DNA of 64,000 bases. Source: Pseudogymnoascus verrucosus (taxonomy: Eukaryota). The translations under genes were made by a program, and so were the position numbers. The stretch lies in NCBI GenBank assembly GCA_001662655.1, contig KV460271.1. The stretch is one strand, 5' to 3'. This document shows positions 1 to 64,000 of the stretch, piece after piece. Positions within the stretch are counted from its first letter, which is position 1, and the number at the start of each line of letters is the position of its first letter. The notes beneath the pieces were generated by a model. The model was not told the origin of the DNA. It saw only the letters and a program-made list of their open reading frames with translations, and did not search any database.

Positions 1-150
1 TTGTTGAAAAGAGCGTGAACCTGGCGGGTGGCGGAGGGGGAGTAGGGAGGGAATATTGTATTTGTAGAAGAGAAAAACAAGAGCAGTTCAGGTAGTAGAA
101 GAGTAGAAGATATAAAGAAGAAGAGACCAGGGATTTTAATTGATTGTGCA

Positions 151-174
151 GGAGGAGGAGGAGGAGGAGGAGGA
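151..174. repeat. (GGA)8 microsatellite
   Basis: Direct reading of eight GGA units. Confidence 0.9.
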
Positions 175-3100
175 GAAGGGAGGAGGGATGTTTAGGTATA
201 GGTAGGTTAGGTAGGTAGGGTAGGTAGGAGGTAGTAGTTGGGTTTTGGGGGTGGTGAACGGGCGCTATTGAGGGCTGTGGTGTGGGTTGGTTGATTGGGA
301 ATTTTAGTATTTTAGTAGGTTTAGTAAGGAAGCGTGGGCAGATTTTGGGGCGGAATTTATTTATTTTGGAGCCAAAAGGTGAGTAAGTGAGTAAAAAGTG
401 AGTGAGTGTGGTACGGGATTGGTACGGGGATAAGAGGTACAACTAATAGTGAATGCTAAAGTGAGTAGGGCAAAGTTGAGTGGCGGGTGGGTGAGGTAAG
501 CTAGAGAGAATACTTGGGACGAAAGTATTTTTAGTTTAGTTTTTGGTTAGTTATTGTACAAATAGCAGATGGGGGGAGGGAGGAGGGAGGATGGGTATAG
601 TAGAGTTACTTTACGACAAGGTACCTACAAGGCTTATTCTAAGGGGGAAAGGACTTTGGGGCAAGCCACACTGGACTATATGCTGGGCCACAACTGCGCA
701 TCTCATCATCATCCCCGTCACATCCATTCCATCCATCTATCTGTACCATCATCACTTTTATCCATTCCCGCCCGATTCCCCCATCCATCCGATCCCATCC
801 CATTGTCAGCCACTATCATTGGGGAAAAAAGGACGAGTTACTGTACCATATAATAGGGCCCGAGAACAATAGTGGACAAACTGTGGGCAGCTGTGGGAAA
901 CTACGGCTCTAGTTCAAGGGCAAAGCGGAGAGCAACACGGTTTATTACTATATCTATTACTGACGTGGGGAACAAGCATGGAGCATTCGTAATGCGAGTC
1001 ACCCCCACCAGCAATACCAGCACCAGCAACAAAGATGGGGCACAGCACGGATTGATTAGTTAGGGCCGTGTAAAGTGGAGGTCCTTTTTTTGCATATTTG
1101 GATGCCCCTTTTTGATTAGCGGTCAGAATTCATAAACGGATGATGCTATATTGGTTATTATTTGGTATTTGGTATTTGCTGTGTTGTTAGACTGGTTGCG
1201 TTTGTTATCCGCGGGATACGATATACACCGAGGAGCAAGGGAAGGGGGGCAAAGGAGGGGAGCAAATGCCAACGACTGGAATTACTAACTACGGTACAAT
1301 ATAGTTCAGTATCATGGTAGGACGAATAGTTATACGCGTACACTTTACCATACTATAATACACCAGTAAGATGATACTCCAACAGATTACTCACTCAGAT
1401 ACTCCAGTAACAGACTCCCAGTAAGATACCATAGGCCTCAAATATGACTATACGGACCAAAGAGTACATCAATGGATTAAGGGTGATACTCCTCCCGTAT
1501 GTATTAACAAGTATTAGTGGGGAACCTTGCCCTCCCAAAATCCTTCCCTCCCACTCAGTTAACTGTCCCACTTACACCAACTGTACCACTGATAGCACTT
1601 CTACCAATTATTACCATAGTAAAAAAAAAGAGATAGATACTCCGCCCTACAGTACTTTACCATTTCCAATGTTTCAACAACCTGTCTTAGCACCAACGCG
1701 CCTCCTACAAGTGTCACGGAGCTCCTTCGGAACACTGGGGAAAATAGTTTAGGATTTTCATTTGTTATTAAAGGACCGTATCTGATGGCCGGAAACAGTA
1801 GCTCGCTACCCTCCGTTTGGTCCTGACAATGCCCATCCCGTCTGCGATCTCCCAAACTATGACGATATGACGATCCTCCCCTCGAAACCCCCCTCCTCCC
1901 CTTCCGTCTCTCCGCAATCCCGCCATCCACAATATCCGCCCTACCTACCTCCTTTCTTTGTCCGTCTCTCACCGTGTCTCTCCTCCTCCGCTCCCCCTCC
2001 CCACCGCCCCTCCTCTCCAAATTGCCCCATGCAGCTCGTATTCCCGCGGCCGGAAGAAACCACCACACCGCACCGACACCTAAGGAGAAAGAAAAAAAAA
2101 ACACACCAACAAAAACGAAAAACAAGTGTCTAACAATAGCTCAGCGTTCCGACCTAACTACTGCGGCGCGAAGTTCTGATTGTGGGGGCGACCGCCGACA
2201 CCCCTCCCCCCCTGGTCGCTTTTTGCTTTGCTCTGAATCCGCCCGTTTGACGTTCCCCACGTGCTTGATAGGCTACAGAGTACATTCCCCGTCATCACAC
2301 ATGAGAAGGCGTCGCGACCGCAAGCGTAACCGTCACTTTTTGGCGGTTTTAGCCTGTTAGATCTATATGTTACTCAGATTTCTGAGCCAGTCAGTGGTGG
2401 TGAGCTAGTGGTAGGCTCCGAACAATCTAATCCAGTGACCCAGTGATCTGAATGGGCTGAATGGGAACCGCCGGAGGGAGATGTGAGATGTATGTGCGAC
2501 GGGGTTACTCCATCACACAACCTCCCAACATGCCGCCGAGGCAGGTACACAGATGACCTGTCCCCCACCGCAACCCAGCAAACCAACACCATCCCACCAC
2601 CACCAAAAACCCGCTGCAGCTGCAGCTGCAACTTTGGCTCTTTTACTCGCATCGCTGGGTGACAAAGGGGAGCGAGGCGAGGGGGGGGCCATCAGATTTG
2701 CTCATTGCCGGTTGCTTATTATGGCACGTCGCGCATCATGTACAAGGTCATCTGGGACCCGACATGGGTTCCTTCCATCTATTCTAGAAAAGGTGGCAGC
2801 GCCATCCAAGCACGGGCATCAGCGCCAGCGCCAGCGCCAGTGCGCATCGCGGTGCATCGTTGCATCGTCGCTTTCCATTCCACCATTTTCGTGCTGGTGC
2901 TTGTGCTTGTGCTTGCAGAAAGTGCTTGCCTCTGCCTGTCTGCCTGCCTGCCCGCCCTCAACTCGGACCCGCCCGCACCAAAGCTGCGCCGTGCGCTCTG
3001 CAACAAGCAAGCAAGCAAGCTCACCATACCGCGCGGCGCAAGCCGCGGAATGGAATTGTGAGTTGGGGGCCGGGAAACATTCATGCACTCGCTCGCTGAC

Positions 3101-6100
3101 AGCGAAGGCGCAAGGCGAGTGTACTCGTAACGCAACTGCGGTGCTGTACTGTACAGTTTGCTGATTGCGGACTCGCGATTGGAGGCATCTGTCGTCGCCA
3201 TATCGCCGGCTGCTATAGGACGTGGTAAGTACCTTGATGCGCAGCTTCTCGTGAGCGAGGAGCTGAGGCAACGGGGGGAATGGCGAGTCCGATTGGATGC
3301 CGTGCAGCAACTCTGATACTCTCCCATCGTCACTGGGAGCTTCGTCTGCTCGTGCGGCGGTAAGATAGTCACGGCGATGTGCGACGTTGTCACGTCACCG
3401 CCACTTCATCCCTTCTCACCTCCTCCAATGCCACCCGGGTCACGTCTTCTTGGGCACATTTTTTTTGCCGCCGAGGCACAATCCGAATGTGATGTGCGAA
3501 CATGATTTCCGTGCTTGCTTGTTTGCTTCGTTTCGTATGGGTACCCAGGGACAAGGTTCGCAACGGGCACGAAAAGCCACGTATGGGGTGGTAAGCCAAC
3601 CAGCGCGACAGAAGCACACGAAGCACAGGCGCCATGGGTTTTACAGGGCGATGTTCTGCACCACACCGCATCCTGACTTGCTTCCTGCACAGGCAACAGG
3701 TACCCTGATCGTCGGTCGGTCGGCGGTCCATGTCTACCTTGGCCCTTTCTCTTACCTTGCCTTTTGACTCCTTGCCAGCCAGCTCCTTGTCGGGACATGG
3801 GGTCAAGCATCCCCAGTTATCCCGACTTCTTGGTCATGCCCCGCGGTCATGTGCGCCTCACTGACCCAAGTTGCATTGGTTGCATCTTTGCTGACGGGGA
3901 TTGTTGCGAGTAGTTTTTTTGGTTGCTCGCGCCAGTAGATGAGCTGGTGTCCGATGTATGCGATGATGTGTGTACGACTGTACGAGGGGAGCGTAAGTCT
4001 ACGGAAATAGCTACGTACCAAAGTATTCAACCCCTCCAACTTCCTTTTCATACCCATAAATACTAAAAAACTCCTAAATGACTGCTTACAGTGCGAATAA
4101 ACGAACAACTAAAGGGAAAAGCCGAAACCGCAGTTCAGTGGCATTTAGCCCTCATCATCTGTGTCCCCCCCTATGACCCATCACAGCACCAACAGCCAAC
4201 ACCCGCCCAACTGCAACCAACTCACTGTATCACTATCACACAACGCCCGCTGTCCTGAATTTGCGAATAGCGTCTACCATCAACAAGTAATCTCTTCCTC
4301 CCGTCCAAACCCTGACTACTCCCGTCTATCCTGACTATCATATCCGTCTTGAGGCTTCCCCTACAGAAACCAGTCCTACCATCCTACCATCCTACCAAGA
4401 CACAGCATCATCCATCCATCGTACAAAAGTCACACAGCCCGAAAAATAAGGCTGCATTGCCCCTCTCTCCCCCTCTCACCTCGGTGTGCGAGGTTGTTGT
4501 TGTGCTGTGCTGCCCCATCGCGCTACCACGTCATAGGCAACCTGTTAGCCTTGTCCCCATCCCCGCCCCCTGTTATCTCCTCTAACTCCTTCTTGAACCA
4601 TTCTGCGTCATTAACCCCACCTTAACAAAACACGAGGAAACGAGCTTGGTAAACTATTTTCGAAATCCCATGCCGCCCTAACGCTACTATTATTACTATA
4701 GTAAGATATAGCAGGATATACATAGGTGTATAGTATAGTAAGGATATAGTAAGATAATAAACCTATGTATACGCACACACACGCACAGGCCTAACAAACA
4801 CATCCCTCCCCCTCTCTTTCCCCCTTCCCACCAACCCCACATCCACCATCCACCAGCAACCGCGGACGCGCGATCCACGCACCTCCATCGCCGCCCGTTC
4901 CCATTGTTGCCTGGGGATCGGCGTTTCAGGTTAAAGATCGCTGTGCTTATCGGCCTCCTCCCCCCCCGCCCCTTTCCAGCAAGCACGGATGGTTTGCTCG
5001 CCCACCCCCTCCCTCGGGATGATTTGTCGACTACCTACGGTACTGTAATCCCCCCCCAAACAAAGCGGCGGGATTGCGATTCATCGGTCAGTTCAGCTCC
5101 TGCAAATGGGAGCGCGTCATCGTCATCCGGAGAGACACACGACATGGTTCGATTGCGATTACGTCCGATTGCTCATCTGTGGGACATGGAGAAGGGGGAG
5201 AGGGGAGGAAAAGGGGGGTGGCCGTCCAAAAATCATCTTTCCTTTCTTTTTGTGGATGCGGTGCTACGACGCACGGCATGATGGGGATGGGGGGGGGCTT
5301 GGGAGCCGTTATTTCGAGGTACCCGTACGTACGTGCGTTGAGTGGTGAGTGCTGAGGATTTGAGATGGCGGAGATGGGAGATGGAGATGCACGTAGTCTG
5401 ATGGGGGCCGTGTGGTGCATATGCACGTCACGGTAGAGTGATTTCGTGCACCGGAGCTGGGTAACACAGACAGGTAGGTTGGCTTCCCTTGGACGTCTGA
5501 GCGCGGTCGTCAAACAGACGTTTTCTTTTGCTTAGCTGTGGGGTTATGGGTTATGGGTATATTGATTCTGCGTCCGAGGGCAGAGGGGAGGATAGTAGAG
5601 CGGGAGATGTTCGCTATGGTCTCGTTGTGTCGTCTCGGCGTTGGCCTTCGTCTAACCGCCAGCACGGTTTATTCCATAAATACCCTCCGTCTCTTTCCAA
5701 CAGCGCCGTCTCCGCACCAGTGGCTCCTCCCAAACGATGACGCCAAACGACTCCTAATCCCGTCCCTGCAATCCTTGGCGACGCGTCGGCGCTGATTTGA
5801 CCACCGCGATCGAGGATCCCACGAGTAGATAGATGGAATACGAGTCATCATCAACAAGGAAAATAGCAAGCAAGACCTTGGAAAGACCTGTTTCTCGGAT
5901 TTGCAATGCAGCATCTTCACACCCCTCCCCTCTCCCCTCTCCTTTCCAAGCACACAAAGCAGCCATCGAAGCGACTACTTCGGTGCTAGCGCTGGTTCCA
6001 GGACGGACCATCCCGCGACATATTTGCAGGTACATTTGTGGCTGCGGTGGATCCCATCTGACCGTCGTTGTTGGTGTTGGGATTATATAGTTGAGTAAGT

Positions 6101-8568
6101 AAGAGGGAGTAAGTAGGTAATCCTGTATGCGCTGCGCCGTGGCACAGGCATGCGGTGAGACGATACTGCTTATTAGAGTGGCGAGGGGCATCGTAGAGTC
6201 GGTAGATCTGTATATTGCAGTCACGCGAGACAGTACGGTTTCTGGGAGCCCATCGAGGAAAGGGAGAGGGGGGACTTGACGACTTGGGAATTCAAGCAAC
6301 CGACCCGACAACCCGAGACGCAGGTCTACTCGGCATAGTGCGTCCTGCCATCTTCCGTCCCGTTCACGGGCTGCTGTTTGAACTCCCCATTACTTGCCCC
6401 CCAAGTACCCATTTCCAAGGCTTACCAAGTATCGCCACGCTCGCTGGTCGAAACAGCACATCAGCTCGTCCGTTCGTTGTCAACTATAGTTATGTAGCTA
6501 TGCCTCACACCACCCGATCGTCCGCGCCCTCGCTCCTCTTCCGGAAGGTCTCACTGATGCCGTATCGTCATCGACGGGCCGCGATCAAACAGAGTCACGT
6601 GTCTTTCAATGCCCAAGCTGTGCTGTGCTGTGCGTGATGCAGTGTGATATTTCGTACATACACATGAGAATGCGAGTGGGAGCGCGGGAGTGGGAATGGC
6701 AGTGGGAGTGGGAGTCGGGGAGGGAAGCTTAACAAAAAAAAACGTGCATCGATAACCTACCCCCCTCCCATCCTCCATGTCAACCACCACCCACCTCACC
6801 CACGTTGCTTCTTCAACAACCCCGTCCACCTGCAAGCACCACCACGAACCAATGGCGCGGCCCGCACGGCAGTAGACACCCCTCTCCTCTCTTGTAATAT
6901 CGAGGGCAGTGCGATAGCGATAGCGAGAGCGCCCACGTGCCTGCTGCCCTTCCCAGAGCATGCCGACGCCCGCGGCTGCATGCGCATATGGCTTGCTTCT
7001 TGCGTATTTTTGGGGAGGGGGTTCCGGTGGAGTGGTGCGATGGCATGGGATGGGGATGGGATGGGATGGGATCGTGCGTTTGGGGAGACGGGAAGGTTTG
7101 TTTTTTGAAGCCATGGTTGAGGGGTGTGTGATGGGCGATTGGGGGTGCGGCTGGAGATGGAGGGTGTCTTATCGCACGCACCTGTCGCGCTGTGCTGGCA
7201 CTGGGAGGGAGTGGTTATAGGTTGGAGATAGGGAGGGAGTGTGTCGTTACTATTGCGACAGCCTCACGAGGGGAGAGGAAGTGGGAGGAGGAGGGGGAGA
7301 AGGGGAAAGGGAAGGGGCATGTGGTGCCTTCTGACTCAATCTGCGGAAGTGAGTGCATACTTTTACATACCTACAGGTCAAGGACCTTTTAACTTACGTC
7401 TTCGCAATTCCGCCCATCTGCCCTCCCCCTCCCCTCCTCCATCGAAACCGACGGTGACCCCCACGGAAAAGGTGATATCCCCCAGCGATTTGAGGCAATT
7501 AAGACGGCAGCAGGAGCAGGAGCTGAAGCAGCGTCGCGCGCGGCGGAATGAATGCACATCGCTCGCTATTCCCACCTGCATCGCTCGCGCGCTCGTACGA
7601 CACCTGATGCTCCTCTATCCTGCCCCAGCACCTCCCTGGTTGGACTAGACGGCTCTACTCACTCTACCTGGGCCAAGAAGCTTACGGTACACCTTTACCA
7701 CTTGCCTCCTGGTCTCCGTGGATGCGGTATAGAGAGAGTACAGTACAACAAATTCCAGTAGCGGCGAACAGCTGCACCTCAGCATTTCAGCAGCATCTAC
7801 ATCCCTCGCTGCATCTCCTAGCCCCGCCTCTTCTTCAGCCAGCAAGGTACCCCAAAACGCAATCAATCGACAATCCACCACCACCTACCTACCGACCCAA
7901 AATCCCGCAGACCCTCCCCATTCCCAAGGCAACTCCCGCCCCCATAAGCTGCACAACTAACCAACAAACCCTCTCTCCCATCCCCAAGGCTCGCACAACA
8001 GCATCGCGGTGAGCAAAACCCGCTGCCGAGGACCCCACTGCTCAAAGCGGTGAGCGCGCCTCCGCCTCTCCACCCGTTACACAGCGGTCCACCCACGATC
8101 GGTGAGCCCCAACTCGGCCTGCCTCCATCACTGCGACTCAGGCAAGGTACGCGCCTTGCGCAGCCCCTCCTTCTGCTGTCCCCCCCCCCTCGTATCGGCG
8201 CTGAAATTGCCAAGCCGCCGCCTCTTCCCTTCCAACAACAGCGCACGAGGCGCCAGAGAGAGGAGGCCAGGCAGATCGCCCGATGGGGGCGAGCGCAGGA
8301 TGGATGGGGGTTCGGATGCCTCGTGATGCTGATGGATGGTGCGTGCTGGCCGATCCCGTTTCTGGGCTAGGGAAGGGAGGGAGGGAGGGAGGGAGGGAAA
8401 GGAGCGAGAGGGGAGAGGGAAGAGGGGAGATGGTGTGTGTCGCCTTACCCGTTCATCCGATGCCCTTGTATGCCGTAGGTGTTCTATTCATCCAGGCCTG
8501 TTGGTCGTAGCCTTGCATTGCCGCCGTAAAGAAATGTTATAATAAATAGCGGTAAATCGTTCTCATGG

Positions 8569-8576
8569 TCACGTGA
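8569..8576. promoter_or_regulatory. Palindromic E-box TCACGTGA about 180 bp upstream of URB2
   Basis: Exact bHLH (Cbf1/SREBP-type) palindrome; function inferred from position only. Confidence 0.3.
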
Positions 8577-8755
8577 TATCGAAATGTGATAGCTCGGCGG
8601 ATTGTTGGCGCTAGAGGAAGTAAGGAAGGCGGTGGCGCAATCTGGGATTCTGCCCATTCAGCCCAAATTATTCCTGCAATAGCAAACGGTGGTACGATTC
8701 TAGAAGCTTTGCAACCGTCCAGCTTTCCCATTTCCAACGGGGTGGACTTTTGATA

Positions 8756-11700
8756 ATGTCAATGGTACGTACTACCCCAATATACCGGGCTTGCGGGGGA
8801 CACTGCTGATATATGAAAAATGAAGGCGAAAGAGGCGCAGACCAAGCTCGCAGAGCTCGAGAAGGAAGACGCCCCTATCGCGGAGCAACTCGAGCAGGCG
8901 GGCGCATTCGCCGGCATCGAATGGCTTGATTTCCTGCAGACGGCTATAACGACTCCCGGGGAGGCGAGGACGGGCAACTTTCACGGCAGAGAGGAGTGGG
9001 TGCTGAGATGGCTGCTGAAGAAGTTGGGGGGTGAAGAGGCGAGACGCTGTCCGCAAGCTTGGAGACTGCTGAGGTGTCTCGTGCAGAGGGTGCCGGTGCC
9101 GATGGCGGCGAGGTGTTTGAATGAGAGGAAGGGCGTGGGGATGTTGAGGTTGGGTGCTGAGGAGGCGGTGGGGAGGAGGAAGGGGAAGGAGGTGGAGGTG
9201 GTGAAGCCTGATAAATCGGGGTCGAGGAAGAGGAAGAGGGGGGAGGAGGCTGTGACGAATGGGAATGTTGAGGAGGAGACTTATGATGTTGCGGAGGCTA
9301 TGTATGAGGTCCTGGAACAGATTGTGGGACTTGCGACGCCGGAGGAACAGCTGGAGGGCGATGCTTTCGCGGCGGAGTACATGAAGTCTGTGACTAGGCT
9401 TGCTCTTGAGGAATCGGCGAAGCTGCTTGGGTCGTGGCTCGAGTTGTGCCGACTTACTCGGGATAAGGGTGATGAGGCGCAACTTTCTGGATGGCTCACT
9501 CCATTCATTGAGACATGGAAGGCGCGCATGGATGGCGGTGATGATAGCCTCGTGTTCTCGACGCATTGTCTGGAGCCGTTGCTAAACTTATCCTCGTCTT
9601 CGGACCTTCTCCCACACTGGCAAACACAGCTTGAGCAGCTTCTGAGCCGCAACATCATCCTGCCGGCAAGAAACGCCTATACGGCCTCCAAGACAACGGA
9701 TGTCCTCGCCTCGTTCGTCACCAATTCTGTGGCGGCGAGACCCGATTTCGCGCCTATCCTTTTCGAAAACGCGATTCACAGCTTGCAGCCAAATAGTACG
9801 CACCGCAGCCGCACGCAGGATGCCGCGTGGCTACAGGCTCTCTTCAGGGTCCTCTCTGATGCGTGCCCAGCTGAACAAAGGGAGGTCAAGAATGGGGCTA
9901 TTAACAAGATGATGAAGATGTGCTTAGAGCACAAGATTCCATTAGATGTTGACCTCTTGCGGTCTATTACTTGGGAGTGTGGACTTCATAGTGAAGGAAC
10001 GGATGAGGAGATCATCGCTACAGTGATCGCTTTGGATGGCCTTGTCTTCACCATCCCGAATGCCGACGAGAAGGATATCCTAAAAGAGCTTTTCTCGCGT
10101 ATCACCCTCCTGTCAACAAAACCCGAGTGGCCTGATATGGCAGACACATATGTCGACAAGATCCTCGTACCGCTGATGGGCGATTTTGCCAAGGCTCGCG
10201 ATCTGACGGGCTTCATCAATCATTGGTACGAACAGCTTGTTGCATTTGATTCCATCATCTCAGAGCGCCCATCAAAAAAAGACCTGGGTCATTTCGGAGC
10301 CTGGGAGGATGATGCACTATTCGCAAAGTTGAAAGAAATCATGGAGGCTTCTTTGACTTCGGAGCAGATCAAGTCTATTCTAGATGGGATCCGGGAGAAG
10401 ACAGGCAGCCCAGGACCAGCTCTGGTGATGATGGATGCTGTTGCCGGCGCACTTACCCGCGAGGAAACCGTCGGCACCGCGGAGCTCCCATTGTGGGCGT
10501 TTTCCTGGGTCATGGCACATAAGGATGTTCCAGAGCGCTATAAGCTCCGACAACCGCAAATCCTGACACACGTTATGGACGCAACCTCTCTGACGGCCTT
10601 CCAAGAGCAGTGGGGCAGCGAAGCAGACATGGCTAAACATGTGTCTAATGCACGCGTCATGGTAACAAGCTCCAACTCACTCGTTGAGCTATTCAGGAGT
10701 GCAGCCTCGCAGCATACGTTGCTGTCTTTGGTGAACAAGGAATTGGCCAATGAAAAACTTGTTCTAGCTATGAAAGAAGTAACGGAGGAGTTTTTCAAGG
10801 AGGATGCGATTCCGTGGTTTGCGTCTAGCGGGAAGGGGTCGAAGAAGAAGGACGCAGCGAGGCGTTCTATTGCTATCAAGCTTCAAACCCCCGACACTAC
10901 ATTTGCCCTTGCCAAGATAATCCTCGTCGATTATCCGAAGCTCATCAAGTATGTTCTGTGCTAAAGCCCCAGTGTATCTCTCTCTTGCTAACATTTAATA
11001 GGGTTGTCGCGGCTCCGGTTAAAAAAGGGAAACCAGTCCTCCAGACTTTGTTCTGGCTCGCATCGATGACTACCCCTTTCAGCGCAGAGAACAGCCCCAA
11101 TGGTTGGGTCCGACGCAACAACGATGCCTTCCCTGGGCTCTGGCGGACGATGCTCAAGAATGATGACATACTGAATGATCAGGAGTTAATTGGTATGCAC
11201 TAGGGAAATCTATTACAAGGAACACGAAACTAATCGTTTATTTACAGAAATCATCATTGATATCATATTGAATAGTGGGACCCATGAAGACAACCCGATC
11301 GAAAGCCGGATGTCCTGCAACGGCTTCGCTATCGAATGCCTAAACAGCCTTCCCATTGAAGTATTCAAGAGGAGCATCAGAGAGCGTGTGCTTAGGGCCT
11401 GGCCACCAGCGGCGCCTGAACCATCCCTTAATGATACCAAGACATTAGCTTATCGAATGAGCAACATTGACGCCGCCGTCATTAGTCTGAAGATGAAGAT
11501 GATGGAGAGGCCCTCCATTTACGAGGGGTTCACTTATAAAGATCTCGATTCGCTTTCGCAAGCTATTTCGGAACTGAGCCCGGATCCCAGAGCGCCTCTT
11601 GATACTTTTGCCGAATACGCTCGACGAACGCTTGGGCATATTGGGGACACTATTGGCCAGGCCAAAAGTGACACTTTTGTCATGGATATGATGACTGACC

Positions 11701-13091
11701 TACGTCTCCGTGGCCCTGATGATAGCAGCAAGTCCACAATTGGCTGTGGACGAATCCAACTGGCTGTGGCCTTCCTATCTTTCCTCGCGACGAGCGAGTC
11801 GAGGGTGCTGAAAGTTGAGGGGGTGACCGCCGAGAAGATTTCGGAACTCAAGACCACGTTCAGAGACGAATTCGTATCCAACCTGAGGCGCTTGGTGCAG
11901 AAGCCTTCCAAGCTGAAGAAAGAGACCGATGAGCGCTCCATGTCACTGTACAGCACCATCCGCGCTCTAGAGAACCCAGTATTAGGAGTAAATCCGCGCT
12001 CGCTATCCCATCTCTACGATGACGCAACCACGTGCGCAAAGGACGTGGAAGAGAGGAACCCGGCTCTTGCATCCCAGATCAAGACATTTTTCATCTCGCA
12101 CATTGCCGAGCCCTCAAAGGTCGAGGAGTCTGAACTTTTCGACGAGGATGTCACAACCTCTGCCGGTAGGGTCGCTATCATGAGAGCAATGCAAGCGAAG
12201 ACCGCAACGATGGATGAGAGCGAGAAGCGCGATCTACTACTCCGCGGCCTACTTCCCGGCAGCGCCGAGAACCTCGACAAGCTTCTAGCCATACACTACG
12301 TCCTCGAGTCGTGTGAAGGTAAGTCCACCCCCACTCCCCCACCCTCCACCCTCCCTAACACTATTCCAGACCAATCCCCCCCTTCCACCGCCGAAGAAGC
12401 CAAAACCTCCCTCTCAACAATCTACACCACCCTAACCAAAACCCTCATCTCCCCCCCCTCCCTCCCCCACCTCTCCCTCCTCACCTCCATCCTCTCCCAC
12501 ACCCTTCGCACAAAACCACGCTGCATAACCCAGCACGCCATCGAAAGCACCCTCGCCGCCATCCCCGCGCACCTGTCTCGCCCCCGCTTCTCCCCAGCAA
12601 GAACACACACGCACTTAACCTCCCTCCTAAGCACCCTCCTCACCACACACCGCCTATCTGTGACCTCGCGCGCACCTCTCCTCAACCTCGCGCTACTCGC
12701 TCTGCTCGCCCCTCTCTTCACAGCTGATCTCGGCATCAAGCACGCAGAAGCCTACTCGCGCCTGCTGACCACGCTCGCCGACCCCGCCGCGACAGCAGTG
12801 CGCGCATCGACTGCCACGCCGCTCGTTTCGGCGACGGCGAAGGCGAAGCGCCAGGCTGGTGCGCATTTGCCTGTTATCGTGGGGGCGTATGTGAAGCTGA
12901 GTCTTGATCCGAGTTCGCGGATGCAGCTTGCGGTGAGGGAGGAGCTGAAGAGGGGTCTTTGGACGGTGTTTTCGGCTATGGGGGCGGAGGGACGGAAGGT
13001 GTTGGGAGAGGAGATGGATAGGAGTGGGAGGGATGTGCTGAGGGGGTTGGTTGGGGAGTGGGTCCGGTTTGGGAAGTGGAAGGGGAATTAA
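8756..13091 (+). CDS. URB2: Nucleolar pre-ribosomal-associated protein Urb2/Npa2 (60S biogenesis), 5 exons
   Basis: Predicted exons 8756-8764, 8826-10948, 11002-11192, 11248-12318, 12370-13091, joined by GT..AG introns that link the ORFs at 8820, 10958 and 11190. N-terminal 'FHGREEWVLRWLLKKL' and C-terminal 'AEAYSRLLTTLADP...AKRQAG...LKRGLWTVF...GEWVRFGKWKGN' resemble fungal Urb2 proteins. Confidence 0.85.
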
Positions 13092-13528
13092 AGGGGGATG
13101 TTGGACTGGCGTAGATGTTACTTGTTTGTTTATTTGTTTTTTTGTTGGGCTGAGGACTATTTTTTAGAGGACCTAATTTAAGGGAATGGTCTTATATAGG
13201 ATATAAATAATATGATTATGCTCCTATCGGAATGATGCGGGTGCTGTGAAGTGGTTATTTATGGGCAAGTCAGTGTATATCACTAGGCGTCCACTGTAAA
13301 AATGTGAAATTCGCTGGTAAAAGGGTATTTTATTTAAACCCGCTGAGAATACTTTAATGCTGTTGGAACTACACCGTATCCTATCCCATACTCGTCGCTA
13401 TCGAGGCCGATTTAAACAGGCCCATGCATCAGTGCGCCCCAAAAGATAATAATCCAACTCCATGCTGCTCATAACTCTATATGTGCCACCCCATCCGACT
13501 TGCGAAACACCATCTTCCTTCTTCTTTC

Positions 13529-16390
13529 TCAACAACACAGCCACTTCCTTTTTCTTCTTGGTCTGTTTGGTTGGTTTTGTCCTTCCCCAGTCTCAGGAGC
13601 CTCAGTAAGCTTTCCAGGTTCACCAGAGGTGCTAGGATCAACCGGCGCTGGAGACTTAGTAGGGGTTATAGGATCAGCAGGATTTCCAGCTGCAGCAGGG
13701 GTTTCAGGATTAGCAGGATTTCCAGCTGCAGTAGGGCCTCCACACACAACGGGATCCGGAGACTTGGGACGGGTTCCAGGCCCAGCAGGGGCCGAAGGAT
13801 TAGAAGAGCCTCCAGGCGCAGAAGAAATGTCAGGCTCAGGAGGAACCACAGGCCCAGGAAGACCCGGAGAGTCAGGAGGGATCAGAGATTTGACAGGCGG
13901 CTGTTTCGAGCCTCCCTCGCCGGATTGTTCTTTCGACTTTCTTTCGTTATACTCTCGATCTCTCTTTTCTAACGACTTCCGCAGCGACTCTTGTGCTCCG
14001 TGACTGAGGTCGAAGTATCTCAAATCAGGTTCCGCGTTCGGCCGCTGGGTCTCCGGTCCAGCTTCCTCAGCAGCCTTGGCCTTGTGGTAGGCTGCATTAT
14101 TCTCTGCGCGTTGTGCAAAATCTACAACCTTCACCTTGTCTGACCTGCGTGTCAGTGATCCCTCTTTTGAACGTATTTCTAATGCTATATCTCTCGGTTT
14201 TTCCGGTAGCACTACAGCAGGCACCTCAGATTTCTTTTTAAGTGGTGGTGGTCGAAAGGGATCCTCAGCCTCGAGCTCCGCTTGCCTAAACGCCTCCGCC
14301 AGACGCTCAGGTGGGGGCTTGTCTTCAATGCTCTCATCGTCGGAGCCGCGATAGTCAGAGTGGGGGGGGTACCAGGATGCGATTTCCCGCGCTTCTTCCG
14401 TAGCGCTGTTAAGTAGTTCGCTCACGTTTTCGGTAACTGGCTCTGCTGGCTTACCGCTGCTGGTCTTGGGACGTTTTATTTCTTCAACGGTGTCCTTTAC
14501 TACTTCACCCTCTTTTTGGCTCTTGGGTGTAAATGTACGGTTCAGCTCATTGGACATTGCCCTCAAATCACTAAACACGCCTCTCATGTTTCGTCTCCTA
14601 CGGTCCGGTTTCCTTCCAGGCTGCATCTGGTCTATCAGCGAGTTAGCAACGGCATCTGACTCTTCCATTATTTCCATATCTTTACCCTTGTCCGCTGCCT
14701 CACCCATCGTAGATTCTAACTTCGCACTTTCCTGATTGAGTTCCTCAGTCGTCATTTCCACATCCTCGATGGGATTTGCTTCTGGCAGCTTAGTATTCTT
14801 GGGAGGTGGAGGTGGCTCCGAGCCTGAACCTAGATCCAACTTTGCCTGCATCACTATCAGTGGCTCACTTTGCGCTATTGGCATATTGTTGTAAACAATA
14901 TTGCCTTGATATCTGCTATTGAGCCAAGGGACCTGATTTGAATCTTCCCAGTCGACAGCATTATCAATGGAGGGAGGTGGTAACTTTTCGGCTGACACGC
15001 GAATACTAGCCCGCAGTGCATGCTCCATCATCCGCTCCTCCTCCTCAGCACTCGTCGGGACATCACCAAATTCCCACTGGTCCTCAAACCCGGCATCGGC
15101 TGTTTTCTGCTTTGGGCTCTCTGATACCCTAAAAGGGGCTGATGGTTCCAGGAGGCGTGCTTTTGAGTTTGCGCCACCCGATGTGCAATGAAACGCCCAG
15201 TCATCTATTTGAGTCCTGTTCGGTGTTATTGCAGACCCCGACGACCTAATGCTGCTCAGGTCCGCCGTCGAGACACCGGAGGCCATCTCGTTGAACAAAG
15301 AGCTATTATTAACGCGTGTACCAGCTGAAAGAGCTGAGCCGCGCCCCCCAACGAGTCGCCAGCAACGCTCCCGTGCTTCCTTTCCTCTTTCCTCGCAAGC
15401 GGAAACATAGGCTCTAATCTTCTTCTTCTGATCGAGGCAGGCTTGCTCGAGACCTTCGGCTGAATATTGCTCGAGGTTGTATCGGAGATACTTGGCTCGC
15501 TCAGCTACTATTTGGGGATTCATGGGATCGCGGCCATATAGAGGTACTTGCGAGAGTTCTGGCAGTGTCAGAGATTGACAGCTTGAAGTATGGTAACAAA
15601 GATGATATGCGAAGGAAGCTGGTAACTTACTCGGTTCTGGCACAGCTTGGTAGGTGATCGGTTCCGTGGGACCAGCGCGACCAGATGCAACAGTCCAGTT
15701 AAACCAAGTGGGGTTAATATCCGGGCTCTCCTGAGCTTCGACTGAAGTTTCTGCACCCGGAGGGAGAAGGATACCTTCAACATCCCATCCAGCCTCAACT
15801 ATCCTGCTCGCCAGCTCTCCAAAGGCGGTTGTAATACGCGCCTCGGATAGCTCCAGGATCCATCTACACACACCCCCAGGCCCACCGTCGTTCTGGTCAT
15901 AAAGGTTGTACGGATATCCCAATCCATCTCCCTTCCCTTCATCAATATCTGCACAACATTTCCAGTCCACATCTCCAAACACCGTCTCCACAACCCATAT
16001 CCTCTGATCCTCACTCAATGCGGTGTATGCTGTCAGAAACCCGAATAGCTCCAACACGAGGAGGGATTTCTCTGCCGCATGTATCGATAACAGTTTTTGT
16101 CGCTTGGAACACCGTGAGCGTGAGCGTGGACATGCTGGTGTTATGCGGTCGCGGAATGGGGAGCGATAAACCAATTCTGGGACAATGATCGGAAAGACTG
16201 GAACAGTGGGTGATAATCGCGTCGGGCAGTTAGATGAAGGATGAATAGCATCACATGGTGGCGGGGGTAAGCATGAGCCCGAAGATGTGTTTGTGCTGCT
16301 TGGTTGCTCGTCCGAGATGGGTCCGCCATGATGCCCTTCATGAGAGCATGTGCGGCTGAAAGTTAAACGGGTGTGCTGCTTGGAAGGCAT
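13529..16390 (-). CDS. Hypothetical protein, 953 aa, with charged and Pro/Gly-rich C-terminal half ending in polybasic-CC
   Basis: Uninterrupted 2.86-kb ATG-initiated ORF; no recognisable domain; start uncertain. Confidence 0.7.
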   Translation of the reverse strand: MPSKQHTRLTFSRTCSHEGHHGGPISDEQPSSTNTSSGSCLPPPPCDAIHPSSNCPTRLSPTVPVFPIIVPELVYRSPFRDRITPACPRSRSRCSKRQKLLSIHAAEKSLLVLELFGFLTAYTALSEDQRIWVVETVFGDVDWKCCADIDEGKGDGLGYPYNLYDQNDGGPGGVCRWILELSEARITTAFGELASRIVEAGWDVEGILLPPGAETSVEAQESPDINPTWFNWTVASGRAGPTEPITYQAVPEPSKLPASFAYHLCYHTSSCQSLTLPELSQVPLYGRDPMNPQIVAERAKYLRYNLEQYSAEGLEQACLDQKKKIRAYVSACEERGKEARERCWRLVGGRGSALSAGTRVNNSSLFNEMASGVSTADLSSIRSSGSAITPNRTQIDDWAFHCTSGGANSKARLLEPSAPFRVSESPKQKTADAGFEDQWEFGDVPTSAEEEERMMEHALRASIRVSAEKLPPPSIDNAVDWEDSNQVPWLNSRYQGNIVYNNMPIAQSEPLIVMQAKLDLGSGSEPPPPPKNTKLPEANPIEDVEMTTEELNQESAKLESTMGEAADKGKDMEIMEESDAVANSLIDQMQPGRKPDRRRRNMRGVFSDLRAMSNELNRTFTPKSQKEGEVVKDTVEEIKRPKTSSGKPAEPVTENVSELLNSATEEAREIASWYPPHSDYRGSDDESIEDKPPPERLAEAFRQAELEAEDPFRPPPLKKKSEVPAVVLPEKPRDIALEIRSKEGSLTRRSDKVKVVDFAQRAENNAAYHKAKAAEEAGPETQRPNAEPDLRYFDLSHGAQESLRKSLEKRDREYNERKSKEQSGEGGSKQPPVKSLIPPDSPGLPGPVVPPEPDISSAPGGSSNPSAPAGPGTRPKSPDPVVCGGPTAAGNPANPETPAAAGNPADPITPTKSPAPVDPSTSGEPGKLTEAPETGEGQNQPNRPRRKRKWLCC
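13671..13736. repeat. 36-bp tandem duplication inside the 953-aa ORF (encodes P(T/A)AAGNPA(N/D)P twice)
   Basis: ggatcagcaggatttccagctgcagcaggggtttca followed by ggattagcaggatttccagctgcagtaggg. Confidence 0.85.
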
Positions 16391-17104
16391 CTTCGAGCGT
16401 GACTCTGTTTGCTTGTGTACGTTTCTTTGTTGTGGTTGCGACAGAGAGTCTATCTCTACTCTTCTGTCACAGTGCCTGTGCAGTTAATTATGAAGGAATA
16501 AGTTCTATTAGTAACAAACTGTTGGTAAGAAACTGTTGAGTGACAAAGTATTTACTTGCTTGGCTGAAGTTCGTGGGAGAGGGAGAAAGAGGAGAAAGGG
16601 ATCAAGGTTATTCGTCGTTGGCCAAATCGCTCCTTCCTTGTGAGAATCATAAAAATAATAAATAAATAAAATAGAAACGCTGACTGAAATATAGCAAGGT
16701 CGCAACTGCCTCCTAATAAACAATAAAGAGTATCACGTTAGCTGAGTGTTCGTCTCATCAAGTTAATCTGGCAGGCACTCTCATATTAGCTCTATCTCGT
16801 CATAACCAATGCGACTTGAGTGACTGATAGCAGTAGTTTCGACTGCCGTTGCTGTGAACACTGTTCTAATGCATGGCCCTTGTTGCTGTTCAGACTTGGC
16901 TGGTACGAGTGGTCGAGAGCCTCTGTCGCAATTACAGTTGTTATGAACACTGCTATTATCCATAGTCTGCATTTAAACTTTTGGGCGGCATGAGCAGTAA
17001 TATTGAAGAAGATAAATGCTCCTACAGGCTGTCTCATAACGCCTCATAATGCTTCAGGCCCATACATGAACTTCGATGGCCGTATTCGTTGGTAGAATTT
17101 ATAT

Positions 17105-17615
17105 CTAAGCTTTATATTTGCCAGGTTTCGATGTATCTTCATCTTTACTCCTGCTTCTATATTGTTCTTTCAAGAACTCTTCAACTTGGACATCATTCTC
17201 AGGCCTGGTTGGAGGCTTCCCAACATCTTCAACCTTCGCCTCACTAGTTGAGGCTTCCTGCTTGCCTTGGATTACAGATTGGACTGTTGAAGCTCCGAGA
17301 ATGCAAGACGCCGCTGCATTGGTGGTCAGCACTTATACATATACAGGTATTATTTCTCCTGCGGATTTAGTTACCCCTTTCTACAATGCTTTCTTCCTCT
17401 TCCGACCCCTTCTGCTCACTTGTTGCAGCCTCGTCCAACTGCTCTTTATAGCTCACGCCTTGCGAGGGAAGTCTTCGGGAACCGTCTAGGGATTCCTCTT
17501 GTCGCCATTTCGAGGGGTTCTTGTCCTCTGAAGGGTCAAGTGTTTCAGCAACAGTATGGGTGGCTTCCGATGCTGCGGACCTAAGGCTCTCGGCCGTGGA
17601 TGGCTGGCGGGACAT
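17105..17615 (-). CDS. Small hydrophilic/acidic fungal hypothetical protein, 2 exons
   Basis: Exons 17615-17375 and 17313-17105; intron 17374-17314 (GTAAC..GCTGAC..CAG) joins two ORFs in frame. 'SYKEQLDEAA' and 'PPTRPENDVQVEEFLKEQYRS' resemble a conserved ascomycete family. Confidence 0.75.
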
Positions 17616-17768
17616 TTTTTGACGCTGTAGAGTAAGCAGGTTAGCCACCGGTCTTGATGGGAGTTATGGCCACTCACATTTTACACGTTTCAATGCACTA
17701 TATAATTAAGTATGAGGTATCAACCGTCCTTCACTTCATGGAAGGTACTACCTGAAGCTCCCCAGGCG

Positions 17769-17778
17769 GTGACGTCAC
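17769..17778. promoter_or_regulatory. CRE/ATF palindrome GTGACGTCAC in the divergent promoter between the small acidic gene and the CobW gene
   Basis: Perfect 10-bp palindrome containing TGACGTCA, about 150 bp upstream of the minus-strand ATG at 17615. Confidence 0.4.
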
Positions 17779-18110
17779 TTGTAGGATTGAGACTGGTCAT
17801 GATTGTAAAGAACCAAATCCACCTGGCTTTTGCAAGAACGCATATTTACCTGAAATGAAGTTTCTATATAGAAGGGTATACCACGCCGAGCTCAAGGTAC
17901 AATAACAAAGAGGGTGTGCCATCTAATGTTTGGTGGGATGGACCCTTTGTGGTTTTGTGTAGCTGCGATGCAACCAATGACGTTGGTGCCTGGCGATTTC
18001 AATAGATTAGATAAGATTTTATCGACATCAACTTCCCCCGCCAAGTCCCCCCCACCAAGTTCACGGCTGAAGATATTCCTACATCAAGTCCTTGTCCTCA
18101 GCAACTTACA

Positions 18111-19235
18111 ATGGCACCCATCCCCATAACTCTCGTGACGGGGTTCCTAGGAAGTGGGAAAACCACGCTCCTTCTGTCCCTGATCCCCCAGCTCAAAGCT
18201 CTCAACCCCGACTACAAGCTCGCGCTGCTCAAGAACGAATTCGGCGATCTAGCAATCGACTCGCAGCTCGCCTCTTCCAATGCAATCTCTGGCGTCCGGG
18301 AAATGCTGAATGGTTGCATATGCTGCAACCTTGTCGGACAGCTCGGCCCAGCACTAGAGGAGCTGCGCGAATCCGTTCCCGGCCTCGACCGTGTTGTCAT
18401 TGAGACTTCTGGTTCTGCATTTCCTGCGACACTGGCCATGGAGGTGAACAGGCTGGCGCGGGAAACGAAAGGTCAATATGCGCTCGATGGCGTGGTGACG
18501 GTCATTGATGTCGAGAACTGGAAGGGCTACGAGGATACGAGTTATACCGCGAAGCTGCAGGCGAAATTCACGGATCTGATTGTGTTTAATAAATGGGAAG
18601 CGGCTGGGGAGAGGAGATTCGACGAGTGCCTTGATAGGCTGGGGGATATGGAGGGTGTAGACGTTGCTTGGGTCAAGAGTGACAAAGGAAGCGTGCCGCA
18701 AGGCGTTATATTTGGCATTGATGGCGGCCTCGCAAAGGAGCTCGGTGAGGAGACTTCAGAGCATGCACATAGCCATGAAGGCACAGATGGGCACAAGCAT
18801 ACGAACGAAGAACATCACCAAAGTGAAGTTGAAGTTTTGTCAGTGACGCTGACATCTGGAGAGAGTGATAACACTGTGGACACCGTTCATCTCACAAAAT
18901 TACTGCAAAGGGCGCCAAAGGATGAAGTATACCGCATAAAGGCGCTTTTTACTGCTTCCAAGCCAATTTCCGGATCTGATGCGGATATTGCTATCACCGA
19001 CGCACCGAGTGGGCCATCAAGATATATTCTCAACTGGGCATTTGGGAGGTGGACATGCACACCAGTACCAGAAGGGGTCGATGAACACGAATCTAGTGAC
19101 GGCGTTATACTTCGGATGACCATTATTTTAGCGCGATATGAGAGTACGAAATGGAAGAAAAGGATAGAAAACGATGGGTTTGTCGGCTTGGAAGGGCAAG
19201 ATAAGGGATCATTAAAAGTTGAGAAGATTGCTTGA
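18111..19235 (+). CDS. ZNG1: CobW/COG0523-family G3E GTPase, zinc metallochaperone (ZNG1-like)
   Basis: Walker A GFLGSGKTT, NEFGD, GCICC metal motif, IETSG, NKWE in the G4 position and His-rich linker HAHSHEGTDGHKH; intronless 374 aa. The family is secure; exact orthology to ZNG1 is not. Confidence 0.85.
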   Translation: MAPIPITLVTGFLGSGKTTLLLSLIPQLKALNPDYKLALLKNEFGDLAIDSQLASSNAISGVREMLNGCICCNLVGQLGPALEELRESVPGLDRVVIETSGSAFPATLAMEVNRLARETKGQYALDGVVTVIDVENWKGYEDTSYTAKLQAKFTDLIVFNKWEAAGERRFDECLDRLGDMEGVDVAWVKSDKGSVPQGVIFGIDGGLAKELGEETSEHAHSHEGTDGHKHTNEEHHQSEVEVLSVTLTSGESDNTVDTVHLTKLLQRAPKDEVYRIKALFTASKPISGSDADIAITDAPSGPSRYILNWAFGRWTCTPVPEGVDEHESSDGVILRMTIILARYESTKWKKRIENDGFVGLEGQDKGSLKVEKIA

Positions 19236-19911
19236 TACATTAACGACATAGAAGCGAGACGAGACAGATTCTAGACTTCAAAGAACGGGGCGCAGAGGTT
19301 CCATATATGTATACACGATACTCCACGACTCATGAAAGAAGAGGCTTTACATAGTCAACATTTATAGACAATGGAATAATCGCCGCTACCAATACCTACG
19401 CCAATGACACATACTATATATATGTGTCTGAGTGTATACAATTTTTATGGGTGCATCAGCTTGTTCCTGAGCATGCACCAAACCACTATGTGGTAAGGAC
19501 GAGGGGTCAATATTATTTATTAGCCCCAATTTTTTTGTTGAAATTCCCATGAGAGACATTCGATTCATGCAGATATTCGAGTCAAAGACGTCTATTTTCA
19601 GAACAAACACTTCCAGTCACAACCACAATCACCCGTTGTCTTCTAAACAATGTGTTTAATGGTTGAGACGAACGTCGGACAATGGCCCTTTGATTCTTTG
19701 CAGAAAAATCACAAAGAGTCGCAGCTGCCTTCAAGTTCGATTCATTTCTTTTATAGCCACCAAGTTTTCCTTTTGTCCTTTTCCCATCTCCCATTTCCTT
19801 ATATAATGGCCGTTTCCTGTTCTGCGCCTCCACAAAATTCCTTGCGAAAGAAAACAAGAATCACAAACGTCACTTTCCATACCAAACCCCACATATCTCA
19901 ATTGAGAAAAC

Positions 19912-21894
19912 ATGGAAAAAATGTCATCAAAATTAACAAATCATAGTGCCTCATATGGGAGTGGTAGGACCGAACCTGGTCCTGGCTCGGCTACACAGTT
20001 GGCCAGAGACTATCTTCGAGAAAGATTGTATGGAAATTCCAAACAAGGATTCATCGATATGAAGCCATATCCCTCACAAATCGTACAGGTAGGGTCAAAA
20101 CGAAGGTTCAGGACTCATAAAAATCCCCTGCGGAATGACCTGTGGCCAGGAGTCATCGAAGCAGAGAAGCAGGCTGAGAAGGAACGAGGTAGAAGACGGC
20201 ATAAGCGAAAACGAAGGCCATCTGACTTGACTCTGCCACCCAGCAATACCATATTTCAAAGCCCGTCAGGCAAAGTCCCAGGCGGCCCACAAGAGTCCTC
20301 GGCCTCGAGGTTGCGTTGCGATGGTAGTTTCGGCTACGAGAACCACCTAGGAGCAGAGCACGACTCCTCCAGAAGATATTCATTATATCGAAATGGGGAT
20401 GAGCCTTCTGTCGCAGACGTGCGCGAAAAGCGCGCGGCAATCGTATTGGGCGAGTTGGAACGCGTCATACCCCCATCTAAGTTTGCGTTGAGAGACCTCA
20501 GGGCAGCAGCAAGACCGCATGCCCTCACTTGGGCCACCCTTTCTGGGCCCGTCGACACCTCCTTCCCCAACCCCCCCGAGATCTCTCCTCCGAATTCCTC
20601 CTCTTCTGTATCCCCACAACACAAATACACATCCACACCACCCTCTTCTTACAGCAGCGCAAACCGCCTTGCAGTACCCCATGCCCCTGCGCTCTCAAAC
20701 CTTCCAAATTCGGCCGACGTCTCCCAGAGTGGGCACCGCCGTTCCGCCCTCTCAAGCCTAGCCTTCTCCGCCGATCTCCTAGATTCGACAAGGAGAACCA
20801 TTACCTCCGCCATCCGCCGCAGCGCTGAGAAGACAGTCCATAGCTTTTCCCATCGCAGCAATGATGCCAATTACCCCGACGATGATGAGGAAAGCTTCTA
20901 CTGCATCGGAGAGCCTCTTCTACCAGCCTTCCATCTCACAGAAACAATTCCAAGTCCAGTTTCTAGTTTCACGTCCTCGATACACAGTTCCGACCTCAGC
21001 CTCGATTCCTCCGGGGTTACGAGAGGAAGACGGCTATACCCGGAGAATAGGGGTGTATGGATGGATGCAGAGACCGAGTGCAGGTTATGCAAGAGGAAGT
21101 TCCCAGCAGGGCCGAGAGGGCTATGTTCAAGTTGCGAAGAAGAATTCAAGAGGCCTATCACGAGGTACGTAGCCTTCCCCTTCGATGAGGAGATCGAGCC
21201 GGTACTACCGCTGAGGATTGTGAAGGTAGCTGCTAAAAACCGTGGGTTTGAAAACAACACTAACCAACTGCCTCCATCCAACAGTGCAACAAAATCCAGG
21301 AAGCTAGGGAGTATATTTGGTCAAGATCCCGGCCTGGCACCGACGATTCCGCTGCCGAAAATACCAACCACGGACGCGAAGGCGCATACTGGTGACAGTG
21401 CCACTGGGCTACGACTTCCATCCGTGGAGCACCGTGCGAAAGTAGTCGAGTCGCCAGGATATGCGAGTCAGGAGGCCGAGGTGCAGAGCGTGTTACAAAC
21501 CGCGATGTCTCTCCGCACCAAAAACCGCCTCTTGAGGAGAAAAAATCTAGAATCGATGTCGAGGGAACAGGATGACGAGTGGAACCCCCCCTGTCTGCGC
21601 GTGGCATACAATAACACGGCGGAAACCGCGCTTTCTGACAAGGTTGCACGGGAAGAGAAGCCAAAGGAAACCGTACCGACGATCGAGGGTGGCGAGCACT
21701 TAGCGGGGAGAGAAAGACGGGGGTCATTGATTAGGGGATCCCATAACAGAAGGCGGCCGAATTCGCGTGGAGAGGAAGCCAAACACGATCAAGGGATAGT
21801 GAGGAGGGATACGTCCTTCTATAGCTTTTATGATGAGATTTTAAAAGATGCGAAAGAGAGGCCTGCGAGGAGGCGGGATGATGGACGTGGTTGA
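19912..21894 (+). CDS. Hypothetical Ser/Pro/Arg-rich protein with a CxxC-x12-CxxC motif
   Basis: 660-aa ORF containing CRLCKRKFPAGPRGLCSSC and C-terminal RRDTSFYSFYDEIL; start uncertain. Confidence 0.7.
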   Translation: MEKMSSKLTNHSASYGSGRTEPGPGSATQLARDYLRERLYGNSKQGFIDMKPYPSQIVQVGSKRRFRTHKNPLRNDLWPGVIEAEKQAEKERGRRRHKRKRRPSDLTLPPSNTIFQSPSGKVPGGPQESSASRLRCDGSFGYENHLGAEHDSSRRYSLYRNGDEPSVADVREKRAAIVLGELERVIPPSKFALRDLRAAARPHALTWATLSGPVDTSFPNPPEISPPNSSSSVSPQHKYTSTPPSSYSSANRLAVPHAPALSNLPNSADVSQSGHRRSALSSLAFSADLLDSTRRTITSAIRRSAEKTVHSFSHRSNDANYPDDDEESFYCIGEPLLPAFHLTETIPSPVSSFTSSIHSSDLSLDSSGVTRGRRLYPENRGVWMDAETECRLCKRKFPAGPRGLCSSCEEEFKRPITRYVAFPFDEEIEPVLPLRIVKVAAKNRGFENNTNQLPPSNSATKSRKLGSIFGQDPGLAPTIPLPKIPTTDAKAHTGDSATGLRLPSVEHRAKVVESPGYASQEAEVQSVLQTAMSLRTKNRLLRRKNLESMSREQDDEWNPPCLRVAYNNTAETALSDKVAREEKPKETVPTIEGGEHLAGRERRGSLIRGSHNRRRPNSRGEEAKHDQGIVRRDTSFYSFYDEILKDAKERPARRRDDGRG

Positions 21895-22032
21895 GCAAGT
21901 AGTATATATTGACAATACACAAATTTATTCATATTTGCTATAAATACCTAATTTGAGGGTGATATATTGAAGTCTGTCCTTTCACCCATGTAACTGTTAT
22001 ACAGGCCCTTACCCAGACTTTATACGGACCGT

Positions 22033-23631
22033 CTAGTCTTTATCCCCCCCCTTTCTCTTTCCACGCCGCGCGCGGCTGTACTCGTCCATTTCCAACCCCG
22101 CGGGCTCATCATTCCACTTCCAAAAGTTGCTCTCTTCATGTGTCTCATCGATCCTGTCACGCTGGTACTCCCCGTAATCCTCCTCGTCCTCGTCCACCTC
22201 ACCTACCTCCTCAACCACAAATGACGTCCCTGTCGCCGGTCCGTACCCGTACGGAAAGTACTTCGACGCCTTGGCTACCAGCGCCTCCTTCGCTCGCTGC
22301 TTATCCCCAGGCGCCATCGGCTCGGCCAAGAGCTTCGGATGCTTTTTGGCCTGCGCTACAAAGCTTGCCTTGTCCTCGGGTATGTCTGCAAAGAAATACC
22401 TGTTATCTGCTCCCCAGTCAAGGTGAATCACGTAGCACGGCAGTATTTGGGCGCTATTGAATACGACATATTCATACTCATAGTTGCCGACGTGGCTATG
22501 AGCGCCTGGATATGGCCCACTACGCGTCCACCAGTAGTCATCACGGAACATCTGTGCGGAGCGGCCCATGAGCGTCGCGCAGACGAGTAGCTTCAAGCCC
22601 CAGAAGCCGTCGGGTGCAGTGGGTTGCGCCTCGGAGCCAGAGTAGGAGAGAGAGAACTCGGCTGAAGGGGAGGAGTAGATCCCCCGGCCGTAAGTACTTC
22701 CACAGCGGACGGGAAGAGCTTCGCCGGTCGTGGGGTTTATGGCCCCCGGCGCGAGAAAGCCGTTCTGTACGATGGAGGGGACGAAACGGTTACTGGTGCC
22801 GTGGAAGGTAAGTTTGGGAGCGGCGATATGCTCGACCAGCTCCTCGACCGTGTCGCGCCTACTGCTTTGATCCTTAGTGATGCAGGCCATGAGCTCATGC
22901 CGTGGCAGTGCTGTGAGTTGGTCGCGGATCTCGTTTTGGCATGCGATAAACTTGGAGTAGAGATTATCACGGAGGACGCTCTCCACGTGAAGTATTCGGA
23001 AGAAAGGGGGGACGAGAGCGCAGATCTCATCTGGCAATTTACCCAGGACATCGGAAGCCTTCCTGTCTATGGTGATAGATGATAAGTCTATACCTTCGCC
23101 AGAGACTAGATCATTTTTGAACCTGTTTCTAGATTAGTTCATAGCTGTCTTAACAATGTTAGATACAGCATACTTAGCACCTGCTCGATCTTCCACGCTT
23201 TCTTCTCGGGGTCCCATAATCGAGTCTCGATAACTCTCGAGGTGCCCAAAGGCCCTCCGAGCCACATGAAATGCAGACATTTCAAATTCAAAAATCCCAA
23301 AATCATCACTATGAGCTCTCCTGCGCCATCCATCATAGTTGTTCGTATCTGCATCCCGTGCCACTATCTCCCGTACTGCATTGCGCAGCTCGTCCACGGC
23401 AAGACGAGGCAGCGAGATATTCTCAATCTCGACTTGGAGCTGCTCGGCGGGGTATGTTGGCCCGGTGTGCAGCGAGATCGTTAGTTCTGGGTATGATAAA
23501 ACGAGGATATCGAGGAGGTCTTCGTCGAATCGGTGGGAGGCATCGATCAGGCCGTGTTCAACAAGCTCATCAATCTCGTTAGCGCGGAGGAGACTGAGCT
23601 CCACGAGGTCCTCGTCGCTAAAGATAGGCAT
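22033..23631 (-). CDS. PARP-family (ADP-ribosyltransferase) catalytic-domain protein with N-terminal RWD-like region, 2 exons
   Basis: Exons 23631-23174 and 23122-22033; 51-nt intron 23173-23123 (GTATGC..ACTAAT..CAG) restores frame. ART motifs TFHGT, YGRGIYSS, LLVCATLMG and YEYVVFNSAQILPCYVI; N-terminal 'ELSLLRANEI...LTISLHTGPTYP' is RWD-like. Confidence 0.8.
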
Positions 23632-25037
23632 TCGATTTTCAGTATCTGTGCTCCAAACTATATTAAAATGCAGCAATGTATGCTTGAAGAATCACTTTCT
23701 TTGCCAGCTTTGCCTCGAATATAAAATATCGAAATAACAAAAGAAGTATTGGGACAAAGCCACCTGCCTCTGAAAACGGCCAGTATAAGTGCCATGATCC
23801 CATCTCTTTACCTGAAATATGACTCTTTGTTGTATTCCATTGCTCAGCCTCGATTTATGCCATTTTGGGGAAGCGACGTCGAAATCCAATCAGCGCCCAC
23901 AGCCCCTTTGACAGGGTACGTATAAATCATGCGACTGGCGGAGAGTTGTTGGAACTACAGTAAAGAAATGTGAGTTAGCTTTATAGTTTACTCAGGATGA
24001 GTAACAAGCTTGTTGAGAGGCTATAATAACAAATTTAGCGCCGAGTAATTAGAGGCCTTCATCTTCACTTGGCAGTTGGAGTACACCATAGCATATCAGT
24101 CACATAAGTCTCGACGTGCAGAAAAATAACGTAGTCTTCATTCACACCAAAGCTACAGCTCCCCTTGATTTACACTCGTAAATCCAACTCCCTCTCCAAT
24201 CTCAATCGGCAGCTCCGAAAAGCAAATAGCAATCACAACAAAGCTGTGTGTATCCCATCATCGACATTCGCGTCCCCTCGCCGGCAGTGAAGCCGACCCA
24301 CGGGAGCAAACTTCCTATCAAGGCACCATCTGGCGCGTTCCTCTCCAGAGCCTCACACCTCGTGAAAGGTGCTGGCAACCGTCCACTGTGGTGACATCAA
24401 GGTGGGGGTCGTGGCTGGCTCTGTTACTTTTTGATGAAGAGAGAAAAGAGGAAGTTGCAGAGTCGCGAGAACTTTTATAGCAGGCGCGGCTGGCTTTGCT
24501 AGCGCGCCCTTAGCGAGGCGGCTTTTCCAGCCCAGCCCTTTTTCTTAGCATGTCACGTGTGCATAGCGGGGTTCGTTCTTTTTTTGTTGGATGTATGTCA
24601 CGTGGTATTGAGGGGATGGGATGTCTACAGCTAAAGGGAGCTAGCCAACGTGTACTATAACTTCCAGACGGGGGTTATCAACCTCGAGCAGAGCAGTGCA
24701 TTGACAGCACTTGTGCCTGCACGCAACCGCTCAAGAAGAGACGCTTCAAGTATAGCCTCCGCGCATATAGCCACAGTGGAAGTGGCTTCAAAACAAAGGT
24801 CGGTCAGCATTTAACGAGTGAATAATGTCGCGGGCTGAAGGTGATCGGGGACCGAGGAGGGAGACGCGGATATTCTTCCCCAGAGATCCAGCTCTCCCTG
24901 CGGACACCCACACTTGAAACGACAGGCTACTACTACTCCATGTACAGAATTTCATCATTTCTGGCGCGATCCCAAAACTGATACTGCAAGCTAGCACAGT
25001 CGCCCAGTCCCAGACCCGAAACCATGAGCACGACGGC

Positions 25038-25538
25038 ATGAGCAGCACCCCCCAGCAAGATGGCGCGGACCATCCCAGCACCGTCGCGCCCTCCGCCAGC
25101 CACACCACCCTCGACTCGATCAGCCAGACGCTGTATATCGTCGTGAACCGCGGCGACCCGATCGACTCGTACTCGATGCGGCACACGTCTTTCTGGGTCA
25201 AGTTTTCCGACGGGCGCAACCTGCTGAGCCATGTGTGCGGCGCGGCCAGCTTCTTTGAGTTCGAGGAGCGCTGGAATGAGGCGCATCCGCAGGAGGGGAA
25301 GAATTTTGAGCGCATTATTTTTGTCATGACGATGCGCACTACGGTGGATGATATGACGATCCGGAATACGCTGCGCCAGACTCCGGTCAATAATAAGGAG
25401 CGCTCGTGGAATTGTCAGACTTGGATAGGCGATGGGCTGAAGAGGTTGCAGGATGCGAAGTTGCTGCAAGAGGCGAATACCATTAATGCTGCGGACCAGA
25501 TGGTTGATGTGTTGCTGGAGGCTCCAGATGAGGAATGA
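25038..25538 (+). CDS. Small protein with a permuted papain-like (NlpC/P60, PPPDE/DUF6540-like) signature
   Basis: 166 aa with RHTSFWV, LSHVCG and WNCQTWIGDGLKRL (His before the NCQxW Cys); GC3-rich coding-like codon use. Confidence 0.75.
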   Translation: MSSTPQQDGADHPSTVAPSASHTTLDSISQTLYIVVNRGDPIDSYSMRHTSFWVKFSDGRNLLSHVCGAASFFEFEERWNEAHPQEGKNFERIIFVMTMRTTVDDMTIRNTLRQTPVNNKERSWNCQTWIGDGLKRLQDAKLLQEANTINAADQMVDVLLEAPDEE

Positions 25539-26395
25539 AGTCTTGCTACGGGAGGCTTATGGGGGTGGGTTAAACGGTGGTATCTACTGGCGGCGGAGAA
25601 ACAAAGCCGATGGGGCAGTCTTTGATATGCTCAGTCTCGTGGCACTTTGGAAGATGACCTCTACGCAGTTATACTAGGTGACGTGGTGGTCCCCCAAGAA
25701 CGACTTGACAACTCTCAGTGTCCAGGATACCAGCTCAGGATGCCGACGGCGCGGCGCGAAATCAGAGTGAGTGAAAATCATCTCATGATCGTTGATCAAA
25801 GAGCTGAGAGCGACATCAGAAACGGGGAACTGGTTGAACTGATATTCGCTGTCAAGCGGGCTGGAAGCGAAAGTTGACTATAAATTAAAAAGTCACGCCG
25901 ACATGAAAAATTGATACCATTTGTGAATAATACATTGTCTTATATATGTTGGTGATAGTATTTATGTTGTATTTCTCTGTTATAACTCTGTTATAATCCC
26001 ATTTCAGGGGCCATATGAATAGGAAGGTATTATTCAGGCTTGTAGCTCTCTACAGAGTATTCCGCCCTGCCATATCATTATCGGAAGCATACACTTTCCT
26101 CTTCATTTTACAAATCCGTAATGCATGTAATGCGCCCCGGTATTCGAAGATCTCCGCATTAATACCGGCCCCAATTTGCATCACCCAAGAGATACGGCAT
26201 AGAGTCATGACTCGATCTCTTAATTCGAGAGCGCGAAACGTTTTGGCACACCTGCCTTAGGTTGAGCCCGGCGGAAAGGGGAATGACTCAAAATCCCACG
26301 CACTATCCCTTGGTCATAGAAACCAGAGTGCCTTCTGAGTAAGACCAGCGCGCGCCTGGGACCGTAACAAACATATCCCACATCACGCCAACACC

Positions 26396-27946
26396 TCAGC
26401 CGTCCCCGGGAGAATTCGTCACCACAACCCTCTTCACCAACCTCACCCACCTCCTCCTCCTCCACTGCCCCTTCTTCCCCTCCCCCTCCACCCCCTCCTC
26501 CCACGTCGGCTTCGGCTTCTGGCTCACCTTCCCCGCCGGCTCGCGCAGCCCCGGCTCCGGATTCGAACCCTCATAGAGAATATCATACACCCATCTCTCA
26601 CCCTCCGTCTCGACCTCCACGCCCGTAATGATCCGCTCCTCCACCCACTCCCTGCTCCACAGGTCCAAATTCCACTTCTTCTCGCTCCACTCCCAGTCCC
26701 GCGGCGGCGCGACGTCCTCGAAGAACTGCGTCCCCCGCGGCCTTTCGTTCGCGATCCGCGGCGCTGCTAGAGGGTCATACGGACTCGCTGAGTAGAGCCA
26801 GGGCTCCCATTCGCCCCTGCTGTCGAGCTTCTGCAGTTCGAAGACTTCGACTTCTCGCGTCTCGGGCTCCATGTCTAGCATGATGTCCTTAGCGACCCAG
26901 GTGTCGAGCCAGGATTTTGCCTCCGACTCCCGCGGCGCGACGTGCTGGTCGTGGGTGCTTGCGAGCATTTTGGCGACGGCGGGATGGCCGGAGAAGATGA
27001 CGAACCAGCCGCCGATGAGGAAACAGAAGCGCCAGGGGACGAGGTGGGAGGCGATGAACATGGCGGCTGTGGACATGAAGAGGAAGAGGAAGAGGGCGGA
27101 GGAGAGGGGCTCGTTGCTGAAGTTCATGGGTGGAGCGAGCTTGGTGAGGATCTGGTCGTGGACCTGGCTGAAGTCTTCCATGCAGTTTTGTAGGTCCCCC
27201 ATGTTGCGGAAGAAATCTTTGGAGAGCTCTTTGACCGGCTTGACGGTTGGTGCTGGTGCGAGGGCAGGGCCGCGGGGGGAGTATTCGAAGGATGTGGAGA
27301 GGGTTACTGGGGGGGCGGGGTGTCGTGCGATAAAGGAGGGGATGAAAACACCGAGGAGTAGGCCGGCGAGTGGGAGCACGGTGAGGAGATGCGGGTCTAG
27401 ACAGACGAAGGTGTAGACTGCGAGGAGGGAGATGGTGTGTGAATATTTCCGCCAACTGAGAAGGCGGGTCATACGTGCTTGAAAGACAAAGACAACGCCG
27501 ATGCGGGAGTTGAAGCGGCGGAAGTTTGCGGACATGGTTGGGAGGCTGAAGGCAGGTCGTTCAATGCGATTTGAATATGGAGACCCTTCCTGGTTTCTGG
27601 GTTGGTCCTCCACCGGTATGACCTGCTGCAGCAGCCTTCATAGTATTAGCATACGTGTCGTACAAACAAAGCAGGGCGAGACACTGTCGTACTTCTCTAA
27701 TAGGCGGTCTTGCATACTTGGGCCCTTATCTGCCTTCTCTCCATTGTCGCCTTTGTTATCCGGTGATCGCCCAACCATCTTGCGAGCTTTGTTTCCGAGC
27801 TTTGATCGAATCGAGTTGTTCTTTCCCTTATTCTCTTTCCCTGGCGAGTTGTTATTAGGCTCGGACTGGGAGCTCGGGCTGTCGAGTCGTATAACCGGAA
27901 CGCGTCCGTCTCTGTTCGCGAATGCGCCGTTGGTATACTCGTCCAT
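26396..27946 (-). CDS. PEX29: Integral peroxisomal membrane peroxin of the Pex24 family (Pex28/Pex29-like), 2 exons
   Basis: Exons 27946-27693 and 27635-26396; intron 27692-27636 gives 'DRLLEKLLQQVIP'. Motifs FSLPTMSANFRRFNSRIG, ELSKDFFRNMGDLQNCM and a Trp-rich dysferlin-like C-terminus (WRRRRWVRLVKR). Confidence 0.85.
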
Positions 27947-29787
27947 GGCTACAAGCGTGGTCGACGTTAGTCAGGCGCGAAACGAAGAGGGCTAGCAGAG
28001 GCGTCCGCGGCTTCCTCGTTAGGCTGAGCCCGTTCGTTCTGGCGCGCGGGGTCGCTCTGTCCTGAGATGGAAGGCAGTGATGACGTCTAACGTATCGCAG
28101 GTATTGAATGTTGTATCGTGTATTGTGGGGTGTACATGTGCAATTCAGACCGTGCTACAAGCTGTGCACACACTCAAACCGAGAATTATCGTAAACCCTT
28201 TGATTGCTTCAACTATTCGATAAATCCCACGGCGTTCCGATGAACCTGTCGCGATTGTCACGGCCTTTTTCGTGGAATCCCGCCGTGGAGGGTTGCGTAT
28301 GACGATGGTCCTCGGCATGTGCCAGTGGTCGGCCTGTGGCTGGTGGCCTATGGCGGCGTGGCTGACGGGTGTAAGACAGATTGAACACCGATTAACGCTA
28401 GGCTGAATCCGGTAAGGGCGCGGTCACATATTCGATGTCTGGGGACTCCTCGGGAGACAAGGCCCTACATACAGCGGAACCCCTTATTATTGCGTCAAAA
28501 ATCCATCATCTTTTCTTTAGATGAGGCGAGTCATGTCTTCTTTTTATAGAGTAATATCTTGGAAATCAATGAGCAAAGCTGATGAGAGTGCTTTGATCTG
28601 CCCCTATTTTACCACTCCAAAGCGGCTGGGCGTTGAGCGTGTGTCAATGGTGTGTACAGTACGGGGAGACCGAAGCATGAGCAGCAATATCCTCACCGGT
28701 CAGCTATATATCCACCGCGTCAGCTATTAAATGCGTTCCCATATCTGAAGCTTCTCATGCCATTATCCCCTGAATTACTCTCAGCATAACACAGCACTGG
28801 TTACCCCGTAAACAAAGGACATGTAACAATTCACGCCTTGTGGTGCATGTGCGCCTTGCTCTATATAGCCCTGTGTTCATATGTGTTAATATACCCGGAA
28901 GCCTCTCGACGAGTAATATCAACAGCGCTAGCCTGTAAGTAATGCTTAGGGGATGTCAAAACTCGGCTGCCTTTCCTAATCTGGCGTTTTCTATAACCTC
29001 CCGGTTGTGGCCATATATCACTCTCCTCCACACCATGTCTAGCTGTGATAATAGAGCAAAACCCTACTGCTAAAACGCGATTATATTATTGTTTTGTACG
29101 CTTTCCTGGCCTTTTACTCCTCCTCCTTGTACATCTCCTGCTGTTGATCTGCGCACCACAGGAAATTCCCAATTTGACTCTTGCTATAGGCTTAACGATA
29201 CTCCGAATCGGTACGTCGGTACATTAATTACGGTACGTATAAATGATGCAGCACGGACGCTATAGCCATTAGAGATTCTCGCTACGGTTGACCGTTGCCC
29301 GACCCTTTGGTTCCCCTGTAACTTTTGTTTTGAAACCAAATTCGTGAACTCAGCTTCAACTCACTCATATCGCCATCCTCGTACTCGAAGGGAGAGGGAG
29401 AGATAGATAGAAGGAGAGAAGCAACAAAAGCTACTTTGCCCTTCCGCACCCGGCCCATAGCCCCCTCCTGCCGGAACCATCGCCGTTCGAACACCAGGAG
29501 CAGCAGCACCTTCTCAGCGCGTTGCTCGGTCATCCTTCAACTTCAACTTCAGCGCCCACCTCCATTCATACTTGGTTCGCTTCGTCGCAGCTTGCGTTAA
29601 GCCAGATCGATCTGGCGACTTATTCGGACCTCGTCGACCTTCACAGACCCGTCGGAAATGCGATAGCCATTCTCTCTGCTCAGCTCCTCCAACGGACTGA
29701 GATCGAGCGCCTGCACTCGTGCTCCGCTCTCGCTCTTCAGCCCAACTCGTCACTCCTTTGAGGTCCTGAGCGGCCTGCATTGTTCCT

Positions 29788-32700
29788 ATGATCAGAGACC
29801 AGATCGCACCGTCTGGCCCTAGACCAGCGGGTCTGCCCTCTCAAAAGTCGTAAGTGGTGCCGCATCCCTTAAACACCCCATCAATTGCTTACAATCTACA
29901 GCTCAAAGGAGAACCACGACCCCGTTGTTTCTGCTCCTCGACCACGCCTACCTATTGGCCGAGAACCACCGCCTGTTTTGAATAAGATACCCTTGCCCTC
30001 AGAACAAGCCTCGGGCGAACCTCTGGACTTTCTGCCCTCCCCAAGTTTCGACGATCTGCACATGAGCATATCATCGGCATCTGACGACCAGAGACTCGAG
30101 CCTTTCCCGGACACAAAAAGAGAACCTAGCCTGTCCAGCAGCATGATGTCCGACAGACCTACCGGTGGTGTAATGACCCGAGAAGCGGTTGAGGCGAAAG
30201 GTTTAGCCGGCCGCGGGGCGCCTATTACAAGGCCAGTTCGGAGTGGCTCTCTTTTAAGGAGGCAGAGTACCTCAAATCGACAGAGCAGTGTTTCCTCTAC
30301 ATCGTCTGCTATACCTGGGAGCATGGACCCGCCCACAGCCCCGCTTGCTATGCGCACACGCAGACAGAACCAGTACCCCCCAATATCAGCAAATAACGGA
30401 GGCAAAGGACAACGTAAATCCATCGGTTTTGGCGGCACTGAATCCGACACGTCTTTCAGAACATCTCACAGACGCAGACCAAGTTTAGCGTCCAGTATTA
30501 CGGCGTCTGCATCAAATCAAAGCTTGTCAGATGCCACAAACGGCAGTCGGATGTCGGATTCGTCTGGAAACTTTCAAGGCGACACTTCACGTCTAACAAC
30601 ACCACGCGCATCGAAAACAAAGTCTCTCCAACCTCCATCTCGTCACAACCAAGAATCATCGTCGACCCCAAGAGGCACCCCTGATCATTCTAGATCATTA
30701 TCATATGCTGGGAAGTCACCCGGCCGACACAACGGGCGCAACACGTCGACTCCATCATCAGCAGCAAGGCGTATGTCGCAAATGCCTTCATCCAATTCAC
30801 ATGCATCTGGATTAGGCGCAAGGACAATCAGTCCTACGGATACGAGACGAATGAAGCGGATGTCTACCATGCATGGTGCTCCACCTTTGCCAAATACTCC
30901 GCCTGTGAACCAGCAGGATCCTTCCCATCTAAGAGGATCGTCACGTTCGCCATCACTTCTTCCACGCATGAGCACTACGCCTTCGTCTTTGCGCAACACC
31001 CCGGACTTTAGCCGCAAAACGTATGGAGTCTCTACTGGATCCAATGGTGGGTTTACGCCGAGATCGTCAACTGGATCGCTCCAGCCCCAGCCTCGCTTGC
31101 TTCCTGTGCCATCGACTTCTAGACTACCTACTCCAAAGTCAAGAAATGTTCATAGCTCTGCCGGGAATGAAGAGGAGGAAGTGCCACCTGTCCCAGCAAT
31201 TCCAAAGGCATATGAATCTCCAAAAGAGTCACCTGCCGAACCCCCACTCTATGCCGCTCGAAAATCAAGCCTCCCATTTGATTCGAGCAGTATAAACAGC
31301 CGGAACAGCAGCTCTACCAATGAGCTATCTGGAACATCATCCGGAAGAGATCCCAGAAATGTGGACTCAAGCTCTCACTCTAGAATACAGCACGGCATGG
31401 GTGCTGGGTCAGATGCTGAACAACATGGAAAGCGTGGGCCCCCTAAGAAAAAACACCTGCAGCCATTGCGACTCCCTCCACTTAACCTACTTCCCCTGAG
31501 CACTCCAACTGCAGCAAAGATTGCTGCTTTCCGCAATGATGCAGCTTCAAATTCCAACGGGACAGTAACGCCACCACCAAAACGAGCGAGTGCGAAGACC
31601 CCTACAACACCTATGACAGCATCGAAATCTACATTCTTTTCACACAATCGTGATGATATGTCGGGCCATATCACCGACCAGTTGCGAAGCAGCACATCGA
31701 TCCAGCATTCAAGGCAAGACAATGGATCTACAAGTCCCACAAAGCCGCTACCCGCGCCACCAAACCCGGCACGACAGAACGCTGTGTCACCATTCATTTC
31801 ATCGTCCTTACCAAAGAACAGTGGAGAGTTCAACTTTTTGCCAAGACCACAAACAAGTGGTGACTTCCCAACCGACTTTTCTGGCGAACAGAGGCTGAGT
31901 AAATTAAATGGCCCTCGGGCTCTGAATACTGCCCTGCCACCCAAGGCTGATGATCCCCCAACTTACGATCAGTCAAGCCAAGACGAGGCCCAGACACCGT
32001 CGTCGGCGTCATCGCTTCGGAGAAAGCTCAGCCTTGGCTGGAGACGTACTGGTTCTAAAAGCAGCATTAGCTTGTCTCATGCAGCGAACGAGAGGGCGGC
32101 TAACGACAAGAGCTCGGAATATGCACCTCAACCTCCAAAGCACGATCCAAAGCATAATGACATGCCACCTCCAAGACTTCCTGCGTCGATGAGTATGCAG
32201 AACGTTAACAGCCAGGCGGCAACGTCAAGCCCAAGCCCGACTGTGAAGCCGATGTATCTGGAATCGAAAAGACGGAAAAGCTCCATTTCGAGTCTCACGC
32301 TACCCGTTGCTCAAGAACGCACACAAGGCAATAACTGGGGTATTACCCCCCGTGGTCCGAAGAAAGAGGATACTACAGATATGAAGCCTCTACAACCCAA
32401 GCTCAACCCGCAGCGATCCTCGGCTTCAATGATTGCCCATGGCCAGAGAATAATCGGACCCAAGGCGTCCTCGAGTGCCTTGAGGCCGGTGAATCCTTAC
32501 GCTTCCAAGCTCGACAAGGATGACTTAGTGGCAGAAGAGGAGATGAGGAAAATGGCGTCAAGGCGGAAAGAGACCGAGCAAGCTGCGAAAGTACTCGATG
32601 CCCTCCGAAAACGTGCCACGCCCAAGGAGAGGGTATCTCCGCAACAAGCAGTGCAAATGGCACATCTGAACATTTATGAGCGCGGTGAGATTGTTGACTT

Positions 32701-34155
32701 CAAGGATGTTTACTTCTGCGGCACGCAAAGCGCAGCCAAACATGTTGGGAAAGTTCAATCTGATAATGCCAACTTTGGCTACGACGATGAACGAGGAGAC
32801 TACAGCATTGTAAAGGGCGACCATCTCGCATTTAGGTACGAGATCATCGACATCCTCGGAAAGGGTAGTTTCGGTCAAGTTGTTCGATGTATCGACCACA
32901 AAACTGGCGGCTTGGTTGCTATCAAGATTATTCGGAATAAGAAGAGGTTTCATCAGCAGGCACTTGTGGAAGTCAACATCTTGCAGAAGCTGCGCGAATG
33001 GGTAAGAATGATTTCACATTTGCCAAATACTGTTACTAACAGCGCCGATAGGATCCAACAAACAAACATAGCATGGTCAACTTCACGCAAAGTTTCTACT
33101 TCCGTGGCCATCTTTGCCTCTCTACTGAACTTCTTGATATGAACCTCTACGAGTTCATTAAGTATAATGGCTTCAAGGGGTTCTCGTTGAAGCTCATTAG
33201 GCGCTTCACCAAACAGCTTCTGGGCAGTCTGCTTCTTCTTAAGGTTCACAAGGTCATCCACTGTGATCTCAAGCCAGAAAATATTCTACTTGCTCACCCA
33301 ATGCACTCGGAGATCAAGGTTATCGATTTCGGTTCCAGTTGCTTTGAAAACGAAAAGGTATATACCTACATTCAATCTCGATTCTACCGATCGCCAGAGG
33401 TTATCCTCGGTATGAGTTACGGAATTGCAATTGACATGTGGAGTGTTGGCTGTATCTTGGCTGAGCTTTATACCGGCTATCCGATTTTCCCTGGCGAGAA
33501 TGAGCAGGAGCAGTTGGCCTGTATCATGGAAGTGTTTGGACCACCAGAGAAGCATCTTATTGAGAAGAGCACAAGAAAGAAGCTCTTCTTCGATTCTATG
33601 GGCAAGCCACGACTCATTGTGTCATCGAAGGGCCGTCGCCGGAAGCCTTCGTCGAAGACCTTGCAACAAGTCCTGAAGTGTGACGACGAGGTGTTCCTGG
33701 ATTTCCTTTCGAAGTGCTTGAGATGGGATCCAGCCAGACGAATGACGCCAGACCAAGCTGTTCAACACGAATATATCTTGGGACCAAAGACATCGCTATC
33801 AGCACCACGACCCCTTGGAGGCACCAGCAGAAATGAATCGCCAGTCAAGCGATATAATACTACGGCTACCTCCCAGAGTAGCCAGCGACCTCTCCCAGAG
33901 CCTCCGGTGACTGCACTTCGCAACGGTGGCACGAGGACTCGTGATCCTAGTCCGAATAAACCTCCGGCCCCAAGGAGATTGTCCAATGTACATAACCTAA
34001 GCAACCCAACAATCTCGACCGCGAGCAAGCGCGCCAGTATTGGCCCTGCAGCCCAGACCACAAGTGGGCTACCGAGAGTCGCAACACGGAGCACGAGCGG
34101 GAGGCAAGACCTGGCCATCTCAGGAGCCGGAGCAGCGATGAACAGGAGAGGATGA
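29788..34155 (+). CDS. POM1: DYRK-family dual-specificity protein kinase (Pom1/Ppk5-like), 3 exons
   Basis: Exons 29788-29849, 29902-33001, 33052-34155 (introns GTAAGT..CAG and GTAAGA..ACTAAC..TAG). DH box YDDERGDY, GKGSFGQV, HCDLKPEN, DFG and YTYIQSRFYRSPE; long Ser/Pro-rich N-terminus. Confidence 0.9.
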
Positions 34156-35277
34156 AAAGTGATTGACGACGTTTACGAACAATATTATCGGCGGCAGATA
34201 TATACATATGACGAGGGGGATGACGGGGACCGGATGGGGTTTAACGATAGGGTAGTCGGTTCTACTTCTTGCGCGTGTGTGTTCAGCATTGTGTGGCGTG
34301 CATAGCTTTGCGAATTGGCCCCTACGCATTTTGCGGGCTTCTGCTTGCCTCGGGCGGGACAGTGTTTTTGTGTTTTGACATACCCTGATGCTTTTCTCTT
34401 TTTGTTCGCGAGATGGAAGCGCCACGGGATGTGGCGGACATGGAATAGAAGGATGGAGTGTGGGCGGGGATGGGAGCTCGACCCAGGGGGCTCTACTTAT
34501 CGGGGCTTTGCATATCGGGCTCTTGTGCGATTTTTGTTAATAATGGGTGGGTGGTTGGGTGGGTATTAGGGCCGGAACTGGGACTTGGGCATTTCATGGA
34601 GGAGCGCTGGAAAGTGGGTGTTTGAGTGCGTTCTTCTGGAACTGGGTGGGTGGGGGTTGATGTATGGTGTAGATGAGGATACACACTTTAAAGTCTTTGT
34701 ACGAGTCAAATGAACATACGACACGGGACTAAGACACCCGCTTCTTACTATGATTTTGCTTCACTGTGGTCTAGGCTTATGGCCATTTGTTCTGTTGATG
34801 AATTGCTTGGGTGACGTTGTGAAGAGGCTGAGCTGCTGGGCTATGTGATTTGACGTTTATAACCAGTCCGACGATGACCGAGCTTTCCACTAATGAGGGG
34901 GATGTGTGTTTGGGTATTGGCCGGAAGACAGTTACCCGAGTTGTAGACCCATCACGGGCCTAGAATTAAAGTCGCTAAAAAAGCTATAATTGCTTACTTA
35001 TCACATCCAGTTTCAGCAGTACGAAAGTCGCTCCGACCTCGATGTGTTTGATGTTGATGATAAACTCCTGTCGACTGCCGGTGCCAAGACCACGGATAGT
35101 CGGCGCTTCAGTAAGCCGTCCCTCAATTAGAGTATGACGACATGTGCTAGCTGCCGCACAGCTACCCCGCAGCCAATAAACAGGGCCCAATAGTTAATGA
35201 CCACGACCTCTCCACCCTCCCAATCAACATAGCCCTCCCTGCGCCAGACGAAACATAATTACAAATCCCATGAGTAG

Positions 35278-37134
35278 ATGATCTCCTCAAAGCTTCTATA
35301 TAACAGTAGTCTGCGACAGATTGTTCGACAGGCTCCGAGAGCATTTAAAAATCCGATTTTCGCAGTTACAGCGCAGACGAGAGCTATGGCGACGGAATTC
35401 AAGATTAAGAACCTTGCGGCGCTTGATTTGAAGCCGGGGGAGAAGAGGCAGGTTGAGGTGGATGGGGTTGAGGATGGGAAGGTCTTGTTGCTGAATGTTG
35501 GGGGGAAGACTACTGCTGTCGGTGCTAGATGCACTCATTATGGTGAGTTTGGTGCTGTGTTTACGAGTTGCTTCTGTTGCTCACACATGAACCAGGTGCC
35601 CCGCTTGTCAAGGGAGTTTTGACTGGAGATGGCAGAATTACCTGCCCATGGCATGGAGGTGAGTTATACCGACATTTCAATACTGTAACTGCGACGGGGA
35701 CAGCTCACTAATGATATTGTAGCTTGCTTCAACGCAACGACGGGTGATATTGAGAACGCCCCAGCCCTTGATAACCTCCCCGTCTTCGGGCTCGTCGAGA
35801 AGGATGGCGGTGTCTATGTCACAGGTGCGCAGGACAAGATCAAGGGAAGCAGGAGAAAGCCAAATATCAAATGCTCTGCTGTGAAGCCTGAGAACATCGT
35901 TGTTGTGGGAGGCGGGTCGGGGGCCATTGGTACTGTTGAGGCGCTTCGCGAACAGGGTTATAAGGGCTCCATCACTTTGATCAGCAATGAGGGATACCTG
36001 CCAATAGACAGGACGAAGCTGTCTAAGGCTCTGATTGCCGACCCGGTCAAGATTGGACTGAGAGACCAGCCATGGTTTGACGAGGCGGGGATCACCACTG
36101 TCACTGATGAGGTGACCGAGGTTGATTTCCTCACTAAGAAAGTGCACACGAGATCTTCGAGCGTGTATCCCTACACCAAGCTGGTGCTCGCAACTGGTGG
36201 AACCCCTCGCCAGCTCCCACTACCAGGCTTCAAGGAGCTCGGAAACATCTTCGTGCTACGAAACATCCATAATGTCAAAGACATCCTGGCCGCTATTGGC
36301 GAGAAGAACAAGAAGATTGTTGTCATCGGCAGCTCTTTCATCGGCATGGAAGTTGCCAAAGCCACATCTAAGGACAACACCGTCTCGGTGGTGGGTATGG
36401 AGAAGGTTCCCCTCGAGCGCGTCATGGGCGAGCAAGTCGGCTCCTACCTACAGAAACAACTCGAGGCAATCGGCGTTAAGTTCCACATGAACGCCGGCGT
36501 CGACAAAGCCCTGCCCTCCGCCTCTGACCCCTCCAAGGTCGGCGCCATCCAACTCAAAGACGGCACCAAACTCGACGCCGACCTCGTCATCCTCGGCGTC
36601 GGAGTCGCGCCTGCAACCGAATATCTTAGGGGCAACAAGTCCGTGCAACTCGCCAAAGATGGCTCCCTAACTGTCGACGGGGACTTCCTCGTCCAGGGCG
36701 TCGATGGTGTCTACGCCGTCGGCGACATCGCGACGTACCCTTACCACGGCCCCGGCGGCAACGGCGCCCCGGTCCGCATCGAGCACTGGAACGTAGCGCA
36801 GAACTCCGGCCGCGCAGCCGCCGCACACATCGTCTCCCCAACAGTGGCGCGCAAGCCATTCATCCCCATTTTCTGGTCAGCGCTCGGGGCGCAGTTGCGG
36901 TACTGCGGGAACACGGTGACTGGGTATGATGGGAGCGTGGTGCAGGGGTCGCTGGAGGAGTATAAGTTTGCGGTGTTTTATACGAAGGGGGAGGAGGTGG
37001 TGGCGGTGGTTACTATGGGGAAGGATCCGGTGGTGTCGCATGCGAGTGAGTTGATGAGGAGGGGGATGTTGCCGGGGAAGAAGGAGTTGGAGGGGGGGCT
37101 GGATATCTTGACGATTGAGGTTCCTGCTTTGTAA
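35278..37134 (+). CDS. aif1: AIF-like Rieske [2Fe-2S] / FAD-NAD pyridine nucleotide-disulphide oxidoreductase, 3 exons
   Basis: Exons 35278-35542, 35596-35658, 35723-37134. Rieske motifs CTHYG and CPWHG assemble across the introns; GGGSG and GSSFIG dinucleotide motifs, AVGDIA, RIEHWNVA, PIFWS. Confidence 0.9.
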
Positions 37135-37686
37135 GTGGTGTGTTAGGATTGGGGTTTATGGGAAGTAATATGGCAATGACTTTTGCGAGTTGAGTTGATC
37201 TCTAGCTCTTGCGGACAGAAATGAGAGAATATTCCACAGTGCCTCGTCCATCTTGCCTGGGGCTGAACAAATGAGCGGATACCTTGCCAACCCCGAACAG
37301 TTGTGGACACTAACAAGACTCAAACGAAAATGTACAAGGCAAACAACTCCTCCGGCAGCGTATGCTCATTGGTTTAGCCGCGTTGAACTCGTCAAGAAGC
37401 ACCACATTATTAAATCGTGTGAAGGCAGTAGGTAGCCAAGTGTTGACGACTAAACAACTTCGTCATCGACCTTCTGCCTCATAGGAGACAATGCGGTGTG
37501 GGCGGTGGTGCCGTGCTTATAAGTCGGAGCGATTCTTTCCCCGAGGCCCCGTACAATATCTGGCTTGTTACAAGAATAGTTATCATCATTTTTATTATAA
37601 GTGTTCATTGGGCTCTTTCTATAGATTTAATTTTTCTTGTCTCTGTGACTATTATTGCCGACTGTGCAATCTTGTTGATATAAATC

Positions 37687-38632
37687 ATGAAGCTCATCGT
37701 CGCCGGCTCGACTGGCTTTGTCGGCACTGAGATCGTCCGCCAAGCCCTTTCTCATCCTGCTATCACATCGGTCGTCGGCCTCGCTCGTCGCCCTACTCCC
37801 ACGCCGCATAATGCCGATCCCGGAATGGATACAACGAAGCTCAAGTCCGTTGTCTGCGAAGATTTCATGAACTATACCGACGACGTCAAACAAGAGCTAG
37901 CTGGAGCCGATGCTTGCATTTGGTATGTGTAGATTGCCCTCCCTCCCTACACATCTACAGGTACCTTTTTCCAGACTATGTTCACTATATTTCTCAAACA
38001 AATAGTGTTTTTTTGAATATTAGAGTATTTTTGGACGAGTCGGCCAACTCCTGCTATTATTTCCTTACTAACTAACCTATAATAGGCTTGTTTCCGTCAC
38101 GATTACCCGTGCTAGATCGGTGACTCAAGAGAAGGCGCGTGAGATCTGCCTCGAATATACCATGACAGGACTGGATACCATATCTGAGCTCTCTACGAGC
38201 AAGCAATTCCGCTTTATCTATACCAGTGGCGCCAAATCCGAGCGAGACCCTACCAGGGCTCCTTGGCTGATGAGAGACTACCTCTTACTTCGCGTAAGGC
38301 CTCTATCCTCTTTTCTCCTGAGCTTCACAGCTCAGCTGCTGTTCTGTACTAAGAGTCTATAGGGTGAGGTTGAAACTCGTGTCCTCAATTATGCCAAGGA
38401 CTCTGGGAGCGATGTGGAGGCATGTGTGGTTAAACCCGGGCTGGTTGATGGAGAGACGGGGAGGATAGTAAGGGGCTTGCAAACGGTTGGTTGCTATATG
38501 ATTAATATGCCGAGAGTGGAAGTTAGTGACCTAGCGGCGGCGTTGCTACAGCAAGTAGTGGAAGGGTTTGATAGTGACACGCTGCTTTATGAGGATCTCG
38601 TTAGGATAGGGCAAAAGGCTCTCGCAGACTAA
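37687..38632 (+). CDS. NAD(P)-binding Rossmann-fold protein (atypical SDR / epimerase-like), 3 exons
   Basis: Exons 37687-37922, 38086-38293, 38363-38632. MKLIVAGSTGFVG, GADACIW, FRFIYTSG, RGEVE, VVKPG. Confidence 0.85.
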
Positions 38633-39591
38633 TAAAATAATACAGAAATCTCCATAATAGTATTATAATTCTTTACCGTGTGCGAGTGCTAATATACTTA
38701 GGGTCTTTTAAAATTGTTCTATATATCAGACTACATGGAAGCTGGCCGTTTGTAGTTATCACCGTGATTTTTTTTTTGTTTACAAATATCGGGATGCATT
38801 GGAGAAATGTATTTGTTGTCTGTGATACTTTCGACCCTTAATATTCATGGTGACAACGTGGTTTCTTCCTGGCAACGGGGTCTTCGACGGGAACGGTGGT
38901 GGTTCATACAGTATGTTTCACAGCAACTTCCACAAGATAATCCAGTAGTTTGCTTCTCAGACATGGGTTTCCGCAGAGTCATGCAGCAGCAACGTGGGTT
39001 GCTAGACAAACAATTCATTGTTTTGGCAGGTACATAATTTCATAGACAGGGCCCATTAATTTTGGCCTTAACTGCGAGTTTCAACTGAAATAAATGTGGC
39101 CAGAGCTTCTGCACGGATATGAGGCCGTTCATGGCTTCAAAGCACTGCATTATGATAAGTTATACTGGACGATGAGCTTGTCTTGAATCCTCCAATGTCA
39201 AAGTCATTACAGGTCTATTTTATGTTCAGCTGGAGTAGTAAAATATTTAAATTACAACAACATCATATACCTCGCCTCACGACTATCTTCCGGCTTGTTT
39301 ACTGTATCTTCTATCGTTTCGCAGTTTCAATAATCACTTAGTCGAGCGCAAATGATTGGGTGTGGCTTCCCGACGGAGTACATGCGTCATTGTTTGTCCG
39401 AGGTGGCTGGTAACTAAGATCTGCGGGACCGCGTTAATGACAAACAGCCCACTTTCAACCTTAACCATCGCGTGGGGCTGCCTTCAGGAGAGCGAGCTCC
39501 ATCGTCTCCCCATCAACACCAACCTTCCTTCATGACTATCGCGAGAATGAGGATTCCGACCGTCCATCCACCACCTTGAGCCCTCGAAATC

Positions 39592-42015
39592 ATGTCCGTT
39601 GCCGCGGATCCACAGCTTGGTGACCCGCCGGATGCGGATGGCCAGTTTTGCGACCTCCCGTTGAGCATTCCAGTCACACCAACGACGCCTGTGGAGCGCG
39701 AAACAGAGTGCTGTTGTGGAAGAGACAGCTGCGCATACCTGAGACATAACAACGAGGCTTTGGACGGACTGGAGAAGGATGTGAGGACAGCAGCACAGCT
39801 GGGTCAGGTATGTAGAGTCCTTTATTCTGTCGGGTCCCCTGTGTTCGAGTCTATAAAGCGAGTCCTAAACCCACTAGTCGAGCTTCTATGCAGACGACGG
39901 GTAACCTGCATACCAGCCTGCATACTAGATATCATGATGGGAGACATCAGTTTTCGGAAAGGAGAAATAACTAACTCGCTTCTTTTCTCTCTACAGGCCC
40001 TTCTCGTGCGCCATGAAGCCTATATCGTCGAGGCGGAAGAGTCGCGTCGCCAGATGAGCTTGCGCATCGAATCCCTCGAAACCGATAAGCGAAACCTCGA
40101 AGCTGAGAATGCGCGAACGGTGCAGGAGAATCGCGATTTACTGAACCACTTGGAGCAATTGAACGGTGCGATCGCCGAATCGGAAAGTCGTGCTGGGAAC
40201 CTCGAGGCGACGCTACAAGGGACACTCCTGGAGATGAAGAGGTTAGATTCTTTGGCAAGTAGAACCCATGATCTTGAAGCACAGCTTGCGGAGTTAGAGA
40301 AGGAGCAGGATGATTTGAGAGGGACAGTTGTGCTGACGGAGGCGGAATCGAGGACTGCGGTAAGGAGGTGGAGAGAGGCAGAAAGGAGATTGGGAGAAGT
40401 GCAGGATCAGTTGGAGAGGATCGAGAGGGAGTCAACTGAGGAGAAAGCGCGCCATGAGGAAGTATTCCGTCGGATGGAGAGGCAGAAGCTGGTCGACAAA
40501 GCAATCCAAGATGCGAGCAACGGAAAAGTGGCGGTGTCAAACGCTGGGCAGGGAAAAGAGGGTACTAATGTAGTATCGCATTTCGTAAAGGACATCTTGC
40601 AAGACAATGTCAACTTGCAAATGGGCATTGTAGAGCTGCGCGACATGTTGACGAGCTCTAATGACGAAGTCCAGAAGCTGCGAGATCAGCTCATGGCTCA
40701 CCAACCTGTTCGAGATGGCGCTACTGGTGAAAACACTGTCCCAGTGACACTGGCTTCAGAACTCTCCGTCAGAGAACCGCTATCACTCTCGCAAGAACTC
40801 CACGTCCATCATCACTATCACGCTCCGGCAAAGAAGGAAGATAGTCGGCGTGCCGTTCCGAAAAGGAAACGTAATGTCTCCATCACCACGCCTACAAGAC
40901 TCAACTCAAGGGGCCATAACACACGTCAGAGCCAGTCGTCAATCGCCGCAACGATCTTGTCTCAAACCTCAAGCACAGTTCCCAGTCCGAGGACTGCTAA
41001 TCGATGGTCCACCCAATCTGAATTCGCATCTACGGAACCCAGCTCTCCAACGTCGAATTACCGGAACTCGTTTCTTTTCGATCGAATGTCTGTCGACCAG
41101 AATACGGATTACTCACGGCCTACATCTCCGGGGTCAAGTAATGATCCGCTCTCGCCTTGCATTAAGCCAATGCACCGAAGACGTCCCTCGGATTTCTCCA
41201 TGCATAGCTTTAAAGCACAAATGTTTGAGACAGGTACTATTCACGAGGAAGAAGATAATGATATCTCGCATATCTCTGGACTAGTGGAACGGCCAAAGAC
41301 CCGTCGCATCTCACAGGATGACTCCAACTTTGATCTAAACTCTGGACAAGCCTCCAACGGGTTTGACCCCTATGCCTCCCACCACTCAACACATAAACTC
41401 CGTCGGTCTACGTCCCATGAATCGATAATTTCTGTTTCTGGGATCGACATACACACTCTCAAGTCCCGTCCTTCACAGTTAACAATCAGCAACTCACGCG
41501 CCTTACTCCGGACACCCTCGCGGCAGGATACTAGCAGCGTGAGCACTTCGTTTGTCTCCACGGAACCCATCTTTACTCCTGCCGATACACCTAGGCCGAC
41601 GATATCGAAGCAGAATTACAGCAGCAGTTCTCTTCTACGATCTTCAATCGGCATTGCTGAGCGTCCATTGTCTATTAAATCTACAGTTTCTGCAGACGAG
41701 GCCGTCACAAGCGTTCAGAAACTCGGAGGCTGGATATTCGGCCGTTGGGGTATGTCGCCTTCATCCAATGCATCCAGCCCTGCCGCATCCGTAGTCGATG
41801 TCCCGCCGCCCTCTTTGAGGATAGGAACAGACCGGACGCCGAGCACACCAGCTGCTGACCCAAACAGAGACCCGCTACGAATATTTATGGGGAGGTCACC
41901 GGGGATCAACCAGGTTGGTCCTATTCCGGGATTTCGGAAGACTGAGAAGGCGCCTAGTAGAGTTATTCCAGACCGCGTGGATTGGGAATCGCTTCTAGAG
42001 GTACTTGGAGAGTAA
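39592..42015 (+). CDS. Long coiled-coil protein with N-terminal CCCG-x3-C motif and disordered Ser/Pro-rich C-terminus, 2 exons (about 744 aa spliced)
   Basis: 807-codon ORF containing a 189-nt intron 39808-39996 (GTATGT..ACTAAC..CTACAG); Glu/Arg/Leu heptad-like region follows; HVHHHYH and GGWIFGRWG motifs. Confidence 0.85.
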   Translation: MSVAADPQLGDPPDADGQFCDLPLSIPVTPTTPVERETECCCGRDSCAYLRHNNEALDGLEKDVRTAAQLGQVCRVLYSVGSPVFESIKRVLNPLVELLCRRRVTCIPACILDIMMGDISFRKGEITNSLLFSLQALLVRHEAYIVEAEESRRQMSLRIESLETDKRNLEAENARTVQENRDLLNHLEQLNGAIAESESRAGNLEATLQGTLLEMKRLDSLASRTHDLEAQLAELEKEQDDLRGTVVLTEAESRTAVRRWREAERRLGEVQDQLERIERESTEEKARHEEVFRRMERQKLVDKAIQDASNGKVAVSNAGQGKEGTNVVSHFVKDILQDNVNLQMGIVELRDMLTSSNDEVQKLRDQLMAHQPVRDGATGENTVPVTLASELSVREPLSLSQELHVHHHYHAPAKKEDSRRAVPKRKRNVSITTPTRLNSRGHNTRQSQSSIAATILSQTSSTVPSPRTANRWSTQSEFASTEPSSPTSNYRNSFLFDRMSVDQNTDYSRPTSPGSSNDPLSPCIKPMHRRRPSDFSMHSFKAQMFETGTIHEEEDNDISHISGLVERPKTRRISQDDSNFDLNSGQASNGFDPYASHHSTHKLRRSTSHESIISVSGIDIHTLKSRPSQLTISNSRALLRTPSRQDTSSVSTSFVSTEPIFTPADTPRPTISKQNYSSSSLLRSSIGIAERPLSIKSTVSADEAVTSVQKLGGWIFGRWGMSPSSNASSPAASVVDVPPPSLRIGTDRTPSTPAADPNRDPLRIFMGRSPGINQVGPIPGFRKTEKAPSRVIPDRVDWESLLEVLGE

Positions 42016-42838
42016 TGGACGGGGGAACGAAGATGGTGGTACAGGGCCAGGGGGGTGCCACGGCATTATTACATACTATTATTCTCCTATACAGTTAGGC
42101 ACATTTCGTTTGGGGGCGGCGTACAGGTGGTTGGGATACCCAGCACGCATTGGCTTATGGGCTTATAAGCAAGGGCGGAAGGATGCCCGAAGGAACACTA
42201 TATACAGCAGATAACACTTTTCTATCAATAGTCAGACGATTTTTTAATCGGCGTCGCCGTTGTCAGCATGCTCGCGAACTTCTAGCCGTGGCTGACTTGC
42301 CGATGGATTGTGGCTGCAACGCGTTTTATTCCAAGAGGAAGTTCGGCCGACATGGCGCAGTTTATGTTGTCTGTTATTGGTGGTTTTGTGGTTATCCTTG
42401 TATTATGCGCACCAACCTGCATATCAATCTGTACTTGTACGGATACGTATACGTGGAGTGTTGTATGTGTATCTCCCCCACCATGTTCATTTTATTCTAC
42501 TTTACACCGCATACACAGAAATCGTAGCTGACAGCCGCATCGCCCAGCTATGTATCTAGTAAGTCGCCGGCTAAGTGTTTCTCTTTCCTTTGTGGGCATT
42601 TCTTCATCCTCATTTCCAACCATCGTACATGTATGTGGTTGGAATGCATACAAGTTTATGACGCATTGAGCGCGCATCCTCCTTGCATCAAAGAAACGAC
42701 AAAGACATCTGTCGAGCCAGTCGCTTTCGCTGTCCTTTGAATTTATCCACCGCGACAAGGCTGAGGCTGCTCGTCCCTGGATATCTAAAATCTGCTACCT
42801 ATACATACTCTGTTGGCGTGTCTCTAAGATTATACACA

Positions 42839-44102
42839 ATGCCGGAAGCTGCCGCCATGGGGCGACGTTTTGTCGCAATCCCCAACATCGACATTGGCCT
42901 CAGTCCGCGACATTTCCTTGGCTCCCCGCCACAGCAGCTCAGAGAGCGGCAGGACATCGTCGTATGCCCGAAGCCAAATTCCCACCGATGTGAGCCGAGT
43001 CGCCGAGTCCTCTAGCTACATAGGGCGAGAACTGACGATCACAGGCGATGATACGGGCTTCCCAAATGACTGCTGCCTCGACACCGAGTTCTGCTTCGTC
43101 GATAACAACTTCAATTCTAGTTGCTGCGCTATCGGGAATAACTGCGCGTCGGTGAATATATGCACAGATACCGCATTTTTCTACTGCCACACCACCTCCA
43201 CCATCACCGCTGCCACCACCTCTCCCACTCGCAGCGTCTCATCTGGCTCCTCCATAACCTCCCCCCCGAACCCCAACATTACTGTCTTCCCAGCCTGCTG
43301 TCCGCGCCCTTGCTCCGCCGCTTCCGCATACCAATGTCCCGAGTCCCTCGGCGGCGGATGCTGCTCCCTAGGCTATAGCTGCCTCTCCAACGCCTGCTAT
43401 AAAAGCATTCCCACCACCTCTAGCACAACCAGCAGCTCCGTCCCCTCCTGCCCCACCTCCGATATCCCCTGCACCGACGACGTCGGCGGCTGCTGCAACT
43501 CCGCAGCCCACTGCACCATGCTGGAGTCCACAGGCTACTGCGCCACCGGCTCCGCGGCCCCTACCGAGCGGCGCATAGGAGGTACTTCAGGGAACAACGT
43601 AATCGAGAAACCTCGCGGCGGGGGCGGCCTGAGTAGCGGCGCGAAAGCGGGAATAGGCGCGGGTGTAGCGATTGGGGCGTTACTGGTGATCGGGGCGGCG
43701 GTGTGGTGGTGGATCTCAAGGCGCCGACAGGCAGGTGGGAGTGCACCGCGGGGAAGTGGGCGCGGGAGCGGGCCATGGGGGAGTGCGCATGGAGGGACGG
43801 AAACGGTGGTCTCGATGCAGCAAGGGAGTACGCCTGGGGCGCCGGACATGGCGGGGAGAGGGACGGAGGATTACTTTGGGCCAACGGCGGGGATTGGGCC
43901 GTTTACGGGAGCGGAGGGGGCAGGGGCGGCGAGAAGTGGTGCGGTGCCGGTGAGTCCGAATCAGCCGGGGGATATCCAGCCTGCGGTTGAGATTGGAGAG
44001 GCGTTGGGACGACGGACGCCTGTGAGCCCGGGACCTAGTACGCAGCACGAGTACTGGAAGCATGGGGCGAAGACGGTAAATGAGCATGTTGAGTTGGAGT
44101 GA
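42839..44102 (+). CDS. Cys-rich, Ser/Thr-rich single-pass membrane protein (Mid2/Skg6-like architecture), at least 2 exons
   Basis: Intron 42990-43044 (GTGAGC..CTGAC..CAG) joins 'LRERQDIVVCPKPNSHRC' to 'DDTGFPNDCC'. Repeated GGCC/CC motifs, S/T stretches, TM segment AGIGAGVAIGALLVIGAAVWWWI followed by SRRR. 5' end uncertain. Confidence 0.75.
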
Positions 44103-44424
44103 GGGTGGGTGATATTAAAGTGCATATTTTGGAGTTTTGGTATAAGATATCACGGAATCGGTATTTTGCTACGGATGAGATAATATATTACAACGAGTCC
44201 CTGACTCTGACCATGGGGTATGCGCGCTTTCCCCTCGAAACGAAAGCGAGCACAAAAAACCTAATGCGCACCTGTGCCCAACCCGCTATGCAACGCCGTG
44301 CCTCTACTAAAACTCCGAAGATCCGCAACCAGATTAAAAACAAGACAAAGACAAAACGCCAGCACCAACGAAGCCCAGCTATCGCTTACAAAGTATCCAA
44401 AACACAAAAGGTGGAGCATGGAGC

Positions 44425-45349
44425 TCAAGAAAAGATCCCCCCAAATGGCGCGCTATCACGCAGATCCTCGACCAGATCCTCCACACTGCTTAGGTGCCGG
44501 CTCACAAGTGCCTGCTTCTCAATCGGACTCCTTGTAACTTCTGCCGCTGGCTCGCCCCTTCCTTTCATCTCGCGCCCGAAAGCGCCGGCGAGTTTACTCG
44601 GGCTGCGCTGGAGCATGGCTGGTACGGAGTCGCGGGCACCGGCGGAGGGAATGCTGGGTGACTCGGGGAGGAGGTAGAAGTATAGGAACTCGACGAGCTT
44701 GGCCTTGACGTCGCGCGGGGTGGAGCGGGACTTGAAGAGCGAAGTGACAGTGAGGAGGCCGTCGAGCGCTTCGAAGGTGCGTGTGTTGGCTGGGGTATCG
44801 AGGAGGACCACGACGAGGGTGAGGAGTGTTGCGGATTGGATAGCCGGGCAGTTTATGGGTTCGAGGAGGTCGAGAAGGTGCTGTAAGAGGACTGTTAGTA
44901 AGGCCCGTAAATAAGAGTGGTTGGTTAGAGAGACGAACGTTCATATATAGCTCTCTTGAGAACAGCGACCTCGACGAAGGATGAAGTAATAATATCCCTT
45001 GTATCAAGTCGAGACAGGCGAGAATAAGCAGATCGTTCTGGCCATCGTTGCTCTTCCCTAGCAGGCGATCGAGGCAGTTAACAAGGCGCAGAGCGACGTT
45101 CCATTCGAAGCCATCTTGCAGCTTGAAGAATTCGCGGAAAGCAGGATCATCAGGCAGATCGGCGAGTTCTTTACGCGGTGATGGAGGAGGGTTGTCGGCT
45201 GGTACGAGGAGTGAGTGCCGTTTGTTCGGCTTGTGTTTTGAGAGGCAGATCTGGGCGAGTAGACCTTCGACTTGGCGCATGCCTTTGCGGATCTTGGAGG
45301 CGTCGTAGGAGGAGAGGTTGTCGAAGGAGAGGGAGAGTAGGGCTTCCAT
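44425..45349 (-). CDS. cdc14: Septation initiation network protein Cdc14 (S. pombe-type SIN component, not the phosphatase), 2 exons
   Basis: Exons 45349-44939 and 44880-44425; intron 44938-44881. MEALLSLSFDNLSS..IRKGMRQVEGLLAQIC, FFKLQDGFEWNV, LLLHPSSR, NTRTFE, KLVEFLYFYLLPE. Confidence 0.88.
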
Positions 45350-46153
45350 TTTGAGGAAGGGGAGGGTGGATTTCCCGTCCTGGGTGGGAGGTGTTGCAAA
45401 GTTGTGTTGTGCTACTGAGGGTGTGATGGGTGGTTCTGAGAGTCCTGTGTGTTTGGTTGATAACGGCTACGCAGTGGTCTCCCCAGTGATCCAATCAGAA
45501 TAATAAGGGCATCCGCAAATGATAATACAGAATAATGAATTGAAGAGAGTAAAAACTCTGAGTTGTGTGATGGAGATAGATTGGGTTGATGAGAATGAGT
45601 GAGAATCTGTATCTGAAGCTGCCTTGTCGCATGAGCGAGACATCTCGGAGACAATTTCGGCGGTTGGCAGGGCAGCAGGGCGGAGTGAATTGGCAGAATT
45701 ATTGCGGAGGGCTTAGCGTCGGTGTGTTGCAGCTGGTAGCTTCAGCCTGGTGCCTCGCTGAGATGCCACATACGAAGCTATCACAGCTAAACACGGCTCC
45801 AGAACATTCCCCGCTATAGGATTTCTTCGACATTTACGAACATTTACGCAGACCAGCGCATATACGGTACGTAATTCTGACACGACAGTTGGCGCATTTT
45901 TCTGGAGATGAAGCTTATAATATTCATGACGCAGGATTCACGACTCTGTGCGCGGGCTCAAACGCATGTGCGACTGAGGCCGACAGCCTCATCCAGGCAA
46001 CCTCTTTAATATACCCCGACGCATGACATCTTCGTCAACCAACATCTACTTTCAAATATACACATCGACAATAATATGTACTGTTCCATTTTTTAATCCT
46101 ATTAACTTACTACTCCTCAACTCGCGCATCTGCCTCAGCAGGACTGACAACGA

Positions 46154-47546
46154 ATGCCCAGCTCACCAACATCCCCCGCCTTCCTCTCCTCCCCTATACG
46201 CCGACCAAACCGCCGCACCTTCGGCCTCTTCTCACCCATAACCTCTCCAATAACCTCTCCACGAACTCCATACCCGCCAAAGATGGCGCACAAGACCCCA
46301 TCCCCTCCGACGCGCCCCGCGCACCTCGCCTCTCCAGGCGCCATACCACCCCGCACCTCCTCAACAAACGGGCCTTCCCAGACACAAAAGCCCGTCGTCC
46401 CACCGCTCCCCGAATCATCATGGCTCTCTTCTCGACACTCTAGCCTCGCTGCCTCCGTATCTCCCGCCGTCATCGACCAGGTGGCGTCGAACTCACCCCC
46501 CACAACCACAACAACCCACCCCTCCACTGGGCCGACGCCGTGGTCTGAGGCGAAAGAAACAATCCTCACAGGCCCATACGACTACCTCGACTCCCACCCC
46601 GGGAAAGATATCCGCTCGCGCCTGATCGGTGCTTTTGACGCATGGCTTCACGTCCCCGCACCCGCCCTCGCAATCATTACAAAAGTAGTCGGCATGCTCC
46701 ACACAGCCTCCCTCCTCGTCGACGACGTCGAAGACAGCTCGCTCCTACGCCGCGGCCTACCAGTCGCACACTCCATCTTCGGCACAGCGCAGACGATCAA
46801 CTCAGCGAACTACGTATACTTCCTCGCACTACAGGAGCTGTTCAAACTGGACGAGCTGAGGGATAAAGAGGGGGGAAATACCAAGCCCAGGGGCGAGGCG
46901 GTGCGCATATATAGCGAGGAGTTGATTAATCTGCACCGTGGGCAGGGCATGGATCTATACTGGCGTGACACCCTCACCGTGCCTACTGAGGCTGATTACC
47001 TTGAGATGGTGCGCAACAAGACAGGCGGGCTATTCCGGCTCGCCGTGCGCTTGATGCAAGCCGAGAGCGCATCAACTACGTGAGTCCTCCCATCAACCCA
47101 TCTCCCCCCCTCCTTCTTACCGTCAAGACACCCCCCCACTAACACCACACCGCAGCGACTTTGCCCCCCTAGCCTCCCTAATAGGCACCCTCTACCAAAT
47201 CCGCGACGACTACGCCAACCTCCTCTCCCCCACCTACTCCACCAACAAAGGCATGTGCGAAGACCTCACCGAAGGCAAATTCTCCTTCCCCATCATCCAC
47301 GCCATCCGCGCGGACCCCTCGCTCGTGCTCCTCAACATCCTGAGGCAGAAGAGCACGGATGAGGAGGTCAAGAGGTATGCGGTCGCGTATATGGAGGGGA
47401 AAGGGAGCTTTGCGTATTGTCGCGAGGTGCTGAAGGAGTTGGGGAAGGAGGCGGTGGCGGAGGTGGAGAGGGTTAGTGAAGGGAAGGGACGGTGGAGGGA
47501 GGAGGTGTTGGGGATTTTGGGGGGGCTGGCGGTGGAGAGTGTGTAA
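46154..47546 (+). CDS. BTS1: Geranylgeranyl pyrophosphate synthase (type III, al-3/BTS1-like), 2 exons
   Basis: Exons 46154-47079 and 47156-47546. [54 protein letters not shown]. Alternative in-frame ATG at 46283. Confidence 0.92.
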
Positions 47547-48680
47547 TGGGGAGGGGAGGGGGTTGATGTGGGATTTATGATTTGTGATTTTATTTTTTTG
47601 GAGATGGGAGGTGTGGAAAGGGTAGGATGGGATTTCGGCGTTGAAGGTGGAAAGGGGGGAGGGGAATGACAAGCGCGTCTGGTGGGGTTTTGTACGTTGT
47701 GGGTGGACGTGATGGGAAGGTGAAGTTAGGTGAGATCAGTTCGCTGGAGACGAGGGGGGCTTTGTAAGGGAAGTGGAGTGCGATACGAGGATGATGATGA
47801 CGAGTGCGGAGGCAACAAGGGAATCTGACACACTCTCACTCACTTACTGAGGCAGGAATCACGACGGATATGATGAAGATGCGATATGCCATACTTACAT
47901 ACCTACAAACCTACAAACACACATCTATACCCACTCCCATCTCCCAAGGCAGGAATATAAATCCAACACACACACCCACCCACCTCTTATAAAATCCCCA
48001 TAACTCCCCACCGCCGTTAGAATAGTAATCACATCACCACAAAGCACAAAGTATTTATACCGTAATCAACCCAACCCAACCCACCCACCACCACCACCAT
48101 GACATAAAAAATATCCACCTCCACTCCACACCTCTCCATCCCTCTTACACCCACAGTTCACGATTTTTCACCACGTTGTGGTGGCTGCGGGCTCCACACC
48201 GTGCCGGCACCCGCTGTCGCGCCTGGGCAGCAGCGGCTGGTAGCGGTGCGTGTGGGGGGTGGGTGTCGGTTGTAGTGCTAAGGGCGCGCGCGGAACGCCG
48301 AAATCTGGTGGGTGGTGGGGGGTGGAGGTAAGGTAAGGTAAGGTATAAGGGAGTTCGGCTGCCCACAATTAAGAGAAAGTTTATTTTGACGCTGTGTGTT
48401 ACGCGCAAGTTTCTGGAATGTTACGGTCTTCACTTTTTGTTACGATCGATGTGAGAATGGGGGGTGGGGGTTGAGTTGATTGATTGGTATATATATCCGC
48501 TTTCTATCATTCCAACGCTCCTCGACGACAACTACGAAACGCACAGGGGCGCCCGTGAGTGTGCATGCACAATTATACAACAACCGCCTCCTTACATCAA
48601 ACAAACGAAAAATCCAGAATGTGTTCGAAAAACTAAACAACACACCGCGCGGGCGAAAGACAGCACAGCAGCGGCGCCAT

Positions 48681-50803
48681 CTAGAACCAGAAGTTCCAGA
48701 CCTTCTTCCAGAAGGGCATCGCCTTGTACGCAGCGCGCTCGGCCTCCATCTCCTCGCCGAGGTTGAGCTCGCGGCGGCCGTGGTCGACGTCGACGGTGGA
48801 GAGGTTGACGCCGAACTTGAAGGTGCGGGTGTAGATCTTGTGGCCGACGAAGAAGAGGATGACGATGGGGCCGGCGAGGTAGCTCTTGAAGAAGCCCTCG
48901 GCGTCGAGGTTGGGTCCTCCGACGGGCTAGGGGGGTTTGTTAGTTTGAAGTCCTGACGCGGGGGAGTTGGGGCAGGAGAAGGGGAACTTACGTAGAGGGC
49001 AACGTAGAAGGAAGCGATGAGGCAGAGGACGTTGAGGAGGAATCCGATCCAGGATCCAGTAACACCGAACATGGCAGCGAAAGGCAGCTCGTCGAGCCCG
49101 CGACCCGCCAGCTTCCACGCGCGACGGTAGCAGATGTGAGCGAGGCAGATGGAGCCCCAGGTGAAGAAGGACGAGAGACCCGAAAGCGCGAGGAGCCAGT
49201 CGAAGACCTCACCGCCCTTGGGGGAGAGGCGGATGAAGGCGATGAAGCCGAAGGCGAGCGCGAAGATCATGGCGACCCACGGGCGGCCGTGCTTGTCGAC
49301 CTTGCTGAACCACTTGGGGGCCATGCCGTGCATGGCTAGGGCCTGGAGCGTGCGGGTGGAGCCGAAGGTACACGAGTTGGCGACGGAGATGACGGAGAGG
49401 GTGATGACGGCGTTCATGATGGAGGGGAGGACCTTGATATTGGCCTCCTGGAAGGCGCGGACGAAGGGGGAGTACTTGGAGTTAGCTCCGGATGCCTTGG
49501 ACAAAAGTGGGTCGTCAGACTTGATGATCAGGCCCAGGATGAAGAGCGAGACGACGTAGAAGAGGGAGACACGCCAGAAGACCTGCTTGGTGGCCTTGGG
49601 GAGGGTCTTGCGAGGGTTGTCGGCCTCGGCGGCAGCAAGACCGACAAGCTCAGTTCCAGCGAAAGCGAAGGCGGCGGTGACGAAGACGGAGCAGAAGCCC
49701 TTGAAGCCGTTCTTGAAGGCTTGCTGGGGTGCATGCCAGTATGCCGCGCCAATGTATCCTCTGTTTTATATATGTCAGTTCTGGGCTCTGGGAACCGAGC
49801 TGGGTGGGCGGATTTTTGGGAGACGTACCTGGTGTCAGTGGGAACACCACCGCAGTTGATGATGATACCTGCGAGGATGAAGCCGATGACAGCAATGACC
49901 TTGATCGTGCCGAGGACGAACTCGACTTCACCGTAGCCACGGATACCAAAGACGTTGACGAAGATGATGATGACGAGGAAGACAGCGATCCACACGCCGT
50001 CGCTGACAGTCGCGCTGTCGTCGTTATCGTTTCCGGTCCAGAAGCGGATGGTGATACTGGCGGCGATCAATTCGAAGGGGAAGACGACAAGCCACGACAT
50101 GGCGTAGTTCCAGCCCATGGCGAAACCCCAAGACGGGTCGATGAAGCGAGCAGAGTACGTGAAGAAAGCACCGTTGACGGGGTACCTATTAGAAGGAGTC
50201 AGCTCTGGTTTCATTTTCGGGCTAGGTTACGCTGCTAGAGCTATCGCCAGGTCGCGCTCATTGTGCAACGAGACCAAGCAGCCAGAGGATTGGCGGCTGA
50301 TCCCATTGACAAATCGAGTCGCCGAGGACGCAAGCTGGGAAGGGAAGGGAAGGAATGGGAGAGTACTCACATGACAGCAAGCTCACCCAGAGCATTGACG
50401 GTCATCAACATCATAACACCGACGATGATGAAATCGATAGTCTAGACACAGCGCACGTCAGCCTCGCCCCCAAACTCGCCGCGGTTCCCCCCCATCTGAG
50501 CTCCCACTGGGTGCGCAGAAGCTCAAATCGGGGCAGTCAGCCATCTATCTCACTTACCAGCGAACCGGGACCACCATTATACAGCGCACCACCAGATCCA
50601 ATAAACAGACCAGCACCAATGGAGCCACCAATAGCAATCATCTGCATATGCCTATTCTTCAGCTTCCTCAGCAACGGGTTCTGCCCCGGCTGAGCCTCGA
50701 CATCGTGCTCATTGGTCTCATAGCGACTGGGCGAGACATCGTCGGAGGAGCCGACTTTGTCCTTCTCGTAGACGGCGGCGCCGTCTTTGTCGTAGGCGGA
50801 CAT
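48681..50803 (-). CDS. Amino-acid permease (APC superfamily, yeast amino acid transporter family, Gap1-like), 5 exons
   Basis: Exons 50803-50558, 50441-50371, 50185-49829, 49760-48992, 48926-48681, all GT..AG and in frame. LKNRHMQMIAIGGSIGAGLFIGSG, ALGELAVMYP, GYGEVEF, AFAFAGTELVG, ends WNFWF. Confidence 0.93.
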
Positions 50804-51454
50804 GGTTGGATTGGGTGAGAGAGGGAGGGTGAGGAGTGAGGAGGGAGGAGGAGGTAAGTGGTGGTGGGGGGGGGGAAGGGGGTTCTTTATGTAGGAGTTG
50901 GGGATCTGCAATGCGGGTGCGTGCGTGAGGGGACCTGTGGTTGTCTGCGTGCTCGAGGGAGAGACCGACGACCAGACCAGACAAGACGAGACAGGATAGA
51001 CCCCAGACCCTGCCTGCTTCTGATTTGCGACTTGGGCTTGGCTTGGTCTGTCGATTGGGGTAAGGGAGGTAAGTCAAGGTTGGTGGTGTGTGCGTGCTGG
51101 ATGGATGGATGCACCCGTATGGTACTAACTGACTAGATTGATGGATGTATGGATGGGGGTGTACAAGTTCCTTTTCGCCTCTTTGCTTGTGCTTGGTCCT
51201 ATGGTTGTTGCGCGGCTGGGCGAGGAGAAAGTGTCAAGTGTCACGACGGTGGGGGGGAGGTACCGGTGCTGTAGGATTGGGTGGTGAAGGTACTTTTGTG
51301 GTGGGAATGTCGTCGGTGTGCTATCTCTCTCTCACTCATGGCTGCTCATGCTCATCTCATTGTGTCTTATTCCCCGTCTTGTCTCAGTTAGTCGCTCTTT
51401 CTTTGTTTGTTCTCTGTCCTGTCAGTTATCTCTTCTTCATCCTCTCTCATAGTA

Positions 51455-51480
<26 letters not shown>
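51455..51480. repeat. (CT)13 microsatellite
   Basis: Direct reading. Confidence 0.9.
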
Positions 51481-51486
<6 letters not shown>

Positions 51487-53907
51487 CTCTCATAACTCTC
51501 ACAAAATATAATACCTACATCCCCATCCCCCATCTCCAAACCACGCACCTCCCCTCCAAAACAATCCCCCATCCCCATGCATCTAGCCAAGTCCCCTAGC
51601 CAAGTCCCCCATCCACCATCCTCCTTCCCACCCCGTCCAACGCCCCCTCCCCACCTTCCCTGACTAGCGTCCCTGCTCTAGCGGCATCCGGGAAACCACC
51701 TATCAGCAACAGCGCCAATAACTGCCTCCCCGACCCTACGCCACTAGTCCCAGAACGGGTAAAACGAAAATGTGAGATCTATTCCCCTCTATTGCCCCCT
51801 ACCCCGATTCTGATGGACGGAGGGATTCTGGGACGGGTGTGGTTTTGGCACGGCGGTTGTACCTCTGGGTGTGGCGCGTAGATACGTGTGTGGTGGCGAG
51901 GAATACAGAGAAATACAGGTACTGGAAGAGAGGGACAGAGGAACAGAGGAACAGGTGCGAGTCGAGATCTGGGTAAGAGATGTCTGGTAAGGGGATCTGT
52001 GAACCCATTCCATCTCTGTACTTGCAACACAGTGTACGATTGTACAGCACAAACATGTATTTTTGGCGCCTCCAGTACACCACCACACACGGCACGACCC
52101 CATCTTCGGCACGACCGATGCGCCTGATGCGCCTGCAATCTGGGTTGTGTGGCAGGTTCCTACGGTAGCGAGAGATGGTAGTGTAGTGTAGTTCGCAGCT
52201 ATACCCCGACCCGTAGATATGCTACGGCGATGTAAGTACATACGATACTATCTGCATGGTGGCTGGCGGTATCTGCGTGGCGTGACATCCATGGCTGGGG
52301 GGTGCTAGTCAGGTTAGTTAGTTCGGGGTTGTTCTAGGTTCGAGATGGACGGGCAGAGGAAGGAATGGATTAGGAGGAGCACGAGATAAGGGAGGGGATG
52401 GATGGGTGGGGATGGGGGTGGGAGGTGGAGACGGGGGTGGATGTGGATGGGGAGATGGGAGATAGAGTAGGGGGAGGGTACTTGGGGGCGTGACTGCCGA
52501 TTGATTGATTGATTGCATTGATTGTATGCATTGTATTTGTAAAGTCTTTATCACGGACGGCACAATACAGTAAGAAATGGGGGCCATAATCTATGTATGT
52601 ACAGTATCTCCTCTATTCTACTCTCCTCTACCATACAAGCATACACCCATTAAACCCACCCCCCCTCGTGATCCCACCCCCAACTCCCTCAATCCTCCCC
52701 TCCAAACAACAAACGACGTAGCTCCGAACGGGTCGATGGATGCATCAGCGGGGGTGTGTGAGGTGTGTGGCGAGCAAGGGACAAGCAAGCAACCACCGCA
52801 CCAAACGAACGAACTAACGAACGAACGCGACGGGATAGGATTGGATTGGACGACGACAGGGGTGTGAGCGAACTGCCATGATTATGGTGCCCGTGTCAGT
52901 TAAGTGCCAGCCAAGGCCAAGCCAAGGCCAAGCTTTTTGTGGGCTGTCACGTTACACGCTTCCGTCATCCTTCTAGGCTGTGAAGCACATGTCAGAGGCA
53001 GGTGTACGGCTCGCGCTTGTTTGGCTGGATTGTTTGTTTGGCCAGCCTTGTATTGTGTTGTGCTGATGTGAGGTTATGCGCTGTATCGGTCGGGTTGTTT
53101 AATCCAATTACCATTACGATTGCAATTCCTTCGCGATTCCTCCTTGTAACTAACTATAATTACAATTCCCCTCTTGTACCACACCTTACCTCACATCACC
53201 TCAACCTCCCCCTCCCCTCCCACCAAATCCCTCATCCTCATCTCCCTATCTGCCCTCATCTCACCCAAAACCCCCATCCCCATCCACCACCACCCCTGCA
53301 CCACACTAACCCACAGTGGGGAAGCGGACGAGATATGAAAATGGATTGGGGGGCCCAGTTGAGATGAGGGCTGTGGCTGATTGGGATCAAAAAGGAGGAG
53401 TCGGGAGTTGCACACCCCTGCAAACCCAATCAGCAACCCCTACCCCCTCCCCCCACCCCACCAACTTCCCCACCAACACACAGCCATAAACCCAGTTCCC
53501 AGCCTCGAAGCAACCCTGGCACTGGCCGAATGAGGAAAGTGATAAGAGATTCAAGTTCTGCCACCAGCGCGCCAAGGAGACGCCGCTCTCTCTCCAAGAT
53601 GAGCGACGAGGCGCGCCTATTCGGTGTCGGAAATCACGAGTCTTGGGTGCTGTGATGGGATCCACTGGGATGAGATTAGGCACGACGATGCATACTGTGC
53701 TGGCTGGCTTGGAGGGAGGGAGAGGTACAAGTGCATAATACACCGCGTCTCTCACATCCAGCACAGACGAGTTGGAGATAGGCACCACGCACCACACAAC
53801 GGTACCATAGTGGACCCAGCAAGCGGGCCCCTGTCGTGATTACGGCCTGGAAATAGAGGGAAGGTAGGTAGGTGAGCTCCTACTCCTCCACCCAAGCCGC
53901 GCCGCAC

Positions 53908-54180
53908 GATAACTAACCCATCCATCCATCCCCTTCCTGCGACAAAAAAAGCGGGCTATCGCTGCGTCGGGTAGTCTTCGAGAAGGAAACCCCCTTCATG
54001 ATGCATGCACGCACGCGCACGCCTCGGCCAATCTGTCAGCCCGCGCGGCGTTGGCTATCAATCAAGATACAGGTGATAACTAGGTGGGTCGATCGGGGAT
54101 GGCTTGTGATAACCGCGGCGTATCTGTCTGGCTGGCGGTTCTGTTACTTGAAGAAAAAGCAAACACCGATAGACAGATAA
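53908..54180. promoter_or_regulatory. Cluster of GATA motifs (candidate AreA/NIT2 element) upstream of the permease
   Basis: GATA or TATC cores near 53908, 53957, 54056, 54066, 54075, 54108, 54121, 54168 and 54176. Confidence 0.4.
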
Positions 54181-57100
54181 CTGTATTATTGGAAAGAAGA
54201 AAGTGTAGTCAGGTCAGCACTTGAACAGTCAGCACACAAAAAACGGGCGTTGTCCCGACAGATTGCCGTACCCGTACCGGGCTGACGATGGCGAGGGCGA
54301 TCGGTGGTAGATTGCAGATTCGCGAGCGAGCGGGCGATTTGCTGGCTGCACTTGCACTATGCACTAATCTAGACCACTGGTTCTGATGTACTGTATATTG
54401 CGCGCAACGATGGTACGGTTGGACGGGTAGATGTGCATCCGTCATCATGCGCCGGGGGGGTTGAGCGTTGGGCGTTGAGCGTTGAACAAATCACGCACGT
54501 CACTTCTTCGGCTTGCTGCGGTCGAATGTGCGGAATGGGATAACTACAAACCACAGTACAAATGAAACTATAGTGAGTGTGTACTATAGCGCCAATGGCG
54601 ATGGGGCTACGTACTGGTATACCACCCCTCGAAAAGGAAGCAAATCGATAGACGCGGTGAGGCCGCATGGGGAAGCCTTCTGGTGGCCTTCTGTGCATGA
54701 TGTGATGACGGGGAGCGGGATGGGAGGCGTGTCGTCGATCTCCTGGGTGTGGTTTGGTACTACAGGAGGAGGGTTGGTACAGGATGGAATGTATGTACGT
54801 ACTGGACGGCATGGACGACTAGCACACCATACCATGATCTGGTATATCCCGCCTCCGCCTCCGCCTCCGCCTCCCCCCTCCCCCAGGTTTCGGAATCCCG
54901 CTTCCAAGCGCGGAGATGATACTCTATGCCATACTCTGGTATATCCACTATGCCTCCTATACAGTACGTACAAGTATTAAACAGTAACAGAGTGAATGTT
55001 GGGGAAAATGCGGAGATCTCAAGCTTACCTTCACAAAAATGAGGGGTAAAACGAAAATCAAGACTAATAATTACCTCATCCCCTCCCCACACCATCTCTC
55101 CTCATCTCCGATTCCAGTGCCACAACGTTGGCAAGGGCGCTCACGGTGCGCTGACATCCCCGTGCCTCTCCCCCATACTAGGCCACCCCCCCCCCCCAAA
55201 TCCATCCAACAGGAACACTCGGGATATCTGCTTACTGTACCCCTTTGATAGAGTATTCCTGTGTCACCTACCCGTCCCGTGGCGTTTCCCCAGACAAGAT
55301 CTTGCGTAAAAAAAACCCGCCGATTGTTGTGGGGAAAGGTTCCAGATGGCCCATCGGGCTCTCGCTCCCCTTCTCGTGGGAATACCTCCTTACGCAACGC
55401 GACGCGGGGGCGGGGGGATTCTGAAATATGCCCCTGACGCGCTGCTCCGTATAAACCTCGCATTCGCTTAGGATCTCTCGTTATAAAAGGGTGACACAGA
55501 AGTATAGAGGTGGGTTAAGGGGGAAAGCGGATTTCCCCGCGTTTTCCCCAGGGACTCTGTAACTGATACTGGAATGCTGGGGGTTAGCTCGTGGGGGGGG
55601 GATTAGAGTGTTGGCAACCAGGCGGGAGGGAGATGGGAGGTACTGGATGAGGAAGGAGGGTGTTCTATGAGCATTTCTCATAATAGCAGAAAGCCTCGTA
55701 TGAAAACCTCTTAACAGACGTGCGCGCTCCACTTCTAACACATCCAACGCATCTAACGCAACTAACGCATCCCTCCAAAAGAGGCGTACACATGCGCGAT
55801 ATTGCCCAAACAATGCGCCCCTGAGACCATAATCACTATCAGTTATCTTCATTCGACATTCTGGCAATCTTCCAAGAGTCTTGGAACTGTTCGCCAAGTC
55901 GTGCTTGAGTTGCCCATTTTTTGCTTCGAATCGCTCGACTTCGACTTCGGCGCATTTTTACGGGCTGGCGAATCGGGTTGACCGGTCTCTGAGGCGTCGC
56001 GATGTGACGGTGCGACGGGCGTGTGCGTTGTGGTGGTGCATCGGGACTTTCCATACCATACCATACCATCCAGCCTTGTCCGTTTGATAGTCAGGCAGGG
56101 AGGGAGGCGTACTCACAGTATCATCATGTACACATCGCCACCTCCCATCCATCCATCCATCCCGCCATCCCATCCAGGCAACCTTCTAGAACACTGCAAA
56201 GAACCCTTCACCCTCGCCATCACACCCCCCTCACAGCCTCACCACCCGCACCTCCGATCTCCCCGCCCAGACTCAGCCAGACACCGACATCCCGACACCA
56301 CACCACCCCCTACCCCCTGTCCCCCACCCAGCCAGCTCGTGTATCTCAACCACCCAATCGACAGCGGGTGGCTTTCCAAAGGCCCGATCAGCCCCTGCTA
56401 TATGCACAAGCGGCATCAGCACCCTTGACTGCTGATGCGCGTGTGCGTGAAACGCCCATGTACATACCCACCCAAGTCGTCGTTCGTGTTTCGTTCGTGT
56501 TGACGGGGGGGGGGTTGGTTTTGTGTCGCAGGGGGAGGTGTGTGCGGTGGTTCACACCTTCCTGTTTGGGCGGTCGTGATATTTGCGTGTGTATGTGCGT
56601 GTACCGAGGTAGGGGGATGTGGACGGATGGGTTGGGAGAGAGAGAGGACTGGACTGAGGAGTGTGTTTGGGGATACGTGCCCAGGGCTGGAGGGAGGGTG
56701 GTTAATCAATTTGGGCACGGTCTATAAGTAACATGATGTGAAAATTTGTGAGGGCTGCTTTCGGTCAGTGCGAGAAGTCGTCGTCGCGCCATTGTCGTTG
56801 TCGTCGTCGTCGGAAAAGGACTGAGCGATTCGGCAGATTTTTGAGGTGGGTGAGGGAATATGGGTTTGGTTTCTTCTTACGTACTTGACAAGTGGGAATG
56901 GAGTCAAACAAGCAAAAGGGAGGTGGAGAGCTGGAGACGGCGGATACTGCGGTTTCTCCACGTTCCCACAGTGGTCGGCGAAAAAGCTGGGGAAAGCAAG
57001 AAGAAGTGCCGTGCTGTCAGATCGTCGGGGGCTGTGTCACGTGATTATGGGGTTTTATATGATATCACGTGATATTTCTTTTTACTACGACTCCTCTACC

Positions 57101-57337
57101 AATGTTAATGATCATCTTTTCTTTCAACTAATCGTGGGTTGAAGCAAGGTGCGTTCGCGGAAGTAATGTACGTTTGCGAATACTAAATATTATAGGTATC
57201 TTTACATAGTAAATTATATGTAACATGACTGAAGGTAACAAGGTAACAAAAATATAGAAATGTAGTAGAATTATTTATATAAAAACATATATAAACTACC
57301 GTAAATGCTCTATTAGCATTCCTAAAACTTAACAGAT

Positions 57338-57359
57338 TATATATATATATATATATATA
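57338..57359. repeat. (TA)11 microsatellite inside an AT-rich island (about 57170-57490)
   Basis: Direct reading. Confidence 0.9.
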
Positions 57360-57883
57360 ATACTACTTATACTAGAGGAATTTAAAATTTATAGGATTAT
57401 AAAGTTGTTGATTTTTAAAAGGAATGTAAAATAATAGCTTATATTAAATGAAGAAGTTATGATTCAGTCACTTTACATGTAATCTAGTCTGTTTAACAAT
57501 GTGACGGCTAGGAGGTAGATGAAAAAGGTAGTTCCGGTGGGTGTGCTTTCCGCAGCTCTTCAATGCTCGTATACCCTAACTTGATTACATCACACCCTGA
57601 AATTTATGCCTGAGGTTCTAACGGGACTAGCTATGAGGTACCACATGGATGGTACGATCGAGAAGGTGATAGATTCTTAGGAATGCATAGTTAGTTCCTG
57701 GGGGTTATAATGTATTGCGCTAATTACTCGCTAGCATGACGGTAGAATGACGGAAGATGATACAGAAAACTGTTGATAAATAAGAGTGCAACGTACAATC
57801 CTAATTCGAAATACAGGCTTCATTCTAACCCAACCATAAGTTATCTCTTTTAAGAAAGTGTAGTGTTAACAAAAATTAGTATT

Positions 57884-58783
57884 ATGAAGTTTAAATCCGC
57901 CATTATAGCACTAGCGCTGGTCCTGCCTATGCAAACCAGAGCTGACACCTGCTCATCAGATGAGATTTCCAGAATGGATGTAGCGACAGGTTGCGATTGT
58001 GCCACCAGTTTCCCCGACACCAACTGTGGCGACTGTCCGCTCCAGCCCTGCGGATCGCCACAAAAGGTGATCACGCCTAAAGGCATGCTGAAGACGTGTA
58101 GCCACGGATGCGTCAACTCTAATGATGAATGTGATGCCTGCTTTCTGTGGTTCAAGAGCCTCTGCAATTGCATCAAACGTCTAGAGAACGGGGATAACAC
58201 GGATTGCATTTCGAGCGACGACCTTTCGCAGGGACCTCCCAACCACCCGATCTGGATGCTGCTTAATTCTAGAACCTTGATCACGACGACACAGCTCGTG
58301 CCTGGGATCTTAGAATTAGACCAGGTAAAAGATTCGGATGGAGGATTCCGGCTCGGACAGCAAGTGCTCCAGCAAAATCTCAAGTTTAGCAGAGTGTATG
58401 GAGCCCTGGCCTTGAACTCAGTCTATACCAGAAATGAGGAGCAGATTCACATCCACCTGTGTGATGTCCAGATGAGCAAGCTTCGTGACTTATTGTCCTC
58501 GTTGAAGCGAAGCGACTATAACACCCTCAGCTCCGTCACACTGCCCACCACCGATTTCAAACATGGCTCGGCCATGTCTTGTCGGATAGCATCGGCTCCA
58601 GGTACGATCATTGATGTGGCCCGTGATCTCAACCACTATCTACAATCCACTGTCGCCAAAGCTCCCCAGAGCTGTGATCAGTATTATGTGGGAGCCGGGG
58701 TTATCACCGACTGGTATGATCACTCCTGGGCATGTGTGACCACAGGCACCAGATCGGCGGAGGAGCTTTTCTGCCATACATAG
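57884..58783 (+). CDS. Secreted Cys-rich protein with a CDP-diacylglycerol pyrophosphatase (Cdh)-like HIT motif
   Basis: Intronless, 299 aa from ATG 57884. Signal peptide MKFKSAIIALALVLPMQTRA, Cys-dense N-terminal third, motif ALALNSVYTRNEEQIHIHLC. Confidence 0.8.
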   Translation: MKFKSAIIALALVLPMQTRADTCSSDEISRMDVATGCDCATSFPDTNCGDCPLQPCGSPQKVITPKGMLKTCSHGCVNSNDECDACFLWFKSLCNCIKRLENGDNTDCISSDDLSQGPPNHPIWMLLNSRTLITTTQLVPGILELDQVKDSDGGFRLGQQVLQQNLKFSRVYGALALNSVYTRNEEQIHIHLCDVQMSKLRDLLSSLKRSDYNTLSSVTLPTTDFKHGSAMSCRIASAPGTIIDVARDLNHYLQSTVAKAPQSCDQYYVGAGVITDWYDHSWACVTTGTRSAEELFCHT

Positions 58784-59478
58784 AAATGCATGGCCTACAA
58801 TGTGATGAGAAGGGAATTATCGAGAACGATTGTTAAGACACTGGGTATCTGGTTGGGGTGTAAACGAAAAGTTCGCCAATAGCTTAGTAATGGTCTGCCA
58901 GCTTGTTATTAATGCATATCAAATTGAGACTATAATCCGTACCCAAAACGCCGTGACATAATTTACTCTGTAAAATGTCGCGGATGCACTCTGCTTCCAC
59001 CCACGATTAGTAAGGATCAGATCATATCTTCAAATGATGCACCTCTGTTCTCTCGGGTCCTCTAATAAAAATAACCCTAGATGGGCTTCTCAGTTTATTG
59101 TGGGATTGCTCTCCTCCTTCCCACCTCCAACCCTACCCCCCCCTAAAAAATAGTAATAAAGCAAAAGAATAAACAAAAACACCCACCCAACTACTAATCC
59201 ACCGATCTCAAGGTTATCTTAGTTTAATAGTTCGATCAGTGTCATCCGGCCTAGTGGGTGAGCGTCGCCGCCTCAGGCTTTTAATGCCCTCACGATGATC
59301 CGGTTGTCCCCCTCAGTTCCATGATGGCGACCACCTCGACAAGTCGACATCCCAAAGGTGGGTCCTACATTTACAACGCGTTGCCCTCAATATTGTGATG
59401 GCGCAACTAGACGTTCTAAAGGTAGGTCTCATATTTACGACGTGTTATACCGCGACAGTGGATGCCTACGGTTGAGTT

Positions 59479-59532
59479 GGTGAGCAGGGTGAGCAAGGTG
59501 AGCAGGGTGAGCAAGGTGAGCAGTGTGAGCAA
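59479..59532. repeat. Six-copy 9-bp tandem repeat GGTGAGCA(G/A)
   Basis: ggtgagcag ggtgagcaa ggtgagcag ggtgagcaa ggtgagcag tgtgagcaa. Confidence 0.9.
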
Positions 59533-59968
59533 GATGGGTGAGGAGGGTGAGTATTGCTAAGCTAAGAAAATAGTAGTTATAAAGGTAGCTTCCCACTTTT
59601 GCATTTCTAAGTCCTCTATCTGCAACTTTACCTATTTTCTTTTAAGCTATCTACTATAATGACACGGAAGACCTATACCTCCAAGGAGCAGCTTGCTAAA
59701 GCCCAGGAGCGAGGCTATTCTCCATAGAGTACATCTAATCGACAGCCCTATATATGAGAAAGGAAAGTAGAACCAAGCAAATGAGGCAATTCAGAGCCGG
59801 GGAACAATGCCGACAAGTGGTTGACCAAAAAAGGCGAAGTAAACAAACCTGCGCACCTAGGATGTAATCGATGGACCTTCTGTCTTACCTTTGGCGTGCA
59901 TATTCTTGATAAATAGGTGTTTTCGATCACGATCTACTTTTGACAGGGCGTTCGTTCATAATACCCAT

Positions 59969-60330
59969 TTAGCTGCCGAGGTTCGTACTCTTCGCAAGGC
60001 AAATTAAGCACTTAGCAAGCGTCACAGAGCTAAAAATAAATGTATCCGTCAAGGAAGTGCATTTACTGTAGAGGATGCACACAATATTTTAGCTCAGGAG
60101 GACAAGCAGATTCAACACGACAGGCGCTCAAGAGGGGTTGGTCAAAATGATGGCCAATTCGCGCAGTCGATTGACTGCGCGACACTGTGGTACTTGCAGA
60201 AAGACTGGTCATGATGCGCGAACTTGTCAGGAGGTTATAGAAGAGTCTAGTTCATCAGATTCCGAGTAGTTTTAATAGATATTATGTGTTGTGGTAGTTT
60301 AATTGTATTTTGAAGTGGTGGGGTGGGGGA
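59969..60330 (+). mobile_element. Degenerate 3' fragment of a Fot1/pogo-type DNA transposon
   Basis: Translates as LAAEVRTLRKAN*ALSKRHRAKNKCIRQGSAFTVEDA...[frameshift]...RHCGTCRKTGHDARTCQEVIEESSSSDSE* (stop 60267-60269), the C-terminal CCHC-knuckle tail of fungal Fot1-like transposases; internal stop and frameshift. Confidence 0.8.
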
Positions 60331-60492
60331 AAAGCGACTCCGTGATATGCACGAAACATCACAGGTCTTAGAAGCAGATGGGAATGCACACGAAGGAACT
60401 AAAAAATATACTAATTATACAACATACAGCTAAGACTTGAGTATTATTAAGAGACATATTCTTCCCCACAGCTCTCTCTCTTCCACCCAATT

Positions 60493-61229
60493 TCAACAGT
60501 ATATGTTGGAATTCTGATCCTGGGCGATGAAACCCGATACTCCAAACATATCCTGCTGAGTTGACGCAGGATTGGTGAACGTGAGCGGAGCGGGCCCTCC
60601 CACCTGGGGATTGGCCCCGAGTTCGGCGAAGTTAACGCTGCCTGAAAGGTCATACGCAAGTGTGACTTCCGTTGGAAGATTTGGGGACGAGTAAAGAGTG
60701 CAGGTGCGTTTACCGTGATCGAGATTATCTGGAGCAAACGTATGCTTGAAGACCCAGTTCGTGCAGGTCGTGATATTTTTGATGCATAACCCTATACAGT
60801 CGCACGCGCTTTTAACAGTAGGGAAGTATATGTTTACAGTAGTAACGACGCCGGTCATATCGATGCCTTGGTAGTCTTCAGGTTTTTGGCCATTAGTTGT
60901 AACGCTCTATTCTTTAACTAAACACACAAGTAGAGCACTTACAGCGAACGCATCCTCCATCCTCTGAGGGAGTTACTAAGCCTGGAAATGTCGCTGGAGT
61001 TACTTTCCCCTTGCAGATGGCGCCGTCCCTTCTAATATTTAGAATACGCAGACTCTATAAGATGGTTTCTAGCATACCATCGTTTATTAGCGGTTTTGAA
61101 AATATTAATCTGACTGTGGTCGTTATCGTTGTCGTTATCGTTGCTATCCCTCACATAAAGAGAGTTAGATGGAGAGGCGAGAGCAGTTGAGGCTGCGAAA
61201 GCAAGGGCGAGAGGAGCTGTGTAGCGCAT
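60493..61229 (-). CDS. Small secreted Cys-containing protein with a PAN/apple-like Cys pattern, 3 exons
   Basis: Exons 61229-61078, 61028-60943, 60875-60493. Signal MRYTAPLALAFAASTALA, acidic DN-repeat propeptide ending in KR, then WDGAICKG...CVRYYQGIDMTG...SACDCIGLC...CTNWVF...CTLYS. Confidence 0.78.
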
Positions 61230-61481
61230 GTTGTGCAATGGAGACCACGCACGGGTCCTTCGTGATATTAATTGATGTTAGTTTGAGTGTTTGAGAAATA
61301 GAAGAGGAGATTCGAAACTGTAGGTTTGCTATGAATTTGTATTTGCGTTTATATTATCTCATCCAATTATTACGTAGCTTGACACCATCACATTCTATAG
61401 CTCAGCTTAAAATAAATAAGCTAGCATGGTAATCTCGATCTAGCATTCCGCCCAGACTATTCCTCTGAAATCTCCACCATA

Positions 61482-61900
61482 ATAGGCAACCTAATGGACG
61501 AGTACCGTGACTTGTACCCTTCAAACAACGTACTTAGGCCTCTACCGCCTTTTGGCTCGACATCAGCCGTGTCAGACTCTGCATCTAGGCTTCAGAATGG
61601 GCAGCTGGCGGTTCTAAGAGCAACGTCTACACATATTTCTAGACTCATACACCACCAGTTGTTGAAAGCGTACCATAGCTCTGATCTGTGGTGAGCACCT
61701 GCGGTCTGGTTACCACGGATCAGAGCTCTGGTACGCTTTCAACAACATCCCTTACGGCTCTGGCGATTGCGTGCCGACCATTTGGGGCTCTGATGACTTG
61801 GCTATCGAGGCTCAGATATCGCAATACTGGATCAACTTCATTAAACCTGGGACCCGAATGGAGGAAATCTCGCCTACTTCCCTCCGACTACAGAAGACTT
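61482..61900 (+). pseudogene. Type-B carboxylesterase C-terminal fragment, frameshifted
   Basis: From 61711: YHGSELWYAFNNIPY...IEAQISQYWINFIK, then a frameshift to GDPNGGNLAYFP. This matches the catalytic-His and YWxNFxKxGDPN motifs. No N-terminal GxSxG region or intact frame was seen. Confidence 0.75.
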
Positions 61901-62061
61901 GACCAAGGTTATGTGGTTTAGTGATCGGTAGAGCGACGACGAACGGTATTACGGATGATTCACGTATTAACTTTATTACGAAGTGGTTCCGTATATTAAA
62001 AAGAGTGGTGAAGAAGATGGAATGCGGCTTCAACAGCTTTATACTTCTTACTTTTCTTTAG

Positions 62062-62463
62062 CTACGCTGTCTCTAATTTACATCCACAACTAGTGCAAAA
62101 CTTATCGCTCGCCCCGCAGCCACCTCCACAATGTCTGCAATACTTCTTGGCGTTAACATCCCCTTTACCACTGCTATATACTGGCGGAAACTCAACACGT
62201 CCGGTTTGTGTCCCACTTTCTCCCGCTTGAACCTGCTCAACGCGCTGCCTCTCCTTTGCGATAGCTTCATCGATAGCGGCTTGCGTACGTCTCTCTCTAT
62301 CTTCTTCGTCGCGCCTTCTTAGCTCGTTCGCCATCTGGTTGTTCTGATATAACTGTTCTTGGCGTGCCACCTCGTGTCTGGCCGACGATCGTGATGCCCC
62401 CATGATTACTGCAGTACCTAGCAGCGGGGCAGCCATCATTGGTCTTCTGCGACGCCCAAACAT
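62062..62463 (-). CDS. Small protein with a basic/hydrophobic N-terminus, short coiled coil and C-terminal zinc ribbon
   Basis: 133-aa ATG ORF ending YCRHCGGGCGASDKFCTSCGCKL. Confidence 0.8.
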   Translation of the reverse strand: MFGRRRRPMMAAPLLGTAVIMGASRSSARHEVARQEQLYQNNQMANELRRRDEEDRERRTQAAIDEAIAKERQRVEQVQAGESGTQTGRVEFPPVYSSGKGDVNAKKYCRHCGGGCGASDKFCTSCGCKLETA

Positions 62464-63324
62464 TTCGAATCCAACCAGCCGGTCTGTTTTGAGCTCGAGA
62501 TTCTTATTCTGTAGATTGTGGTAGGAAATCGTAAGAATTCAAGGCAAGTTTGTATGAATCGCTCATTTGCTAGAAGCTTAAACTAGAGGAAGTAAAGATT
62601 CATACTTAGATCGCGTAAAGCAAATCATGACGATTCTTATATAGATATGTTGGCAGCATATGGTAACCCATTGCGTAATGTGAAAACTTGTGCCTAAACT
62701 CGAATTATCAAGCTATGAGAATTAGTTAGCAATTGACTATACTTACGAATGATGCTTCTTGCCACTCTAAATAATTCTCGGAATTATTAGCGTGATTTCG
62801 TTTAACCGTGCTTATGATTGGGCATTCAGTATAAAAAGGGTTGGCCTGTCTTAGACCGCATTTACGGTTACATCATCGGCACAGCATCGGGTGATATTCC
62901 TTCATTAGTTTATCTCTCTAGACTGTAAGAGGGCGCTGACACTTTCTCTTACACCGTAGTCGATCTCTAGTGATACCGCATTGGCGGCTCGACCCGCCAC
63001 CTACGACACTCCAAACATCTGGAGCTTAAATCGCTCTAGTCAACTTGCTAAGTTAGGCTCAACCATGGCCTAGTTCTGGCCATTTTGCTTACGGTAGAGG
63101 ATTCTTGAGTCTGGCCAATTAATCCCTTAAGGATATGGAGATACTAGGTTCGCACCCGAACGAACATGCCTGTTGGCATCTACGTAGGTAACGAGTCCCA
63201 TATATATATAACTTGATAGAATAGCCTATTCTATGGCTTTAAGCATCGACTACTACCTAATATCACTTTATCTTTTAAATTTTAAAACTCCACTATTCAA
63301 ACGGATAAATTCAGATCATTAGCC

Positions 63325-63627
63325 ATGGGTTCTGCGTCAAGAGTTATTTCTGTGATCTTTCGGCTTATGCAGCTTGTTTCTGGGGCTGTTGTCGCGGGGA
63401 CCCTGGGACATTATCTCAATAACATCCACGAAGCAGGTGTTGGCAGTAACCGTCGAGGTGTGTATGCGATCGCTATCGCAGGCATCTCCATATTCTTCGC
63501 CTTGGTCTTAATGCCACCTCTAACCTACTCATTTTATGCCTTCGCCACTAAAAGAGGACATGAGGATGTAGTGGCTATGGCTAGACCTGCTACATCACAG
63601 CGATTCTGGGTTGGCACGATTCATTAG
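63325..63627 (+). pseudogene. MARVEL-like membrane protein gene, apparently truncated after two TM helices
   Basis: MGSASRVISVIFRLMQLVSGAVVAGTLGHYL...VYAIAIAGISIFFALVLMPPLTYSFYAF is MARVEL-like; similarity is lost after about 63545 with no obvious splice donor, and katG ends about 100 bp after the stop. Confidence 0.55.
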
Positions 63628-63723
63628 CTTCTTAATGAAGAATAGACTCATATTGTTGCAATTTGCTAACTAGCTTACGTGCCGTTGGGCTGAAATTTAC
63701 CAGGATAGGTGAGGTAGGGTATA

Positions 63724-64000
<277 letters not shown>

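Follow-up and report, generated by a model that had tools for sequence, protein, structure and literature searches.

Does the gene at this locus encode a fungal member of the CC1-box class of dynein-dynactin activating adaptors? Defined by function, that class comprises BICD/BICDR, Spindly, HAP1/TRAK and CDR2. In filamentous fungi a single dynein moves many organelles over long distances, and the papers on dynein adaptors or anchors in these organisms that our literature search returned concern Hook and its partners. The original prediction was made from the 64-kb window, i.e. the whole stretch of Pseudogymnoascus verrucosus DNA that was analysed. It proposed a TRAK/HAP1/BICD-like cargo adaptor on the strength of an AAxxG box at the start of a heptad-rich region and an L-x-x-E-L motif beyond its end. 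We find that this protein belongs to an unnamed fungal family. Most likely it serves cytoplasmic dynein-dynactin as a cargo adaptor of the CC1-box type, a candidate role to which we assign a probability of roughly 45%.

Gene structure and family membership

The gene consists of two exons that together encode a protein of 744 aa, with start, intron and stop exactly where the original prediction had placed them (Table 1). Translation of exon 1 yields 72 aa ending in RTAAQLGQ. The 189-nt intron is in frame and stop-free, and it interrupts the box between Q72 and A73. Contigs assembled from three of four public sequencing runs join position 39804 to 39994, so that exactly 189 nt are skipped, with GT..AG ends when the cut is moved by +3; exon 1 is covered by contigs as well. 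Two of the supporting runs (X1 and X2) come from one study and the third (X3) from another; their 'RNA?' label is a guess, as none is recorded as RNA. A database protein of 744 aa that is 99% identical (P0004) carries the identical splice junction. The run contigs and the P0004 junction therefore confirm the spliced frame that was said to give AAQLG at residues 67-71. The neighbouring genes within the window are housekeeping genes and unrelated to this one.

Relatives of the protein are named either 'hypothetical protein' or automatically. All named family members among the matches listed in a representative search (the best 150 of 867, all of them strong family members) are from Pezizomycotina. 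Conservation was assessed in 41 diverse members representing at least five fungal classes, and the larger counts given below were made over 374 or 376 members. Literature searches returned no paper on the family. Pfam scans of the unspliced protein, the spliced protein and 50-odd relatives gave generic coiled-coil families only, all below the cut-off, and the precomputed labels PF23649, PF24161 and PF28219 were not reproduced by the Pfam scan. In the ESM Atlas, the front half matched only clusters of the family itself, one of which bears the automatic name 'NUDE domain-containing'; a search with the tail that covered named clusters gave no usable match. A PDB search with P0004 as a single sequence found nothing relevant.

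NudE, a name borne by some members, gave no NUDE_C (PF04880) match at E values up to 10 in a check that, among the member tables returned, took in two proteins with NudE-type names (P0330 and P0283). Two A. nidulans proteins, HMSV and UDS1, were likewise rejected as candidates. An excerpt of the HMSV paper describes the opposite layout, i.e. 350 disordered N-terminal residues followed by coiled coils (PMC9213775).

Table 1. Positions of the gene and of its sequence features in the window
Feature	Position (nt)	Strand	Residues and remarks
Start codon (ATG)	39592	+	start as originally predicted
Exon 1	39592..39807	+	residues 1-72; variable N-terminus, Cys cluster, start of coiled coil, first half of box; ends ...LEKDVRTAAQLGQ
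CCCG-x3-C cluster (C40, C41, C42, G43, C47)	39709..39732	+	residues 40-47; four Cys invariant in 41/41
Long helix	39733..40509 (intron included)	+	residues 48-243; pLDDT above 90; predicted parallel in-register homodimeric coiled coil
CC1-box-like motif, first half	39772..39807	+	E61-Q72 (EKDVRTAAQLGQ); A67 at heptad d, G71 at heptad a; box as defined in an excerpt of PMC7655957
Intron	39808..39996	+	189 nt; GTATGT donor, ACTAAC branch site, CAG acceptor
Exon 2	39997..42015	+	residues 73-744 plus TAA stop (42013-42015)
CC1-box-like motif, second half	39997..40017	+	A73-E79 (ALLVRHE); L74, L75 and R77 invariant
Gly/Ala-rich coiled-coil break	40510..40572	+	residues 244-264; pLDDT below 50
Second helix	40573..40701	+	residues 265-307; VVSHFVKDILQDN.NLQ.GIVELR.ML...; most conserved block of the family
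Spindly-motif-like island (LASEL)	40750..40764	+	L324-L328; family consensus (T/S)LxxEL; surrounding linker variable
His cluster (HVHHHYH)	40801..40821	+	H341-H347; H343 and H347 invariant
Conserved basic patch	40831..40872	+	KKEDSRRAVPKRKR; family consensus RRPKKKR
Tail island	41398..41643	+	residues 540-621, around LRRSTSHESI.S.SGIDIHTLKSRPSQ; sub-threshold Pfam Vac17 match, profile 267-333 of 441
C-terminal helix (VDxxxLxEVL)	41983..42009	+	residues 735-743; conserved islands GGW.FGRWG and GINQ.GPIPGF ahead of it

A conserved CC1-box-like motif

The box, whose family-wide form is AAxxGQALLxRHE, is the most conserved feature of the N-terminal region. C40-42, C47, A67, G71, L74, L75 and R77 are invariant across the 41 diverse members, with A68 retained in no fewer than 90% of them. 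Among 173 members that carry the box, 168 have AAxxG and the other 5 have AGxxG. Conservation of the box across orthologues had been named as a check in the original prediction, and within this family the box is conserved. In the predicted dimer the core residues are spaced ...60, 64, 67, 71, 74, 78..., which would place residue 67 at d and residue 71 at a, an assignment taken from a prediction and not from a structure. An excerpt of a study of BICD2 assigns A43 and G47 to d and a, where they create the cavity for LIC1 (PMC7655957). The predicted arrangement in the fungal protein is that of the class, in which AAxxG lies close to the N-terminus of a parallel coiled-coil dimer and has its first Ala at heptad d and its Gly at heptad a. 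The original caution that this box and the downstream motif could occur by chance holds for a single sequence, as either is short enough, but not for the family, where their conservation is not due to chance.

The heavy-chain site HBS1 is defined by QxxH/Y about 30 residues past the box and an acidic patch 15-20 residues further on. QxxH/Y is absent from the fungal family; the QEKH of BICDR1 aligns with TDKR or ADKK (T/A-D-K-R/K). Conserved acidic residues are found downstream of the aligned position; E116 and E125 are each retained by no fewer than 90% of members. QxxH is reported not to be used by BICD2 and NIN, and A. nidulans is reported not to conserve the dynein sites (10.64898/2026.04.25.720804), so the canonical motif is not decisive for a fungal adaptor.

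A predicted parallel dimer of adaptor length

AlphaFold2 predicted a helix at residues 48-243, a break at 244-264, a second helix at 265-307 and, where the LxxEL motif lies, a short helix of 4 residues. The heptad-rich region of roughly 250 residues that had been proposed is indeed helical and of adaptor scale, although the break means that it is not one continuous stretch. Adaptors of the class have a coiled coil of about 200 residues or more, long enough to span the dynactin filament; the predicted one here covers about 240 aa with one break.

Homodimer prediction with residues 36-345 gave a score of 0.48, compared with 0.00 for the best control, although such a model may favour any long heptad sequence and the score is silent on dynein. 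On eukaryotes, the score mark was reached by 17 of 29 solved one-chain pairs and by 0 of 30 solved single chains. Contact agreement in the homodimer runs was at least 49%, and partner pLDDT was at least 67. The predicted contacts are in register (99:99, 96:96, 92:92) and span residues 37 to 218 and again 276-301, those of the second helix lying at 276, 279-280, 290 and 300-301. On this modelling, the N-terminal half is predicted to form a parallel, in-register homodimer.

A Spindly-motif-like island at a fixed distance

L324 lies at nt 40750 within TLASEL, just as had been predicted. Conservation in this region is confined to the island itself: L324 is present in 38/41 members, E327 in 35/41 and L328 in 36/41, compared with at most 12/41 for the flanking columns. 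L-x-x-[ED]-hydrophobic within the 45 aa that precede the His cluster was found in 362 of 376 members, versus 28 of 376 for a control stretch in the tail. The distance from box to LxxEL has a median of 257 residues (range 235-275). At position 2 of the motif, where Arg predominates, just 24 of the 362 members have a hydrophobic residue or Ala; the window's own LASEL fits L-hydrophobic-x-E-hydrophobic. The corresponding motif is LLSEL (residues 336-340) in BICD2 and IETEL in NIN, so a polar residue at position 2 is possible (10.64898/2026.04.25.720804).

Comparison with known adaptors

When family profile A1 was compared with 177,635 PDB sequences, the best match was BICDR1 (BICDL1), on its CC1 box, with an E value of 0.08 that is not significant. 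Three BICDR1 sequences recurred with profile A2, and the E values for BICDR1 ranged overall from 0.08 to 1.2. BICD2 and the other CC1-box adaptors in the PDB gave no match at E values up to 10. The resemblance to BICDR1 and BICD lies in a box of the form EKD(L/V)xxAAxLG(K/Q)ALLxR, aligned in register by HMMER, that opens a parallel coiled-coil dimer and has Ala at d and Gly at a; in both, a coiled coil of adaptor length is followed by an LxxEL-type motif. In contrast, overall similarity is not significant, and the BicD family is absent from the per-protein Pfam tables and from the 25 most-matched families. QEKH is not kept in the fungal family, whose box is preceded by a Cys cluster and whose LxxEL is followed by a His cluster and a basic patch, all of them extra elements, and which has a long disordered tail where BICD has further cargo-binding coiled coils.

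Pfam HAP1_N (PF04849) gave weak matches in 11 of the 41 members (best E = 0.0046), with scores of 6.9 to 15.4 bits that all fall below the gathering threshold of 33.9. The match in P0216 covers the box (residues 81-127 versus profile 76-118, E = 0.011), whereas in 4 of the 5 members with coordinates examined it lies off the box on the second helix (about 263-305). As no HAP1_N or BICD profile reached its gathering threshold and the BICDR1 matches were not significant, the part of the original prediction that placed the protein with TRAK, HAP1 or BICD by descent is without significant similarity. The proposed adaptor architecture fared better: the box, the predicted dimer, the coiled-coil length, LxxEL and the disordered tail are all present and conserved, although QxxH/Y is absent and position 2 of LxxEL departs from the usual pattern.

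HookA/Hok1, a dynein activating adaptor in filamentous fungi, resembles the family in its proposed role and in the order of modules, i.e. a light intermediate chain (LIC)-binding module, a coiled coil, a Spindly-type motif and a cargo part, an order described for HOOK3 (10.64898/2026.04.25.720804). The fungal family differs in having no Hook domain; its LIC-binding module would be the coiled-coil box.

These sub-threshold similarities have to be weighed against a reading in which the protein has nothing to do with dynein and acts as a coiled-coil scaffold or tether, perhaps at a membrane, the septum or the spindle pole body, with a box that binds another helix or tunes stability and an LxxEL that is a different short linear motif. 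The absence of canonical HBS1, the polar position 2 in most members, Cys and His clusters that are foreign to known adaptors, and generic coiled-coil families that score as well as HAP1_N all fit such a protein. However, an invariant Ala and Gly at consecutive core positions would be costly in a plain structural coiled coil. Combined with a conserved LxxEL at a constant distance of about 257 residues, they recreate one particular architecture that is already known, and the top PDB match falls in register on a CC1 box. We consider the scaffold or tether possible but unlikely.

The tail and its resemblance to Vac17

The remainder of the protein is a disordered tail with conserved short islands. 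The sole family match in the window's tail was Pfam Vac17 (PF17321; E = 0.0026, 17.4 bits), the profile of the yeast vacuole receptor for myosin V. In P0283, Vac17 was the top match (E = 0.0011, 18.7 bits), with residues 550-713 aligned to profile positions 251-394. These matches raise the possibility of a Vac17-like organelle receptor, with a disordered Ser/Thr/Pro-rich adaptor tail that would bind a Vac8-type armadillo protein and an N-terminal half that would recruit a motor other than dynein (myosin V or kinesin-1) or, in the manner of TRAK, motors of both kinds. The region of S. cerevisiae Vac17 that binds Vac8 is given as residues 290-344 in an excerpt of PMC10161063, numbers that refer to the yeast protein and not to positions of the Pfam profile.

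Both scores are below the gathering threshold of 25.8 bits, however, and they were not reproduced in other members: Vac17 matched neither of two other tails (P0053 and P0084) and was outside the 25 most-matched Pfam families over the 41 members. PDB searches with the family profile and with the window's tail returned no Vac17 chain, the tail giving one noise match. A search of the P0283 tail against shorter proteins at E values up to 10, a weak search in that shared 5-residue words were needed, found 12 family fragments and 2 noise matches, and yeast Vac17 was not among them. The N-terminal architecture is also entirely different, as an excerpt of 10.1101/2025.03.24.645041 describes that of Vac17 as a three-helix bundle and a Myo2-binding segment with no long dimeric coiled coil. 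A receptor of the Vac17 kind is therefore improbable.

Cys and His clusters and the basic patch

The N-terminal CCCG-x3-C cap noted in the original prediction is real. It sits immediately N-terminal to the helix, and in the predicted dimer it contacts itself across the two chains. The cluster was found in 178 of 374 members, the remainder being mostly gene models without the first exon. To our knowledge, neither this cluster before the box nor the His cluster past LxxEL has a counterpart among known adaptors. From their strict spacing alone, we read both as putative metal-binding clamps or switches and not as lipid anchors. The basic patch could be an NLS, or else a polybasic patch that binds membranes or microtubules.

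The NLS-like patch likewise has no counterpart among known adaptors, and together with the two clusters it could point to a function other than that of a dynein adaptor. A nuclear or spindle zinc-binding coiled-coil protein, with the Cys and His residues as metal sites, RRPKKKR as an NLS and a role in chromatin, at the nuclear envelope or in mitosis, would account for the conservation of four Cys, HxHHHYH and the basic patch at strict spacing, but it is very improbable given that the Pfam scans found no DNA-binding or known zinc-finger family, that the clusters are short and fall where confidence in the model is low, and that the pair of box and LxxEL with its spacing is left unexplained; such features are, moreover, compatible with a role in dynein transport.

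A possible Hook-independent adaptor

If the protein is a CC1-box-type dynein adaptor, the small residues of AAxxG at consecutive core d and a positions would form a cavity that receives the amphipathic helix at the C-terminus of the dynein light intermediate chain. The coiled coil of about 240 residues (48-243 and 265-307) would lie along the dynactin filament, and the (T/S)LxxEL island some 257 residues downstream would touch p25 at the dynactin pointed end. Cargo would be bound by the disordered tail, with its conserved islands and C-terminal helix, and the vacuole, via a Vac8-type receptor, is a weakly supported cargo candidate.

In A. nidulans, post-Golgi carriers are a dynein cargo that needs p25 and not the Hook complex, and the abstract of that study names no adaptor for them (PMC5385943). 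As this cargo is p25-dependent and Hook-independent, there would be at least one non-Hook adaptor role for which that abstract gives no protein. We tentatively propose, as a fuller scheme that is rather doubtful as a whole, that the family is a Hook-independent activating adaptor of filamentous ascomycetes. In this scheme an invariant cluster, of Cys beside the box and of His beside the pointed-end motif, would act as a clamp or gate on its neighbour, and the tail would choose as cargo either the vacuole, by way of a Vac8-type receptor, or the post-Golgi carriers that depend on p25. CC1-box adaptors would then occur outside animals, and this one would share a distant ancestor with BICDR, HAP1 and TRAK or have converged on them. 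A family with the full CC1-box layout provides a concrete gene for the question of the Hook-independent carriers. If the proposal is correct, animals are not alone in using a CC1 box to bind the light intermediate chain, and the Cys and His clusters, two unexplained elements, would join the known ways in which adaptors are regulated.

Splicing of the gene under study

The frame of the two-exon gene under study runs from an ATG at 39592 to a TAA at 42013–42015. Its single intron shows fungal splice signals, with GTATGT at the donor, ACTAAC at the branch site and CAG at the acceptor. As the intron (189 nt) is in frame and free of stops, the reading frame by itself cannot settle its removal. Its removal is shown in two ways. 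The 744-aa 'hypothetical protein' P0004 from Pseudogymnoascus sp. (99% identical) has exactly the same splice junction. In addition, we mapped four public sequencing runs, whose RNA type was only guessed, on 39400–40400. In three of the four (X1 and X2, which share a study, and X3, from a different one), contigs connected 39804 directly with 39994, so that 189 nt bounded by GT..AG were left out (cut +3). The spliced product reads ...LEKDVRTAAQLGQ|ALLVRHE..., where the vertical line is the exon junction. As the original prediction had it, splicing places AAQLG at residues 67–71, and the CCCG-x3-C cap (40–47) and L324 (nt 40750, within TLASEL at 323–328) were likewise where it had put them. If retained, the intron would separate Q72 from A73 by 63 extra residues, midway along the CC1-box-like motif AAxxGQALLxRHE (the box). 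X3 also yielded a low-depth contig over 39866–40023, covering part of the intron, beside its spliced contig; this may stem from pre-mRNA, from DNA or from an alternative form.

Family range and conserved motifs

A Pfam scan of the protein returned no above-threshold domain, and we found no description of this family in the literature searched. The family is large: a search with exon 2 alone gave 1364 database clusters with E of 0.001 or less, and a profile search gave 867 representatives (50% identity), 280 of them below 1e-30. Every named member among the matches listed (of the 867 representatives, the best 150) was a Pezizomycotina protein, unnamed or automatically named; these came from Leotiomycetes, Sordariomycetes, Eurotiomycetes, Dothideomycetes and lichen-forming lineages, among others. 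Some members carry the automatic names 'myosin-11' or 'NUDE domain-containing', to which Pfam gave no support here, and several gene models are fused to neighbouring genes (e.g. 1127, 1255 and 1402 aa). The box was present in 173 of 374 members. The small first exon is absent from about half of the deposited models (201/374), so that neither the Cys cluster nor the first half of the box, AAxxG, is present in them.

Conservation of AAxLG and LxxEL, proposed as a check with the original prediction, was found for AAxxG and for LxxEL. In an alignment of 41 diverse members (A2), C40, C41, C42, C47, A67, G71, L74, L75 and R77 were invariant, as were N117, L120, N128, several core leucines, F268, N276, E285, H343 and H347; A68, H78, E79, L324 and most of HVHHHYH were shared by 90% of members or more. 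The (T/S)LxxEL motif forms a conserved island in a variable linker (L324 38/41, E327 35/41, L328 36/41; flanking columns at most 12/41). L-x-x-[ED]-hydrophobic occurred within 45 residues ahead of the His cluster in 362 of 376 members, compared to 28 of 376 in a tail control window, and its distance from the box is tightly kept (median 257 residues, range 235–275).

The two motifs proposed to bind the motor are flanked by the Cys and His clusters, whose strict spacing may point to the binding of metal and not to lipidation; with the basic patch that follows HVHHHYH, nuclear targeting is perhaps also conceivable. We know of neither property in dynein adaptors.

Predicted structure and register

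AlphaFold2 with A2 (mean pLDDT 58, pTM 0.29) predicted a helix over residues 48–243 (pLDDT >90), a break at 244–264, a second helix at 265–307 and a four-residue helix on LxxEL, followed by disorder until a C-terminal helix at 735–743. The roughly 250-residue heptad region originally proposed is helical in this prediction, though not as one stretch. For two copies of residues 36–345 the predicted pairing was parallel and in register, with a score of 0.48 compared to 0.00 for the best control, contact agreement between runs of at least 49% and partner pLDDT of at least 67. Among eukaryotic proteins, 17 of the 29 with a structure as a same-chain pair attained this mark, and 0 of the 30 with a structure as a single chain did. 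These predictions support a parallel in-register homodimer.

The predicted core positions (...53, 57, 60, 64, 67, 71, 74, 78...) place A67 at d and G71 at a. According to the available text of Lee et al. (PMC7655957), the BICD2 CC1 box is 39-EKIQAAEYGLAVLEE-53, with A43 at d and G47 at a, and the smallness of these residues opens a cavity that receives the LIC1 helix. In its predicted register, the fungal box reproduces this geometry. Coiled-coil stability by itself does not readily account for an Ala and a Gly that are invariant at successive core positions.

Comparison with known adaptors

When the family alignment A1 was compared with all PDB sequences, the top match was BICDR1, at E = 0.08 only, with the alignment running in register over the CC1 box (consensus of the family ...LEKEVRTAAQLGQALLVRHE..., BICDR1 ...KEKDLVLAARLGKALLERNQ...). 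The broader A2 again matched three BICDR1 sequences (E = 0.27 to 1.2), ranked behind a myosin chimera; BICD2, Spindly, TRAK and HAP1 chains were absent from the PDB matches of both. Pfam HAP1_N, the domain of HAP1/TRAK adaptors, matched 11 of the 41 members weakly (best E = 0.0046). Among five members with coordinates seen, it fell on the box in P0216 only and on the second helix in P0084, P0314, P0283 and P0365 (profile positions ~88–126). The suggested TRAK/HAP1/BICD likeness is not backed by significant sequence similarity: BICDR1 aligns on the box at a high E-value, and HAP1_N is weak and mostly off the box.

The QEKH heavy-chain site of BICDR1 faces T/A-D-K-R/K in the family, so the canonical QxxH/Y site (HBS1) is absent. 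Position 2 of LxxEL is usually Arg; of the 362 members, only 24 have Ala or a hydrophobic residue there. The available text of a 2026 preprint (10.64898/2026.04.25.720804) states that QxxH is not used by BICD2 or NIN, that the NIN Spindly motif is IETEL, and that the dynein sites recognising HBS1–3, although conserved in metazoa, lack conservation in A. nidulans. On that account, these departures count less against an adaptor than they would in an animal protein. The A. nidulans proteins HMSV and UDS1, considered as candidates and rejected, differ in layout as far as their available descriptions go.

Interpretation

The best-supported reading, with a probability of about 0.45, is a CC1-box-type dynein–dynactin adaptor: the box would bind the dynein light intermediate chain (LIC), LxxEL the dynactin pointed end, and the protein a cargo. 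In A. nidulans, according to the available text of PMC5385943, dynein engagement of RAB11 exocytic carriers requires p25 and not the Hook complex, so a non-Hook adaptor is expected. If an adaptor, the protein would represent a new family whose functional class is known but does not otherwise show some of its features. Somewhat less probable is a dynein-unrelated scaffold whose adaptor-like motifs would have arisen by convergence or chance.

The tail (residues ~350–744) is Ser/Pro-rich, with short conserved islands (e.g. SHESI.S.SGIDIHTLK.RPSQ, GGW.FGRWG and GINQ.GPIPGF) and a terminal helix. Its sole Pfam family match was Vac17, the yeast vacuole receptor for myosin V (E = 0.0026, 17.4 bits), also the top match in P0283 (E = 0.0011, 18.7 bits); both fall below the 25.8-bit cut-off. 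Vac17 was not found by Pfam in the tails of two other members, lay outside the 25 most-matched Pfam families of the 41 members, and was missing from PDB searches with A2 or the tail and, as the yeast protein, from shorter proteins searched with the P0283 tail. A Vac17-like tail is therefore possible but weak, and a receptor of this kind serving another motor is unlikely. Least probable is a nuclear metal-binding coiled-coil protein, to which the Cys and His clusters and basic patch would point, and which would be compatible with a dynein role.

No link was evident between the gene and the neighbouring kinase, AIF-like, Cdc14, polyprenyl synthetase and permease frames; an intron probably splits the kinase domain.

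Features of the gene under study and neighbouring frames in the window
Feature	Coordinates	Strand	Remarks
Protein kinase domain	29873–34155		two frames
AIF-like pyridine nucleotide-disulphide oxidoreductase	35689–37134		
Intron	39808–39996	+	
Second helix	40573–40701	+	most conserved block of the family; VVSHFVKDILQDN.NLQ.GIVELR.ML
HVHHHYH cluster, then conserved RRPKKKR-like basic patch	40801–40872	+	H343 and H347 invariant
Two adjacent open frames (424, 194 aa)	42828–44677	+	immediately downstream of the gene; no Pfam match
Cdc14 SIN-component domain	44594–45466	−	
Polyprenyl synthetase	46148–47083		
Amino acid permease	48440–49765	−
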